A stretch of 64,000 nt of DNA from Escherichia coli (GTDB lineage: Bacteria; Pseudomonadota; Gammaproteobacteria; Enterobacterales; Enterobacteriaceae), in assembly GCA_005400705.1 (NCBI GenBank), contig GCA_005400705.1_4079.1; one strand, 5' to 3'. Both the position numbers and the translations under genes were made by a program. Positions 1 to 64,000 of this stretch are shown here, piece by piece. The notes under the pieces are model-generated. The model was not told the DNA's origin. It did not search any database and was given only the letters and a program-made list of their open reading frames with translations. Position 1 is the stretch's first letter; each line of letters begins with the position of its first letter.

Positions 1-1570
1 GAACACCATCACCAGTAATTGGATGCCAATCTAGATAAGTTTCACGGTCAGCTTTATAGTACTGATATGTTCTATCAACTTCAATAACATATGCATACAT
101 ACCATCAACTGGTTCTTTAAAAACTTCCATATCATAAACAGTACTGAATACACGATACATATCAGTACGTTGGACTTGTGGAGTTTGTTTTACAAATTGT
201 TTAGAGTACTCTTCTGAACGAACCCAATCGGTTTGAAGATTCATTTCATTATTTTCATCAATAATGTTATAATAGTATAAACCATCAATTTCAACTTCTT
301 TCCCAAGATGGTCATAGGTATAACGTTGGGATTGTAAAAAGTTTTCATAAATGTAATAATTATAATCACCAAGTTCAATGTTATATCCATATACACTATC
401 AGTTGCATAGTTGTAATTTATTTTAAAACCAAACAACTCTGAACCTTTAAAGTTACTTGATGGATATGTAGTACTGTTGTCAAGTTTGATACCATTACGA
501 TCATAAAGTTGGAATTTAGGGAATATGTTAACACTAGTTTTTGATTGTGCACGAACCCACAAAGATCCATTCCAGTACATAGAACTATTACCATACTCAT
601 TACCTTTAGTGATTAGAACAACATCACCATCTTGAGGTTCACCACTTGGGCGTGATTCGGTTTCTTCTTCTGGATCTAGTGCTAAACCATAAACACGCGT
701 ACCATCTTGCATTTTTTTCACATATACATTATAAATTCTATTGTTTTCACCATTGTTACCAATACTGGTGAATAGAATACGCATTCCATCTTGCGGAATA
801 ATACCATCAATACGTATACCACTATTAATATCTTTTTGAACGATATCTTCAGGTTTAATAATATCAGAGAACAGATCAACAGTTCCACGGAATTTTGTAC
901 CGTAGTTCATTAGCTCAATATTTTTATTATATTCAATAATTGGTGCACGTGCACGAATAAAACGTGAATCTTGCATTAATTCTTCAGTTAATATTGAGCC
1001 ATCTTCTAATGTTTCACCTAAAGTATACCAAAAGTTTTGTAGTGACCATGTATTACCATTAAGTGCTCCACGTTCCATTACAATGTAATCAGGTGAAGTA
1101 ATATTATAAGAGTTTTTAGTATCCCAAAGATATGAGCTAAAATTGTTCATTTTATTTGGGTTAATAGCTGGAGTCCATGCATAAAACTTACCGTTGAACA
1201 AACGGCTTTCATTATCGGTTAGTGCTCCATAATGATTCATGTATCCAACTAGATCATCATAAAATTGAATTGAACGAATTGTCGAATCATCATTTTTTGA
1301 GACGTAAGCAGTGGACAACTGATAAAGTTGACGTGCTACAGTACTTTCATGTAAGAAGATATTACCAGCAGCGGCAGGAGAACCCATATCACCAATATAG
1401 CCGTCAACTAATTCGTTTTCAGCCGGATTAAACCATTGTTGAATAACATCATCACTGACTTTTTGAATATCTTCTAAGCCTTGCATCCACTCAGGCAATC
1501 TTTTAATAAAAAGCTTCTTCTGTACTGCTTCAGCCATCTGTGTAGGTTGAAACTTAAAATTATTAGTCAT
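1..1570 (-). CDS. virion structural protein of baseplate/tail module (partial; C-terminus lies beyond window start)
   Basis: Hand-translated open minus-strand frame from ATG at 1568-1570 to window edge without stop (MTNNFKFQPTQMAEAVQKKLF...); GGAG about 10 nt upstream; contiguous and co-oriented with baseplate genes; absent from ORF track because truncated. Confidence 0.6.
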   Translation of the reverse strand, partial: MTNNFKFQPTQMAEAVQKKLFIKRLPEWMQGLEDIQKVSDDVIQQWFNPAENELVDGYIGDMGSPAAAGNIFLHESTVARQLYQLSTAYVSKNDDSTIRSIQFYDDLVGYMNHYGALTDNESRLFNGKFYAWTPAINPNKMNNFSSYLWDTKNSYNITSPDYIVMERGALNGNTWSLQNFWYTLGETLEDGSILTEELMQDSRFIRARAPIIEYNKNIELMNYGTKFRGTVDLFSDIIKPEDIVQKDINSGIRIDGIIPQDGMRILFTSIGNNGENNRIYNVYVKKMQDGTRVYGLALDPEEETESRPSGEPQDGDVVLITKGNEYGNSSMYWNGSLWVRAQSKTSVNIFPKFQLYDRNGIKLDNSTTYPSSNFKGSELFGFKINYNYATDSVYGYNIELGDYNYYIYENFLQSQRYTYDHLGKEVEIDGLYYYNIIDENNEMNLQTDWVRSEEYSKQFVKQTPQVQRTDMYRVFSTVYDMEVFKEPVDGMYAYVIEVDRTYQYYKADRETYLDWHPITGDGV

Positions 1571-1616
1571 TTTTGGACTCCATATAATTCGTTCATTCAT
1601 TTGATTTATTTATGAT

Positions 1617-1643
1617 ATAAAAAAGGCGTTCCGAAGAACGCCC
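1617..1643 (-). terminator. rho-independent terminator after the 1153-aa baseplate gene
   Basis: GGCGTTC-cgaa-GAACGCC hairpin followed on minus strand by T-run (plus-strand A-run 1619-1624). Confidence 0.6.
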
Positions 1644-1649
1644 GTTATA

Positions 1650-4600
1650 TTAAGAACCGATATTAATATTACTTTTAGCTAGTGAGTTAACAATTTGAAC
1701 ATTTTCAACAGATGCAGTACTCAAAAATATTTGGTCTGAACGTGAAGGGATTTCAAATAGAGAGCCAAATTTTGAATTTGGATTTTGTGCAACTATAACA
1801 ATGGTACTAATATGTCTACCTAACTGTGAGTGTATGTAAGTACACAAATCAGTATAATAGAAACTTTCACCGAAATCCCAGTTATCAACATTGAAGTATT
1901 CATTAGTTAATGCTATAACATTTTGACGAATTTCATCGTCACTCATTGTGCTGTTTGGTAATTTCACTACTTTAAAATCAGCTTTGTAATCTTCAGCAGC
2001 ACTGTTGCCAAATAAAGGTAAGTACTCAGCACTATGCCAAATAATACTATCACTAATGACTATTTTTTGTTCAACATCTTTGAACATATCTTTCAATTCA
2101 ACCGATGTAGGTGGTTTAGGAATACTACCAACAGCATTATTTTTCAACCAAACGTCAACTTCAGTTTTATATGAATTGGTTAATACATACATATCAATTA
2201 AGTTTGTTCTACTAGGATCAATGCGATTGTCGTCAGGTGCATAGTGTTTCCAATGGAAGTCTATACTAGTACGTGCATTAGTTTTAACAGTGTACTGTGA
2301 AGTAACATCTTTGTATCCATAATAATCTAGCTTCTGATTCTCGTCAGCATTAGTTCCCATGTTATTAATTGCACGATAAAAAGCCAATTCAGGACTAACA
2401 GTGCCAGTATCATCGGAATAAGTTAAATTACTAATTAGCTGTCCTAAACGATCATTGTTATTACCAACTGTTTGTTCAATAAAATAATATTTACCATCAT
2501 AGTTAAAACCAACTAAAAATCCAGAACCTTTACTATATAATCCACTCAATGTGGTTGAACGAATTGCGTTATTTCTAACAAATTCAGTTCTTTTATATGC
2601 ATTCGGCTCTGCCAAGGCTTGTTCCATTGTATAAGACCACGATGAATCAAGAAGTGTGAAGGTATCATTTGGTAACGACAGTACTGATATAGTGAAATCA
2701 CTATTTTCCTGAAATACCAAAATACCACCATATTTTAATGCATCGGTTCCAGTCCAAGTAGGAACAATTTCTTTAAATTGGTTTGGTTCCAATGGTATAC
2801 CATTACTATCTACTTTCCTAGATGTAACAATAACACGAGAACCATCTAGATAGCCATTCTCTTGTTGAATTGTGTCATAAATTTGAAAATCTATATTACT
2901 TGTCAATCCTGAATTACTACTACTAGTAGTGTTAGATGATAAAATTTCAATCTTATCACTTTGAACTGTACCAGTACTAATATCAGTAATTTTTTTAGAT
3001 GATACAAAGTAAAATCTTACTTTTTCTCCACCCACAAAAATATATTCAATACCGTTAGCATCAAATTCCCAAGTTTCTGCTGTATATTTTACATTAATTA
3101 TAATTAAAACTTCATTTCCATTATATACAATAGTATCATCATTGGTACTTACTTCAATAGGAACCCATGATGTCGTTTCTTTGTCATGTACAATAACAAA
3201 ATCAGTTTTTTTATCTAGCATAGCAGAAATTGCTTGAACTTCAACCGAGTTAAATCTAGTTCTATATGGTAAAATGTACTCTATGGCTTGCATTCCACTT
3301 GGAACCGATGTACTCAGTACATAAAATCCATTATCCAATACACTAACTACACTAGCCCATATAGTAGTTCCAGAATTAGAAAATTTAATTAGAGTACCAA
3401 CCTGATATGAACCATAAACTGTACCAGATGAACCCAAAATTCTACCATATGTGTTAGTTGTATAATTTGAATTGTATACCGGAGTCCATGCTTGTTGTAT
3501 TTCAATACCAATTGTATTTGATGGAAACGCTTGGTAACGTTGTATTACCGCATTTTCACCAATCAATGGTTGAATATTGTCAATAACAATACTAGCATTT
3601 GTTTTTGTAGTTGGTAGCAATAATGATCTATTAAATTGTGTGTTTTCTTGATATAATGCACCATCATCACTAAAAACATCGGTATTTTGATACTTACCAG
3701 TAGGATCATTAATATCAATAAATCTTGATTGTCCACTATAAATTCTATTAATAGCTTTAGATTTAAGTACAGTATTGCCTAAACTAAGTGGTGCAATATT
3801 ATAATCTTCACCATTGACAAAACGGTTTTGTGTATAGTACATTTGTGGTGCACGTGCTTTAATCTGCTCAATAGTCTCTGCACTTTGTGCACGGTCGGAC
3901 TCATATTGTAATGAAAAACGTATATCCAATGTACTAGATTCATAACTTGACTGTGTTTTTGTACGATATGTATATTTTACGCTTTTATTTTGAATTTCAG
4001 AAGTTTTAATGTTATATGTTTTACCATTACTAACACGATACCATACACGGAACGTCCCACGGGGAACAACACCACTTCTTGAGTCTGGGTACTTAATTGT
4101 TATTTGGTCTTTATCACGAGTAGTAACAGCAAAAATTGTTTTTAATTGACGATTAACAGTGTTATATGCAATACTTTCCATTGATGGAACTTTTGTCCAT
4201 TTGGTACGAACAATACCATCTTCATTTATTTCTTGAACCCATACATCAGTTTCGTTGATATTATCAACGTTAATATCTTGTATACGGTTCTCTTCACGGA
4301 TAGCATATTGATAATCTTGATATGTCAATGTACCTTGTACGAAATATACAAAAAACCCAGTATTTGGTGAGCTAAATCCATTACCATCATTTTGATAAAC
4401 AATATATTTTTGCTCTTGTGGTTCTGGATGTCGTTCTTCAACACCAACAGACGTAATATCAGGATTCACTACTTCAAATGTCATAGATTCACCATTGACA
4501 GTTGCAACAAATGGAATACTGGGTGCTGTCATTGGGATGGTGTTCATTCGATATAGTTGGCGGGAGACACCATTAACATCAATACGCTTGACTGGATTAC

Positions 4601-5111
4601 CAAATTGGTTAGTACTGACAAATGAACTGTTCATTACTAGAATAAAGTTTTCATACCAGTTAGCATCCATCGGGTCATTCCAACGAATGATTTTATCTTT
4701 TAATGATTCATTAAAACTATTACGAACATCTTGGTTTGTTTTAATTTCGGTTAATTTAGCAACTGCACGACCTGGATATGAGCGGCGTGGTGAGTAAGAA
4801 ATCATTTTAGCTAGTTTTAGTACTGATGCACGACGAGTTGCAGTATCTAAAAAGTTTTCACGTGTGTTCAAATCCATACGAAATGCCAAGTTCTGACCTA
4901 GCATAGAAATCGTATCTAAAATAAAAATAAACTGGTCGTTTTCGATCCAGTCGTTGAATGAGTCTGGGTAAGTTGCACGTAGATAATCAATCATACTCTG
5001 ACGGATAGTATCGAAATCATAAGCTGTTAGATTGATTTTATAAAAACTTTCATATACTTGAGTCCAATCCTCACCACTATATAAATTAGACTGTCTTTTT
5101 TGTTGTGACAT
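1650..5111 (-). CDS. large baseplate wedge-like structural protein (gp6/gp7 class by size and position next to gp25-like gene)
   Basis: 1153-aa ORF directly downstream of gp25-like gene in late minus-strand cluster; product assignment is positional inference. Confidence 0.55.
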   Translation of the reverse strand: MSQQKRQSNLYSGEDWTQVYESFYKINLTAYDFDTIRQSMIDYLRATYPDSFNDWIENDQFIFILDTISMLGQNLAFRMDLNTRENFLDTATRRASVLKLAKMISYSPRRSYPGRAVAKLTEIKTNQDVRNSFNESLKDKIIRWNDPMDANWYENFILVMNSSFVSTNQFGNPVKRIDVNGVSRQLYRMNTIPMTAPSIPFVATVNGESMTFEVVNPDITSVGVEERHPEPQEQKYIVYQNDGNGFSSPNTGFFVYFVQGTLTYQDYQYAIREENRIQDINVDNINETDVWVQEINEDGIVRTKWTKVPSMESIAYNTVNRQLKTIFAVTTRDKDQITIKYPDSRSGVVPRGTFRVWYRVSNGKTYNIKTSEIQNKSVKYTYRTKTQSSYESSTLDIRFSLQYESDRAQSAETIEQIKARAPQMYYTQNRFVNGEDYNIAPLSLGNTVLKSKAINRIYSGQSRFIDINDPTGKYQNTDVFSDDGALYQENTQFNRSLLLPTTKTNASIVIDNIQPLIGENAVIQRYQAFPSNTIGIEIQQAWTPVYNSNYTTNTYGRILGSSGTVYGSYQVGTLIKFSNSGTTIWASVVSVLDNGFYVLSTSVPSGMQAIEYILPYRTRFNSVEVQAISAMLDKKTDFVIVHDKETTSWVPIEVSTNDDTIVYNGNEVLIIINVKYTAETWEFDANGIEYIFVGGEKVRFYFVSSKKITDISTGTVQSDKIEILSSNTTSSSNSGLTSNIDFQIYDTIQQENGYLDGSRVIVTSRKVDSNGIPLEPNQFKEIVPTWTGTDALKYGGILVFQENSDFTISVLSLPNDTFTLLDSSWSYTMEQALAEPNAYKRTEFVRNNAIRSTTLSGLYSKGSGFLVGFNYDGKYYFIEQTVGNNNDRLGQLISNLTYSDDTGTVSPELAFYRAINNMGTNADENQKLDYYGYKDVTSQYTVKTNARTSIDFHWKHYAPDDNRIDPSRTNLIDMYVLTNSYKTEVDVWLKNNAVGSIPKPPTSVELKDMFKDVEQKIVISDSIIWHSAEYLPLFGNSAAEDYKADFKVVKLPNSTMSDDEIRQNVIALTNEYFNVDNWDFGESFYYTDLCTYIHSQLGRHISTIVIVAQNPNSKFGSLFEIPSRSDQIFLSTASVENVQIVNSLAKSNINIGS

Positions 5112-5185
5112 AATTTATTCCTTTAAATCAGTAAAGTACTAGATCAGTACTGGGAATTATATATAGAAATATTTATTCAAAAAGA

Positions 5186-5207
5186 AAAGCACTCCGAAGA
5201 GTGCTTT
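5186..5207. terminator. hairpin terminator (likely bidirectional) between gp25-like and large wedge genes
   Basis: AAAGCACTC-cgaa-GAGTGCTTT hairpin; T-rich tracts on both sides. Confidence 0.5.
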
Positions 5208-5212
5208 TATAA

Positions 5213-5608
5213 TTATAAAGACGAAACTGAATATGTTGCCATTCGATTATTACTTCTTGCATCAAATACTATAGTAAGTTCTTCTAATGCGTCCAATACT
5301 ACGTACTGTAATACAATATTCATTTGGTATCCATATTCTATTCTTGAAATTTGTAATTTTTTAAGATTTAAACGTGGGTCTAAGCTAATTATTCTACGGG
5401 CATCTGCTTCTAAAAGGTTGATAGTATTATAACCTTCCAATTCAAATAGCAAATCCCATGCAATAAACCCATAGTCAGCATCAAATGCTCGTTCACCTTT
5501 TTTTGTATTGAAATGATTCATTAAATCTTGGCGAACCAATTCACTATCATACAATGTTTCAGTTCTACCAACTACAGGGGTAGAAAACCCTTTAAAAACA
5601 ACTGCCAT
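5213..5608 (-). CDS. gp25: baseplate wedge protein, gp25/GPW family
   Basis: 131 aa, similar in size to T4 gp25 (recalled as about 132 aa); motif pattern ...KGERAFDADYGF...LFE... resembles gp25/P2 gpW family; located between lysozyme and large wedge gene. Confidence 0.65.
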   Translation of the reverse strand: MAVVFKGFSTPVVGRTETLYDSELVRQDLMNHFNTKKGERAFDADYGFIAWDLLFELEGYNTINLLEADARRIISLDPRLNLKKLQISRIEYGYQMNIVLQYVVLDALEELTIVFDARSNNRMATYSVSSL

Positions 5609-5623
5609 TGTCTATTTCCTTTA

Positions 5624-6112
5624 TTATACGGATTCAACGATACGTGCCATCTTTTCCGCTCGTGAAGTGGTTTGTTTATACCATGTACTATCACGCAATT
5701 CTTTACCAGCAGTTTTGTAATCAGCTTTACCTAATGCGGTCATTGCTTTTTTAAATTTCAAAACTTTGGTTTTTCCCATTTGGAATACCATTAACCATAA
5801 TACACGTTGTACCTGTACTGGTGCAGTCATACCGAATTGTTCATAAATTGATTTTGCATCATTGTACGCAGTTTGAGCATCTTTGAGAAGAAGTTGGTCA
5901 GCTTGAGCTTCGGTCAAACCATTCTTGAAATTTTCACCAGGAAGAACTAGATGACCATAACCAATAGTATCAAGACCTAAACTGTCTTTATATACCCAAA
6001 ACTTATCATTTTTAAAATAACCAAGTTTTTTCTGATAAGCAATAGTTCCTTCAAATTCTTTAATTTCCTTAAAAAATTGCTCATCTGTATTTTTAATTTC
6101 CCATTTACTCAT
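5624..6112 (-). CDS. T4-type lysozyme (glycoside hydrolase family 24), probable endolysin
   Basis: 162 aa; catalytic-region motif EFEGT...YKDSLGLDTIGYGH, MVFQMG, WYKQT..RAEK match T4 lysozyme E/D/T triad layout; RBS GAGGA. Confidence 0.85.
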   Translation of the reverse strand: MSKWEIKNTDEQFFKEIKEFEGTIAYQKKLGYFKNDKFWVYKDSLGLDTIGYGHLVLPGENFKNGLTEAQADQLLLKDAQTAYNDAKSIYEQFGMTAPVQVQRVLWLMVFQMGKTKVLKFKKAMTALGKADYKTAGKELRDSTWYKQTTSRAEKMARIVESV

Positions 6113-6128
6113 AAAGATATCCTCGTTT

Positions 6129-6136
6129 TATTTATA
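6129..6136 (-). promoter_or_regulatory. T4-type late promoter element TATAAATA upstream of lysozyme gene
   Basis: plus-strand tatttata = minus-strand TATAAATA, located between gp5-like stop and lysozyme start. Confidence 0.5.
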
Positions 6137-6148
6137 GTGCTAAAATAT

Positions 6149-8812
6149 TTATTGACATGCCTCCAAACGACGAGCCATTAACTCCGCACGGCGTGTGGTT
6201 TGGCGATACCAAGCAGAATTACGGATTTGTGCCGCTGCTTGTTTGTAATTACCTTTTGCCATTTCTGATAACATAGTTTTAAATTTCAATACACCACCTT
6301 TACCCATCTGAAATACCATTTGGCATAGTACTTGTTGAGCAAGATAAGGAGTTTTCATGTTATATGATGCATAAATTGATTTGGCATCATAAATTGCTTT
6401 ACTACTATCACGAACTAACATATCGTTGGCTTGCTGTTCAGTTATTCCATCTGAAAAGTTTTCACCACTAATAATCAAGTGACCATAACCAATAGTTGGA
6501 TACCCACGACTATCCAAATAACGCCAGAATTTACCATTACGATAATATCCTTTTGCTTGTTGGTATTGTAATGTACCTTCATATTCTTTTAATTCAGAAA
6601 TAAACTGTGCATCACCTGGAACAACTTTCCAATCGATTGCAGTTTTATCAACATTTCCAATATTATAGGTAGGTTGCTCCACCGGAGTTGTTGAAGCTCC
6701 ACTTCTCTGTGTTCTTCTCCTACGAGGCACATGACGAGAACCACGTTGAGAATATCCAGTACCTATCGTTTTGATTTTTGTTGTAACTACCAATTCATCA
6801 CTATCAACTGAAGGTTGTACAACTGCTTTTGGAGCAGATTGATTAGTTGCTTGACCACCAATTAATGTTTTATTCGCCGCATCAGACCCTGTTCCTGTTT
6901 GTGAAGCATAAAATAATCCTGGGTCAACAGAACCACTGAATCCAAGAACATTTGCTGATGTAACACGAATTTCAAACTGTATGACACCATTTGCTTTTCC
7001 AACAACTTGACCTTTTTGAACAACATCTTTGTTTAATAAATCAGATTGAATATTATAAAAAATAGATTTATATCCAGACTTATGTTGTATTAAAAGAGCA
7101 CCATTAGTAATTACTACCACACCACCATCTGGTGCAACTACATCACCTTTACATTGTATTTCCCAACCTGAACGGTCTGCCTTTCCTCCACTTTGTGTTG
7201 GAACACCTTTCCCCCAGTAACCATATTGTCGAATAGTACCGCTACATGGCATTAACATATGTAAACCTTCATATGTAATACTATATCCAGTCATCCCAGG
7301 ATCAGATGTCATCAAATCTTGTGATTGAACTTGTTCAGTTTCTGATGTATAGTTAACAAACTGAACAGCTTCAGTGTCTTGTGCTACGGGTAATTCTGGT
7401 GATACATCATTTGCTGGTTGTGGTTGTACTGGTGATTCACTAGAACCACTTCCACCACCTTGTCTTGGTGGTTCAACATAACTACCATGATTTTCAGCGT
7501 TAACCCATGCAGCAATATCATGAATGTGTTCATTAAGACCAGCAGATGGTGTTCTAAAGTTTGGTGCAGTAAATTCAGCAGTACCGCTATTACCACCACT
7601 ATTAACTGTTAATGTTTGACCACCACCACTAATAATTGCTGATGATGATCCAATTAGGTTTGCAGATGTTGCGGCAGAAATAGAAGCATTTGAACCAGCC
7701 GTAATATCAGTACTGCTACCACTTTGCATACGTAATGATGCAGCAGTAACTAAACGAAGGTCTGCCCCAGAATTAACAACAACTTGACCACCAACTTTTG
7801 CATCAAGAGCACCAATTAGATCTAATTTAGTATTTGCACCAACTCGTGCATTGAAATCTTGTCCGGTTTCAATATTATATGAACGTCCAGCAGTAATATT
7901 AATATCTTGACCAGCACGAATATTAATATTCTTATCACAGTGCATGTCAATATCACCTTCACCAGTGAATTTTATACGTGCAGTGCCATCACGGTTAATT
8001 AAAAGAACATCACCAGTAGCTTCTGATAAAAGAAGTTGTGCACCACTACGTGTTTTTATTACGACACCTTCATTTTTACGAGAACCAACACGTGTATCGT
8101 TTACTGGGTTATTAAATTGTGTATCTTGATATCCATCTGGGTCTTGATCCCACGTTGGTGCTGTTAATTCCTCTTCAGTATATCCATCATCAATAATAAA
8201 ACTATTACCACGTGGCGAAGACATACCATATACAGTACTGGTGGTTTGACGAGTACTACTACGATTCGCCAACCCAGCTTCTTCGTCATATAAAAGGTTT
8301 TGCTTTTTAAGACCTGCGATAATTGGAACGTTAGCATATTTGTCTTGCATATCGGTAGTGATAGTGTTACGATCATAGTCAGTAACAGGAAGTGGCATAT
8401 CAGTTCCACCATAATTACTTACTTCAGTTGCCATACCAGGAACCATAGTATTCATACGCTGGTCATATACACAACCAATCCAATATGCTTGGAATGTACG
8501 GGCTTGTGCAAAAATTACAACAACTGTACACCCTACATCTGGTGGTACTGCCCAAAAACCATATCCTTTTGGATATTGACCATATGCATCAGCACTTGGA
8601 ATACCTGGTGTTTTGCCAGCAAAAGGAGACATGTAAGATGCTTCTATCCATGATTCTTTTGAGTTTTTATCACTTTGAGAACCTTGTATCCAAACTTTCA
8701 GTTTTCCTGATTTAGTTGGATCTCTGTTATCCATAACAGTTGCTAACTGCGGATAAGATGGGTCAAAACGACCCAACTGCTGTTGTGCATACTTTTTACT
8801 TGTATCTGCCAT
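6149..8812 (-). CDS. gp5: baseplate central spike/hub protein (gp5-like) with beta-helix repeats, M23-like region and C-terminal T4-type lysozyme domain
   Basis: 887 aa; N-terminus resembles gp5 OB-fold region; central repetitive V/G/S/T-rich beta-helix-like repeats; C-terminal 150 aa paralogous to adjacent free lysozyme (EYEGT...PTIGYGH, MVFQMG, WYRQT). Confidence 0.8.
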   Translation of the reverse strand: MADTSKKYAQQQLGRFDPSYPQLATVMDNRDPTKSGKLKVWIQGSQSDKNSKESWIEASYMSPFAGKTPGIPSADAYGQYPKGYGFWAVPPDVGCTVVVIFAQARTFQAYWIGCVYDQRMNTMVPGMATEVSNYGGTDMPLPVTDYDRNTITTDMQDKYANVPIIAGLKKQNLLYDEEAGLANRSSTRQTTSTVYGMSSPRGNSFIIDDGYTEEELTAPTWDQDPDGYQDTQFNNPVNDTRVGSRKNEGVVIKTRSGAQLLLSEATGDVLLINRDGTARIKFTGEGDIDMHCDKNINIRAGQDINITAGRSYNIETGQDFNARVGANTKLDLIGALDAKVGGQVVVNSGADLRLVTAASLRMQSGSSTDITAGSNASISAATSANLIGSSSAIISGGGQTLTVNSGGNSGTAEFTAPNFRTPSAGLNEHIHDIAAWVNAENHGSYVEPPRQGGGSGSSESPVQPQPANDVSPELPVAQDTEAVQFVNYTSETEQVQSQDLMTSDPGMTGYSITYEGLHMLMPCSGTIRQYGYWGKGVPTQSGGKADRSGWEIQCKGDVVAPDGGVVVITNGALLIQHKSGYKSIFYNIQSDLLNKDVVQKGQVVGKANGVIQFEIRVTSANVLGFSGSVDPGLFYASQTGTGSDAANKTLIGGQATNQSAPKAVVQPSVDSDELVVTTKIKTIGTGYSQRGSRHVPRRRRTQRSGASTTPVEQPTYNIGNVDKTAIDWKVVPGDAQFISELKEYEGTLQYQQAKGYYRNGKFWRYLDSRGYPTIGYGHLIISGENFSDGITEQQANDMLVRDSSKAIYDAKSIYASYNMKTPYLAQQVLCQMVFQMGKGGVLKFKTMLSEMAKGNYKQAAAQIRNSAWYRQTTRRAELMARRLEACQ

Positions 8813-8825
8813 AATATTTTATTCC

Positions 8826-11075
8826 TTAATCAACTATACTATCGTGACGTTTGAGTGCACGAATTACAATTGCAGCTTGAATTTGTTGTGTAAAAGAACC
8901 ACCTGCACCAAAATCATGAACAATTTTATTAACACGATAAATTGTTTGGTTAAATGTGGTTGGTGTATTAATATCCAAAACACCAGTGTTATCATTTATT
9001 GATATTACTGGTTGTAATTTCAGTAATAGATACGCTTCAGATGTTATATAATTTGCTACATGATAATCATCTGGGTTAATTTCCATATCTTCACCATTAA
9101 TTACTTGTTCTAGATATTGTAAGTAAGAGTAATCACTCCACCCTAACCAGTACGGGTCGCCTACTACACGCATATCGAGTTTACACAAAAAAGGTCTATT
9201 GTAATAGTTGTCACGTATTTTACGTCTATCCATTTCATATGTGCTGCTGTTATCGTTTAACGAAGCGGATAAAGTTGTTTCATTGTTAGTTGCTTCGGTT
9301 GGCATTGTGAACACTTCACCATAACGGTGACCAACACCATCAGTACCGCCATCGTTTTCTTCATAAGTGGTTACATAATCCTCAATATATTGAGGTAAAA
9401 CATTGACTTGATAGTTATTATAACGGTCTTGTTCTTCTGCGTTACCAACCTGCATTTGATTTTTTGCTAAAGTTTCAACTTCAGTTAACAATTGTTGTTG
9501 GGCTTGTGTTAACATCCCTCCTAAATCACGAGTTACACGTAAATCACTTGTTTTTGCCCATGCGTCTGGTATACTATTGTATTGTACACCTTGAATATTG
9601 AGTTCTTGGGATGTATGTGTACCTGCATGGTTCGCTACATCTTGTATCGGACCAGGGTTACGTGTAGTGGCTACGAAAAATTGCTGATCGAATTTCAAAT
9701 CCAAATCAAGTATCTCACTATTAAGCCCACTAAATTGATAATTATAAGTTTTCATGTTTATTTTTGGTTTTTGATCATTAGGATCTACGTATTTTTCTGC
9801 GTTCTCGAAAAAGTACTCAAATGTGAAATTTTCAGGTTGTAAATCCGATTCATGAACAATATCACCTATTTTAAATCTAACAATATAAAAAATTACTTTA
9901 TAAACAGAAGTATTACGATAATTATCAAAACCAACGTATTGTTTAACTGGTATAATGTTTACAAATTGACGCACACTAGTACTATCATCGGCTTGTACAG
10001 TACATGTATCAATAACGTCATCAATAATTCGAGATATAGGAGTACTTGGGTTCCATGAAAAGTTTTTAGAACCTTGTGCACCACTTTTAGTTGTTCCGGC
10101 CTCTGCCATTTGTTTAGAATCATAGTTTATAAACAAATCTTGCAAATCAGGTGCTACTTTAAATTCGAAAAATTTACCTTCGGATAATTCACCAAATTTA
10201 TATCTAAGATAACCATATTGTTGGTCAGCCATCTGATTTAATTTATCTTCTAAATCAAAGCAGAAGTCACCAAAGTTTTCAGCAGTACAATTGAATGGTT
10301 CTTTTAAGGTCCATTCAATGTTATCAACTAAAGCTGCTCTATTATGAACTAAGTTCATAGTATACATCATAGTACTACCACTTTGTGAAGCACTTGCAGT
10401 AACACTATTAATTTTAACTGACCAGCGTCTTGTTGTTTCTGGGATAATTTCAGGTATTCCATTTTTATTAAAGCCAATAAACTTTAATTCCAAGATCAAT
10501 GGCAAGTCCATAAATTTATGATATCTAAGTTTGTTACTTAACGAAATTAATTCATCATAAAGACTCATACTATTATTTTCAGACATATTAAGTACTGCTG
10601 TATTAAAACAATAGTTTGTTGTCATTCCTGGTGTTGAAGGTCCAGCTTGTGTCATTTGTACACTAGTGATATTATATTTGCCAGTAACACCACTTTCTGA
10701 TATCACATGTCGTTGCACTTCTGCATCTGGGTAAAGCCAAAAGTTTTTAAAATCATCTTTATCTAAGGCAAATAAACAAAAGTGCCATGTTGGATTATCA
10801 TATTTCAATAATTTATTGTCATACGGTATTACAAACTGACTTAAATCTAGATCTTCATAAACTTGATCAACACTAGCACTTTGTTTTGGTAATGATACTA
10901 CATTACTTACATTTGCTTTGTAATTATTTTTTGTAATAGTTTTTACATCATTTTGTAATGTATTTGCTGTAGCTTTCAAACTATCAAGTGCATTAGATGT
11001 GGTGGTTTTAGCCTTACCAGTAATACTTGTAATATCATTTTGAAAATTATCAACTGTACTTCGTAAATCTGCCAT
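8826..11075 (-). CDS. baseplate/tail structural protein (function unknown; hub-associated by position)
   Basis: 749-aa ORF immediately upstream of gp5-like gene, GGAG RBS; no diagnostic motif recognised. Confidence 0.55.
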   Translation of the reverse strand: MADLRSTVDNFQNDITSITGKAKTTTSNALDSLKATANTLQNDVKTITKNNYKANVSNVVSLPKQSASVDQVYEDLDLSQFVIPYDNKLLKYDNPTWHFCLFALDKDDFKNFWLYPDAEVQRHVISESGVTGKYNITSVQMTQAGPSTPGMTTNYCFNTAVLNMSENNSMSLYDELISLSNKLRYHKFMDLPLILELKFIGFNKNGIPEIIPETTRRWSVKINSVTASASQSGSTMMYTMNLVHNRAALVDNIEWTLKEPFNCTAENFGDFCFDLEDKLNQMADQQYGYLRYKFGELSEGKFFEFKVAPDLQDLFINYDSKQMAEAGTTKSGAQGSKNFSWNPSTPISRIIDDVIDTCTVQADDSTSVRQFVNIIPVKQYVGFDNYRNTSVYKVIFYIVRFKIGDIVHESDLQPENFTFEYFFENAEKYVDPNDQKPKINMKTYNYQFSGLNSEILDLDLKFDQQFFVATTRNPGPIQDVANHAGTHTSQELNIQGVQYNSIPDAWAKTSDLRVTRDLGGMLTQAQQQLLTEVETLAKNQMQVGNAEEQDRYNNYQVNVLPQYIEDYVTTYEENDGGTDGVGHRYGEVFTMPTEATNNETTLSASLNDNSSTYEMDRRKIRDNYYNRPFLCKLDMRVVGDPYWLGWSDYSYLQYLEQVINGEDMEINPDDYHVANYITSEAYLLLKLQPVISINDNTGVLDINTPTTFNQTIYRVNKIVHDFGAGGSFTQQIQAAIVIRALKRHDSIVD

Positions 11076-11086
11076 ACGTTACTCCA

Positions 11087-11401
11087 TTAGCCTATGTTTC
11101 GAGTACCATTAAGATAATTTTGTACTCTTTGATTTGCTGGTATTCTAATTGTTACTCCACTTTTAAAATTATATATAGGATCTTCTCCTAGTATGTCTGG
11201 ATTTAACAATGCGAAAATATAATATAAGCGTTCATTACCATACATTTCGTATGCTAAACGCCAAGGTTGATATTCATATTTCAATGGGATCTCATAAAAA
11301 TCATCAGTATCAGCCGGAACAATATCACGTGGTAAATTATACCCAAGATACCATGTTTGTTTCACCTTAGCGTAAGGTGAGTATTGACTATAGTTGGACA
11401 T
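11087..11401 (-). CDS. LysM-like / tail protein X-like domain protein (baseplate-associated)
   Basis: 104 aa; RLAYEMYGNERLYYIFALLNP...GVTIRIP pattern resembles P2 gpX/LysM-like fold; GGAGGA RBS. Confidence 0.5.
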   Translation of the reverse strand: MSNYSQYSPYAKVKQTWYLGYNLPRDIVPADTDDFYEIPLKYEYQPWRLAYEMYGNERLYYIFALLNPDILGEDPIYNFKSGVTIRIPANQRVQNYLNGTRNIG

Positions 11402-12132
11402 TAAATGAATCCTCCTTTACGTAATAGTTCACCACGTTTGAATGCATTGAGGTTGAACGTTTTAGTCATATAATCCGATGTTGGTTGTTCTTCAAGTTGT
11501 AACATAACTGAGATTTTTTGTGGAACCCAAACTTCATCTTGTGGGTTCATATATCCAGTACTTCTAAGTTGTTCGAAGAATTTTCTACTATCCATGTCGG
11601 ATAAATTAAAAGTACTATCGCTACTATTCAACGGAACTTGAATATAAGAAACATCATTTGGGTAAGTAAAATTATAAGATTTTAAAATAACAGGAATATC
11701 ATTATATGTATAACGACCATATCCACTTAGAAGTAAGATTGGTGGTGGTGCACCTGCAATTGCGAGTTCGGGGTTATTAGCCGAAGCAGCTTGTCTACCA
11801 AAATCCATCAACGAAACAGAACGTATAAAATGAACACATGCCAACGCATACATAGCTTCTGCTGCTGTATTCGCATAAAATTCACCCTGAATCGTGAAAA
11901 CTGTATTAGTAGTGTTCTTATAGTTGTTATAGTTACTGTTAGTATGTATAGGGGACTGTGTTTCATACTGAATTGACCTTTGTTCAGTAATTGTTGGTGT
12001 TACAGTCCAAACCAACCCATTAGTTGGACGCAGAAACGAAAGTAGAGTTGGTTCGGAGCTATCTCCAAAATCACCATATACATAGTTAGCACCTGCGGCT
12101 TTAGGTCGTAATCGAATTCTACGATCAATCAT
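11401..12132 (-). CDS. baseplate module protein (hypothetical)
   Basis: Track ORF 11401-12222; start trimmed to ATG at 12132 preceded by GGAGAA RBS and TATAAATA element; 1-nt overlap with downstream gene. Confidence 0.5.
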   Translation of the reverse strand: MIDRRIRLRPKAAGANYVYGDFGDSSEPTLLSFLRPTNGLVWTVTPTITEQRSIQYETQSPIHTNSNYNNYKNTTNTVFTIQGEFYANTAAEAMYALACVHFIRSVSLMDFGRQAASANNPELAIAGAPPPILLLSGYGRYTYNDIPVILKSYNFTYPNDVSYIQVPLNSSDSTFNLSDMDSRKFFEQLRSTGYMNPQDEVWVPQKISVMLQLEEQPTSDYMTKTFNLNAFKRGELLRKGGFI

Positions 12133-12167
12133 CTTTTTGATTCTCCATAATAAGGGAACATTTGATG

Positions 12168-12175
12168 TATTTATA
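12168..12175 (-). promoter_or_regulatory. T4-type late promoter TATAAATA driving minus-strand baseplate cluster
   Basis: plus tatttata; about 36 nt upstream of ATG at 12132. Confidence 0.55.
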
Positions 12176-12263
12176 CGTGGGACAAACTGCTTTTTGGTGC
12201 TATAATAACATTGATGGTACAAGGATTGTACCTATTGGATTTAAACATGGAGAGTAAAATACA

Positions 12264-13103
12264 ATGACAAATAGACCAAAGCGTAAAAAGTATCTCAATA
12301 ATGCTGATTTACTGCGTGAAATACAAAAAAGTAAAATTTCATATTGCTGGTTATTAGACAAATCATATAGTATGTATGATTATATTGTTTTTCATGAGTC
12401 AGAAATTACTGCTGAGTTACTAGAAAAAGCTAAGGCAGCCCGAATTAAACGACTGAACAATGAAATGCTTGATAGTATTCGTGAAAAGGAAAATATGAGT
12501 GCTAAAAAAGCTAAAGAATATGCAGATGAACACAATTTAGTTATCACTGACGTTCCAATTGATGAAGTTGTTATTCGTGTTATTACAGATGAACATATTC
12601 CACCAGATACTAGAGTTAACTTTGAACCATTCAAGCATTATATTGTAGATAATGAAGGTATTCTCTATGAAGTTTGTCGTTCTCACTGGAAAGGCGACCT
12701 TGAAACTGGTGAATTCAGTACTGTTCATGGTAAAATTACAAATGAACTTGGGAAGATGTTCATTAAACTTGCAGAGGAAATCTCACACAAATCTAATTAC
12801 AGAAACTATACATACTTAGATGAAATGATGGGTGATGCAAGAATACAATTAGTTAAAAACGCACTTCTCTTTAAAGAGAGCATTCTTTATAAAAAAGATA
12901 AACCAGCAGTTCAGCTAAATCCTTTCTCTTACTATACATCATTCGTAAACAATAGTTTTCGTTCTATATTGAATAGTGAGAAAAATGTTCGAAATATACG
13001 TGATGATTTACTTGAAATGCATGGCTTTACGCCATCACATACACGTCAAATTGAAATTGAATTGAACATGATTGAAAGGAAAAATGAAGATGGCTCTGTT
13101 TGA
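12264..13103 (+). CDS. gp55: late-transcription sigma factor (gp55-like), extended C-terminus
   Basis: N-terminal KYLNNADLLREIQKSK resembles gp55 N-terminus as recalled; T4-like synteny 55-47-46; GGAGAG RBS. Confidence 0.6.
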   Translation: MTNRPKRKKYLNNADLLREIQKSKISYCWLLDKSYSMYDYIVFHESEITAELLEKAKAARIKRLNNEMLDSIREKENMSAKKAKEYADEHNLVITDVPIDEVVIRVITDEHIPPDTRVNFEPFKHYIVDNEGILYEVCRSHWKGDLETGEFSTVHGKITNELGKMFIKLAEEISHKSNYRNYTYLDEMMGDARIQLVKNALLFKESILYKKDKPAVQLNPFSYYTSFVNNSFRSILNSEKNVRNIRDDLLEMHGFTPSHTRQIEIELNMIERKNEDGSV

Positions 13104-14121
13104 TAAAGCAATTACATTCACTGATATTCACTTAGGTTTAAAGAATAACAGCAAGCAACACAATGAAGATTGTTTAAACTTCATTAAATTCATGATTGAT
13201 GTAGCTAAAAAAAATAATATCAAAGTTTGTGTTTTTATGGGAGATTATTTTCATAATAGAAGTAATATCAATATCCAAACACTAAACTATGGTTTACAAA
13301 TTCTTCAATTATTAAATGATAATTTTGAAAAAGTATATTTTTTAGTAGGCAACCATGATATGTATCATAAAAACAAACGTGATATAACAAGTATCAATAT
13401 GGCTCAAGTTTATGAAAATATAGAATTCATTAATGAAATTACAACATTTGATGATTGTACTTTCATTCCATTTATGATTGAAGATGAATATAAGTTGTTA
13501 CCTCAACTAAAAAGTAAGTATGTTTTTGGTCACTTAGAGTTACCAGGTTACTTGCTTAACAAGATGGTAGAAATGCCTGATCATGGAAAAGAAACAGAAG
13601 GTTCTTTTGGTGGTTGTGAGTATGTTTTTAGTGGGCATTTTCATAAAAGGCAGTCAAAAACAACTTCAAAAGGAACTCGTGTAGTTTATACTGGTAATTG
13701 TTTTCCACATAATTTTTCCGATACATGGGATGATGCAAGAGGTGTGATGATTCTTGAACATGGTAAAGAACCTATTTTCAAGTCATGGGATAATGCACCA
13801 AAATATAGAACATTCACACTTTCTGAATTGTTGACTGATCCAAGCTATTATCTACAAGATAACACAATATCAAAAGTTCAAGTTGATATATCAATAACAA
13901 CTGATGAGATTAGTTTTATTCGTGATACATTTACTAAACTTTATAACATTAGGGAGTTTAATGTTGTAACTAGCAAGCAAAGTATTTCAGAATTAATCGA
14001 AGATGGTGTTAGTTTTGAAAGTACTGAATCAGTTGATGAGATAGTTTTACAGCAAATTATGGAAATTGATTCACCAATGTTTGATAAAAATCTTCTAATC
14101 CAAATTTACAGATCGTTATAA
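13084..14121 (+). CDS. gp47: recombination endonuclease subunit gp47 (Mre11/SbcD-like phosphoesterase)
   Basis: Motifs FTDIHLG, GDYFH, LVGNHD, GHLE, SGHFH typical of calcineurin-like phosphoesterase; start moved from TTG 13072 to ATG 13084 with AGGA RBS. Confidence 0.8.
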   Translation: MKMALFDKAITFTDIHLGLKNNSKQHNEDCLNFIKFMIDVAKKNNIKVCVFMGDYFHNRSNINIQTLNYGLQILQLLNDNFEKVYFLVGNHDMYHKNKRDITSINMAQVYENIEFINEITTFDDCTFIPFMIEDEYKLLPQLKSKYVFGHLELPGYLLNKMVEMPDHGKETEGSFGGCEYVFSGHFHKRQSKTTSKGTRVVYTGNCFPHNFSDTWDDARGVMILEHGKEPIFKSWDNAPKYRTFTLSELLTDPSYYLQDNTISKVQVDISITTDEISFIRDTFTKLYNIREFNVVTSKQSISELIEDGVSFESTESVDEIVLQQIMEIDSPMFDKNLLIQIYRSL

Positions 14122-14129
14122 GGGACTAT

Positions 14130-16277
14130 ATGCTAAACATTACACGTATATCTATGAGGAACTTCTTTTCATTTGGTAATGCACCACAATCAATTGATTT
14201 GAATGGTTCCGACATTTCATTAGTACTGGGTCAAAATAATGATGCAGTTATTGAAGGTGGTGACAGTACCGGACGTCGAAATGGTGTAGGGAAAAGTGCT
14301 ATTATTCAAGGATTAGTTTTTGGATTATTTGGTAAAAGTATTGGTAATGATATTAAAATTCCGAACCTAGTCAATAAAACTAATGGCAAAAATTGTGAAG
14401 TAGTTGTAGAGTTTGAAAAAGATGGTGTACAATATCTGGTTGAACGTGGGAGAAGTCCCACGTATTTCAATTTTGTTACTTTAGGGAAAGATAATAAAAT
14501 TGAAGATGAATCAAGGGGAGAAAAGAAAGACACACAAGAAGATTTGAATGAAATTCTTGGTATATCTCAATTATTATTTGAACATATTGTAGTACTGAAT
14601 GCTAACGTTGAACCTTTCTTAGCTTTATCCACACAAAAACAACGTGATATGATAGAAGAACTTCTTGGAATAACACAGTTGACGGAAAAAGCTGAAATGC
14701 TAAAGGAGATGTATAAGGATACTAAACGTTTAGCCGAACAAGAAAAGTTCAAAAATGAAACTGTAGCTGCAAGTAATGAACGTATTCAAAAAAGTATTGA
14801 GACACTACAAGAACAGGCAAACCAGTTTGAAATTGATAAAAATAATAGAGTATCTAAGTTAAATGAAGAGTTGAATATATATAAAACTTTAGACTTTAAT
14901 GACCTCTATGAAGCTGCTGATATAAAAGAGAAAGCTCTTATTCATAACGCAAAGCGTGGGGAAATCGAACGCCGTGTACAAGAGTTGGCTTTAAAATTTG
15001 ATGCATATGACCGTGAACTTGAAAGATCTAAAAGAGAATTAAATCTAAGCATTGATAAGCTAAAAACTATTGATATTAGTGCAGAATTGGAAAATCATAA
15101 TGAGTTGGAGATATGGAAACAGTTAGAGGGTATTCTAAAAGAGAATAATAACCAAAAACGTTTCAAAGAACAAAAACTAAACTCACTAAAAATAGCTTTA
15201 AAAGGATATGAATGTTCAATTAATGCTGAAATTGACAAATTATCAACAGTTGAAAACAGCAAATGTCCACTTTGTATGTCTGAATTAGAACATAACGAAC
15301 ATACTTCTTCAATTAAAGACAAAATCCAAAGTACTATTAATGATCTTCAAGCTAAAATTGATAGTTCTTCTTCTGAAATTGAAACATTACTTCAAGAAAT
15401 TGATAGTATTGAGATTTTTGATATGCCACCTAAGCCTGTGACATATTATAATACACTTTCAGAAGCACAAATGCATGAACATAAGCTTCAAGAATTGGTC
15501 AGAAAGAGTGAAGAAGAACAAATAAACATCTATGCAAATGAACTTATGTCATCATATGATGAACTTAACTCATATGAACTAATGGAAGTTCCAGATACAT
15601 TAAACAAATATGAAGTTAAAGAGTTAGAAATGACTGTAAATTCATTATCACAGCAATTAGATCGTGAATTGAAGACTACTAACACATTTATTAGCCAAAT
15701 TAATACCCTGAAGACTGATTCTTTAGTACCAATCGATTATAGCGACTATAATAATCTTGATAAAATGTCAAATCACCAAGATTTCTTGGTTAAATTACTT
15801 TTAAACAAGGATTCTTATGTCCGTAAACGTATTATTGAGCAAAATATCTCATATTTGAATACACGACTTCAGTACTATATCGATATGTGCGGTTCTGAGC
15901 ATAATGTTGTGTTTTTGAATGATTTGAGTGTTGAAATTGAGAAGAGTGGACAGTACTTTGACTATAAACAGCTTAGTAGAGGTGAGCGTACAAGGGTAAA
16001 CATCGCATTATCTTGTGCTTTCCGTGATACATATGAGTCATTATACCAAAGTATTAATATTCTTATCATTGATGAGATGATTGACCAAGGTCTTGACTCA
16101 AGTGGTGTTCTACGTGTGTGGTCTATCTTCCAAGATATGGCTGCTGTACGTGGTAAGAACGTTTATGCTATTTCCCACAGAGAAGAGTTACTATCTAAGA
16201 CTGAAAAAATCCTCAAAGTTGTTAAAGAGGACGGTTTCAGTACTGTTGAATATGCAACCCTTGACGATGTTTTCTAA
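14130..16277 (+). CDS. gp46: recombination endonuclease subunit gp46 (Rad50/SbcC-like ATPase)
   Basis: Walker A RNGVGKSA; long coiled-coil middle with CPLC zinc-hook-like motif; C-terminal signature LSRGERTRVNIALS and Walker B ILIIDE. Confidence 0.8.
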   Translation: MLNITRISMRNFFSFGNAPQSIDLNGSDISLVLGQNNDAVIEGGDSTGRRNGVGKSAIIQGLVFGLFGKSIGNDIKIPNLVNKTNGKNCEVVVEFEKDGVQYLVERGRSPTYFNFVTLGKDNKIEDESRGEKKDTQEDLNEILGISQLLFEHIVVLNANVEPFLALSTQKQRDMIEELLGITQLTEKAEMLKEMYKDTKRLAEQEKFKNETVAASNERIQKSIETLQEQANQFEIDKNNRVSKLNEELNIYKTLDFNDLYEAADIKEKALIHNAKRGEIERRVQELALKFDAYDRELERSKRELNLSIDKLKTIDISAELENHNELEIWKQLEGILKENNNQKRFKEQKLNSLKIALKGYECSINAEIDKLSTVENSKCPLCMSELEHNEHTSSIKDKIQSTINDLQAKIDSSSSEIETLLQEIDSIEIFDMPPKPVTYYNTLSEAQMHEHKLQELVRKSEEEQINIYANELMSSYDELNSYELMEVPDTLNKYEVKELEMTVNSLSQQLDRELKTTNTFISQINTLKTDSLVPIDYSDYNNLDKMSNHQDFLVKLLLNKDSYVRKRIIEQNISYLNTRLQYYIDMCGSEHNVVFLNDLSVEIEKSGQYFDYKQLSRGERTRVNIALSCAFRDTYESLYQSINILIIDEMIDQGLDSSGVLRVWSIFQDMAAVRGKNVYAISHREELLSKTEKILKVVKEDGFSTVEYATLDDVF

Positions 16278-16288
16278 TTAAAGATAAA

Positions 16289-16311
16289 GGGAGCCTTAGC
16301 TCCCTTTTTTT
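16289..16311. terminator. bidirectional rho-independent terminator between gp46 and EndoVII-like gene
   Basis: GGGAGC-ctta-GCTCCC hairpin followed by TTTTTTT; overlaps minus-gene stop. Confidence 0.6.
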
Positions 16312-16787
16312 ATATCAACCATATTTAATTTACCGTCCTTAATCAGCTTTCTAGCTTGCTTTACACGAGCAGTAGTGTTACTACCAGGGACAACTCCTAA
16401 CCCTTCCAGAATCGCGTTTTGCTGTGTTGCTGGAAGCCTTTTAAACTTATTAACATCCACAGTTAGTGCTGTGTGATGTATGACTTGCTCTTCAGGTGGA
16501 ATGTTATTGTTCTTTTCAAGATAATCTGCCAGATTTCTTAGTACTTCATGAAGAGGTTTATCAGTTAAATGGCCCAGACAGCGTTTAAATGAATTTGCGA
16601 CCCTTCCTTCCCATCCATTCACCTCATTTTGAAGAACCTGTCTACAATGTTGATTTCCACCATGATAGTGGTCAAGTACTGGTTTAGTTATTTTTATTCC
16701 TATAATGGGGTCAATACCATTTTGTTTTTTTAGTAGTTCTTTTCTGTAAGCTGCTGCTTCATTGGGATTTTTCAATCTCTTTTTCAT
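16296..16787 (-). CDS. HNH-type nuclease, endonuclease VII-like
   Basis: 163 aa; LDHYHGGNQHCRQVLQNEVNGWEG resembles EndoVII/HNH motif pattern LDHDH...N...EG; antisense to flanking genes. Confidence 0.55.
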   Translation of the reverse strand: MKKRLKNPNEAAAYRKELLKKQNGIDPIIGIKITKPVLDHYHGGNQHCRQVLQNEVNGWEGRVANSFKRCLGHLTDKPLHEVLRNLADYLEKNNNIPPEEQVIHHTALTVDVNKFKRLPATQQNAILEGLGVVPGSNTTARVKQARKLIKDGKLNMVDIKKGS

Positions 16788-16847
16788 AGCGTTTTGTCCT
16801 GTTTCTGTAAATAATGTATATTAAAAAGTTTTGTGAGGTACACAAGA

Positions 16848-17804
16848 ATGGCTAAAATTACACAACAACAATTCATAGATAAATCAATGAATATTCATGG
16901 TAGTATTTACACATACAATAAAACAATATATGTCAATGCACACCATCCAATAACTGTTACGTGTAACATTCACGGTGACTTCACAGTAGTTCCTAATAAA
17001 CACATTTCTGCAAAACAAGGTTGTCCAGTTTGTTCTGATATTGCAAAGAAAGAACGAAAGTCTAAAAAATCTCTGGGGTCATTCTTCACTGAAGCTACCG
17101 AAGTTCATGGTGATAAGTATGATTACTCAAAAGTGTTTTTTAACATTCGTTCAGAAAAGATTACTATTATATGCAAAGAAAAAGGTCATGGTGAATTTAA
17201 TCAAGTAGTTAGTAATCATCTATCTGGACAAGGTTGCCCTGAATGTGCCAAAATTCAAAATGGATTAAAGAAGAGAACTCCAGAAGATGTGTTCTTTGAA
17301 GATTGTAAGTTCATACACATGGATAATTATGATTACTCTAATACAAAATATAATGGCATGTATGAAACCATTACACCATTATGTAAGAGACATGGGGAAT
17401 TCACCGTACTAGCTACTAAGCATTATCATAGAAAACAAGGGTGTCCAGTTTGTTCAGACCAAGAACTAAAATCAAAACCTGTTATTGAAATTCAGAATTT
17501 TTTAAAAACGTGTGATATAATGTTTGAAATGGAAAAGAAATTTGATAGTTGTAAAAACATCAATCATTTACCATTTGATTTTTATATTCCTGAACTTAAT
17601 CTACTAATAGAATATGATGGTATCCAACACTTCAAACCAATAGAATACTTCGGTGGAGAAGAAGGTTTAGCTGAACAACAACGAAATGATGAAATTAAGA
17701 ATAAGTATTGTTATGATAATAATATTACTTTACTTAGAATAAAGTATTCAGATGACCACATTAAAATTATAAAAGACTTCATATCAAAAAATATAAATTA
17801 TTGA
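16848..17804 (+). CDS. homing-endonuclease-like protein: N-terminal Zn-ribbon repeats plus C-terminal Vsr/DUF559-like PD-(D/E)XK nuclease domain
   Basis: Three repeats of HGxF...H...QGCPxC module; C-terminus LPFDFYIPELNLLIEYDGIQH typical of DUF559/Vsr-like fold; track start GTG 16833 trimmed to ATG 16848 with GAGG RBS. Confidence 0.6.
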   Translation: MAKITQQQFIDKSMNIHGSIYTYNKTIYVNAHHPITVTCNIHGDFTVVPNKHISAKQGCPVCSDIAKKERKSKKSLGSFFTEATEVHGDKYDYSKVFFNIRSEKITIICKEKGHGEFNQVVSNHLSGQGCPECAKIQNGLKKRTPEDVFFEDCKFIHMDNYDYSNTKYNGMYETITPLCKRHGEFTVLATKHYHRKQGCPVCSDQELKSKPVIEIQNFLKTCDIMFEMEKKFDSCKNINHLPFDFYIPELNLLIEYDGIQHFKPIEYFGGEEGLAEQQRNDEIKNKYCYDNNITLLRIKYSDDHIKIIKDFISKNINY

Positions 17805-17816
17805 ATAGTTTTTATG

Positions 17817-17851
17817 AACCAAGTAATGTTTTGTTACTTGGTTTTTTTATA
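17817..17851 (+). terminator. rho-independent terminator after homing-endonuclease-like gene
   Basis: AACCAAGTAA-tgttttg-TTACTTGGTT perfect 10-bp stem followed by TTTTTTTAT; second GTACT-a-AGTAC hairpin plus T-run at 17862-17887. Confidence 0.7.
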
Positions 17852-17896
17852 CTTCAAAAATGTACTAAGTACTTTTTTATTTTTTTATGATATTAG

Positions 17897-17925
17897 TGGG
17901 AAGATTTTAAAAATGGTGCTATAAT
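17897..17925 (+). promoter_or_regulatory. promoter, TGGGAA-N17-TATAAT class with TG extended -10
   Basis: TGGGAA 17897-17902, 17-nt spacer, TATAAT 17920-17925 preceded by GTGC; same architecture recurs at 7 other sites. Confidence 0.5.
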
Positions 17926-17931
17926 GTTTGT

Positions 17932-18387
17932 TGTAGTAATGACAATCCTGTTGAATGCAGAAATGCATATAAATTAGAACCTGATCCTATCGAAAATGTA
18001 GATGGCAGATGAGCAGTTCAACAGTGCGATGAGCAAAAGAAACCCGTTAGATGTGGGCATAGTTTGAACCCCTCACGGCAATGCGGCTCAATAAAGAACT
18101 CCGATAAGCATACAGAGAGTTCCTAGATAGACATATAAGGATCGCACCTTACCAGATTTGCTAAGGGAGTTTATTAAGTGATTTTAATAAACAGCCTGAA
18201 GTTTGATTGTATAGACTTTCAGGTGAGTGTCAGGATGATTAAGACTGACGACCGTTGCACATGACTGCGATAGAGAGAAACAGAGCAACCCGCTTTCGTT
18301 CTTAATATATTTTTAAGAAATTCGCAATACAATAAATGCTGAAACCATCAGCGTCAAGAAATAGAGACTTCATTGTCTCTTTTTTAT
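17932..18387 (+). ncRNA. candidate structured non-coding RNA (unknown family)
   Basis: About 455 nt between promoter and terminator with no ORF over 21 codons and no RBS; multiple hairpins incl. ATGCA-GAAA-TGCAT (GNRA loop), 9-bp GTTTATTAA/TTAATAAAC, CCTGAAG/CTTTCAGG, GTCAG/CTGAC; long-range complement GTGCGAT (18024-18030)/ATCGCAC (18141-18147). Confidence 0.3.
18363..18387 (+). terminator. rho-independent terminator closing the candidate ncRNA
   Basis: AGAGAC-ttcatt-GTCTCT hairpin followed by TTTTTT. Confidence 0.6.
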
Positions 18388-18603
18388 TGTCTTCATTCCC
18401 CTGCGGGGGGATGAAAATGTCCTCAACAAATCCCGTCAAGTATTAAATCTTTTAAAGTTCTTTATAATTAATTTAATTAAATGAATATGAGTTACGTAGT
18501 AACGAATATTCTTCAGCTAACGAATGAAATGAGTTAGATGAATCTAATAATATTAAAATTAATCCTTTCATAATTCAATTCAAATAATTCTGTAGTTTAA
18601 AAC

Positions 18604-18629
18604 CAAAAAAACCAGCAACAATGTGCTGG
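18604..18629 (-). terminator. rho-independent terminator after minus-strand late genes
   Basis: CCAGCA-acaatg-TGCTGG hairpin; plus-strand A-run = minus-strand T-run downstream of stop at 18641. Confidence 0.6.
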
Positions 18630-18640
18630 CTATATGAAAA

Positions 18641-18850
18641 TTAGTGCTTCTCGTTTTGTTTTTTAATTTTTTTATTAAAAGACTTAACTAATAAGTCTCT
18701 ATCTATTAATGGCATATTAAGGAGTGTTCCATAGTCAATGTTATCCATATATACAGAACATTCCATTAGTGCATTTTTGATTTCTGACTTATTCAGTTCT
18801 ATCTCCTTCAGTACTTCTTGTATTTCTTCAGGAGATGACTGGAGAAGCAT
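18641..18850 (-). CDS. hypothetical small late protein
   Basis: 69-aa ORF overlapping upstream gene stop by 1 nt (translational coupling). Confidence 0.45.
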   Translation of the reverse strand: MLLQSSPEEIQEVLKEIELNKSEIKNALMECSVYMDNIDYGTLLNMPLIDRDLLVKSFNKKIKKQNEKH

Positions 18851-19686
18851 TACTCGAAAAAATGACTAGGATCATATTTTAGTCCATCAATTTCCCATTG
18901 ATGATTACATCCATCACATTCTACTTCCATACTATGAGATACACCAATTTCAAGTACTTCATCCATTTTTTCACGAATTAGTTTAAGTACTCCCTTCGAT
19001 TGTTGTCCAAGCCATTCATTAATAAATTCTTTTTCAACTACTTCATCACCATCTGGTGTTATAATTTTTGCAATAACTCCACCAATCATATCGAAGTTAA
19101 GTTGAGCCATGTTTTCAAATACTTCAGAAAATATTTTTACTTTTTCATCTTTATCAATATCAGCAGTTTCAAGAAACTTAGTCTTCTGCTGCTCACTGAA
19201 CATGCGTTCAGCAAACGATGAATATTCTTTCCATGTCAGTGGTCTAAATTCTAAACGTAGTCCATTATCTAAATCAATTGATGGGATTTCTTCAAATGCT
19301 TGTGCAGTTTCAAGAAGATATGATAGATTACGTTCAAATCGACCTTCTTTTTCACATTCAGGACATACAACGTTAATATCATATGTTTCTTCTTTAGAAG
19401 CAACTTTAATAGCAATAAGAAGCATTTCAACGTCATTTACATACAACTCATCAGCGTCAATTACATTAGGAACACAGTTTTCAATAACACGGGATACTGC
19501 ATCTCCGTTTAGTAACATATCGGGGGTATTAAGTGTCATTTCATCACGTGCACTACGTGCACAAACTCCACATTTGACACCTTTTGGACCTAGAACTCCT
19601 TCTTTATAAGGAATAACGCCGTTTGTAACTAACTTAGTACTGATCTCTTCAATTTTAGTGTACTTAGCAAGTGGATTCATAGCCAT
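18850..19686 (-). CDS. hypothetical Cys-rich (putative zinc-binding) late protein
   Basis: 278 aa with CGVC, CPEC, CDGC motifs; GGAGA RBS; late-promoter element upstream. Confidence 0.55.
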   Translation of the reverse strand: MAMNPLAKYTKIEEISTKLVTNGVIPYKEGVLGPKGVKCGVCARSARDEMTLNTPDMLLNGDAVSRVIENCVPNVIDADELYVNDVEMLLIAIKVASKEETYDINVVCPECEKEGRFERNLSYLLETAQAFEEIPSIDLDNGLRLEFRPLTWKEYSSFAERMFSEQQKTKFLETADIDKDEKVKIFSEVFENMAQLNFDMIGGVIAKIITPDGDEVVEKEFINEWLGQQSKGVLKLIREKMDEVLEIGVSHSMEVECDGCNHQWEIDGLKYDPSHFFE

Positions 19687-19720
19687 TTTATTAAATCTCC
19701 ATGTAATAAATGTGTTTTAG

Positions 19721-19728
19721 TATTTATA
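19721..19728 (-). promoter_or_regulatory. T4-type late promoter TATAAATA for minus-strand gene starting at 19686
   Basis: plus tatttata in divergent intergenic region. Confidence 0.5.
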
Positions 19729-19816
19729 AGACTAAAAAAGATTAAATTAAACTAATTTTTATATTCTCTATAGTTTCATAAATATTTCTATAATACATCT
19801 ATTAAAAGGGAATGTT

Positions 19817-22021
19817 ATGGCTGGAAATACAAGTGATTACCTACTCCAGCAGTTGGTTAATCAAACTAAAGATAACAACGATAGTTTGAGTGCTATTCGT
19901 GAGTTATTGGCTGAAAATATAAAAAATGATAGAAAGAAATCCGGTTCTAAAAGTGGAAAACGTAATGGAAGTAATTCATCAAGTACTGGAAACCGTGGCT
20001 CTCGAACAAATAACAAAGCTGATGATGGTAAAGAATTTGGAAAAATATTCAAATCATTATCATCTGAAGTATCGAATGTCGGCAAAACTATGATGAGTAC
20101 GTCTGCAAACGTTAGCAATGTTGTAAACTCACTAGGAATGAGTGCATCTTCATTTGCTGGTTCATTAGCAATGATCCCAGGTCCAGTTGGTGCAGCAGCA
20201 TCTGCATTCAAATTGGTTGCTGACGCTGGTTTAGCAGTTTATAATGTGTTAAATGCACAGCTTGAAGTTTATAATAGAATAAACAGTGCTGGTGTCGCTC
20301 TATCTGAAGGTTACGGCTCCATATTAAAAGGTGCTGGTGCATCAATGATGAGTATTGATGCATTTGGTGAAGCATTACAAACTCATAGTGCCGTTGTTGC
20401 ACAATTAGATGGTGCATATGGTGATGGTGTTTCTACATTTGGTAAATTATTGGGTACTGTGCAACAAGCACAAAATCAATTAGGTTTATATGGTGTTTCT
20501 CAAAAAACATTAACTGATTTAACTGCACGTAATATTAAATTCCAAAAGCAATTTGGTGGAAGAGAAATGTTACGTAGTATGGATCAAGCAAAAAGTACTG
20601 AACAGTTTATCATGAGTATGACTAAGTTTAGTAAAAGTATGGGTGAGTCAGTTGATGCACTATTAAATAAAACACAAAACTTAGATAAATCATTAGACAC
20701 ACGTTCAATGCAAATCGCATTACAAAACTATTCTGGATTATCTAGTAAAGCAGCAGTTGCAACATCAAAAGCATTTAACGAAGCTGCTGCCAGTATGGGT
20801 GATGCTGGTGCAGATTTTCTACGTTTAATTTCACATCGTTTAACTATTGGTGGAGTACCAGATGATTTATTGACTCCAGTACTGAACCAATTTGCTGATT
20901 TAGGTGAGAACTTGGTACGTAGTGGTGTTACTGATTCACAAGAAATTCGCCGTCAACAATTGGAATTTGTTAAAAAGAACAAAGAACTAATAAAGCAAGA
21001 TTTATTAAATCAGATACAATTAGGAAACACTACGGCAGCAACCTTCAACCAACAACTACTTGATATGGAAGCTGCGATTAATGATCCTAAGAGTCAACCA
21101 GCAGATAAACTAACACAATTCACTGATAGATTCAATAGATGGATTAGTAAAGAATTTACTGAACCATTTAATAAAATGTATGCAGATACACAAAATTCTA
21201 TTGCGGATTACCTTACTGATATTGCAGACCGTACTGATGGTGCATGGGAATTCATCGGAGAGTTAGCACTTGATGGTTTTGGTTTGGTTCCTATTGCGAA
21301 AGATGCAGTTGCGTATTTGGATAGGATTGGTGGTGAGTTTGAGCAGTGGTTAGAAGGGTTAGGTACTGAAATTTTTGGTAGTGGATATAATAAAGTTTCA
21401 GAAGCATTTGATAGCTTTATGAATAACCTAATGGATCTTCCTGGTAAACTTTGGGATTCTGTTAAAGGTTGGTTTGGTGGTTCAGACGACAAAGTAAAAG
21501 TAGAAAACAATTCTGTTACCGATGGTGCAGAAAAAGTTAATAATTATTTTGAAGAAAAAATGAATTCATTTGGTGATTATATTTCTAGTTCATTTGATGG
21601 TTTTTTAAAATGGAATTCAAGTAGAAACTTTAAACAACCAAAACCCCTTGATGAATCAGTTGCTGAAAAACTTATTAGTAGTGGTCTTGAAAATAAGCCA
21701 AGAGCAACTGCGAGAATCGAAAAATCTGAACATGTTGCACCATATGTTACCATAACTCCAAAAACTTTTGATAAATCAGCATGGGGTCCAAATGAACCAC
21801 CAATTCAAGCTGAACCGGACGATTATGAGGCCATGAAAGCGATGATAAATAGTGGTAGTAGTATGGCAAATGCTAATAATAATGCCACAATATCAGAAGA
21901 CATGAAAGAGTTACTTAAAAAACTTGCTGATGTTAATGAGCAATCTCTATCTGCTGTGCAACAGACAAATAACTATCTAAGAACTATCTCTGAAAACACT
22001 CAAGGTGAGAGAAACAGTTAA
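19817..22021 (+). CDS. large hypothetical protein with N-terminal basic Gly/Ser/Asn-rich low-complexity segment; possible virion protein
   Basis: 734-aa ORF immediately upstream of portal gene; TATAAT at about 19789-19794; no catalytic motif recognised. Confidence 0.55.
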   Translation: MAGNTSDYLLQQLVNQTKDNNDSLSAIRELLAENIKNDRKKSGSKSGKRNGSNSSSTGNRGSRTNNKADDGKEFGKIFKSLSSEVSNVGKTMMSTSANVSNVVNSLGMSASSFAGSLAMIPGPVGAAASAFKLVADAGLAVYNVLNAQLEVYNRINSAGVALSEGYGSILKGAGASMMSIDAFGEALQTHSAVVAQLDGAYGDGVSTFGKLLGTVQQAQNQLGLYGVSQKTLTDLTARNIKFQKQFGGREMLRSMDQAKSTEQFIMSMTKFSKSMGESVDALLNKTQNLDKSLDTRSMQIALQNYSGLSSKAAVATSKAFNEAAASMGDAGADFLRLISHRLTIGGVPDDLLTPVLNQFADLGENLVRSGVTDSQEIRRQQLEFVKKNKELIKQDLLNQIQLGNTTAATFNQQLLDMEAAINDPKSQPADKLTQFTDRFNRWISKEFTEPFNKMYADTQNSIADYLTDIADRTDGAWEFIGELALDGFGLVPIAKDAVAYLDRIGGEFEQWLEGLGTEIFGSGYNKVSEAFDSFMNNLMDLPGKLWDSVKGWFGGSDDKVKVENNSVTDGAEKVNNYFEEKMNSFGDYISSSFDGFLKWNSSRNFKQPKPLDESVAEKLISSGLENKPRATARIEKSEHVAPYVTITPKTFDKSAWGPNEPPIQAEPDDYEAMKAMINSGSSMANANNNATISEDMKELLKKLADVNEQSLSAVQQTNNYLRTISENTQGERNS

Positions 22022-22032
22022 GGACGAAAATA

Positions 22033-23772
22033 ATGAGTTGGAAACGACATATGACAGTGGGAAGGTCTAAACTATCGACCATCCCAAATCAGTCCAGTAA
22101 TAGCAATAAATCAACAGGAACGAAAACAAATTTCGCTTCCTATCTTCCTGTTGTATATAATGGATTGGCAAACCGTACTGAGCGTTATAGTCAGTATGAG
22201 CAAATGGACCAAGATCCTGAAATTAGAACTGCATTGAATATAATTGCTGACTTTTGTACCCAAAGTACTGAAGATTTTGGTTTACCATATAAAATCAAAT
22301 ATAAAGATGATATTGGTGATACTGAAGTAACGACTATTGAAGATCGTTTAGATGCATGGACTGAACAAAATGATTTTAAAACACGAATGTATGAAATTGT
22401 GCGTGGTCTTCTGAAATATGGTGATCAATTTTTCATTCGAGATCCAGAAACATTCGATTGGTATTGGGTAAGTCCCAAAAATGTTGAGCAAGTATTTGTT
22501 AACGAAGCCACTGGTAAAACACCAGTAATTTATTATATACGTGACGTATCATTAAATTTGAAAGATAAAGTTTTTAGTAACCTTCAAGTAGGATTTGATA
22601 AAACCGCTTATCCAGGAGCTATTCCGACAACAATGGGTGGTGGTGGTTCAGTAGCTGCGGGTGGTGCATCTGGTTTTACAAGTCAAGGAAATACTGCTGA
22701 TCCATTCAGTACTAACGGTCAATTAGACGTTATTCCTGTTGGTGCAGAACACGTAATTCATCTAACGCTAAATACAGGACAAGATGGGGTATGGCCTTTT
22801 GGTACTAGTATACTTGAGGACGTATTTAAAGTCTATAAGCAAAAAGAACTTCTGGAAGATAGTATCATAATTTATCGTGTACAACGTGCACCTGAGCGTC
22901 GTGTATTTAAAATTGATGTTGGTGATATGCAAGCACACCAAGCAATGGCTTATGTTGAAAGATTTAAAAATGAAATCCACCAGCGTAGAATACCTTCAAA
23001 CAAAGGTGGAAGTACTTCATTAATGGATGCAGCATATAATCCATTAAGCATTTTAGAAGACTACTTTTTCCCACAAACTTCTGAAGGTCGTGGTTCAGAT
23101 GTTCAAACATTACCAGGCGGTGATAACTTAGGACAAATTGATGACTTACGTTATTTCAATAATAAATTGATTCGTGGTCTTCAAATACCAGCTTCTTATC
23201 TACCACAAGGTCCAGATGATGGTGGTGTTTCATTATTTGGTGATGGTGCTACACAAGCTATGGCAAGTGAATTGCGATTCAATAATCAATGTATGCGTTA
23301 TCAACGTTTAGTTGCAAAACATTTTGATGCTGAATTCAAAAGATTTATGGTTAAAAATGGATATAACATTAGTACTTCATCTTTTGAAGTTATTATGAAT
23401 CCACCTATTAACTTAGCTTCTTATCGTAAAGCTGAACTAGATGCTAAACTAATTAATACATATCTTCCTCTTAATGACTTGCCTTATATGGCGAAACAAA
23501 CAATTCTTGAAAAAATGGGCTTTTCTAAAGCTGATATTGTTAAGAATGAACAAATGTGGTTACAAGAGAATCCACAAGATGGTTCCCAACCTTCTGGTGG
23601 TGAAGAAGATTCCGCAGGATTACAGTCTGTTGGTATTGATGCTCCAAATGATCCTGGAATGGATCTTGGTATTGATGGAGAAGGTAATTTGGAAAGTGCT
23701 GATGCCGAATACCAAGAGCAACAGAGTGGAAGTGGTGGTTTCAACCCTAATAATTTAGGCAATTCTTTTTAA
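22033..23772 (+). CDS. gp20: portal protein (gp20-like)
   Basis: 579 aa; IIYRVQRAPERRVFKIDVGDM resembles recalled T4 gp20 core motif; upstream of protease/scaffold/MCP. Confidence 0.85.
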   Translation: MSWKRHMTVGRSKLSTIPNQSSNSNKSTGTKTNFASYLPVVYNGLANRTERYSQYEQMDQDPEIRTALNIIADFCTQSTEDFGLPYKIKYKDDIGDTEVTTIEDRLDAWTEQNDFKTRMYEIVRGLLKYGDQFFIRDPETFDWYWVSPKNVEQVFVNEATGKTPVIYYIRDVSLNLKDKVFSNLQVGFDKTAYPGAIPTTMGGGGSVAAGGASGFTSQGNTADPFSTNGQLDVIPVGAEHVIHLTLNTGQDGVWPFGTSILEDVFKVYKQKELLEDSIIIYRVQRAPERRVFKIDVGDMQAHQAMAYVERFKNEIHQRRIPSNKGGSTSLMDAAYNPLSILEDYFFPQTSEGRGSDVQTLPGGDNLGQIDDLRYFNNKLIRGLQIPASYLPQGPDDGGVSLFGDGATQAMASELRFNNQCMRYQRLVAKHFDAEFKRFMVKNGYNISTSSFEVIMNPPINLASYRKAELDAKLINTYLPLNDLPYMAKQTILEKMGFSKADIVKNEQMWLQENPQDGSQPSGGEEDSAGLQSVGIDAPNDPGMDLGIDGEGNLESADAEYQEQQSGSGGFNPNNLGNSF

Positions 23773-23845
23773 ACATAAATAACAGTGTATAAGAATGAGG
23801 GTTTATTTTTACCCTCATTTATAATGCATATTTCAAGGAGATCAA

Positions 23846-24073
23846 ATGTTAAAGGACATCTTTGAATCTAGCAGTGATTCAATGTACGACCCTGAAGATG
23901 ATCAGAACGTATATAAAATTACTGATTCCAGAAAACCGAAACTAACATTACAAGTATTAAACAACTTAAGAAAGTACCGTGAATTTAAAGCACATGAAGA
24001 ACAACGCCGCAAAAATGTGGTTGCAGTTGTTTATGCCGCTGCACCAACAGGTGACGGTTCTGGGTTAATGTAA
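23846..24073 (+). CDS. hypothetical small protein
   Basis: 75-aa ORF with AAGGAG RBS between portal and acidic protein genes. Confidence 0.4.
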   Translation: MLKDIFESSSDSMYDPEDDQNVYKITDSRKPKLTLQVLNNLRKYREFKAHEEQRRKNVVAVVYAAAPTGDGSGLM

Positions 24074-24174
24074 ATCAAAAATCGCACTTTTTAAAGCTTT
24101 TAAAAAAGGCGATTTTATTCAGTACTAAATAATATCATACTTTATACGAATGTAATATATCTATGGAGGATATA

Positions 24175-25011
24175 ATGGCGAATTTAAAACTACTACAAGA
24201 AGCAATTGCGGCGTTTGCAAATGGCGAACAAGATATTGCTGATAAAAAAATGCGTAAGTATTTCGTTGAGCAAGCTCAAGAAATTAACAAACAACTAGAA
24301 GAAAGCATGGAAGATGAAGATTGTGAAGTCGAAGTTAAAGTCAAAGATGAAGAAAAGCTTGACGAAGATTTTGATGTACAACCAGACGAAGGTCTAAATG
24401 CTGAAATCGAATACACCCTTGGTGAAGAAGATGAAAGTGCAGAAGAAGAAGTTGAATTCTCTGCTGATGAAGATGGTGACGGTGAAGACGATGTTGACGT
24501 TGAAGTGAAAGCTGATGCTGATGTTCCTTCCGAAGACCAATGGGAATCAATCCAAGATGCTTTCCGTGGCCTACAACAAATGTTTGATGAAATCGGTGAC
24601 GGTGAAGTTGATCTAGATTCTGAAGAAGAAGTAGAAGATAGCGAAGAAGAAGTTGGCGTTGACGGTGACGACGAATTTGCTGATGTTGAATTCGGTGATG
24701 AAAAATTCGGTGAATCCTTCAAACTAGAAAAAGTTGCTCCAGTTGATAAGAAAGAAAAAGCTGGCACTCATTCCAAATCTCCAGTAGCACCAGAAGCTAA
24801 ATCTCCAGTAGCAGGAGCAGAGCCAGTTAAATTCGCTAAGAAAACTGACCAAGCACCACTACTAGACCTAGATGATAAATCTGTTCTACCAAAAGATAGT
24901 CTAGATCTTGGTAAAAATGCTCGCGGTGAAATGAAAGATGTTAAAGCACCAAAAACTACTGCATCTAATTCTAAATCACCACTAAGCAAAGCACAACCTA
25001 AACTAAAATAA
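24175..25011 (+). CDS. highly acidic protein, possible prohead core/internal protein
   Basis: Asp/Glu-rich repeats; start set at ATG 24175 after GGAGGA; position between portal and prohead protease. Confidence 0.5.
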   Translation: MANLKLLQEAIAAFANGEQDIADKKMRKYFVEQAQEINKQLEESMEDEDCEVEVKVKDEEKLDEDFDVQPDEGLNAEIEYTLGEEDESAEEEVEFSADEDGDGEDDVDVEVKADADVPSEDQWESIQDAFRGLQQMFDEIGDGEVDLDSEEEVEDSEEEVGVDGDDEFADVEFGDEKFGESFKLEKVAPVDKKEKAGTHSKSPVAPEAKSPVAGAEPVKFAKKTDQAPLLDLDDKSVLPKDSLDLGKNARGEMKDVKAPKTTASNSKSPLSKAQPKLK

Positions 25012-25031
25012 ATATCTGAAAGGAGATCATT

Positions 25032-25655
25032 ATGAGTAGTATGATTCGTGAATGGTCTTCATTCAATGATTCTAAAGTTGTTTTGGAACATCGTGATAAT
25101 GGATTTGGTGGGCGTGACTGCTATCTTCGTGGTATTGCTATTCAAGCCGACCAACGAAATTTGAACGAGAGAATTTACCCTTTATCTGAAATTACAAGGG
25201 CAGTAAATAACATGAACCAGCGTTTAGCTAAAGGTGAAAGCATTCTTGTTGAATGTGACCATCCAGAAACACTAACTATTAACCTAGACCGAGTAGCAGC
25301 AATGATTACTAAGGTTTGGATGGAAGGTGCTAATGGTATGGCAGAAATCAAACTACTTGATACTGCACATGGTCAAAATATCCGTAAAATGCTAGAGGCT
25401 GGTGTAAAACTTGGTGTAAGTTCTCGCGGTTCCGGTAACGTTGATTATAATGGAATAGTTTCTGATTTTGAAATTATCACTATTGATATTGTTGCTCAAC
25501 CTAGTGCTCCAGAAGCATACCCAACAGCGGTATTTGAATCTCTGATGAGTAAGTACGGATCACCTTGTAATAGTTCTAAAAAAATCACTGAATCTAAAAA
25601 AGTAAATAATTTAGATTCTGAAATATACGATTTTTTCAAGAAATTAAAAGGTTAA
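25032..25655 (+). CDS. gp21: prohead core protease (gp21-like)
   Basis: 207 aa; NERIYP and GVSSRGSGN resemble recalled T4 gp21 motifs; AGGAG RBS. Confidence 0.8.
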   Translation: MSSMIREWSSFNDSKVVLEHRDNGFGGRDCYLRGIAIQADQRNLNERIYPLSEITRAVNNMNQRLAKGESILVECDHPETLTINLDRVAAMITKVWMEGANGMAEIKLLDTAHGQNIRKMLEAGVKLGVSSRGSGNVDYNGIVSDFEIITIDIVAQPSAPEAYPTAVFESLMSKYGSPCNSSKKITESKKVNNLDSEIYDFFKKLKG

Positions 25656-25721
25656 CATTTTAAAAATATAAATATCTGTATGTTGAAGTACAGATATTTC
25701 AGTACTTAAAGGAGAGAACGA

Positions 25722-26837
25722 ATGTCTAAATTAGAAAAGCTTCTAAAAGAATCATCTCTTTCTGATGAGGCAAAACAGCTAATTCAGGAAGCATGGAATG
25801 AAGAAAAGAATACACTAGCCGCAGAGATGCGTGAAGAAATGAAAGGCCGTTATCAGCAAGATTTGGCTGAACTAACCGAAGGTTTGAACACTATGGTTAC
25901 TCAAGTCATTGCTGAAGAAATGGGTGCTGTATATGAAGAGAAAAAACGTCTCGTTGAAGATCGTGTAACTCTACGTAAAACACTAAGCAATTTCTCTGCG
26001 TTTTCAAACTCTGTTTTGGCTGAAGAAGTTAAACAAATGCGTAAAGAACGTAAGCATCTTCATGAATGCATGGGTAAATTCGTTAATTTTTCTAACGGTA
26101 TCCTAGCAGAAGAGCTAAAAGAATTCCACACTGAAAAACGTCAACTAGTTGAAACTCGCGTTAAACTACTTGCTGAAGGTTCACGTCAAATTGCTGAAGC
26201 TCGTAATAACTTCATCAAACGTACATCTGAAAGTGCTGCTAAATATATTGCAGAAACCACTCAGAAGAATCTATATGCGTTGAAACAAGATCTAGTGGAA
26301 GCAAAACAAAATATGTTTGGTCGTAAAATCTTTGAAGCATTTGCTCAAGAGTTTAATGTCAAACAATTTAATGAAAACTCATTGCTACGTTCCCTAACTG
26401 AATCAATTAAATCTAAAGAAGATGAAATTGCTCAAGTTAAGCAAGAACTACATGAAACTGCTAATGCGGTTAAAGCTGCTAAAACCAAACTACGTATTAT
26501 GGAAGATGCACAAGCACGTAATGCGATTATGTCTGAACTAGTAAAACCACTAACTGCACAGCAAAAACAAATTATGGAATCTCTTCTAGCTACTTCACCT
26601 ACTGAAAAGCTTAAAGAAGATTTCAGCAAGTACCATAAGTCAGTACTTAACGGTACTAAAGTAAATGAATCTGCTACCACTCGTCAAGCAGTTCAGTCTT
26701 CCGCTAAGAAAACTCTTGCAGAAGGTAAAGTAATCACTGGCAACCGTCAGGCTATTGTTGAAAGCGAAGAAATGACCGCTGACGATATGGCATTCCTAAA
26801 AGAACTCGATGTTCTTTCAGGTATCAATAAAAAATAA
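25722..26837 (+). CDS. gp22: prohead scaffolding protein (gp22-like), coiled-coil rich
   Basis: 371 aa, heptad-rich E/K/L/A composition; TATAAATA at 25667-25674; position protease-scaffold-MCP. Confidence 0.65.
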   Translation: MSKLEKLLKESSLSDEAKQLIQEAWNEEKNTLAAEMREEMKGRYQQDLAELTEGLNTMVTQVIAEEMGAVYEEKKRLVEDRVTLRKTLSNFSAFSNSVLAEEVKQMRKERKHLHECMGKFVNFSNGILAEELKEFHTEKRQLVETRVKLLAEGSRQIAEARNNFIKRTSESAAKYIAETTQKNLYALKQDLVEAKQNMFGRKIFEAFAQEFNVKQFNENSLLRSLTESIKSKEDEIAQVKQELHETANAVKAAKTKLRIMEDAQARNAIMSELVKPLTAQQKQIMESLLATSPTEKLKEDFSKYHKSVLNGTKVNESATTRQAVQSSAKKTLAEGKVITGNRQAIVESEEMTADDMAFLKELDVLSGINKK

Positions 26838-26928
26838 ACATTTTAAAGCATTTTAATAATCAAATTTTTCAGTTCTATAAATAATATCATACTGAAAAAC
26901 GAATATAACATCTTTAAGGAGATATATA

Positions 26929-28104
26929 ATGTCACAACTACTAAATGAATCCAAATGGGTAGCAGTAAAAGAGAAACTAGTTGAAGGTCTACAGGGTACT
27001 CGTAAGTCTGTAATGGAAACTGTTCTTGATAACCATCGTAAAGTTATGCTAACTGAATCCGCAACTTCTGGTGCAACTACCGCTGGTAACATCGCTACTC
27101 TAAACAAAGTGATTCTACCAATTATGCGTCGTGTAATGCCAACCGTTATTGCTAACGAAATCATCGGTGTTCAACCTATGACTGGTCCAGTTGGTCAGAT
27201 CCACACCCTACGTGTACAATATGCTGATAACGCACCTGGTGTAATCGCTGGTGAAGAAATGCTTTCTCCATACAAAATCGCTAAATCTTACTCTGGTGAT
27301 CTAAATGCGGATAATAGCAACCCACAAGCTGCTCCTACTAGCCAACTAGAAGGTACTATGGGTCGTCGCGTTAACATCCGTATTCTACGTGAAACTGTTG
27401 AAGCGAAATCTCGTCGTCTATCTGCACGTTGGACTGTTGAATCTGCACAAGATGCTCAATCCCAACATGGTGTTGACGTTGAAGCAGAACTAATGGCTGC
27501 AATCGCTCAAGAAGTTACTGTAGAAATCGACCAAGAGCTACTAAGCCGTCTACGTGCACTACCTGGTGCTGCTGCTGTAACTTATGACCAATCTAAAGTT
27601 ACTGGTGTTGCAACCTTCGTTGGTGATGAGCACGCTGCTCTAGCTACTCTAATTAACCGTCAAGCAAACGAAGTTGCTCGTCGTACTAAGCGTGGTGCTG
27701 CAAACTGGGCTGTTGTTTCCCCAACTGCACTAACCATTCTACAATCTGCTACTACTTCTAGCTTTGCACGTACCACTGAAGGTACTTTTGAAGCACCAAC
27801 TAACGTTAAGTTTGTAGGTACTCTAAACAGCACTATGCGTATTTTCGTTGATACCTATGCTAGTGATGCAGAAGATATTCTAATTGGTTATAAAGGTAAT
27901 GCGGAAACTGATGCTGGTGTATTCTATTGCCCATACATCCCACTAATGGCTTCTGGTACTGTAATGGACCCTAACACTGGTGAACTCGTGACCACATTTT
28001 TAACACGCTATGGCTACGTTCAGCTAACCGACAGTACTTCATCTCTTGGTAACGCTGCTGACTACTACAGCAAAATCGCTATCAAAAACGTTACTTTCAT
28101 GTAA
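26929..28104 (+). CDS. gp23: major capsid protein (gp23/gp24 family)
   Basis: 391 aa; IANEIIGVQPMTGPVGQIHTLR, RETVEAKSRRLSA, DAGVFYCPYIPL resemble conserved gp23 segments as recalled; TATAAATA at 26876-26883, AAGGAG RBS. Confidence 0.85.
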   Translation: MSQLLNESKWVAVKEKLVEGLQGTRKSVMETVLDNHRKVMLTESATSGATTAGNIATLNKVILPIMRRVMPTVIANEIIGVQPMTGPVGQIHTLRVQYADNAPGVIAGEEMLSPYKIAKSYSGDLNADNSNPQAAPTSQLEGTMGRRVNIRILRETVEAKSRRLSARWTVESAQDAQSQHGVDVEAELMAAIAQEVTVEIDQELLSRLRALPGAAAVTYDQSKVTGVATFVGDEHAALATLINRQANEVARRTKRGAANWAVVSPTALTILQSATTSSFARTTEGTFEAPTNVKFVGTLNSTMRIFVDTYASDAEDILIGYKGNAETDAGVFYCPYIPLMASGTVMDPNTGELVTTFLTRYGYVQLTDSTSSLGNAADYYSKIAIKNVTFM

Positions 28105-28148
28105 TTATAAACGATTTAAAAGATTTAATCAAGAATATAAAAACAATA

Positions 28149-28176
28149 GGGACTCTTCGGAGTCCCTTTTCTTTTG
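28149..28176 (+). terminator. rho-independent terminator after major capsid gene
   Basis: GGGACTC-ttcg-GAGTCCC followed by TTTTCTTTTG. Confidence 0.7.
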
Positions 28177-28190
28177 TGTTAAAAAAATGC

Positions 28191-28219
28191 TTGACAGAAT
28201 ATTTTTAATTATATATAAT
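28191..28219 (+). promoter_or_regulatory. consensus sigma70-type promoter (TTGACA-N17-TATAAT)
   Basis: TTGACA 28191-28196, 17-nt spacer, TATAAT 28214-28219; lies inside the track ORF 28046-29341, so the real start must be downstream. Confidence 0.65.
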
Positions 28220-28252
28220 TATCAAATCGAAACCAAGTTGAGTAAATTGAAA

Positions 28253-29341
28253 ATGTTAATTGAAAATTTCAAAAAGAAAATGAATGAAAAATATGGAATG
28301 TATGGTGAGTTTGATTTTAATTCGATGATTTTTAAATCTAGCAAAACTACCTTGAAATGTAACAAATGTGGTATTGAAAATACAAAGTCTGCAATTCGTC
28401 ATATCTCATGTACTTGCTCTAACTGTTATAGTAACATGTCCCAGCGTTCCAATAATGATGATTTCATTTTAAAAGTTGAAAAGAAATTCGGGACTGAAAA
28501 ATTTAAATTTGATAAATTGGTTTATGTTAATGCAAAAACTCCAGTTACAATATTCTGCACTAAACATAATGGTTATTTTCACATAACACCAAATAAGTTA
28601 TTAACTGGTGCTGGATGTAACGTTTGTAATATTAATGTAGTGCATACGAATAATGAATTTATAAAAATTGTTAAACGTAATTATGGTGATAAATTTAGTT
28701 TCCAAAAAACCAACTATATTAACAGAACAACAAAAGTCACAGTGCATTGCAATGAAGGAAATCATGATTGGGAAGTTGATCCAAAAACATTGATACTTGG
28801 GAAGTCAGGATGTGGTATATGTTCAGGTAAAGGTGGGAGAACAACCGAGCAATTTATTGCAGAAGCTGTAAAAGTTCATAACAATAATTATGATTACTCA
28901 TCTGTTATGTATGAGCATAGTGAAAAAATGGTCGAGATAAAATGCAACAATTGTAAAAATATTTTTCATCAGCAACCTAAAGCACATTTGACAGGTCGTG
29001 GTTGTCCAAAATGCGGTAAGTATGGTTATCAGACTTCCAAGCCTGGATATTTTTATGTACAGAAACTAACTAATAAAGATAAAACCGTTTACAAATATGG
29101 AATCACTGGTGATATGAAACGTAGAGTGAACGAACAGAGTCGTGATTCTGAATTCGTCCATGAAGTACTAGTAGAACGTTTCTTCGAAGATGGTAATAAA
29201 CCCCTCTTACTGGAAAAGTTTATCAAGCAGTACATTGAAAGTGGAGTAGTAAGTACTGAAGAGTTGCCGTCAGGATTTACTGAAACGTTTGATGAAAAGT
29301 ATCTAAAATCTGTACTGGAAATTGTAAATACCTTTAAGTAA
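28253..29341 (+). CDS. homing-endonuclease-like protein: Zn-ribbon repeats plus C-terminal GIY-YIG/T5orf172-like domain
   Basis: Repeats of Cx2C...H...GCxxC module similar to 16848-17804 gene; C-terminal GYFYVQK...VYKYGITGDMKRRVNEQ; start chosen at first ATG after promoter (28253; 28280 also possible). Confidence 0.6.
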   Translation: MLIENFKKKMNEKYGMYGEFDFNSMIFKSSKTTLKCNKCGIENTKSAIRHISCTCSNCYSNMSQRSNNDDFILKVEKKFGTEKFKFDKLVYVNAKTPVTIFCTKHNGYFHITPNKLLTGAGCNVCNINVVHTNNEFIKIVKRNYGDKFSFQKTNYINRTTKVTVHCNEGNHDWEVDPKTLILGKSGCGICSGKGGRTTEQFIAEAVKVHNNNYDYSSVMYEHSEKMVEIKCNNCKNIFHQQPKAHLTGRGCPKCGKYGYQTSKPGYFYVQKLTNKDKTVYKYGITGDMKRRVNEQSRDSEFVHEVLVERFFEDGNKPLLLEKFIKQYIESGVVSTEELPSGFTETFDEKYLKSVLEIVNTFK

Positions 29342-29364
29342 ACAATCTAAAGGAGTTGACACGG

Positions 29365-29715
29365 ATGTTAACTGTATACAAATTTAAAAGAGAAGAGTAC
29401 TTAAAGAGCCAGTACTCAAATATAGAAATAAATGTTCCTTATGGTACGTTAGTTGGATACGATGAAGCCACTGAAACATTGTATTATAATGATGATAGAT
29501 TAGATTATAGTTTAGATTCTTTCATAGAAGATATACTTAATACACATACTGAAGATATGTTGTATGAAGAATACATCGATCATTATAGAGAACGTATGTC
29601 GCTGCTGCATTCTGATGCTCCTGTGCTAAACATTGCACAAGAACCCTCGGAATTTCAGCCACATAATCCTTTTCAACGTTTAATTGATATTGGTTTAAAA
29701 TTCACTATTAATTGA
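29365..29715 (+). CDS. hypothetical protein
   Basis: ATG 29365 with AGGAG 9 nt upstream (track start TTG 29356). Confidence 0.45.
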   Translation: MLTVYKFKREEYLKSQYSNIEINVPYGTLVGYDEATETLYYNDDRLDYSLDSFIEDILNTHTEDMLYEEYIDHYRERMSLLHSDAPVLNIAQEPSEFQPHNPFQRLIDIGLKFTIN

Positions 29716-29754
29716 TAGATAAATATCTCCATATTAATGATGGAGATTGAATCT

Positions 29755-30063
29755 ATGTCACAGATATGTTATGTTATAATAAACTCTGCATGGCCTGACT
29801 ATGTTAAGATTGGTTTCACTTCTAAATCTGAAATGACAGAGCGTTTGAGAACGTATCAGACAGCTACCCCGTTTCGTGATTTTGAAGTTTATCATGAAGT
29901 TCACTTTGAAGACGCACGTTTAGCTGAAAAAGAGATACATAAAAGGCTTAAACAAATGAATGCAACTAGACAACCAAACACGGAGTGGTTTAAAATGTCT
30001 AAAAAGATAGCAGCAAACATCATTGATTCTGTGTGGGATGATATGGATAACGACTTGCTATAG
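29755..30063 (+). CDS. small GIY-YIG/T5orf172-like domain protein
   Basis: N-terminal CYVIINSAWPDYVKIGFTS...RL pattern; start trimmed to ATG 29755 with GGAG RBS; ATCTCCAT/ATGGAGAT hairpin spans 29729-29751. Confidence 0.5.
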   Translation: MSQICYVIINSAWPDYVKIGFTSKSEMTERLRTYQTATPFRDFEVYHEVHFEDARLAEKEIHKRLKQMNATRQPNTEWFKMSKKIAANIIDSVWDDMDNDLL

Positions 30064-30103
30064 GAATAAATATAGTATATATTAATCATAAAGGGATTTA
30101 TAC

Positions 30104-31729
30104 ATGAGCATAAGTTTTAATAACCCATTGGATACAATGACCAGTACTGGTGCTAATGGATCTTTAGAACTAATAGTGCTTGGTGGTACACCAACTAACC
30201 CAAGACCTATTCGTTTTAATTCGTCATCAGTTATTATACCAGTACAAACTTTACCTACTGGTGAACAAGGTGCAATGGTTTTTGATCGAAGCGAATTAGT
30301 TTTGAAGTATCATAACGGTACAAGTTGGGTTGCAGTATATGATACTGATACTATTTTGGAACCAATTAGAATTTCATTAGATGAAGTAAACCGAAAATTA
30401 AATTTAAAAGTAGAAAGTGTAACATACAGTAGTAGTACTGTTCCTAGTGCAAGTATTAGTGGAACAACCTTAAACATTGTATTCCCTACTGCTTCTAGTG
30501 GTGGTTCTGGTCCAACTGGTCTTTACACTTCACTTAAACCTGGTGCTATTACACAATATTCATTGACTTCTGGACAAACTGTTGCTAGTATTCGTGAACA
30601 GATGTCTGGAGTAACTAATGGTCAAAGTGGTCGTAATGGTTCACAAGGTTCTCCGTGGAAAACTTCTGATGGTTGGTGTTTTGCTGATGGTATGTGGTGG
30701 CAATGGGAGGGGGAAAATGGTACAATCACTAAACAAGTTCCAAATCTTAACCAAGAAGCATACTTGAAAGGCATTACCACATCAGGCGTAACTAAAACTG
30801 ATAGTGTGATTGCAAGTAGTGCATCAATTAGTGGTACTGCGATATCAATTGCTCAACTTCCACCGCACTCATTTAGTTTCAGTGGAACTACTGGTGCTGC
30901 TGGTCGTCATGGTCATAGCCAAGCACTAAGAGGTATGGACAGAAGTGGTCTTAATGCGTTAACATCCAGTAACGACAACGGAATCCCAACTGTAATTAAT
31001 AACATTAACGAAGCACCTGATCACGTGCATAGTTTCAGTGGTTCAACCAATACCGTTGGTAGTGGACAAGCACATACCCACGGAATTAGCAATATTGACG
31101 TACCACACTTTAATGTGGCATACTTATATAACATTGCTGAGTCTAACGTTGCATTGAGTGAAAAAGTTGCAAACACCCGTTATGTACTTAAAACTGGTGA
31201 TGTAATGACTGGTTCATTGACTATTGCTAACAGTGCTTCTATACGTTCAAATGACACTTCATTAGTACTTTACTTCCGTAACGCTACTAATGGTGAACGT
31301 GCAGCAATTTATCATAATTCATCTAACAATACATTACGTTTGAGAAGTAATGGTGGTTCGGAAGTTACAATTAACTCTTCTGGTGTACTTTATGCCCCAT
31401 CAGTTACTGGTGCATCATTGTCTATTTCTGGAAACACTGCAACTGTTGCCAGTAAAAACATCGTAAGATCTATTAACGGTAACAACGCTGATGTAAACGG
31501 TAACGTAACTTTAACACTAGGTGCTGTACAAGATGTTCGTTTAAGTAAAAGAACAACTACGCGACATGTTCCTGATTCTTCTTGGAACTATGTACCTGAA
31601 GGTGCTACACTTGATGGGTTGTTTATTTCAGTAAATGGTAGTTCAGGTACACACGTTGAAGGTTTGAGTTGGAGATATACACAAAAACTTGTAAATGGTG
31701 TATGGACTAACGTAGTAGTGGAGTCTTAA
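30104..31729 (+). CDS. tail fibre protein with His-rich HxH metal-binding-like C-terminal region
   Basis: 541 aa; Gly/Ser/Thr-rich; HGHSQ, DHVHSF, AHTHGIS motifs as in T4 fibre tips (gp12/gp37 type). Confidence 0.65.
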   Translation: MSISFNNPLDTMTSTGANGSLELIVLGGTPTNPRPIRFNSSSVIIPVQTLPTGEQGAMVFDRSELVLKYHNGTSWVAVYDTDTILEPIRISLDEVNRKLNLKVESVTYSSSTVPSASISGTTLNIVFPTASSGGSGPTGLYTSLKPGAITQYSLTSGQTVASIREQMSGVTNGQSGRNGSQGSPWKTSDGWCFADGMWWQWEGENGTITKQVPNLNQEAYLKGITTSGVTKTDSVIASSASISGTAISIAQLPPHSFSFSGTTGAAGRHGHSQALRGMDRSGLNALTSSNDNGIPTVINNINEAPDHVHSFSGSTNTVGSGQAHTHGISNIDVPHFNVAYLYNIAESNVALSEKVANTRYVLKTGDVMTGSLTIANSASIRSNDTSLVLYFRNATNGERAAIYHNSSNNTLRLRSNGGSEVTINSSGVLYAPSVTGASLSISGNTATVASKNIVRSINGNNADVNGNVTLTLGAVQDVRLSKRTTTRHVPDSSWNYVPEGATLDGLFISVNGSSGTHVEGLSWRYTQKLVNGVWTNVVVES

Positions 31730-31730
31730 T

Positions 31731-32249
31731 ATGAAAACGTATACAAATTTCAAAAAATATATACCAGTAGAAAAAAAACATGGAGATAATGTTCTTTATC
31801 TATTGTCAGATGAGGGTATTGACTGGTATGATTGTCAAACCGAATTCAGACAAGATACTTTAAAAGTTCAGTACTCTGACGATGGTTATATTGCACAAGC
31901 ATCATATGATGTAACATTGTTAGTACCGTATGGATACAGTGTTTCTGAGTTGGAGCATGATGGAGATGAAGATGAAGTAGTTGGTAAAATCTATGATGGA
32001 AGTAAAATTTCTGATTATGTTGAATCTACTGATGAAAAGATCAAACGTCTATCATCTGAGCACCAAGAATTAAGAACTGTAGCAATTAATGAGTTGAATA
32101 ACATTAAGATGGCGATAGATCTTGAGGTAGCAACTGATTATGAAATAGAACTGTTTCCTAAGTTGAAAGCATATGTTCTTGAGCTATCATCTCTAACAAC
32201 ATCTGAATTTAGTAAGAAGAAGTTTTCGTTCCCTGTTAAACCTGTTTAA
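31731..32249 (+). CDS. putative tail fibre assembly protein/chaperone
   Basis: 172-aa ORF coupled directly downstream of fibre gene; assignment positional. Confidence 0.45.
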   Translation: MKTYTNFKKYIPVEKKHGDNVLYLLSDEGIDWYDCQTEFRQDTLKVQYSDDGYIAQASYDVTLLVPYGYSVSELEHDGDEDEVVGKIYDGSKISDYVESTDEKIKRLSSEHQELRTVAINELNNIKMAIDLEVATDYEIELFPKLKAYVLELSSLTTSEFSKKKFSFPVKPV

Positions 32250-32294
32250 AAGTTTTTTGGAACAAAATCGTAAGTAGTGATACAATGTAGTCAT

Positions 32295-32325
32295 CTCACC
32301 GATTGTGGTGAGGTGACATTTTTTT
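32295..32325 (+). terminator. putative terminator hairpin
   Basis: CTCACC-gattgt-GGTGAG followed by gtgacaTTTTTTT. Confidence 0.45.
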
Positions 32326-32350
32326 GAAAACACACATGGAGAAATACAAA

Positions 32351-32653
32351 ATGGCTAAATCTAAAAAAGAAGTTAAAGTTGAAATTCGTGATCTAAACGA
32401 TGAACAACGTAAACGTCTCGGTGACGCACTTAACAACATTGTTGTACAACTAACTTTCATTGATGATACCAAAGCATCCTTATCTGATTTTGTTTCTAGT
32501 GTTTCTGATGAACTTGGTATCGATGCATCTGATATCAAACAAGCTGCACAACGTATGTACAAAGGTGATTACTTTGACAAACAAAATAAACTCGATAATA
32601 TCGAAACTATTCTTAGTGTTACTAATAATCTTCCACAAGCAGATGATTACTAA
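32351..32653 (+). CDS. hypothetical protein
   Basis: Start placed at ATG 32351 after GGAG (track start TTG 32324). Confidence 0.45.
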   Translation: MAKSKKEVKVEIRDLNDEQRKRLGDALNNIVVQLTFIDDTKASLSDFVSSVSDELGIDASDIKQAAQRMYKGDYFDKQNKLDNIETILSVTNNLPQADDY

Positions 32654-32675
32654 TTAGTACTAAAATATATTAAAT

Positions 32676-32704
32676 AGCCTCCAATGACGGAGGCTTTCTT
32701 TTTA
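32676..32704 (+). terminator. rho-independent terminator
   Basis: AGCCTCC-aatgac-GGAGGCT followed by TTCTTTTT. Confidence 0.65.
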
Positions 32705-32732
32705 ACTTAATAAACGTAAGGGAATACAAACG

Positions 32733-35700
32733 ATGTATATCGATGCTTATATGGAACGTAAACGTACTGGTGATATTCTTCATGTAGTTGAACGTAAGAA
32801 TGGTAAACGTATTCTACGCGAATTAGAACCAGTATATGAATATTATGTTGAATCCCCACAAGGAACACATAAAACTGTTTATGGTACAATGGCTAAACAT
32901 TTTGAGTTTCAAACTCAAGCTCAAATGAATAAAAGTGTAGAGCAACACAAAAGTGAAGGTCTACGTATTTTTGAAAGTGATTGTAACATTACATTTAAAA
33001 CATTAGCTAAAGAATATATGGGAAAAGGTTCACCCGATTTGAACATCGTGTTCTTCGATATCGAGACTGATTTCCATAAGAAATTTGGTTATGCTCCACC
33101 ATCAGACCCGTTTAACCGAGTAACCGCTATTTCTCTATATCAATCATGGACTGGAAAGGATTATGTACTTACTTTACCACCTGCTGATATGGAAATTTAT
33201 GAAGCACAAGATATTGTTCGCCAACTAAATGAAGAAACAAACGATCCTAACAGTACTGTAATTTTATATACAGACGAAAAGGAAATGTTTATGGAATTCT
33301 TTAGTTTAATTGATGATTCTGATGTTATTTCAGGATGGAATAGTGAATTCTTTGATATTCCATATATGATCAATCGAACTAAAAAAATCTTCAATGAAGC
33401 AACAACTGCTCGTTGGTGTTTATGGAATAAAAAACCAAATTCACGTGAAGCAGACAACTTTGGTAAAACTGTTCAAACATATGATCTGGTAGGTCGCGTC
33501 CATCTTGATTATTTGGCTTTGTATAAGAAACATGCTGGTCAAGTTGAACAATCTTATAAACTAGATTATATTGCTGAAAAAGTAACTAAAGAAAATAAAG
33601 TATCATATGAAGGTTCATTGGATAAACTTTACAGAGAGGATTACATTACTTTCTTGCGTTATTCTAAACAGGATAGTATTCTTCTTAAAAAGATTGATGC
33701 TAAATGTGACTATATCAACCTACACAATCGACTTGCACACAAAGAATGTGTACTTATCAGTACAACAATGGGTTCAGTAGCACTAATCGACACTGCTATT
33801 ATCAACTTAGCACATACTCGTGGTGAAGTTGTTTTCAACAAAGCACCGAAAGATGATCTTGAGTTTGATCCAGAAATGGAATATTATGGTGAAGATGGTG
33901 AAGATGAAGATGAGAAAATTAGTGCAAAAGCAGCAGGTGCATGGGTACAAGATCCAGTACTAGGACTTGTAAGTGACCTTGGGTGTACTGACTTTAACTC
34001 TCTTTACCCTACTGTTCTACGTACTTTGGGTATGAGTACTGAATGTATTCTTGGTCAATTACGTCAAGATTACACCGATGCGTATCTTGCAGCTAAAATC
34101 CAAGAACAGAAGAACAAATCTAAATCTAAATCATTTGAACCAGATTGGACTGCGGCATGGCATGGTTTATTTGCTGCTGTTGAATTTACAATGGTTCATG
34201 AAAAGTCAGAAGAAACATTGATTGTTGATTTAGAAGATGGGAGTTCTTTTAAAGCAACGGGCAAAGAGCTATATGATATTATTTTTGCAGAAGATAGTAC
34301 TATTGTACTTAGTGCAAACGGAACACTTTTTGATAAGTCTAAGTCTGGTGTAATTCCTGACATTCTAACTCAATGGTATTCTGAACGTAAAGCACAGCAA
34401 AAAATGGTCATTGACTACAAACATATGTATACTGATGGTTGGGAGTTTAATGGCTATGAAAAAGTCGAACCACTACTATCAAACTATACCCCTGGTACAA
34501 TGTTTAGAACTAATATTCATGATAATGATCCTGTATACTTACTTCGTAAAGAAATTGGTAAAGGACAGTGGGATGAAGTTGCTAAGTTGATTGTAGAAAA
34601 CGGATTAGTACTAAAAGATGGTCGTATTTTCTGTCCTAAAGAAGAAAAAGATTACTTCAAACAACGTAGTGCTTTCTGGAAACAGAACCAACAGATTCGT
34701 AAGATTCTTCTAAACAGTCTATATGGTGCACTATTGAACAAAGGTTCTCGTTTTTTTGACAAACGTTTAGGTCAATCCGTAACATTAACTGGACGTTCTA
34801 TGACCAAACATATGGCAAGTCGTATCAATGAAATTACTACTGGTGTATATAACCACCAAGGTGGTTCAGTAATTTATGGTGATACTGACTCAGTTTACTT
34901 TAGTGTAACTCATTATCTGAAAGAACAAGGTATTCCATATAATCTATCTAAAGAAGAGATTGTTGATATGTATATTAAAATTGGTGAAGAAGTTGGTGAA
35001 TCTTTCCCATCATTTATGCATGAGATGTTCAACACTGGTATTGAAAAAGGTAAGATTGTTGGTGCAGACCTTGAGATGGTTGGTTCGCGTGGCCTATTCT
35101 TGAAGAAAAAACGTTATGCAATTCTGAAGTACTGGGAAGATGGGTTCCGTAAAGATATTGATGGTAAACCAGGTGAAATCAAAGCGATGGGTCTTGAAAT
35201 TAAACGCTCAGACACGCCAAAATACATCCAGAACTTCCTAGAAGAGACTCTAATCGCATTACTGGTAGGTGAGAGTGAACAACAGCTAAAACAGCGTGTA
35301 CGTGAGTTTAAGGACGTATTTAAGGATATGCCTGTACATGAAAAAGGTTCACCAAAAACTGTAAAAAACTACACTAATTTAGAGGCTGAATATCAGCTAA
35401 CTGGTAAGTGTAAAGTTGGTCACGTTCTTGCTGGTATCCAATGGAACCGTCTACGTGAAGTTTATGATGATAAATCTGTTCCAGAAGTAACAGATGGAAC
35501 AAAAGTAATTGTCTGTAACTTAAAAGATAATCCTATGGGAATTAAAGCAGTTGGTTATCCAATTGACTGTGTTGAGTATCTTCCAGAATGGTTCTTGGAA
35601 CTACCATTTGATACTGAAAAAATGGAAGAGATTGTTCTAACTAAAAAATTAGAGAATATTTTTGGTATTTTGGATATGGATATTGGTATTCATGAAAAAA

Positions 35701-35738
35701 GTACTGCGTCAGTAAACAATGGATTCTTCACTTGGTAA
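32733..35738 (+). CDS. gp43: DNA polymerase, family B (gp43-like)
   Basis: 1001 aa; exonuclease motif FFDIETD; polymerase motifs DFNSLYPT and YGDTDS. Confidence 0.9.
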   Translation: MYIDAYMERKRTGDILHVVERKNGKRILRELEPVYEYYVESPQGTHKTVYGTMAKHFEFQTQAQMNKSVEQHKSEGLRIFESDCNITFKTLAKEYMGKGSPDLNIVFFDIETDFHKKFGYAPPSDPFNRVTAISLYQSWTGKDYVLTLPPADMEIYEAQDIVRQLNEETNDPNSTVILYTDEKEMFMEFFSLIDDSDVISGWNSEFFDIPYMINRTKKIFNEATTARWCLWNKKPNSREADNFGKTVQTYDLVGRVHLDYLALYKKHAGQVEQSYKLDYIAEKVTKENKVSYEGSLDKLYREDYITFLRYSKQDSILLKKIDAKCDYINLHNRLAHKECVLISTTMGSVALIDTAIINLAHTRGEVVFNKAPKDDLEFDPEMEYYGEDGEDEDEKISAKAAGAWVQDPVLGLVSDLGCTDFNSLYPTVLRTLGMSTECILGQLRQDYTDAYLAAKIQEQKNKSKSKSFEPDWTAAWHGLFAAVEFTMVHEKSEETLIVDLEDGSSFKATGKELYDIIFAEDSTIVLSANGTLFDKSKSGVIPDILTQWYSERKAQQKMVIDYKHMYTDGWEFNGYEKVEPLLSNYTPGTMFRTNIHDNDPVYLLRKEIGKGQWDEVAKLIVENGLVLKDGRIFCPKEEKDYFKQRSAFWKQNQQIRKILLNSLYGALLNKGSRFFDKRLGQSVTLTGRSMTKHMASRINEITTGVYNHQGGSVIYGDTDSVYFSVTHYLKEQGIPYNLSKEEIVDMYIKIGEEVGESFPSFMHEMFNTGIEKGKIVGADLEMVGSRGLFLKKKRYAILKYWEDGFRKDIDGKPGEIKAMGLEIKRSDTPKYIQNFLEETLIALLVGESEQQLKQRVREFKDVFKDMPVHEKGSPKTVKNYTNLEAEYQLTGKCKVGHVLAGIQWNRLREVYDDKSVPEVTDGTKVIVCNLKDNPMGIKAVGYPIDCVEYLPEWFLELPFDTEKMEEIVLTKKLENIFGILDMDIGIHEKSTASVNNGFFTW

Positions 35739-35749
35739 GGAGTAATAAT

Positions 35750-35899
35750 ATGGTTATTGTAAATGAAATTGAACTAAACTATGACGAAGTAAACGATACT
35801 TTCACTAATGAGATGTTGAATCTTACTGAAGAAAGTGTAAATGAGGCATGGGAAAAATATGTAGAATGGACTTCATTACAAGGTAAAAATGATGAGTAA
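35750..35899 (+). CDS. small hypothetical ORF (49 aa)
   Basis: Hand-found ORF below track cutoff; AGGAG 7 nt upstream. Confidence 0.3.
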   Translation: MVIVNEIELNYDEVNDTFTNEMLNLTEESVNEAWEKYVEWTSLQGKNDE

Positions 35900-36188
35900 T
35901 ATATATAAGCGTATTGGTGAAGTATTAGAAGGCAATGGTATCATTAATTCTGTACTAGCATATGATAATGATGAAGAAGTAGTTCTAATTGGTGCGGGTT
36001 TTACTCGCACTGGTTCAGTGGAAGTTGACGGAGAGATTGCTGATGTTTACACTCTTGTGAAAAAGCGTAAAGTTGTTTTTGTCGATGATGTACATACATT
36101 AAAAGACTTGAAAAAATTACGAGATAAAATTGGCATGAGTTCTACAATTGATAAGCCTTATCTTCAACGTTGGAATACAAAATACTGA
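35889..36188 (+). CDS. hypothetical protein
   Basis: 99-aa track ORF. Confidence 0.4.
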   Translation: MMSNIYKRIGEVLEGNGIINSVLAYDNDEEVVLIGAGFTRTGSVEVDGEIADVYTLVKKRKVVFVDDVHTLKDLKKLRDKIGMSSTIDKPYLQRWNTKY

Positions 36189-36196
36189 TAAAAAAT

Positions 36197-36225
36197 TGAG
36201 ACAAGCATCATTTTTGAGATATAAT
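36197..36225 (+). promoter_or_regulatory. promoter, TGAGAC-N17-TATAAT class
   Basis: TGAGAC 36197-36202, 17-nt spacer, TATAAT 36220-36225. Confidence 0.5.
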
Positions 36226-36289
36226 GGTGCTTGTAGTAATCTTACATAAAAACATTTTTTGATTAACAAATAAAACGGAGAATTATATA

Positions 36290-37021
36290 ATGGATCTACG
36301 CAACGTACTACGTGACCTCGTAAACACAACCAGTGGTATTGACTTCTCTTGTATTGCAGTAAGCAGTGAAGACCGTGGTGAAGGACAACGTGTATATCTA
36401 GAAGCGTACACAGATGACCGAACTCTTGTAATGCGAGCATATACTAAAGAAGATGTTCCTGAAGTTCAGGGTCGTTTTGGCTTAGGTAATCTAGGTCTTC
36501 TTCAGGGTCTAATGTCTCTAAAAACATACAGTACCGAAGGAACCACAATCACATCAAATGTTAAAGATGGTTCAGTTAAAAGTCTGGCATTTAAATCTGA
36601 AGATGCAAGCACTACATTTATGGTACAAGCTGAAAAACTTATTCCAGTTCAACCACGTTTTCATGAACAACCATATGACGTACAGGTTATTCCTAGTGCA
36701 GCAAAAGTTCAGGAACTAAAGAGTTTTTCTGGTGTATTTAAATCTTTTAGTTCTCTTGTAACTCCGTATACTGAAGGCGACACCCTATACTTTCACGTTG
36801 GTGAGAAAAACAAAAGTAACCACGTTGGTTCTCTAGCTTTTTCTAAAACTGAAGGTGAATTAGGTCTTGGTTTTGGTTATAATATTGATCGCGTACTTCA
36901 AGCATTATCTCGCGTATCTAATGCCGAATCAGTATCACTTGGTATTACTAAAACTGGTATGCTAAATGTAACACTAGATACTGGAATTGCAGTATACAAA
37001 TTTTACGTAACAGGCTGCTAA
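36290..37021 (+). CDS. putative sliding clamp (gp45-like)
   Basis: 243 aa, size and weak N-terminal resemblance (VNTTSGI vs T4 ATINSGI as recalled); low-confidence product. Confidence 0.45.
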   Translation: MDLRNVLRDLVNTTSGIDFSCIAVSSEDRGEGQRVYLEAYTDDRTLVMRAYTKEDVPEVQGRFGLGNLGLLQGLMSLKTYSTEGTTITSNVKDGSVKSLAFKSEDASTTFMVQAEKLIPVQPRFHEQPYDVQVIPSAAKVQELKSFSGVFKSFSSLVTPYTEGDTLYFHVGEKNKSNHVGSLAFSKTEGELGLGFGYNIDRVLQALSRVSNAESVSLGITKTGMLNVTLDTGIAVYKFYVTGC

Positions 37022-37022
37022 T

Positions 37023-37030
37023 ATAAATAA
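37023..37030 (+). promoter_or_regulatory. late-promoter-like TATAAATA element followed by hairpin
   Basis: TATAAATA then GGGGAACA-cta-TGTTCCCC hairpin 37032-37050. Confidence 0.35.
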
Positions 37031-37085
37031 CGGGGAACACTATGTTCCCCAAATTAGTTTGATTTAAAAAGTAAAGGAATACAAA

Positions 37086-37292
37086 ATGCCATTATATACA
37101 TATCGTTGTGAAAAAGAAGAATGCAAACATAGCATGGAAAAAATTGTTAAAATTGCAAATCGTGATGAACCTCATGATTGTCCTAAATGTAATGGTGAAA
37201 AAACTATGAAGTTGGAAGTGTTCACTCCAGGTGATAAGGGTGCTAATCTTTATTTCCGTGGAAAATGGTTTGCAAATACTGGAGGTTACTGA
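37086..37292 (+). CDS. FmdB-family zinc-ribbon protein
   Basis: MPLYTYRCEKEECKH...DCPKCNG matches MPIYEY-C-x2-C...C-P-x-C-G zinc-ribbon pattern. Confidence 0.55.
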   Translation: MPLYTYRCEKEECKHSMEKIVKIANRDEPHDCPKCNGEKTMKLEVFTPGDKGANLYFRGKWFANTGGY

Positions 37293-37293
37293 T

Positions 37294-37593
37294 ATGAAAA
37301 TTAAAATGATTAATGATTACGTTCTTGTTCGACAAATTGAAGCACAGAATAAAAGTACTGGTGGTATTATTCTAGGTAATGTTGAACCACCATGTATTGG
37401 GATGGTAATTTCCGTTGGTCCAGGTAAAATTCTTCCGAACGGACAACTTGCAGAACATAATATTAAAGAAGGTGATATGGTTGTGTTTGGTCGTTCATCT
37501 TTGAACACACCACTGACTGAAGATCTTGGTGGCGGTGAAGATACATATTATGTAATGAAAATCGAAGAGATTTTTGGTAAGAAAAATGGCTAA
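37294..37593 (+). CDS. GroES-like co-chaperonin (Cpn10 family; functional analogue of T4 gp31)
   Basis: 99 aa; YVLVRQIEAQNKSTGGIILGN mobile-loop signature, GMVISVGPG, IKEGDMVVF; GGAGG RBS 37281-37285; track start at 37231 is an upstream extension. Confidence 0.75.
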   Translation: MKIKMINDYVLVRQIEAQNKSTGGIILGNVEPPCIGMVISVGPGKILPNGQLAEHNIKEGDMVVFGRSSLNTPLTEDLGGGEDTYYVMKIEEIFGKKNG

Positions 37594-38311
37594 AAAGAAA
37601 TTTATTCCATTTTGGATGGTCCCTGCTCACTGGGGACTTTCTGGAAAGGCAAAAGAGATAGCTAAAGCATACTACTACAATGATGATTATGAAGCTGATA
37701 TGAAAGTTGCTGAATTGACATATCTAACTCCATATGAAGTTGAAGTGGCCCAATTGGATATTAAAAAGAAATATAGCGTAATTGGAGATTTGGAATATCT
37801 AATTGCTGCACTTGATGTTGAACTAAAATATTCTAAAATTACTCGTGAACAGTATGATGTTAAAGTTCTTGATGCAAAACTAAGTATTGGAGTTATTACA
37901 GAAAAAGAATATGATATGGAAATCATTGAGTTAATGCCAGAAGGTGATGAAAAAAGGCTTAAGGCTATTGAATTTGCATATCGTTACGATGAAATCACAC
38001 AAAGTGAATATTCTAAGGAAATATACACACTTCGTAAAGAACCTTGGATTGATTTGGATGTTGTTCTTGATCCTGAAACTAATGAAGTTGAGTTTGTATT
38101 TGACTATAATGAATATTTCTGGAAAAAGTTGAAAGCTGAAGGTCATCCAGGAAATGATGAAGAAGAAATTATCGATAACTTTGTGAGAGACTTGGGGCGT
38201 AAACTTGCTACGGATGATTTCAGTGATGATTACGACACAAAGCTGGTGAGTGCGAACGAAGGATTAGACAAGCTACCTGGTTTGCCTGAAGGATTTCGTT
38301 CATATAGATAA
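37586..38311 (+). CDS. hypothetical protein
   Basis: Track ORF from TTG 37574, ATG at 37586. Confidence 0.5.
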   Translation: MAKKKFIPFWMVPAHWGLSGKAKEIAKAYYYNDDYEADMKVAELTYLTPYEVEVAQLDIKKKYSVIGDLEYLIAALDVELKYSKITREQYDVKVLDAKLSIGVITEKEYDMEIIELMPEGDEKRLKAIEFAYRYDEITQSEYSKEIYTLRKEPWIDLDVVLDPETNEVEFVFDYNEYFWKKLKAEGHPGNDEEEIIDNFVRDLGRKLATDDFSDDYDTKLVSANEGLDKLPGLPEGFRSYR

Positions 38312-38323
38312 CATATAAAAAAA

Positions 38324-38350
38324 GGAGAGCAAATGCTCTCCTTTTCTTTT
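38324..38350. terminator. bidirectional rho-independent terminator
   Basis: GGAGAGC-aaat-GCTCTCC with TTTTCTTTT downstream on plus and T-run on minus. Confidence 0.65.
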
Positions 38351-38358
38351 GAAAAATA

Positions 38359-39048
38359 TTAAACCAATGCTGGGATGTATTGGAAAAGTTTAACACCGAA
38401 ATCACCTGCTGCATCAGCAGATTGGGAACGTAGGTAAACTTCGGTAACACCATCTTTAGCAAGTAGTGGAACACCAGTTAGATCATCAATTAGTAGACGG
38501 CCTTCTTCGGATTCAGTACTTGGTACACCTTGTGGTGATTTAAGATCTTTGTTAAAGACACCCGCACGTTCAACTAGGAAGGTAACAACAGAAGCATCAG
38601 CAATACTAACTGAACCTGCACTCAATACACCATCAGGTGCGTTGGTGAAACCAGTAACTGGAAATACTTCAAGACCATTACCTGCGATGTTAGAGGTAGC
38701 GATGATAACCGCACGTTGTTGAACAACATCGACAATACGTTTAACGTTAGTTTGTGCTGCATAAGATGCATTGTAATCAGCTTCTAGTGTGCCAAGAACA
38801 AATGCAGTTCCATCAATACGTTTGATACCTTTATCATTTAGATATGCTAGAATTTCTTCTGGAATATCAGTGTTTAGAAAACGTTGTAGACCAGCATAAG
38901 AAGAAACTGCACCAGTAACTAGAACGTTTACGTCTCCTAGCTTACTGATAGCAATGGATGCTAGGGCGTTAGTGCCACAAAAGTAACCTAGAATACGTTC
39001 AAAGGAATAACCATTGATACGTTCAAAAGAAGTATTAGTATATGACAT
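38359..39048 (-). CDS. putative virion structural protein, paralogue A of tandem pair
   Basis: 229 aa, A/G/V/T/S-rich; shares QQRAV(I/L)..TS...FxNAxP...TF(L/I)xER.xVFNK with the adjacent gene. Confidence 0.55.
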   Translation of the reverse strand: MSYTNTSFERINGYSFERILGYFCGTNALASIAISKLGDVNVLVTGAVSSYAGLQRFLNTDIPEEILAYLNDKGIKRIDGTAFVLGTLEADYNASYAAQTNVKRIVDVVQQRAVIIATSNIAGNGLEVFPVTGFTNAPDGVLSAGSVSIADASVVTFLVERAGVFNKDLKSPQGVPSTESEEGRLLIDDLTGVPLLAKDGVTEVYLRSQSADAAGDFGVKLFQYIPALV

Positions 39049-39062
39049 AATCTATCCTCCTA

Positions 39063-39662
39063 TTATAGTTGAACAGGAAGAGCAGCACGTACTTTAATTG
39101 CTACAGCAGTAGATGCACCTGCATCACCAACACCATCAGTACCTTGACTTACGAAAGTTTTGGTACGGAAAACTTTAGCTTGAGCGATAGACTTAGCTAG
39201 GTCAACAGTTGGATCAACTGGAGCAGGACATGCTGAACCAGGACGAACTTCTTGCTTGTTAAATACGTCTTGACGTTCACAGATGAAAGTCAATGCAACA
39301 GAATTAGCACCACCTGCTACATCAGCACCACTAGTGCCGAACGCAACTACGTTTGGATTAGCATTTTTGAAATCAGCAGGAATAACAACTTCTGAATCAA
39401 GAGCTAGTAGAGAGGTAGTAACTAGAACTGCACGTTGTTGTAGTAGTTGGGTAACCATGAATAGGTTATATTGAGCATTACTTAGAGCAGTTTGATACGC
39501 TTCAGCTTGAACATCAGAACCGTCAGAAGTAACTTTGGTAGTACCTAGTTCAACATCAGTTGGTAGATCGATTACGATGGTAACGAAACCGTTATTACCA
39601 CCCCACCATTCGCGAGCAACGCTAGACATACCATAGTTACGGTTAAAAGAATTAAGACTCAT
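39063..39662 (-). CDS. putative virion structural protein, paralogue B of tandem pair
   Basis: 199 aa; AAGGAGA RBS; TTTGATAAATAA repeats upstream on minus strand. Confidence 0.55.
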   Translation of the reverse strand: MSLNSFNRNYGMSSVAREWWGGNNGFVTIVIDLPTDVELGTTKVTSDGSDVQAEAYQTALSNAQYNLFMVTQLLQQRAVLVTTSLLALDSEVVIPADFKNANPNVVAFGTSGADVAGGANSVALTFICERQDVFNKQEVRPGSACPAPVDPTVDLAKSIAQAKVFRTKTFVSQGTDGVGDAGASTAVAIKVRAALPVQL

Positions 39663-39785
39663 GAAAATCTCCTTGTCAAATTTTGTGCAGGTATATCCTG
39701 CTTAAAGTTATTTATCAAAAAATATCACTAGCATTTAAATTTACTGAGATATTTAATGAATTTCTATGATATTATTTATCAAATC

Positions 39786-39814
39786 TGGGAAAGTGATTCA
39801 AGATGTGCTATAAT
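39786..39814 (+). promoter_or_regulatory. promoter, TGGGAA-N17-TATAAT class with TGTGC extended -10
   Basis: TGGGAA 39786-39791, TATAAT 39809-39814. Confidence 0.5.
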
Positions 39815-39823
39815 TATCAATGA

Positions 39824-45081
<5,258 letters not shown>

Positions 45082-45091
45082 TTAAAAAATA

Positions 45092-45120
45092 TGGGACAGT
45101 ATAAAAACCTGTGCTATAAT
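45092..45120 (+). promoter_or_regulatory. promoter, TGGGAC-N17-TATAAT class with TGTGC extended -10
   Basis: TGGGAC 45092-45097, TATAAT 45115-45120; second tandem copy upstream of SSB gene. Confidence 0.5.
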
Positions 45121-45207
45121 GTAAAACGTTGAAGGAACAATGAAGTTTCTGAAACATTGAAGCCAATTAACAAATAACAAAGAAACCCAAAATCAAGGAA
45201 GATATAT

Positions 45208-46260
45208 ATGAAATCTCTAGCTGAAATTCGTGCACACCTAAAAGCAGAACAAGAAAAAGCAGAAGCTCAAAAGAATGGTACATTTACTGGCGAGCGTAAA
45301 GCTGATTCGTTCTTAGCTTTCTGGAACGTACCTTATAACGAACCACTAAACCTACGTTTTCTACCAGATGCAGATGAGTCTAACCCATTCTTCTGGCGTG
45401 AACGTGACATGATTAACCTAACTTTCAATGGTGTAGTCGGTATGCACACTGATAAAGTTACCGTTCAAGTACCTTGTAACGAAATGTGGGTTCCTAAATC
45501 CTGTCCGGTTCTGAAAGAAGTACGTCAATGGTTCCAAAGTGCGAATGAAACAGGGAACGAAGAACTAAAAGCAATGGCTGGTCGTTACTGGAAGAAGAAA
45601 ACCTATCTAATGCAATGTTTTATTGCTCCTGATAGCGTTGCAGTAAAAGACGACATTGCACCAGAAAATCCAATTCGTCGTATTCTGGCTAACAAAGATA
45701 TCTTTGATAAAGTTAAATCCATCCTGCTAAACCCAGGCATCAAAGAGTCTCCAACTCACTACGTTCAAGGTCGTGATTTTGGTATTGTTAAAACTAAGAA
45801 TGGTGGTGGTTATAATAGCTACGACATGTCTCAATTCTCCATGTCTGAGCGTCCACTAAACGAAGAAGAACTAGCAGCAATTGAAAAATATGGCCTATAC
45901 AATCTAAATGATTTTATGCCAAAACAACCAACTCCAGAAGAGTTGAAAGCAATTGAAGAAATGTTCGAAGCATCAGTAAATGGTGAAGCATATGATCCAG
46001 CACGTTGGGCATTTGCATATCGTCCAGCAGGTGTACCAAAACCTAACTCTGGAACTGTTACTGAATCAAAACCAACTCCTGCTCCAGTACAACAAGAGTC
46101 AGCACCTGCACCAGTAGCACCTACTGCTCCAGTTACACCAGCCCAACAAGCTGCTCCAGTAACTCCAGTCGCTACCCCAGCAGCAACCACTCCTGAAGCA
46201 CCAAAAGAACAACTATCTGCATCTGCACTAGTTGCTCGTTTGAAACAACAAGGTAAGTAA
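45208..46260 (+). CDS. gp32: single-stranded DNA-binding protein (gp32-like)
   Basis: LRFLPDADESNPFF resembles gp32 RFLP motif region as recalled; low-complexity Pro/Ala/Thr-rich C-terminal tail. Confidence 0.65.
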   Translation: MKSLAEIRAHLKAEQEKAEAQKNGTFTGERKADSFLAFWNVPYNEPLNLRFLPDADESNPFFWRERDMINLTFNGVVGMHTDKVTVQVPCNEMWVPKSCPVLKEVRQWFQSANETGNEELKAMAGRYWKKKTYLMQCFIAPDSVAVKDDIAPENPIRRILANKDIFDKVKSILLNPGIKESPTHYVQGRDFGIVKTKNGGGYNSYDMSQFSMSERPLNEEELAAIEKYGLYNLNDFMPKQPTPEELKAIEEMFEASVNGEAYDPARWAFAYRPAGVPKPNSGTVTESKPTPAPVQQESAPAPVAPTAPVTPAQQAAPVTPVATPAATTPEAPKEQLSASALVARLKQQGK

Positions 46261-46278
46261 TAGTTTTTGAAAAGTTAA

Positions 46279-46308
46279 GGGGCAACGGAGTTTGCCCCGT
46301 TTTATTTC
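46279..46308 (+). terminator. rho-independent terminator after gp32-like gene
   Basis: GGGGCAA-cggagt-TTGCCCC followed by GTTTTATTT. Confidence 0.7.
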
Positions 46309-46329
46309 ATAAAATTCAAGGAGCGAATT

Positions 46330-47448
46330 ATGAAAATGACAAGTGGTTTTGCGAACATTCTTAAAAACAGTACTGGTAGTGTTAAAAAGAATACTGGTGT
46401 TAGTGTTGGTTTTCATGATCCAGATACATGGGTTAGTACTGGTAACTATGCACTAAATTATCGCATCAGTGGCTATTTTGACCGTGGTATCCCACTAGGC
46501 AAAGTAACGATGTTTGCTGGTGAATCAGGTAGTGGTAAATCTTTTATCGTATCTGGTAATATTGCACGTGAAGCTCAAAAACAAGGCATCTTTGTTGTTA
46601 TGATTGACTCAGAGAACGCATTGGATTCAGATTGGCTTCAAGCACTTGGTGTTGACACTTCTGAAGAAAAACTTTTGAAAGTCAATATGGGTATGATTGG
46701 TGACGTTGCAAAATTCACCTATGAGTTCATTGAAGGATATCGTAAAGAATACGAAAATACACCTAAAGATGAACGTCAAAAAGTATTGTTTATTATTGAT
46801 TCAATTGGTATGCTAAACACTGAAGTAGCCAATGATCAAATGAAAGCGGGTAACCTTAAAGGTGACATGGGTCATAAACCCAAACAGCTTAAAGCATATA
46901 TCACAAACTGTGTAAACTCTATTGGTTCATTGAACATTGGTATGGTTTGCGTTAACCACAGTTATGAATCTCAGGACATGTTTAACCCAGATCCTAAAGT
47001 TTCAGGTGGTAGTGGTTTGATTTATGCTTCATCTATGGTTATCGCAATGGGTAAATTAAAACTTAAAGAAGATGAAGACGGAAATAAAACTTCCGAAGTA
47101 AATGGTATTCGTGCTAAATGTAAAGTCATGAAGACTCGTTACAACAAGCCGTTTGAAGATGTAGAAATTAAAATTCCTTGGGATAAAGGTATGGACCCAC
47201 GTAGTGGTCTACTAGATATGTTTGAAAAATACGGTCTAATCACTAAATCAGGTAACCGTCTATTGTATGTTGATATTGTAACTGGCGAACAGATTCTAAA
47301 ATATCGCAAAGAGTGGATGCGTAATGAAGATTCATGTCTTGATTTGGTAATGCATCAATTTAAAAATCATCCTTTGATTGAAGAAGTTAAAGAAGAAGAA
47401 AAAGGTGATGAAACTTTTGGTACTGATGTGGATATTAGTGAGGAATAA
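46330..47448 (+). CDS. uvsX: recombinase UvsX (RecA-like)
   Basis: Walker A GESGSGKS; KGMDPRSGLLDMFEKYGLITK closely resembles T4 UvsX C-terminal motif. Confidence 0.85.
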   Translation: MKMTSGFANILKNSTGSVKKNTGVSVGFHDPDTWVSTGNYALNYRISGYFDRGIPLGKVTMFAGESGSGKSFIVSGNIAREAQKQGIFVVMIDSENALDSDWLQALGVDTSEEKLLKVNMGMIGDVAKFTYEFIEGYRKEYENTPKDERQKVLFIIDSIGMLNTEVANDQMKAGNLKGDMGHKPKQLKAYITNCVNSIGSLNIGMVCVNHSYESQDMFNPDPKVSGGSGLIYASSMVIAMGKLKLKEDEDGNKTSEVNGIRAKCKVMKTRYNKPFEDVEIKIPWDKGMDPRSGLLDMFEKYGLITKSGNRLLYVDIVTGEQILKYRKEWMRNEDSCLDLVMHQFKNHPLIEEVKEEEKGDETFGTDVDISEE

Positions 47449-47909
47449 TGAAACCTTGGCATTGGATTATCAAAGATGATAAATCTAAAATTATTGAAAT
47501 GATTGAGTTCTTTAACAAAGAAGTTGAAGAAGCTCGTCGTGAAGTAAAGAAGATTGGCATCATTGAAAAAATTGCTCAAGAGATTCCTGGCTGGCATGAG
47601 ACGCGTCTAAGCCAGCTTCAAGAACTTGAAGCAGTATTGGAAATGTTAGAAATTGAAATGCGTCAGGTACAAGCCGAGAAGTTCAAATACTTTCTCGAAG
47701 GATACCGCCGTGCACTATCTTCATCTGACTGTAAAAAGTATGTTGAAGGTGATAAAGATGTTTGTGAGTTAGCAGAACTTATAAACGAGGTATCTTATAT
47801 AAGAAATACATATTCAAGTATTGTTAAATCCTTAGAGATGAAAGCTTTTCAGTTAAACAATATTGTGAGACTACGTGCCGCTGGTATTGAGGATGCACGT
47901 TTAGAATAA
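47448..47909 (+). CDS. hypothetical protein (possible recombination accessory protein by position)
   Basis: 153-aa ORF coupled to uvsX stop. Confidence 0.45.
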   Translation: MKPWHWIIKDDKSKIIEMIEFFNKEVEEARREVKKIGIIEKIAQEIPGWHETRLSQLQELEAVLEMLEIEMRQVQAEKFKYFLEGYRRALSSSDCKKYVEGDKDVCELAELINEVSYIRNTYSSIVKSLEMKAFQLNNIVRLRAAGIEDARLE

Positions 47910-47917
47910 TTATCATT

Positions 47918-47944
47918 AAGGACGCATATCGCGTCCTTTTTCTA
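47918..47944 (+). terminator. rho-independent terminator
   Basis: AAGGACGC-atat-GCGTCCTT followed by TTT. Confidence 0.6.
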
Positions 47945-47956
47945 TGCGAGAATAAA

Positions 47957-48775
47957 ATGACAAAATTAAATGAGTTTTTATCAAATGTAGCAGTTCTAGA
48001 TACTGAAACTACTGGGGTTGAGAGTGAAGATGATATTATTGAATTTAGTATCTCGTATCCACATACTTCACATGAAAACATTGATACTATTGATAACTAT
48101 ACATTGAGATACAAACCCTTGAAAGATATTCCACCAGAGGCATCTGCTGTGCACTTTATCAGTACTGAGGATGTAGCTAATTGTGTTGGGTATAAAGATG
48201 ATTTAGATAACATTGATGCACTTATGGGCTGCCGTAAGTATTTTGTTGGTCATAATGTACAATTTGACCGTAGAATGATGGTAGATAACGAATATAAATA
48301 TCGTAACTCAATTTCACAGTACTTACTTGATGAAAATAAATGGATTTGTACCCTTCGTCTTGCTAAGAAAATGTTCGCAGAAGATATTGAATTTAAAAAC
48401 TTAACTCTAAGTTATTTGTGGTATAAGTTTGGATGTTATCGTGATGTTCATCGACCTGTTAATGCACACGCAGCAAAAGACGATGTGTTTATGTGTTATC
48501 AGGTTCTAATCAAATTAGTTGAAATTGCAATCGAACGTGGATATATCGAACCTAATGGTGATATTGGTGAGCAAATTGTAACTTTCTGCAACACACCAAT
48601 GCGTTATCAATTCATGCCATTTGGTAAACACAAAGGTGAGCCAATGAGTACAGTTCCATTGAATTACATTGAATGGATGATTACTAATAGTGACATTTTA
48701 GATGCAAGTAACCCTAACTGTGATAAAGATTTAGTATATACATTTGAGTACGAATATAATACTCGAACTAATTAA
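47957..48775 (+). CDS. DEDDh-family 3'-5' exonuclease (DnaQ-like; possibly dexA-like)
   Basis: Exo I motif VLDTETTG near N-terminus; later H and D residues in DnaQ-like order. Confidence 0.6.
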   Translation: MTKLNEFLSNVAVLDTETTGVESEDDIIEFSISYPHTSHENIDTIDNYTLRYKPLKDIPPEASAVHFISTEDVANCVGYKDDLDNIDALMGCRKYFVGHNVQFDRRMMVDNEYKYRNSISQYLLDENKWICTLRLAKKMFAEDIEFKNLTLSYLWYKFGCYRDVHRPVNAHAAKDDVFMCYQVLIKLVEIAIERGYIEPNGDIGEQIVTFCNTPMRYQFMPFGKHKGEPMSTVPLNYIEWMITNSDILDASNPNCDKDLVYTFEYEYNTRTN

Positions 48776-48790
48776 TAAAGGTAATCATGG

Positions 48791-50275
48791 ATGAAAACTT
48801 GTAAGTTAACCTTATTGGATGAGGTGAATTGTAAATTTGAGGGACTTGATCCCTCAATTAGACAAAAGATGATTCGTGCAACTGAATATGTGTTACCATA
48901 TGCAAAGTTCACACCAGCAGGACGTATTGGACGTTGGGATGGTAAAGTTCAGTTTATGAATTTAGGCGGGACAACTTATTATCATATGTTAGATAAGTTA
49001 TTGCCTATTCTTGATGAAGCTAAGATTGACATTGAATTAGTAGATCATAGGGTAGATTATGGATTTAAATTTGACCCCATTGATGAAGATATTTTTAGTG
49101 ATGTTGTATTCGGTGCAGGACACCACATGGAAGGTAAATCCATAAAACTACGTGAACATCAAGTTAATGCGGTTAATGCATGTTTGGCTAATCCACACGG
49201 ACTACTATTGGCAGCTACTGGTGCAGGTAAAACTCTCATTACTGCTGCATTGTCAAAGAAAGTGCAAGAGTATGGACGTTCTGTTATAATAGTACCAAGT
49301 ACTGACTTAGTACAACAAACATATGATGACTACATTATGTGTGGGTTGGATACTGGCATGTTCTATGGTTCACAAAAAGATTTTGGTCACCAACATACTA
49401 TTACGACTTGGCAATCATTTAACTCTCTATGGAAGAAAACCAAGAAAGGTGAAATTGAATTAACTGAACAAGACGTGAATGATTTTATCGATGGAGTAGT
49501 TTGTGTTATCGTTGATGAGTGTCAAGGTGCAGGCGGTGACGCATTAGTTCAAGTACTTTCTAAAGTTATGAATAACGTACCATTACGTTGGGGTCTTACT
49601 GGAACAATTCCTAAAGATCCGGTAGTTGCCGCGAAAATCAAATGTAATGTTGGTGATGTTATATTTAAAATAACTGCAAAGGAATTACAAGATAAACAAA
49701 TACTAAGTACATGTAATGTGAATTGCATCAAACTAAAAAGTAGTATGAAGTTTGCATCATATGCTGAAGAGTTGAAATACTTAGTAACTGACAGAGATAG
49801 GATGGCATATGTAGCGTCATTGATATCTGCGTTATCTGAATCAGGAAACACTTTAGTTTTAGTAGATAGACTTGAAGCAGGTGAGTTGCTATGTGAATTT
49901 TTAGGCATTCCCAAATCAGAATTCGTTCGTGGAGAAACTAAAAAGAAAGATCGAGAATCATCTTATGGTGAAATTCGTTGGGCTGATAATAAAATACTTA
50001 TTGCGACATACGGCGTTGCCAGTACTGGTATTAGTATTTCAAGGTTATATAATGTAGTATTGATTGAGCCAGGAAAAAGTTTTGTAAGAACTATACAGTC
50101 AATTGGACGTGGATTACGCCGAGCAGAAGATAAAGACCACGTAGAAATATATGATATTAGTGGTTCTAATAAGTATAGTGCCAAGCATTTACGAGAACGT
50201 TTAGCTTACTATAAGGAAGCACAATATCCTCATAGTATAATAGATGTTAAAGATTGGGAAAACACAGCGGGATAA
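48791..50275 (+). CDS. uvsW: UvsW-like SF2 helicase
   Basis: RIGRWDGKVQFMN resembles UvsW N-terminal motif; Walker A ATGAGKT, DEAH-like VDECQ, C-terminal QSIGRGLRR. Confidence 0.8.
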   Translation: MKTCKLTLLDEVNCKFEGLDPSIRQKMIRATEYVLPYAKFTPAGRIGRWDGKVQFMNLGGTTYYHMLDKLLPILDEAKIDIELVDHRVDYGFKFDPIDEDIFSDVVFGAGHHMEGKSIKLREHQVNAVNACLANPHGLLLAATGAGKTLITAALSKKVQEYGRSVIIVPSTDLVQQTYDDYIMCGLDTGMFYGSQKDFGHQHTITTWQSFNSLWKKTKKGEIELTEQDVNDFIDGVVCVIVDECQGAGGDALVQVLSKVMNNVPLRWGLTGTIPKDPVVAAKIKCNVGDVIFKITAKELQDKQILSTCNVNCIKLKSSMKFASYAEELKYLVTDRDRMAYVASLISALSESGNTLVLVDRLEAGELLCEFLGIPKSEFVRGETKKKDRESSYGEIRWADNKILIATYGVASTGISISRLYNVVLIEPGKSFVRTIQSIGRGLRRAEDKDHVEIYDISGSNKYSAKHLRERLAYYKEAQYPHSIIDVKDWENTAG

Positions 50276-50296
50276 ACCCGCTGTTTGTGATATAAT
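50268..50296 (+). promoter_or_regulatory. promoter, CGGGAT-N17-TATAAT class (weaker -35), overlapping CAGCGGG/CCCGCTG hairpin
   Basis: TATAAT 50291-50296 preceded by TGTGA; hairpin 50265-50283 overlaps uvsW stop. Confidence 0.4.
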
Positions 50297-50330
50297 GTGT
50301 CATATGACAACAACAAGGATGTAAAATAAA

Positions 50331-50759
50331 ATGGAATTGAGATCTAGTATTGCTTTTATTTGTGACCAAGAAACTTTAGAAGTTATGGATGTATTGTTGA
50401 ACGATGATGGTATTATGGATGACATGGTATCTTCTCTTGACTATATACCTGAGCTAGAAACGGATGATACTAACGTATGGAGATGTAATATTGATAGTGA
50501 TTCTTGGATTAATATCTATGAATTACAGACACGAATTGATTCTAAAGTAGAATCATTGAAATATGATATCATCTATGCAAGTACTGACACGAAAACTTTT
50601 ATTGATGTAGTAAGTCTAAGTGGTAATTTTGATTCATATCTGGATACTGATGTAGATAAAATTCAAGAGATGTGTGAAACTTATGGACTTGAATTTTATG
50701 GGGTAGAAGACCAAGATGATGAAGAATATTATGATGACGAAGAAGATTCGCAGTACTAA
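50331..50759 (+). CDS. highly acidic hypothetical protein
   Basis: 142 aa, Asp/Glu-rich with DDEEYYDDEEDSQY tail. Confidence 0.5.
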   Translation: MELRSSIAFICDQETLEVMDVLLNDDGIMDDMVSSLDYIPELETDDTNVWRCNIDSDSWINIYELQTRIDSKVESLKYDIIYASTDTKTFIDVVSLSGNFDSYLDTDVDKIQEMCETYGLEFYGVEDQDDEEYYDDEEDSQY

Positions 50760-50768
50760 GGAGATGAC

Positions 50769-51266
50769 ATGAACGTATTAACACCTGAAAATAATTCTTT
50801 TGACATGGATTTAGTAACAGAACATATCCCTGAAGAAATGTATTGTGTTTTGGATCTAAGCCCAAATGGTGAATCTGATTTTTATTTTAGACATATTCTA
50901 AACACCGTATCATTTAATAGTATTAGTGCTGATCTTCAAATTGGTGAAAAGATTATTCAAGTGCCTCTAGGATGGCAAATTATGTTAGGTGATGAAGAAA
51001 CTGGTATGGTTGAGATGTGTACAATTGAAAACATTCTTAACATGAAAGAACCAAAAGCTTTTGTTTACAATCCTATCCGTTCAATGTATCCTAAGTTTGA
51101 ACCAGTCAAAGTACTACGTGTATTTGCATTAACTACAAAGTGGCAGATACCAATGTTACCTAAAAAGAATTTACTATGCGTCCCACTACATAGTGGTGAA
51201 AATCCACCATGTGTGTACTTTGCAGATGAAAACGAAAAAATTCAAGATTTGTATCTAGGAGTATAA
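50769..51266 (+). CDS. hypothetical protein
   Basis: 165-aa track ORF. Confidence 0.5.
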   Translation: MNVLTPENNSFDMDLVTEHIPEEMYCVLDLSPNGESDFYFRHILNTVSFNSISADLQIGEKIIQVPLGWQIMLGDEETGMVEMCTIENILNMKEPKAFVYNPIRSMYPKFEPVKVLRVFALTTKWQIPMLPKKNLLCVPLHSGENPPCVYFADENEKIQDLYLGV

Positions 51267-51270
51267 AATA

Positions 51271-52116
51271 GTGTTTGATTTCAGTGATATTAAAAATAAG
51301 TCGGTCGATGATGATGAAAAACCAACACAGCATTCTTTTTCTATTGCTGAATTTCTAAAACACATTGACCGTGCTGATTATAAGTACTATAATGACATGA
51401 CCGAAAAAGAACGAAAAGAGTTTACTCCATATACTGTTTTGCGATGGGTAAGCTCTTTAGATGATTCGTTACAAGTAACCTACCCTAGTAGTAAAGTTGA
51501 AAGTGTATTTGGAAAATGGAAATCTGGTGGTAAAGAAGCACTGACTGAACTAGTTACTGAATTAAAGTCTTCAGGGACAAATGTTTCATCAGTAACTAAG
51601 TACTGTCATAGTGATTATGATTGGCGTATTAAATTTGCAGTCCAATCAAAAGATGACGCACAAAAATTAATATCATCAATGGTCGAATTTGGTGTATCAG
51701 GTTCCGAAATTGTTTCATTGGTAGATACTGAAGTTGTCAAATACCAACTTATTATGCTAAATGATATGGTTAATGATGGATTTTGGGATATGAAAGAACA
51801 TCCAGAATTAGTATATCAGCTTATGTGTTCAGTGCATGATATGATTGGTGGACAAGAAATGCCACGTAACTGGTTAAACTTTTCTAAGAATTTCAAAAAA
51901 GCAAATAATGAATTATTTGAGTTAATTAAAAGCTCACAACCTGATACTATATCTACTCAAATGAATGAAGATGAGTACAAAATTGTTCTATTACAGTATG
52001 ATAAAAAAACATTTGAGACATTTCTTGACAATAATGGTTTTCAAGATAATGAAAAGAAATCTATGATGAAATTGTTTAAAGAAGAATGTAAAAAATATGG
52101 CAAAGAAATCAAGTAA
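51271..52116 (+). CDS. hypothetical protein
   Basis: GTG start with AGGAG 11 nt upstream. Confidence 0.45.
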   Translation: MFDFSDIKNKSVDDDEKPTQHSFSIAEFLKHIDRADYKYYNDMTEKERKEFTPYTVLRWVSSLDDSLQVTYPSSKVESVFGKWKSGGKEALTELVTELKSSGTNVSSVTKYCHSDYDWRIKFAVQSKDDAQKLISSMVEFGVSGSEIVSLVDTEVVKYQLIMLNDMVNDGFWDMKEHPELVYQLMCSVHDMIGGQEMPRNWLNFSKNFKKANNELFELIKSSQPDTISTQMNEDEYKIVLLQYDKKTFETFLDNNGFQDNEKKSMMKLFKEECKKYGKEIK

Positions 52117-52807
52117 CCAAGTATATACCTGTAGATTTTGTGATCGTGAATTTAAACGTGAAGAAACTGTAAACACACATAAATGTATAAAACGTGACCG
52201 ATACGAAGATCGCCAAAGCCGCCAGATGATGGAGGCTTTTCGTATATATATGCAATTTATGGAATTGAATAAGTTCCCATTTAAAAAAGGCGTAGAGCCT
52301 TTTATTGCTTTTATAAAGTCAAAGTACTTTAATGATTTTTATAATTTTGCCCAATACTATTTGAATAATAGAGATATTATTAATGTGGACGAGTTTGTAA
52401 AGTACTTGATTATCAATAACAAACCAATCACGGAATGGAGTACATATAAAGCAAAAGATGAATGGATATTAAAAACGATTCGTGCCGAGCACCCAAAAGA
52501 AGCAATTGCAAGAAGTGTTATCTCACTGGTTGAATGGGCTGAAAATTTGAATGTACAATGGAATACTTTCTTTGAAAATGTAAGTTCTGCTCGTGCAATT
52601 GCATGGATAGAGAGTGGTAAAATTTCACCTTGGATTATCTGGCTTGCTCCTAAAAAAAGTACTAATAAGTTTTTTAAAAAACTATCAAACTCAGAAATTG
52701 AATATATACTTAAATACATCGATCCAAGTTATTTTGAAATCAAAACTATAAAATACAAAAAGGATTGTGATGAAATTAAGATTATGCTATGTGAGGCAGG
52801 ATTATGA
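52097..52807 (+). CDS. hypothetical protein with N-terminal C2H2-like zinc-finger motif
   Basis: CRFCDREFKREETVNTHKC. Confidence 0.45.
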   Translation: MAKKSSNQVYTCRFCDREFKREETVNTHKCIKRDRYEDRQSRQMMEAFRIYMQFMELNKFPFKKGVEPFIAFIKSKYFNDFYNFAQYYLNNRDIINVDEFVKYLIINNKPITEWSTYKAKDEWILKTIRAEHPKEAIARSVISLVEWAENLNVQWNTFFENVSSARAIAWIESGKISPWIIWLAPKKSTNKFFKKLSNSEIEYILKYIDPSYFEIKTIKYKKDCDEIKIMLCEAGL

Positions 52808-53133
52808 ATGGAAAAAGTATATATAATAAAATACCAGAAGGGTATGTACCTGTACCTAAAGAACAAAAATCAAAACAAATATCTCTACTTAGACAAGGAT
52901 CTATTACTGAAATAACTTTAGATGGTAAAACATTTCAAGTTCATGATCCTGCTCGTATTGAAAAAATTATTTCTTTGGTAGAAAGACACGAAGAACGATT
53001 TTTCAGTTTAAGTCAAGAGTTGGCAAAGACAAAACAAAATTGTAGACTATTAGAGAATCAAATATCAACTTTGACTAATACAGTTAAACAGTTACAGGAG
53101 CAAATAAAAAATGCAGGATTCGACCGATTCTAA
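52804..53133 (+). CDS. hypothetical protein
   Basis: 109-aa ORF, overlapping coupled starts. Confidence 0.45.
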   Translation: MNGKSIYNKIPEGYVPVPKEQKSKQISLLRQGSITEITLDGKTFQVHDPARIEKIISLVERHEERFFSLSQELAKTKQNCRLLENQISTLTNTVKQLQEQIKNAGFDRF

Positions 53134-53749
53134 ACATTATAGAAAAGCCCGAACTGATATTGACATTGACTTCAAGGATAGTAAAAGCGTAATTGCAAAA
53201 CTTCCTTGCGTGCGAAGTACTGAAAAAATTACGGAGGATGGTTTAATCCCCCATAATAGTGGTGTTCATTTTGATAATATACCAATTGATCCAATAACCG
53301 GATTGGCAAGTATACAATATAAAGAAGCTGAAAGTCTAGGATATCAAAAAGTTGATATTCTTTCACAGTCAGCTTACATGTATGTTCGTGATAGAGAGCA
53401 TTTAAAAGAACTAATGAATCAGGAACCAAATTGGGATCTATTATTAGAACCGGAAATTGTAGAACATCTTTCGCAAATTAAAAAACATGTAACTTTATTA
53501 AATGTATGGAAACCTAAATCCATAGACGAACTTGCAATGTTTATTGCAATGATACGCCCTGGAAAAAGGCAGTGCCAAAGTATGAACACATGGGACGAAG
53601 TTAAAGCCACCATATGGGATTATAGTACTATCGGCACTGACCAAGCAGGAAATAAATTACGATATTTCAAAAAGCCACATGCTTATGCATATAGCTTAAT
53701 GATTGTTGTACAACTAAATGCTTTAGTTGAACATCTTACTTCTTCTTAA
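53111..53749 (+). CDS. hypothetical protein
   Basis: 212-aa track ORF. Confidence 0.45.
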   Translation: MQDSTDSKHYRKARTDIDIDFKDSKSVIAKLPCVRSTEKITEDGLIPHNSGVHFDNIPIDPITGLASIQYKEAESLGYQKVDILSQSAYMYVRDREHLKELMNQEPNWDLLLEPEIVEHLSQIKKHVTLLNVWKPKSIDELAMFIAMIRPGKRQCQSMNTWDEVKATIWDYSTIGTDQAGNKLRYFKKPHAYAYSLMIVVQLNALVEHLTSS

Positions 53750-54089
53750 GAGCCACATTACGACGCTTGATGCGTTTTTGTGGCAAATTGCTTAAAGAAA
53801 CTACTGGACCACATACGAAATTCACCGACGGTGTATCGAATCTCTGTGTGTACGGTTCAAATTTCTCCATCTCTTCTTGAAAGAATAGACAAACTGGAAT
53901 GGTTCTATTACTTTGCCACCACCAATCGTGTGCTATACCTAACAATTCGTCTTGCATTGAATCATCCATATCATCGAAACAGTAAAGAGTTGTATACTGT
54001 TTGCTTTTGATTTTGATGATACCAACAAACGTTTTACCATCATACTGGATTACAGTAATGAATGGTGGAATAGTGTTATATTGATTCAT
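53736..54089 (-). CDS. hypothetical protein with basic C-terminus, antisense to surrounding genes
   Basis: 117 aa; only minus-strand ORF in 40-64 kb block; convergent 14-nt overlap; palindromic TATAAATTTATA upstream. Confidence 0.45.
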   Translation of the reverse strand: MNQYNTIPPFITVIQYDGKTFVGIIKIKSKQYTTLYCFDDMDDSMQDELLGIAHDWWWQSNRTIPVCLFFQEEMEKFEPYTQRFDTPSVNFVCGPVVSLSNLPQKRIKRRNVALKKK

Positions 54090-54109
54090 ATTAGTTCCAT
54101 AAATATTAG

Positions 54110-54121
54110 TATAAATTTATA
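54110..54121. promoter_or_regulatory. palindromic late-promoter-like element TATAAATTTATA (reads TATAAATT on both strands)
   Basis: Lies between divergent starts 54089 (minus) and 54147 (plus). Confidence 0.4.
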
Positions 54122-54146
54122 CCTATTATTTATGGAAGGAAAAACT

Positions 54147-55124
54147 ATGGCTCATCACGGCGTGTTTATGTACCCTTATAATCAGGAAGTATCATTGGGC
54201 AATTTTAATATGCCATATAGCAATGAAAAACTAACTATATATAGAGGGGCAAATAATAATTTATCTTTTACTGTTCACAACGCTGATGGAAAATATACTT
54301 TATTGAAAGATAATGAATATCTTACATTTATGATTTTTGATGCACGAAATAATACTAAACTATTTGATGTTGTATTAGAAAAACAAGAACCCAGTTGGTT
54401 ATCAGAAAGTGGACAAGCAAGACAAACATTAGGAAATAAAAAGAAAGTATATTATGGATGTATTGTTCCAGCAGGAGTTATTCAAGATACCAGTCCTGGT
54501 TCAAAATATAGATGGAGCATTACTAAAGTAACAATGGATGGTTCACTTATAGAACCAACACAATATCTATACACAGGGATGAACTTTGAGGCATCAGCAG
54601 AGCTAATAATTTCAGACCAAGCAGCACCTGTATTTGTCCCCAGTACTGAAATATCAGTTAATAAAAATCCAGCATGGACAACTATAAAGCGTTTATATCA
54701 TGAACCAATTGGAAATGGTATGATTGGTGAATATGATATTCTCGCATCAACTCCACTACCAGCACAAATGCAGTTTGGATTAGTAGATGGATTAAGTAGT
54801 ATTGCAATCTATTTTGATAAATTTATTGGTAGAATACAGCTACAAGGGTGCTTGTGTAACAACGTACCTAATGATAATGAAAACTATAAATGGTTTATTA
54901 TTAAATTAGATGGAAAGGATTATATTGAAAATGGAATTGATTCAGAAGGTTTTCCAAAAGAACTTGACGGAATACAAGCATTTAATTTTAAAGGAAATTA
55001 TATGTGGTTACGTTTGGTGGTTGCTATTCATCCCAAAATTGTTCCAGTACCATATGACTATGCTGCTGTCCGAAAAGTGTATGACCCTTTCCTAACAGTA
55101 CCTAAAATTTTGATACGTAGATGA
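54147..55124 (+). CDS. hypothetical protein (possibly structural)
   Basis: Start trimmed to ATG 54147 with GGAAGGA RBS; track start 54081 overlaps divergent gene. Confidence 0.5.
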   Translation: MAHHGVFMYPYNQEVSLGNFNMPYSNEKLTIYRGANNNLSFTVHNADGKYTLLKDNEYLTFMIFDARNNTKLFDVVLEKQEPSWLSESGQARQTLGNKKKVYYGCIVPAGVIQDTSPGSKYRWSITKVTMDGSLIEPTQYLYTGMNFEASAELIISDQAAPVFVPSTEISVNKNPAWTTIKRLYHEPIGNGMIGEYDILASTPLPAQMQFGLVDGLSSIAIYFDKFIGRIQLQGCLCNNVPNDNENYKWFIIKLDGKDYIENGIDSEGFPKELDGIQAFNFKGNYMWLRLVVAIHPKIVPVPYDYAAVRKVYDPFLTVPKILIRR

Positions 55125-55150
55125 GACAAAACTAGAAGGTGTGCTATAAT
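55122..55150 (+). promoter_or_regulatory. promoter, TGAGAC-N17-TATAAT class with TGTGC extended -10
   Basis: TGAGAC 55122-55127, TATAAT 55145-55150. Confidence 0.5.
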
Positions 55151-55179
55151 CATTTGTAAGAAAAGACAAGGATTAACTT

Positions 55180-56235
55180 ATGAACGCTGTACAAAACATA
55201 ATGGCACAAATTATGAATGATCCAGTACCTGCGATTGGTACATGGTCACGACACAACTGTCCAGCTTGTGTGTTCAGAGGACATTCAAGGCCGGATACAA
55301 AGCACCGTGGTAATCATATGTTCAATGCAGATGGTTCCGTTTCATATAACTGCTTTAACTGTAGTTTAAAAACTGGTTGGCAACCAGGAAAATATATGAG
55401 CAAAGATATGGAGTCTTTGCTCATTTCTTTTGGTGCACAAGATAAAGAAATAGAATTAGTTAAGTTTTATATTAAAGAAATGGTTGACAGCGGTGATTTT
55501 GCTGCACAAGAAACTGTTGCATCAAAATTGTATGACCGAGTAACAGTACGTGATTTGCCATCAAATGCAAAAACATTTTGGGAATGGGCTTCTTTACCTG
55601 AAGATAAAATTCCACAAGAATTTATAAGTGTTTTGCATAATGTCAATGAAAGAAACCCATATCTGTTAGACTTAGAATTATATTGGTCACCTAATAAAGA
55701 ACATAAAATGTATGACAGATTTATTATTCCATATTTCATGAATGGTAAAATTATTGGTTATACTGCACGACATAAATTAAAAGATCCTGGAAGTACATAC
55801 AGGTTCATAAATCAAGTAAGTACTAATATACTATATAACTATGATTTATTAAAAGATGAACGAATAAAAACAATTTTAGTATGTGAGGGTCCGTTAGACG
55901 CAGCATTAATGGGTGGTGTATCTGCTAATAACTTTAAATTATCAAACGTACAGATTGATGTATTAAAAGATGCACAGCAAAAAGGTAAAAAAATAGTTAT
56001 TGTTCCAGATAGAGATAAAGATGGATTAATAACTATAGATCAAGCACTTGAAAATGGATTCAGTGTTTCCTTCCCAGACTTTGGTGCTGTAAGAGAAGGT
56101 AGTACAATACGTCATATCAAGGACTTTGAAGAAGCTTGTGCACGATTTGGTAGGTTATTTTGTTTACAATTAATACATGATAGTATAGTAGATGAGCCAT
56201 TTTATATTAAAGCTCAAACGGATAAATGGATGTAA
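55180..56235 (+). CDS. gp61: DNA primase (gp61/DnaG-like; zinc-binding plus TOPRIM)
   Basis: CPACVF...CFNCS zinc ribbon; TOPRIM-like ILVCEGPLDA and IVIVPDRDKDG. Confidence 0.75.
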   Translation: MNAVQNIMAQIMNDPVPAIGTWSRHNCPACVFRGHSRPDTKHRGNHMFNADGSVSYNCFNCSLKTGWQPGKYMSKDMESLLISFGAQDKEIELVKFYIKEMVDSGDFAAQETVASKLYDRVTVRDLPSNAKTFWEWASLPEDKIPQEFISVLHNVNERNPYLLDLELYWSPNKEHKMYDRFIIPYFMNGKIIGYTARHKLKDPGSTYRFINQVSTNILYNYDLLKDERIKTILVCEGPLDAALMGGVSANNFKLSNVQIDVLKDAQQKGKKIVIVPDRDKDGLITIDQALENGFSVSFPDFGAVREGSTIRHIKDFEEACARFGRLFCLQLIHDSIVDEPFYIKAQTDKWM

Positions 56236-56257
56236 TACATATAATGAGGGAACATAG

Positions 56258-57778
56258 ATGATTCAAAGCACAGTGGATGTGAAACAATATGGGATTAATG
56301 CACAACAATACTTATTATCTCAGATTTTCAGTAATCCTGATTTATATGTACGTTGTAAAAATATCCTTAAACCAGAATATTTTGATAAAACATTTCATGA
56401 AAGTATTCAATACGTGCATGATTATGCTGCAAAATATAGTTCATCACCTACTTTAAAAGATATTGAAGTTAAAGGTGGTTATCAATACGATCAATATGAA
56501 GTTCAAGAATTACATAAACAATCAGTACTTGATACATGTGGTGAATTTTGTCGCCATAAAGCATTAGCTTTAGCCGTTGAAAAAGGAATGGAACTTGTCC
56601 ATCAGAAAAAATATGGTGGAATCGAAGAACTAATCCGAGAAGCAATGTTGGTAACGGTACAGAATGAGTTAGGTTTGGATATTTTTGAAAACCCTGAAGA
56701 TACAATCCGCTCACTCAGTACAATGCAAGGGTCATTTAAGAGTGGTTGGGAAACTCTTGATTACAAACTTTTCGGTGGATTTGGGCGTAGAGAGTTAGAG
56801 ATCTTTGCTGCTGCATCAGGTGGTGGTAAATCAGTAGTACTGCAAAATTTAGCAGTTAACTTTGCGAAAGCTGGTATGAATGGTGCATACATTTCACTTG
56901 AACTAGCTGAAGAGTTGGTTGCTGTTCGTATCTATGGTATGATGACTGAATCAAAACTCAGTAACGTAAAAAATGAAGCTGAAAAGATTGGATTTGCTGT
57001 TAAAGTTGAAGGTAAAAACAGTGGTATGTTGCGTATTAAACGCTTACCTGAATCTGTAACAACCACTGACGATATTGAAAGTTATCTACGTGAATTACAA
57101 ATTAAGATGGAAATCAAACTTGATTATGTATGCGTGGACTATTTGGATCTATTAACTTCTAATCGTCTTGGACCAAATGATAAATCCAATACATTTACTA
57201 AAGATAAGTTTGTATCAGAAGAATTACGTGCACTTGCAACCAAAATGGATTTAACTGTTTTCACTGCATCTCAGTTTAACCGTAGTGGTATGGACGAAGA
57301 TAAGAAAAGTCAAAGTCAGATTGCTGGTGGTATTTCGAAAATTTATACTGCTGATAACGTAATTTATATTGAGGCACGAAAAGAAACTGGCGAACTATGG
57401 TTTGATTTCCAAAAAACACGTAACAGTAGTGCAGTAGGTTCCCGTTTGCGTATGTCATATGATATTGATTCATTGAGAGTTCTTGACCACGCAACTACAG
57501 TACAACAAATGGAAACCGAAGGTAATGGATTCCGTCACAGCGGTGTTTCTAAGATTGGTGGAGGGAATATGGCGTTACCACCCAGCACTATGCAAACATT
57601 ACGTCATACGCTTTCTGGTGCAGCTAAATCACCATCTGTGCAACCTGACAATACAGTAACACTAAATACTGATAGTGCTCCTAACTCTACGACACAAAAC
57701 GAAATACAGAATCCACAGACACATGCTGGTACTGATCGTGTTCATGCAATGAAGCAATGGTTAAATCAAAGGAAATGA
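56258..57778 (+). CDS. gp41: replicative DNA helicase (gp41/DnaB-like)
   Basis: Walker A AASGGGKS; RecA-like core with Walker B DYVCVDYLD; 506 aa. Confidence 0.8.
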   Translation: MIQSTVDVKQYGINAQQYLLSQIFSNPDLYVRCKNILKPEYFDKTFHESIQYVHDYAAKYSSSPTLKDIEVKGGYQYDQYEVQELHKQSVLDTCGEFCRHKALALAVEKGMELVHQKKYGGIEELIREAMLVTVQNELGLDIFENPEDTIRSLSTMQGSFKSGWETLDYKLFGGFGRRELEIFAAASGGGKSVVLQNLAVNFAKAGMNGAYISLELAEELVAVRIYGMMTESKLSNVKNEAEKIGFAVKVEGKNSGMLRIKRLPESVTTTDDIESYLRELQIKMEIKLDYVCVDYLDLLTSNRLGPNDKSNTFTKDKFVSEELRALATKMDLTVFTASQFNRSGMDEDKKSQSQIAGGISKIYTADNVIYIEARKETGELWFDFQKTRNSSAVGSRLRMSYDIDSLRVLDHATTVQQMETEGNGFRHSGVSKIGGGNMALPPSTMQTLRHTLSGAAKSPSVQPDNTVTLNTDSAPNSTTQNEIQNPQTHAGTDRVHAMKQWLNQRK

Positions 57779-57781
57779 TAA

Positions 57782-58054
57782 ATGTCTAGTAAATCCAATA
57801 AAAAGAATCTACTTGATAGTATAGTTGACTATACGCCAGAGAAAGATACATTACAGAGTTTTAGTAATCGTGCAGACCACGCAATAAACTCTGTGATTCA
57901 TTTATTGGAGAGCATTGAAGATGAGTTTAACCAAACTGATGCTGAAGATTTAAAAAAACGCTTATTTCTAAGTATAAAAAACCGAGATTATAAAAAGTTT
58001 CAAAAAGGGTTAGAGAATATAGCACTTGATGAAAAACGTAATAAAGGAAATTAA
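57782..58054 (+). CDS. hypothetical protein
   Basis: 90-aa track ORF. Confidence 0.4.
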   Translation: MSSKSNKKNLLDSIVDYTPEKDTLQSFSNRADHAINSVIHLLESIEDEFNQTDAEDLKKRLFLSIKNRDYKKFQKGLENIALDEKRNKGN

Positions 58055-58055
58055 T

Positions 58056-58220
58056 ATGAAGAAAAAGAATATCAAAGAAAATGCATCTTCTGGAGCTACT
58101 TCAGCAGGTGCTATTGCATCAGTCAGTACTGGTTTACATTATCCATTACATCGTAGATTGCCTCCTACTAACTTCTTTGGATACAAAGTCGTAGAGAAAA
58201 AAGATAAGGACAAAGAATGA
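58056..58220 (+). CDS. small hypothetical protein
   Basis: Internal ATG 58056 with AAAGGAAA upstream (track 58026-58220). Confidence 0.35.
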   Translation: MKKKNIKENASSGATSAGAIASVSTGLHYPLHRRLPPTNFFGYKVVEKKDKDKE

Positions 58221-58609
58221 AACCATATACATTCTACACAATTCACACTGTAGTAGATATTGGTGATGGTAAAACCCCAACAATCATAGATTCTAAGTTC
58301 ACTGGTGCTATGAACTTGTCTAGGTTGTTGGAAGCTATTATGGTATATGACTATCCAATGATGGTAAGCGTTGTTAAAAATGAAGTCGATTTATATAAAG
58401 ATAATAATTCATCTTTTTATAACATGCCAATTTCTTGGGGAAAATGTACCATAAGCACATTCAAATTCGCATTACCAATGGATGTCGAACTTCGTTTGAA
58501 TGGTATACCATTGGTTCTACCAACCGAATTAAATGGAAAACGAATAACAAAATTTATCACATCTGGTGATGATATTAACATTAGCATCAGCAAACAGACC
58601 TTTTCTTAA
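58217..58609 (+). CDS. hypothetical protein
   Basis: 130-aa track ORF. Confidence 0.45.
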   Translation: MKPYTFYTIHTVVDIGDGKTPTIIDSKFTGAMNLSRLLEAIMVYDYPMMVSVVKNEVDLYKDNNSSFYNMPISWGKCTISTFKFALPMDVELRLNGIPLVLPTELNGKRITKFITSGDDINISISKQTFS

Positions 58610-58630
58610 TTGTGATAAATATCATAAAGC

Positions 58631-58654
58631 AAGACAGAGGTCTTTTTATTTTAT
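58631..58654 (+). terminator. weak hairpin plus T-run
   Basis: AAGAC-agag-GTCTT followed by TTTTATTTT. Confidence 0.35.
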
Positions 58655-58665
58655 ATGGAGAAAAT

Positions 58666-59610
58666 ATGGATATAAACCAAACAGCAACTGAACTTCAAAA
58701 GTTCGCAGATGCACATAATTTGAATGTTGATGTTTCTGTTATTCTTGATAATATGGATGCAGGTGATTTTATCACTTTAAATTCTGCGATTGATAATTCT
58801 GACAATCGTGAAATATTCCAAATTTTACAAAAATACAAAGCACAGATGAGTGAATGTTATAATTATTTTAGTACTAAAAATGTTAACAAACATATTAATG
58901 AAAGTACTGAACTTCATAGTATTGTTGATTCAATGTCACTAAAGCAATTAGCAGAAGAGTATCATAAAAATTATACATATTCAGATATAACAAAACTAAC
59001 CACACAAGAATTAAAAGCAATTGTATTTGAAGATTTACAAAATCAAGCCACACAAATGCAAGCAAAACAAATTGCTAAAATGAATGTTTCTCAGGGTCAA
59101 CAACAAGTCAATCCACAAACTCAAGCTAAAATGAAACAAGCTGAGTTGCAAAGAAATGCTAATAATATGAAAGTTAGTGTTCCTGGTACACAAAGCGGGA
59201 CAGATTCGGTTGAACCTGTAGTTGGTGTTGACCCAGGTCAAACACCGGAGCAATCATTAGTTATTACTAAAAGCGGGACCAAGCCAAATGAGTTGAACGT
59301 TTTTCCTTTGAGTGATGTTAATCCTATTGATAATCAAAATAATCCAATTCGTGAAGAAAAATCTCCACAAGAAATTAACAGTGAACTTATGGCTAATTCC
59401 AGTTTAGAGCCTGATAGTAATCCTGATACACCATCACCATTGTCACATCATGCACCAGGTATGGGCGAAATGATACATGCAATTTCTGATATTGAAAAAG
59501 AAGATGATATCTATGGTGATGAAAGTGTTATGGCAAACACATCACAATCTGATAATGATGACATGGTAGACCAAATTATCGATTTCTGTCATCGTATGCG
59601 AGGTCGTTAA
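58666..59610 (+). CDS. hypothetical Gln/Asn-rich protein
   Basis: Start trimmed to ATG 58666 after GGAG (track start 58612 overlaps hairpin). Confidence 0.5.
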   Translation: MDINQTATELQKFADAHNLNVDVSVILDNMDAGDFITLNSAIDNSDNREIFQILQKYKAQMSECYNYFSTKNVNKHINESTELHSIVDSMSLKQLAEEYHKNYTYSDITKLTTQELKAIVFEDLQNQATQMQAKQIAKMNVSQGQQQVNPQTQAKMKQAELQRNANNMKVSVPGTQSGTDSVEPVVGVDPGQTPEQSLVITKSGTKPNELNVFPLSDVNPIDNQNNPIREEKSPQEINSELMANSSLEPDSNPDTPSPLSHHAPGMGEMIHAISDIEKEDDIYGDESVMANTSQSDNDDMVDQIIDFCHRMRGR

Positions 59611-59828
59611 TGAGAACAGTACTAAATGTGCATGGTCACAATACAATGGTTTCTAATGAAGAATATAAACTATTACAAAAGATAAAAGCACGCGGTACTG
59701 TTCCAGTTGAAAAGGTAAATGAATATTATCAGGAATTAGCTGATAAGATGGTATCACGTGGTGTTCTAAATAAAATAGAAAATGATGACGGTACTGAATC
59801 TTACCAAACAGTTAGGAGTAGTAAATGA
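59610..59828 (+). CDS. hypothetical small protein
   Basis: 72-aa track ORF. Confidence 0.4.
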   Translation: MRTVLNVHGHNTMVSNEEYKLLQKIKARGTVPVEKVNEYYQELADKMVSRGVLNKIENDDGTESYQTVRSSK

Positions 59829-60496
59829 ATTACGAATATGATCAACAATCAGTTAATCAGATGGCTGATTTGTTAAGTGGATTGAATGACATTGAAGCTG
59901 GTGAAACACATAACGCATCGGGGGTTCCATATAAAACTGGTGGTGATATCGGTGCTATGGCTTCTATTTTAACTTCATTAAATGAAGCAGGTATGGATTA
60001 TGGTGAACCACAACATCCACATATGGTTCAATACAATTCTCCGTATAATGAACATTTATCAGGGAATTCACCAGTACCTTCGCCACGACCATCACAAGCA
60101 CCTATTAAACCAAAAACTAATTGGAGTTTAGTGGAAGAAAAAGTACAAGGTACTAAATCTACTAAAGTTTATAGCATTAAGTGTAATCATAGTTCACAAA
60201 TTATCATGAATAATATTATGATGTATGAAGCAGCACTTACATTAGTTAATCTTCTCAATGAAGGAAGAATGTTGACAGATGCAAAAGTACTTGGTATAAT
60301 CAGTTCGGGTCTTCAATACACGAATGTGATTAGTGAAGCATTGAAAGCAGCCCAGAAACGTCAACGCGTACTTAATGAATCGAAGTATGATGAAGCAAAA
60401 GATTTAGATATAATTATTGCAGAAAAGAAAGCTGAAGCGTATAAATTAAAAGAGCGTGTATTAAACTTTCTAAAAGGCGAAGGTTATATAAAGTAA
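59825..60496 (+). CDS. hypothetical protein
   Basis: 223-aa ORF overlapping upstream stop. Confidence 0.45.
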   Translation: MNYEYDQQSVNQMADLLSGLNDIEAGETHNASGVPYKTGGDIGAMASILTSLNEAGMDYGEPQHPHMVQYNSPYNEHLSGNSPVPSPRPSQAPIKPKTNWSLVEEKVQGTKSTKVYSIKCNHSSQIIMNNIMMYEAALTLVNLLNEGRMLTDAKVLGIISSGLQYTNVISEALKAAQKRQRVLNESKYDEAKDLDIIIAEKKAEAYKLKERVLNFLKGEGYIK

Positions 60497-60528
60497 ATAA
60501 ATGAGTGATATTTTATAAGGAAATACAA

Positions 60529-61161
60529 ATGTCAAAATATAAAAAACTAATGGAAGCAGCTTCTCGTGCAGAAGCTATGAAGTTTATTCAACTAAATGAA
60601 TCTAATATTGAAAAAGCAGAAATTGTTCTTTCAGTAAAAGGTGAGATTGTTGATAAACTCCAACGTCAATCTGAGGTTATTAACAACATGGGTGTTGACG
60701 TACTAGGCCCACTACTTGACCGTATTAAAGCCGAGCAAGGTCTAGATGCTGCACAAAATTTTAGTGATAATGTTCGTCATCTACTACAACATGCAGTTAC
60801 TACCTTAATGGATGTAAAAGACAAAATCAGTACTGAAACACTTAAACTAACTGGTGATATCACTGATGGTCCAGATGTTTCTGATATTGGAAGTGAAGAT
60901 GTTGATATTGATATTGCAGCAGATACCCCAACTTTTGATATGGATGCAGACGCAGACTTTGAAGAAGACATTATCTCTGAGCCAGTACCAACTGAACGTG
61001 AAATGAAAGAATCTGTTAAACCAAGTAAAGTTGGTGTAAAAATGGAAAGTATTCGCGGAACTGTGGGTACTAAATACTTTAGTTCAAAAGAAGAAATGAA
61101 AACATGGCTTTCTGAGAATGAAAAGAAAGTTAAACGTGTTCTAGGATACGTTAAAAAATAA
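60529..61161 (+). CDS. acidic hypothetical protein
   Basis: Start at ATG 60529 after AAGGAAA; Asp/Glu-rich central region. Confidence 0.5.
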   Translation: MSKYKKLMEAASRAEAMKFIQLNESNIEKAEIVLSVKGEIVDKLQRQSEVINNMGVDVLGPLLDRIKAEQGLDAAQNFSDNVRHLLQHAVTTLMDVKDKISTETLKLTGDITDGPDVSDIGSEDVDIDIAADTPTFDMDADADFEEDIISEPVPTEREMKESVKPSKVGVKMESIRGTVGTKYFSSKEEMKTWLSENEKKVKRVLGYVKK

Positions 61162-61177
61162 TTAAGGACAATTCTAC

Positions 61178-61513
61178 ATGAGATTTCGTGATCTTACTGA
61201 AGAGGCTCCTGGTAAAGATATACGCAATATGATTACTACTATTGCGTTGTCTTTAGTGTCCACGGGTCGAGAAGAAGTAAATGTTCAATCTTTGATTTCT
61301 GAAATTAAAAAGAGAACCAACATCGATGTTCCATACAATGTAATGATGGACATTTTGAATTCCCTTCCTTTTGTACAGGATGCTAATTCTGATGTTGTAA
61401 CTTTTGCAGGAAATTCAGCAGAAGGTTCAGAAGAAGTCGAGCAAGATTCTGAAGAGCAAGTTGAAGATTGGGCCACAAAAGCTGCTGTGACAGCAAATAA
61501 ACAAAAAAACTGA
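61178..61513 (+). CDS. hypothetical acidic protein
   Basis: 111-aa track ORF. Confidence 0.45.
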   Translation: MRFRDLTEEAPGKDIRNMITTIALSLVSTGREEVNVQSLISEIKKRTNIDVPYNVMMDILNSLPFVQDANSDVVTFAGNSAEGSEEVEQDSEEQVEDWATKAAVTANKQKN

Positions 61514-61539
61514 GACAAATTAAAATATAATGCTATAAT
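61511..61539 (+). promoter_or_regulatory. promoter, TGAGAC-N17-TATAAT class
   Basis: TGAGAC 61511-61516, TATAAT 61534-61539 preceded by TGC. Confidence 0.5.
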
Positions 61540-61552
61540 TAGGAGTACACGG

Positions 61553-62272
61553 ATGTACACACCACCAATTGTTAGCAGATATACATATGTTGGTTACAAT
61601 AGAATTGAAGGCGGCCCAGAAGGTCGCCTTTATTCAACTCCAACAGGTAATCTGCCGTCAGTAACAACAATTCTAAGTGCGACCTCGAATGACGAAGGTT
61701 TAAAGAAATGGAGAGAATTTGTTGGTGAAGAAAAGGCTAATGAGATTACATTAGAAGCATGTACAGTTGGTACTTTTATGCATGAGAACTTGGAATTTAG
61801 ATTGGAAGGAAAGCCAGACCATGAAGGTGGTATGCCAATTCGAGTTCTTGCACGTAGAATGGCTGACAAAATTCAGCAAGAAGCATGGCCTAGAATTAAT
61901 GAAGTATGGGGACAGGAAGTCCCATTGTACTATGAAGGTTTATGGGCCGGAACAACTGATTTAGTAGGTGTTCATGATGGAATCCCAACCATTATGGATT
62001 ATAAAAATTCCCGTAAAGTTAAGAAGTGGGGACAAATAGAAAATTATCGTATGCAAATTGCAGCATATGCATTAGCCCATAATCAAATGTTTGGAACTAA
62101 TATAGAACGTGGTGTGATTTTCATCTGTGTAAGAAAAGATCCTAACAATCTACAATATCAAGAGTTTGTCATAGAAGGACAAGACTTCAAAGATGCAGTC
62201 AATATGTGGATTGAACGTGTAGAACAATACTATATTTTACGTGGAGAAATTGAATCAAATGGAGCAGCATAA
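61553..62272 (+). CDS. PD-(D/E)XK family nuclease (RecB-nuclease/lambda-Exo-like fold)
   Basis: GTTDLVGV...IMDYK (D...D-x-K) and QIAAYA (QxxxY) in canonical order; AGGAG RBS; lacks Cas4-type Cys cluster. Confidence 0.6.
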   Translation: MYTPPIVSRYTYVGYNRIEGGPEGRLYSTPTGNLPSVTTILSATSNDEGLKKWREFVGEEKANEITLEACTVGTFMHENLEFRLEGKPDHEGGMPIRVLARRMADKIQQEAWPRINEVWGQEVPLYYEGLWAGTTDLVGVHDGIPTIMDYKNSRKVKKWGQIENYRMQIAAYALAHNQMFGTNIERGVIFICVRKDPNNLQYQEFVIEGQDFKDAVNMWIERVEQYYILRGEIESNGAA

Positions 62273-62813
62273 AAAAATGAAACAAGATCTATATACAATT
62301 CGTGCACTAGTAAGTAAAGGTTATGATTTAGAAGAAGTAATTAAACTTAGTGAAGAAGAGATTGATAAACTGGATTTGTCAAATAAGCTAATTCTAAATA
62401 TCAAAGATTATAAACAACGTGGTGCTAAACCTGTTGAAGAAATTAAAGAACAAATTGCACAAGATATTAGTGTTGATGAAGTATCACGCAATGTACCACC
62501 AGAAGTTATTCAAGAGTATGTTGTTGATAGTGAAGAACAAGTTAAAGTTTCTGAAGAAGTAGAAATTATTGCAGAAGAACTTGCTCCTGAATTGGAAGAA
62601 GATGAAGTTGTTATTGAGCGTGTTGTTTCATCTAAAGAAGATTTGGACATTATCAAAGAAGCATTGCAAACTAAAGAATTAAAAAGTGTTTCCAATTATG
62701 TTAAACATTTAAAATCTTTAGTACCAGAACAAATTCTATCTTCTGTAGATAGCTCAGTTGTATCTCAACTAATTAATGAGCGTATTGCGGAAGTTAAAGA
62801 AAAAGCTAAATAA
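62241..62813 (+). CDS. hypothetical Glu/Lys-rich protein (start uncertain)
   Basis: Track ORF overlapping upstream gene; several in-frame ATGs. Confidence 0.4.
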   Translation: MEKLNQMEQHKKMKQDLYTIRALVSKGYDLEEVIKLSEEEIDKLDLSNKLILNIKDYKQRGAKPVEEIKEQIAQDISVDEVSRNVPPEVIQEYVVDSEEQVKVSEEVEIIAEELAPELEEDEVVIERVVSSKEDLDIIKEALQTKELKSVSNYVKHLKSLVPEQILSSVDSSVVSQLINERIAEVKEKAK

Positions 62814-62841
62814 TCCTATAATACTATAGGAGATAGTTTTT

Positions 62842-63423
62842 ATGGCACAACAACAAATTGCTTTACAACAAGTAAGAACTGGTAAACAGAGAGACTTACC
62901 TGATGCATTAGAAAAAGGTCAGATAGGATTCAGTACTGATGTGGGTCGTGTTTTTATTGGCCTTCCATCATCATCTGACCCAGCCAGCTTAGTCGCTGGA
63001 AGAACTTGGACTACTGATCCAAATTCAGGTAAAGAAAACGTAGAAATAATTACAGAATTTTCACCGTGGAGAACGGTATCAAAAATAATTAATAGACCGT
63101 TTAAAGTTGATCTTCCACAAAATCAAGAAAGTATAGAAGTTATTCTTGAAAGTGAAAGTAGAGTATTCATCGATTATATTGCATATGATGATACAGAAAC
63201 GGTTTTAGAATCAGGAACTATTCAACTAGTAGCCGCTGGTTCAAACACAATGATTGCACAGTCTAATAACACAAATCGTACTGATGCAATTATATCTATC
63301 TCATTTGAAGATCCTGCATATGATTCAATAACTGGAAATATGCAATTTAACATAGTTAACTCGGATTATTTAAATTCAGGATATCATATAGAATTTGTAT
63401 ATCGTGGGTGGGACAAACCTTAA
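62842..63423 (+). CDS. hypothetical protein
   Basis: 193-aa ORF followed by terminator. Confidence 0.5.
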   Translation: MAQQQIALQQVRTGKQRDLPDALEKGQIGFSTDVGRVFIGLPSSSDPASLVAGRTWTTDPNSGKENVEIITEFSPWRTVSKIINRPFKVDLPQNQESIEVILESESRVFIDYIAYDDTETVLESGTIQLVAAGSNTMIAQSNNTNRTDAIISISFEDPAYDSITGNMQFNIVNSDYLNSGYHIEFVYRGWDKP

Positions 63424-63446
63424 AAGGCGTCCCGCCTTTTTCTTCC
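63424..63446 (+). terminator. rho-independent terminator
   Basis: AAGGCG-tcc-CGCCTT followed by TTTTC. Confidence 0.5.
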
Positions 63447-63486
63447 ACTAAAAAAAGAAATTTATATCAATAAACAAGGATGACAC

Positions 63487-64000
63487 ATGATTAACGTAAC
63501 CAAGCGTAATGGAATGAAAGAGCCGTTATCATTGGATAAGATCCATCAAATTTTATTTTTCGCTGCTGAAGGGTTAAGTGGTATTTCCGTTTCTGAAATT
63601 GAAATCCGTGCACAGCTTCAGTTTTATGAAGGTATTGAAACCAGTACTATTCATGATATTCTAATAAAAGCAGCAGCAGAACTTATTTCTGAAGATACGC
63701 CTAACTATCAATACGTTGCTGGAAGATTATTAAACTATAGTATTCGTAAGCAAGTATATGGACAGTATGACCCAATTAAGTATACTGCTCATCTTCAAGA
63801 AATGGTAGATACTAAAATATATGATCCTGAAATTTTGGAGAAATATACTCTTCAAGAAATTGAAGAGCTTGGACGTTACATCAAACATAAACGTGATGAT
63901 AAATTCACTTATGTTGCTATGCGTCAGTGGGAAGGAAAGTATCTATATAAGAATCGCGTAACTAAGAAAATCTACGAAACTCCACAAATGGCATATATGA
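63487..64000 (+). CDS. nrdA: ribonucleotide reductase large subunit NrdA, N-terminal ATP-cone (3' partial)
   Basis: Hand-translated MINVTKRNGMKEPLSLDKIHQIL...VAMRQWEGKYLYKNRVTKKIYETPQ closely parallels E. coli NrdA N-terminus; AAGGA RBS; runs off window end. Confidence 0.85.
   Translation, partial: MINVTKRNGMKEPLSLDKIHQILFFAAEGLSGISVSEIEIRAQLQFYEGIETSTIHDILIKAAAELISEDTPNYQYVAGRLLNYSIRKQVYGQYDPIKYTAHLQEMVDTKIYDPEILEKYTLQEIEELGRYIKHKRDDKFTYVAMRQWEGKYLYKNRVTKKIYETPQMAYM

Follow-up and report, generated by a model that had tools for sequence, protein, structure and literature searches.

gp210 and gp211, an abundant paralogous protein pair of Rak2-like jumbo phages and candidate capsid decoration proteins

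Capsid decoration proteins such as Soc of phage T4, gpD of phage lambda and Dec of phage L are small accessory proteins of the non-essential type, present at approximately the copy number of the major capsid protein (MCP) and forming a mesh between the capsomers. The Soc-type cement of T4 is expressed late, is not proteolytically processed and is encoded away from the head gene cluster. In the Rak2-like jumbo phages phAPEC6 and 121Q, cryo-EM has revealed a ridge network with a Soc-like layout as well as protein densities at the hexamer centres, neither of which has been assigned to a protein. The maps were obtained at 10 Å, and the authors stated that the ridge protein was not assignable from mass spectrometry and could perhaps be an extra domain of the MCP. 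In addition, bubblegram imaging of the same two phages has shown an inner body in the form of a rod of 91 × 18 nm. A literature search for a high-resolution capsid structure of any Rak2-like phage found none; phiKp24, a T=27 phage, is unrelated.

The closest described relatives of the two proteins analysed here are ORF106w and ORF107w of phage RaK2, GAP32_264 and GAP32_265 of phage GAP32, and CBB_270 and CBB_271 of phage CBB. These are direct orthologs of gp210 and gp211, 50-70% identical and belonging to the PHROG family phrog_9326, and they share the gene order, the promoter and leader architecture and the proteomic behaviour of the pair, with no substantive difference. For RaK2, it was suggested that one of the orthologs might be the tail tube (Simoliunas et al. 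2013). As for transcription, the late units of T4 are preceded by TATAAATA, which is read by the gp55 sigma factor, and the core ATAAATA has already been proposed as a late promoter for CBB and GAP32 by the authors describing CBB, who reported no homologs of gp33 or gp45. Here, we compare these systems with a locus in a 64,000-nucleotide stretch of DNA (the window) from an Escherichia coli assembly (GCA_005400705.1).

A conserved paralogous gene pair of Rak2-like phages

The 1.8-kb region carrying the two genes is 100% identical to Escherichia phage vB_EcoM_phAPEC6 (MK817115), a Rak2-like jumbo myovirus of ~350 kb belonging to Asteriusvirus, and at least 99% identical to phages 121Q, PBECO4, G17 and others. 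The two minus-strand open reading frames of 229 and 199 amino acids (aa) recorded in the initial annotation are both present as described and correspond to gp211 and gp210 (Table 1). They are the sole minus-strand genes among the 17 annotated genes around them, and are flanked by the convergent gp212c, itself downstream of GroES, and by a divergent gene encoding RNase H / 5'-3' exonuclease (rnh). The pair is found among replication genes, outside the head and tail modules and ~80 kb away from the sheath gene gp277c, a location that parallels that of Soc in T4. The order of a divergent rnh, the two paralogs, a convergent gene and GroES is kept in RaK2, CBB, GAP32, a Vibrio phage and distant metagenomic relatives. 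Indeed, every recovered genomic context shares this layout, including metagenomic relatives at ~30% identity, indicating that the duplication giving rise to the two genes predates the clade. A more telling gene context was sought for the distant homologs in IMG/VR, the JGI metagenomes (one short contig) and Logan/ENA contigs, yet the same order was found throughout, and it gave no functional clue.

Table 1 Features of the gp210-gp211 locus (positions in the window)
Feature	Position	Strand	Remarks
gp210 CDS	39063..39662	minus	199 aa, 20.9 kDa, pI 4.8; first operon gene, shorter paralog; identical to phAPEC6 gp210
gp211 CDS	38359..39048	minus	229 aa, 24.3 kDa, pI 4.6; second gene, longer paralog
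Proximal TTTGATAAATAA	39708..39719	minus	Exact match; holds GATAAATA, putative late-promoter core; ATAAATA starts 53 nt before gp210 ATG
Distal TTTGATAAATAA	39772..39783	minus	Exact match; second late-promoter-like core, 117 nt before gp210 ATG
Stem-loop, 5 bp (GCAGG-loop-CCTGC)	39687..39701	minus	Directly after proximal motif; absent from the initial annotation
Conserved TGCTATAAT	39806-39814	plus	Points at RNase H gene; same intergenic region
Shine-Dalgarno AAGGAGA, gp210	39668..39674	minus	Read from sequence; 5 nt before ATG; AGGAGA invariant in 13 phages
Shine-Dalgarno AGGAGG, gp211	39056..39061	minus	Read from sequence; within the 14-nt gap between gp210 and gp211
Bidirectional intrinsic terminator	38317..38348	both	Inverted repeat, common to gp211 (minus) and convergent gp212c (plus)

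The paralogy of the two proteins and their common core, both proposed previously, are confirmed by BLASTP, which aligns them with 35% identity over 89 aa (E = 8e-9), spanning QQRAV...TF..ER..VFNK. Both match phrog_9326, annotated as 'virion structural protein', from end to end (gp210, E = 1.3e-86; gp211, E = 3.4e-86), and this was the sole match in a PHROG search. A Pfam search with both proteins returned no match apart from a sub-threshold GLMA_C, and the GenBank label 'hemagglutinin repeat-containing' carried by gp211 is without Pfam support. With pI values of 4.6-4.8, both proteins are acidic, and they are slightly hydrophobic. Their composition is, as had been noted, that of virion proteins, the combined fraction of Ala, Gly, Val, Thr and Ser being 0.48 in gp210 and 0.45 in gp211, compared to 0.45 in the MCP and 0.25-0.32 in the products of neighbouring replication and packaging genes. 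The leucine codon CTA is favoured in both genes, as it is in the genes encoding the MCP and the scaffold protein; a tRNA gene that could explain this bias was sought in the window, and none was found.

AlphaFold2 (AF2) models of the two proteins reached similar pLDDT values (80.8 for gp210 and 80.6 for gp211) and predict a compact globular alpha/beta domain, which in gp210 takes the form of an alpha/beta sandwich preceded by a disordered yet conserved N-terminal arm. In gp211, there is an additional helical insert at residues 51-73. Neither single-sequence nor profile searches of the PDB with the two proteins produced a credible match. With Foldseek, no PDB structure reached E <= 0.001, and the matches in BFVD were confined to members of the family and uncharacterised proteins of phages. 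The predicted fold is therefore, as far as the models go, one without a convincing solved relative. Likewise, when 1.84 billion representative proteins were searched exhaustively with an HMM, the yield was just 40 clusters, none from outside the family. Some of the distant homologs are longer (290-300 aa), as a domain of ~90 aa is inserted before the last strand; searches of this domain against Pfam and PHROGs gave nothing significant, while its insertion fits a surface-exposed protein. Overall, gp210 and gp211 are an ancient paralogous structural pair found only in Rak2-like jumbo myoviruses.

Abundance in virions and likely place of the pair

Published virion proteomics has detected both proteins, or their orthologs, in phAPEC6, RaK2, CBB and fENko-Kae01, and bears out the proposal that they are abundant virion proteins. 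In phAPEC6, mass spectrometry covered 69.8% of gp210 and 69.9% of gp211, alongside 74.9% of the MCP and 68% of the sheath, while CBB_270, the ortholog of gp211, showed a coverage of 91.3%, the highest of 55 proteins in CsCl-purified CBB virions. ORF106w and ORF107w of RaK2 were identified from an SDS-PAGE gel of virions at their predicted sizes, and thus as uncleaved proteins, and were called abundant by the authors. For fENko-Kae01, we computed length-normalised spectral counts from the published supplementary table. The two orthologs gave 0.253 and 0.214 counts per residue, the MCP 0.271, the sheath 0.035 and the three tube paralogs 0.016-0.033, so that the pair stands at 0.79-0.93 of the MCP value, 6-7 times the sheath and 6-16 times the tube paralogs; these counts are semi-quantitative, as the sample was ultrafiltered only and contains non-structural proteins, and several unrelated proteins exceed the MCP. 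The abundance of the gp210 and gp211 orthologs is MCP-like rather than sheath-like. A virion copy number comparable to that of the MCP, which characterises the decoration class, was accordingly found for the pair, with a coverage of 70-91% in three phages as a semi-quantitative measure.

From this abundance and from the cryo-EM densities that lack a gene, we infer that gp210 and gp211 most likely coat the T=28 capsid from outside as a decoration or cement layer, the decoration option of the initial annotation, although our confidence in this placement is only about even. The position of the genes among replication genes rather than in the head module speaks against it. As two acidic proteins of 21 and 24 kDa at the level of the MCP, probably uncleaved to judge from RaK2, they are obvious candidates for the ridge and hexamer-centre densities. 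Both proteins would enter the virion uncleaved and at roughly the copy number of the MCP, and the conserved, intrinsically disordered N-terminal arm would clamp the capsid or a neighbouring subunit. More tentatively, and with somewhat less confidence than we attach to the placement itself, it could be speculated that the two paralogs form a hetero-oligomeric cement lattice of a new fold, which the N-terminal arms would clamp onto the MCP. In its abundance and its probably late expression, the pair resembles Soc. However, gp210 and gp211 are 2-3 times larger and form a conserved paralogous pair, and their position on the capsid is a putative one. They also differ from the decoration proteins of solved structure, as neither sequence nor fold comparison revealed homology to the solved members of Soc, Hoc, gpD/SHP, Dec, pb10 or Psu.

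Migration at the predicted mass, as seen for the RaK2 orthologs, is compatible with a non-external location too. As the main alternative, the two proteins might reside inside the head as building blocks of the inner body, entering with the DNA at packaging and perhaps leaving with it at ejection, which we consider unlikely. The inner body exists, its constituent proteins are without assignment, and with a mass of ~19 MDa, estimated from its dimensions of 91 × 18 nm, it could hold several hundred copies of proteins of 20-24 kDa; the location of the genes outside the head and tail modules would also be in line with such a role. The inner body of phiKZ-like phages is built of paralogous protein families, providing a precedent. 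However, cleavage by the prohead protease is typical of the internal and core proteins of T4 and phiKZ, whereas the RaK2 orthologs are uncleaved, and phAPEC6 encodes a protease of the T4 type. Furthermore, the acidic pI of 4.6-4.8 and the slight hydrophobicity do not suggest contact with DNA, and more obvious candidates are provided by eight related virion proteins of ~30-42 kDa (gp003-gp010, gp549, gp551), six of the eight being annotated as 'DNA condensation protein' in phAPEC6. Finally, the Erwinia phage orthologs bear the label 'structural protein', which stems from a study of DNA-free ghosts and is weak evidence against an internal location.

It is improbable that gp210 and gp211 form the hairs or whiskers of these 'hairy' phages, or the rings decorating the tail sheath. 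While phAPEC6, 121Q and CBB do bear unusual capsid and tail fibres, and decoration at two levels of the tail is without assignment, the predicted domain is compact and globular and not a fibre. For the hairs, gp253 is a better candidate, being collagen-repeat and tail-fibre-like with a coverage of 65.6%, and for the tail rings tens of copies would suffice, far under the observed abundance. Very improbable, in turn, is that the two are highly abundant late proteins merely co-purifying with virions, for instance a chaperone of assembly or a by-product that self-assembles. Non-structural proteins are a regular component of jumbo-phage virion preparations; that of phAPEC6 includes the ssDNA-binding protein, RecA and thymidylate synthase, and that of fENko-Kae01 many enzymes. 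Yet, coverage of the pair ranks at the top in four separate preparations, one of them of CsCl-purified CBB, the RaK2 orthologs came from the virion gel at the sizes predicted for them, and a pair so strictly conserved throughout a deep clade is in keeping with a structural role.

A tail tube formed by one or both proteins, the other option of the initial annotation, is hardly credible. Their size of 21-24 kDa, predicted beta content and abundance made it attractive to Simoliunas et al. at a time when no tube gene was recognisable. However, the sheath gene is directly followed by three true tube paralogs, gp275c, gp274c and gp273c, with matches to tail-tube PHROGs (phrog_4542 at 5e-86 and 8e-80, phrog_13438 and a weak phrog_45) and orthologs annotated as tail tube in fENko-Kae01, and hhalign of the gp210/gp211 family against them gives a probability of 0.1-0.2%. 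In addition, the predicted folds show neither the tail-tube beta-sandwich nor a link to a tube, the genes are not adjacent to the sheath gene, and the spectral counts exceed those of the sheath 6-7 times, whereas tube and sheath should be approximately equimolar.

Putative late promoters, leader hairpin and terminator

The region upstream of gp210 had been described as containing two direct repeats resembling variants of late promoters, and both the repeats and the resemblance stand, while the coordinates given for the former do not. Within the 64 kb, TTTGATAAATAA has exactly two copies, both on the minus strand with a spacing of 64 nt; they lie at 39708-39719 and 39772-39783 rather than at 39700-39712 and 39763-39775, a difference of ~8 nt. 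The chance of finding two exact 12-mers in one intergenic stretch of ~170 nt is ~0.003, as a rough estimate from base composition. Each repeat carries ATAAATA, the core of T4-type late promoters, which is enriched upstream of genes. The window contains 22 copies of ATAAATA against 37.7 +/- 5.2 expected, and the motif is thus under-represented; 19 of the 22 nevertheless lie at most 150 nt upstream of a gene start on the same strand, compared to a background of 8% of positions. The genes preceded by the motif include those encoding the MCP, the scaffold, the prohead protease, baseplate proteins and other virion proteins. In addition, a gene for a late sigma factor of the gp55 family is found in the window at 12264-13103, matching phrog_12791 ('sigma factor for late transcription') at 3.4e-154 and phrog_234 at 8.4e-18. 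The system thereby resembles the late units of T4 in its core motif, in the enrichment of this motif upstream of structural genes and in encoding a gp55-family sigma factor. However, the first base of the sites at gp210 is G (GATAAATA), while those of the MCP and the scaffold in phAPEC6 are the full TATAAATA, and gp210 differs further in having two tandem copies and in a transcription start that is a predicted one.

In 15 of 16 related phages, representing at least five genera, both ATAAATA cores are kept at around -55 and -120 relative to the ATG. Among 13 Rak2-like phages, the proximal block, TTGATAAATAAC(A/T)TTAAG, hardly varies, while the distal core is positioned between -116 and -128 in 15 of the 16 phages with diverged flanks. 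As the distal core is located immediately upstream of the -35 region of the divergent rnh promoter, its conservation could partly stem from that promoter. A gp55-like late sigma factor would steer the host RNA polymerase to one or both of these T4-type late promoters, a use of the sites suggested by their sequence and conservation; a literature search for mapped transcription starts, 5'-end data or transcriptome data from Rak2-like phages found none.

Between the proximal motif and the ribosome-binding site, the leader contains a short stem-loop (Table 1). The stem is conserved in all 13 aligned phages, with 65 of 65 cells paired, and at three of the five pairs both partners have changed in a compensatory manner, as in RaK2 (GTAAG/CTTAC) and a Vibrio phage (GCCAG/CTGGC), while the loop varies freely. 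When the partner strand was slid by 1-3 columns as a control, pairing fell to 26-40%. The stem was also found in the minimum-free-energy fold of four orthologous leaders. Transcription from T4 late promoters starts ~6 nt downstream of the motif. With the same spacing, the first transcribed nucleotide would fall near 39703, and the stem begins 2 nt later. A transcript from the proximal promoter would thus open with a 5' stem-loop, which may slow decay that depends on the 5' end, a stabilising role for the mRNA that is suggested by the position of the hairpin. In this respect, the leader is similar to the 5'-terminal stabilising stem-loops of the ompA type, in which a short stable hairpin likewise stands close to the 5' end of a highly expressed mRNA, here ~2 nt from the predicted end. 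It differs from these in that its function is proposed from position and its start is assumed from the spacing in T4.

Further downstream, the strong AAGGAGA ribosome-binding site reported previously is present ahead of gp210. No terminator is found between gp210 and gp211, whereas the bidirectional terminator proposed for the end of the pair is well supported, folding with -19.7 kcal/mol on the minus strand and -16.6 kcal/mol on the plus strand, with a U-tract after each orientation. None of 200 shuffled sequences folded as well, and the equivalent hairpin is annotated as a terminator on one strand in phage G17 and on the other strand in phage Munch. A search of the locus against Rfam returned only sub-threshold matches to terminator-like sRNAs. 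Taken together, gp210 and gp211 would form a two-gene late operon opposed to the surrounding genes and closed by the bidirectional terminator, from which the strong Shine-Dalgarno sites and the MCP-like codon usage would allow very high synthesis.

Implications for the capsids of Rak2-like phages

Most of the biology of this locus is already known, and the general understanding of phage biology is unchanged by it. The additions made here are incremental and comprise the argument from stoichiometry, the assignment of the tube to its true genes, a leader hairpin with covariation and the lack of a known fold relative. Striking the pair from the tail-tube candidates corrects a proposal that had stood since 2013. 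The operon also represents a compact natural high-expression cassette for this phage group, with putative late promoters in tandem, a 5' hairpin that covaries, a strong ribosome-binding site and, at its end, a terminator for both strands. Capsids of Rak2-like phages are among the largest known in the T4 lineage (T=28, ~350 kb of DNA), and their outer layer has been seen twice by cryo-EM and never tied to a gene; the pair provides two AF2 models to fit into these densities. If the proposed lattice of gp210 and gp211 exists, it would be a lineage-defining adaptation that lets capsids of the gp23 type reach T=28, and the pair would then represent a new family of capsid-stabilising proteins and explain the outer layer of the 121Q and phAPEC6 capsids.

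Late promoters and the region upstream of gp210

Across the whole window, the T4-type late-promoter core ATAAATA is rarer than expected, with 22 copies vs about 38 expected, and 19 of these copies lie no more than 150 nt upstream of genes on the same strand. The sites of the major capsid protein (MCP), the scaffold protein, and gp210 have an extended consensus in common, ATAAATA(A)TATC, and the window also encodes a late sigma factor of the gp55 family (see table). The MCP late promoter, TATAAATA, is bordered by an inverted repeat, TTCAGT on one side and ACTGAA on the other (window 26868-26896), and the leader of the scaffold gene (window 25664-25697) holds a hairpin, ATCTGTA...TACAGAT, that starts at the promoter motif.

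The stem-loop in the gp210 leader has all of its pairs intact in 13 phages, with compensatory changes in three of the five pairs, and is likely to form a 5'-terminal hairpin of the mRNA. The distal ATAAATA of gp210 is located immediately upstream of the -35 region of a promoter for the divergent RNase H gene, which begins with an ATG at 39881. The extended -10 element of this promoter is conserved; CBB-type phages have TGAAAC ahead of it, in agreement with the "divergent RpoD-like" class of promoters reported from CBB. In GenBank, the RNase H gene is labelled "DNA polymerase", and the copies in relatives have a 5'-3' exonuclease domain.

Features of phAPEC6 and a related Vibrio phage (window coordinates unless a locus is named)
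Feature	Position	Strand	Remarks
gp55-family late sigma factor gene	12264-13103	plus	279 aa; phrog_12791 and phrog_234
Genes strongly favouring CTA for leucine	38359-39662, 25722-26837, 26929-28104		from codon counts
gp212c	37586-38311		convergent neighbour of gp211; terminator in common with gp211
24-nt tandem duplication	38984-39031	minus	copies 79% identical; codons 6-21 of gp211
5-bp stem-loop	39687-39701	minus	directly after proximal late-promoter motif of gp210
Extended -10 element, conserved	39803-39814 (TGCTATAAT at 39806-39814)	plus	directed at divergent RNase H gene
gp273c-gp275c	L007 (phAPEC6 sheath/tube locus, outside window) 38644-41307		three tandem tail-tube-family paralogs (228, 258, 364 aa); adjoin sheath gene
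NVP2275O_488	L006 (Vibrio phage 2.275.O locus) 1135-1818	same as pair	227 aa; third gene, preceding pair

Codon usage, neighbours and public labels

Leucine is encoded by CTA in 11 of 15 codons in gp210, 15 of 22 in gp211, 25 of 30 in the MCP gene, and 20 of 37 in the scaffold gene. The terminase, portal, RNase H, and polymerase genes lack this preference, and no tRNA genes were found within the 64-kb window. Orthologs of gp212c are labelled "virion structural protein" in RaK2, CBB, GAP32, and PBECO4, and one was also detected in fENko-Kae01; gp212c itself does not appear among the virion proteins tabulated for phAPEC6. The tail-tube paralogs gp273c-gp275c are annotated in phAPEC6 as hypothetical proteins.

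The public GenBank labels of these genes and their orthologs, RNase H included, are inconsistent. In phAPEC6, gp211 is labelled "hemagglutinin repeat-containing protein", which none of the searches run supported, and the label "recombination protein" given to the CRJP21 ortholog of gp210 is at odds with the PHROG match and with proteomics.

Variation within the family

The duplication in gp211 encodes SFERINGY and SFERILGY within the conserved N-terminal arm, and orthologs from other genera display a single clear copy of the SFERINGY-type motif. Three metagenomic homologs of 290-300 aa (P0130, P0132, and P0135) carry an inserted domain of ~90 aa before the last beta-strand, containing repeated GGxG(Y/F) motifs and without a significant match in Pfam or PHROG. 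Finally, Vibrio phage 2.275.O may encode a third paralog, for which NVP2275O_488 is the candidate: the gp210 model has a match (E = 1.3e-4) to a 227-aa BFVD entry that may be this protein, as the two UniProt accessions resemble each other.
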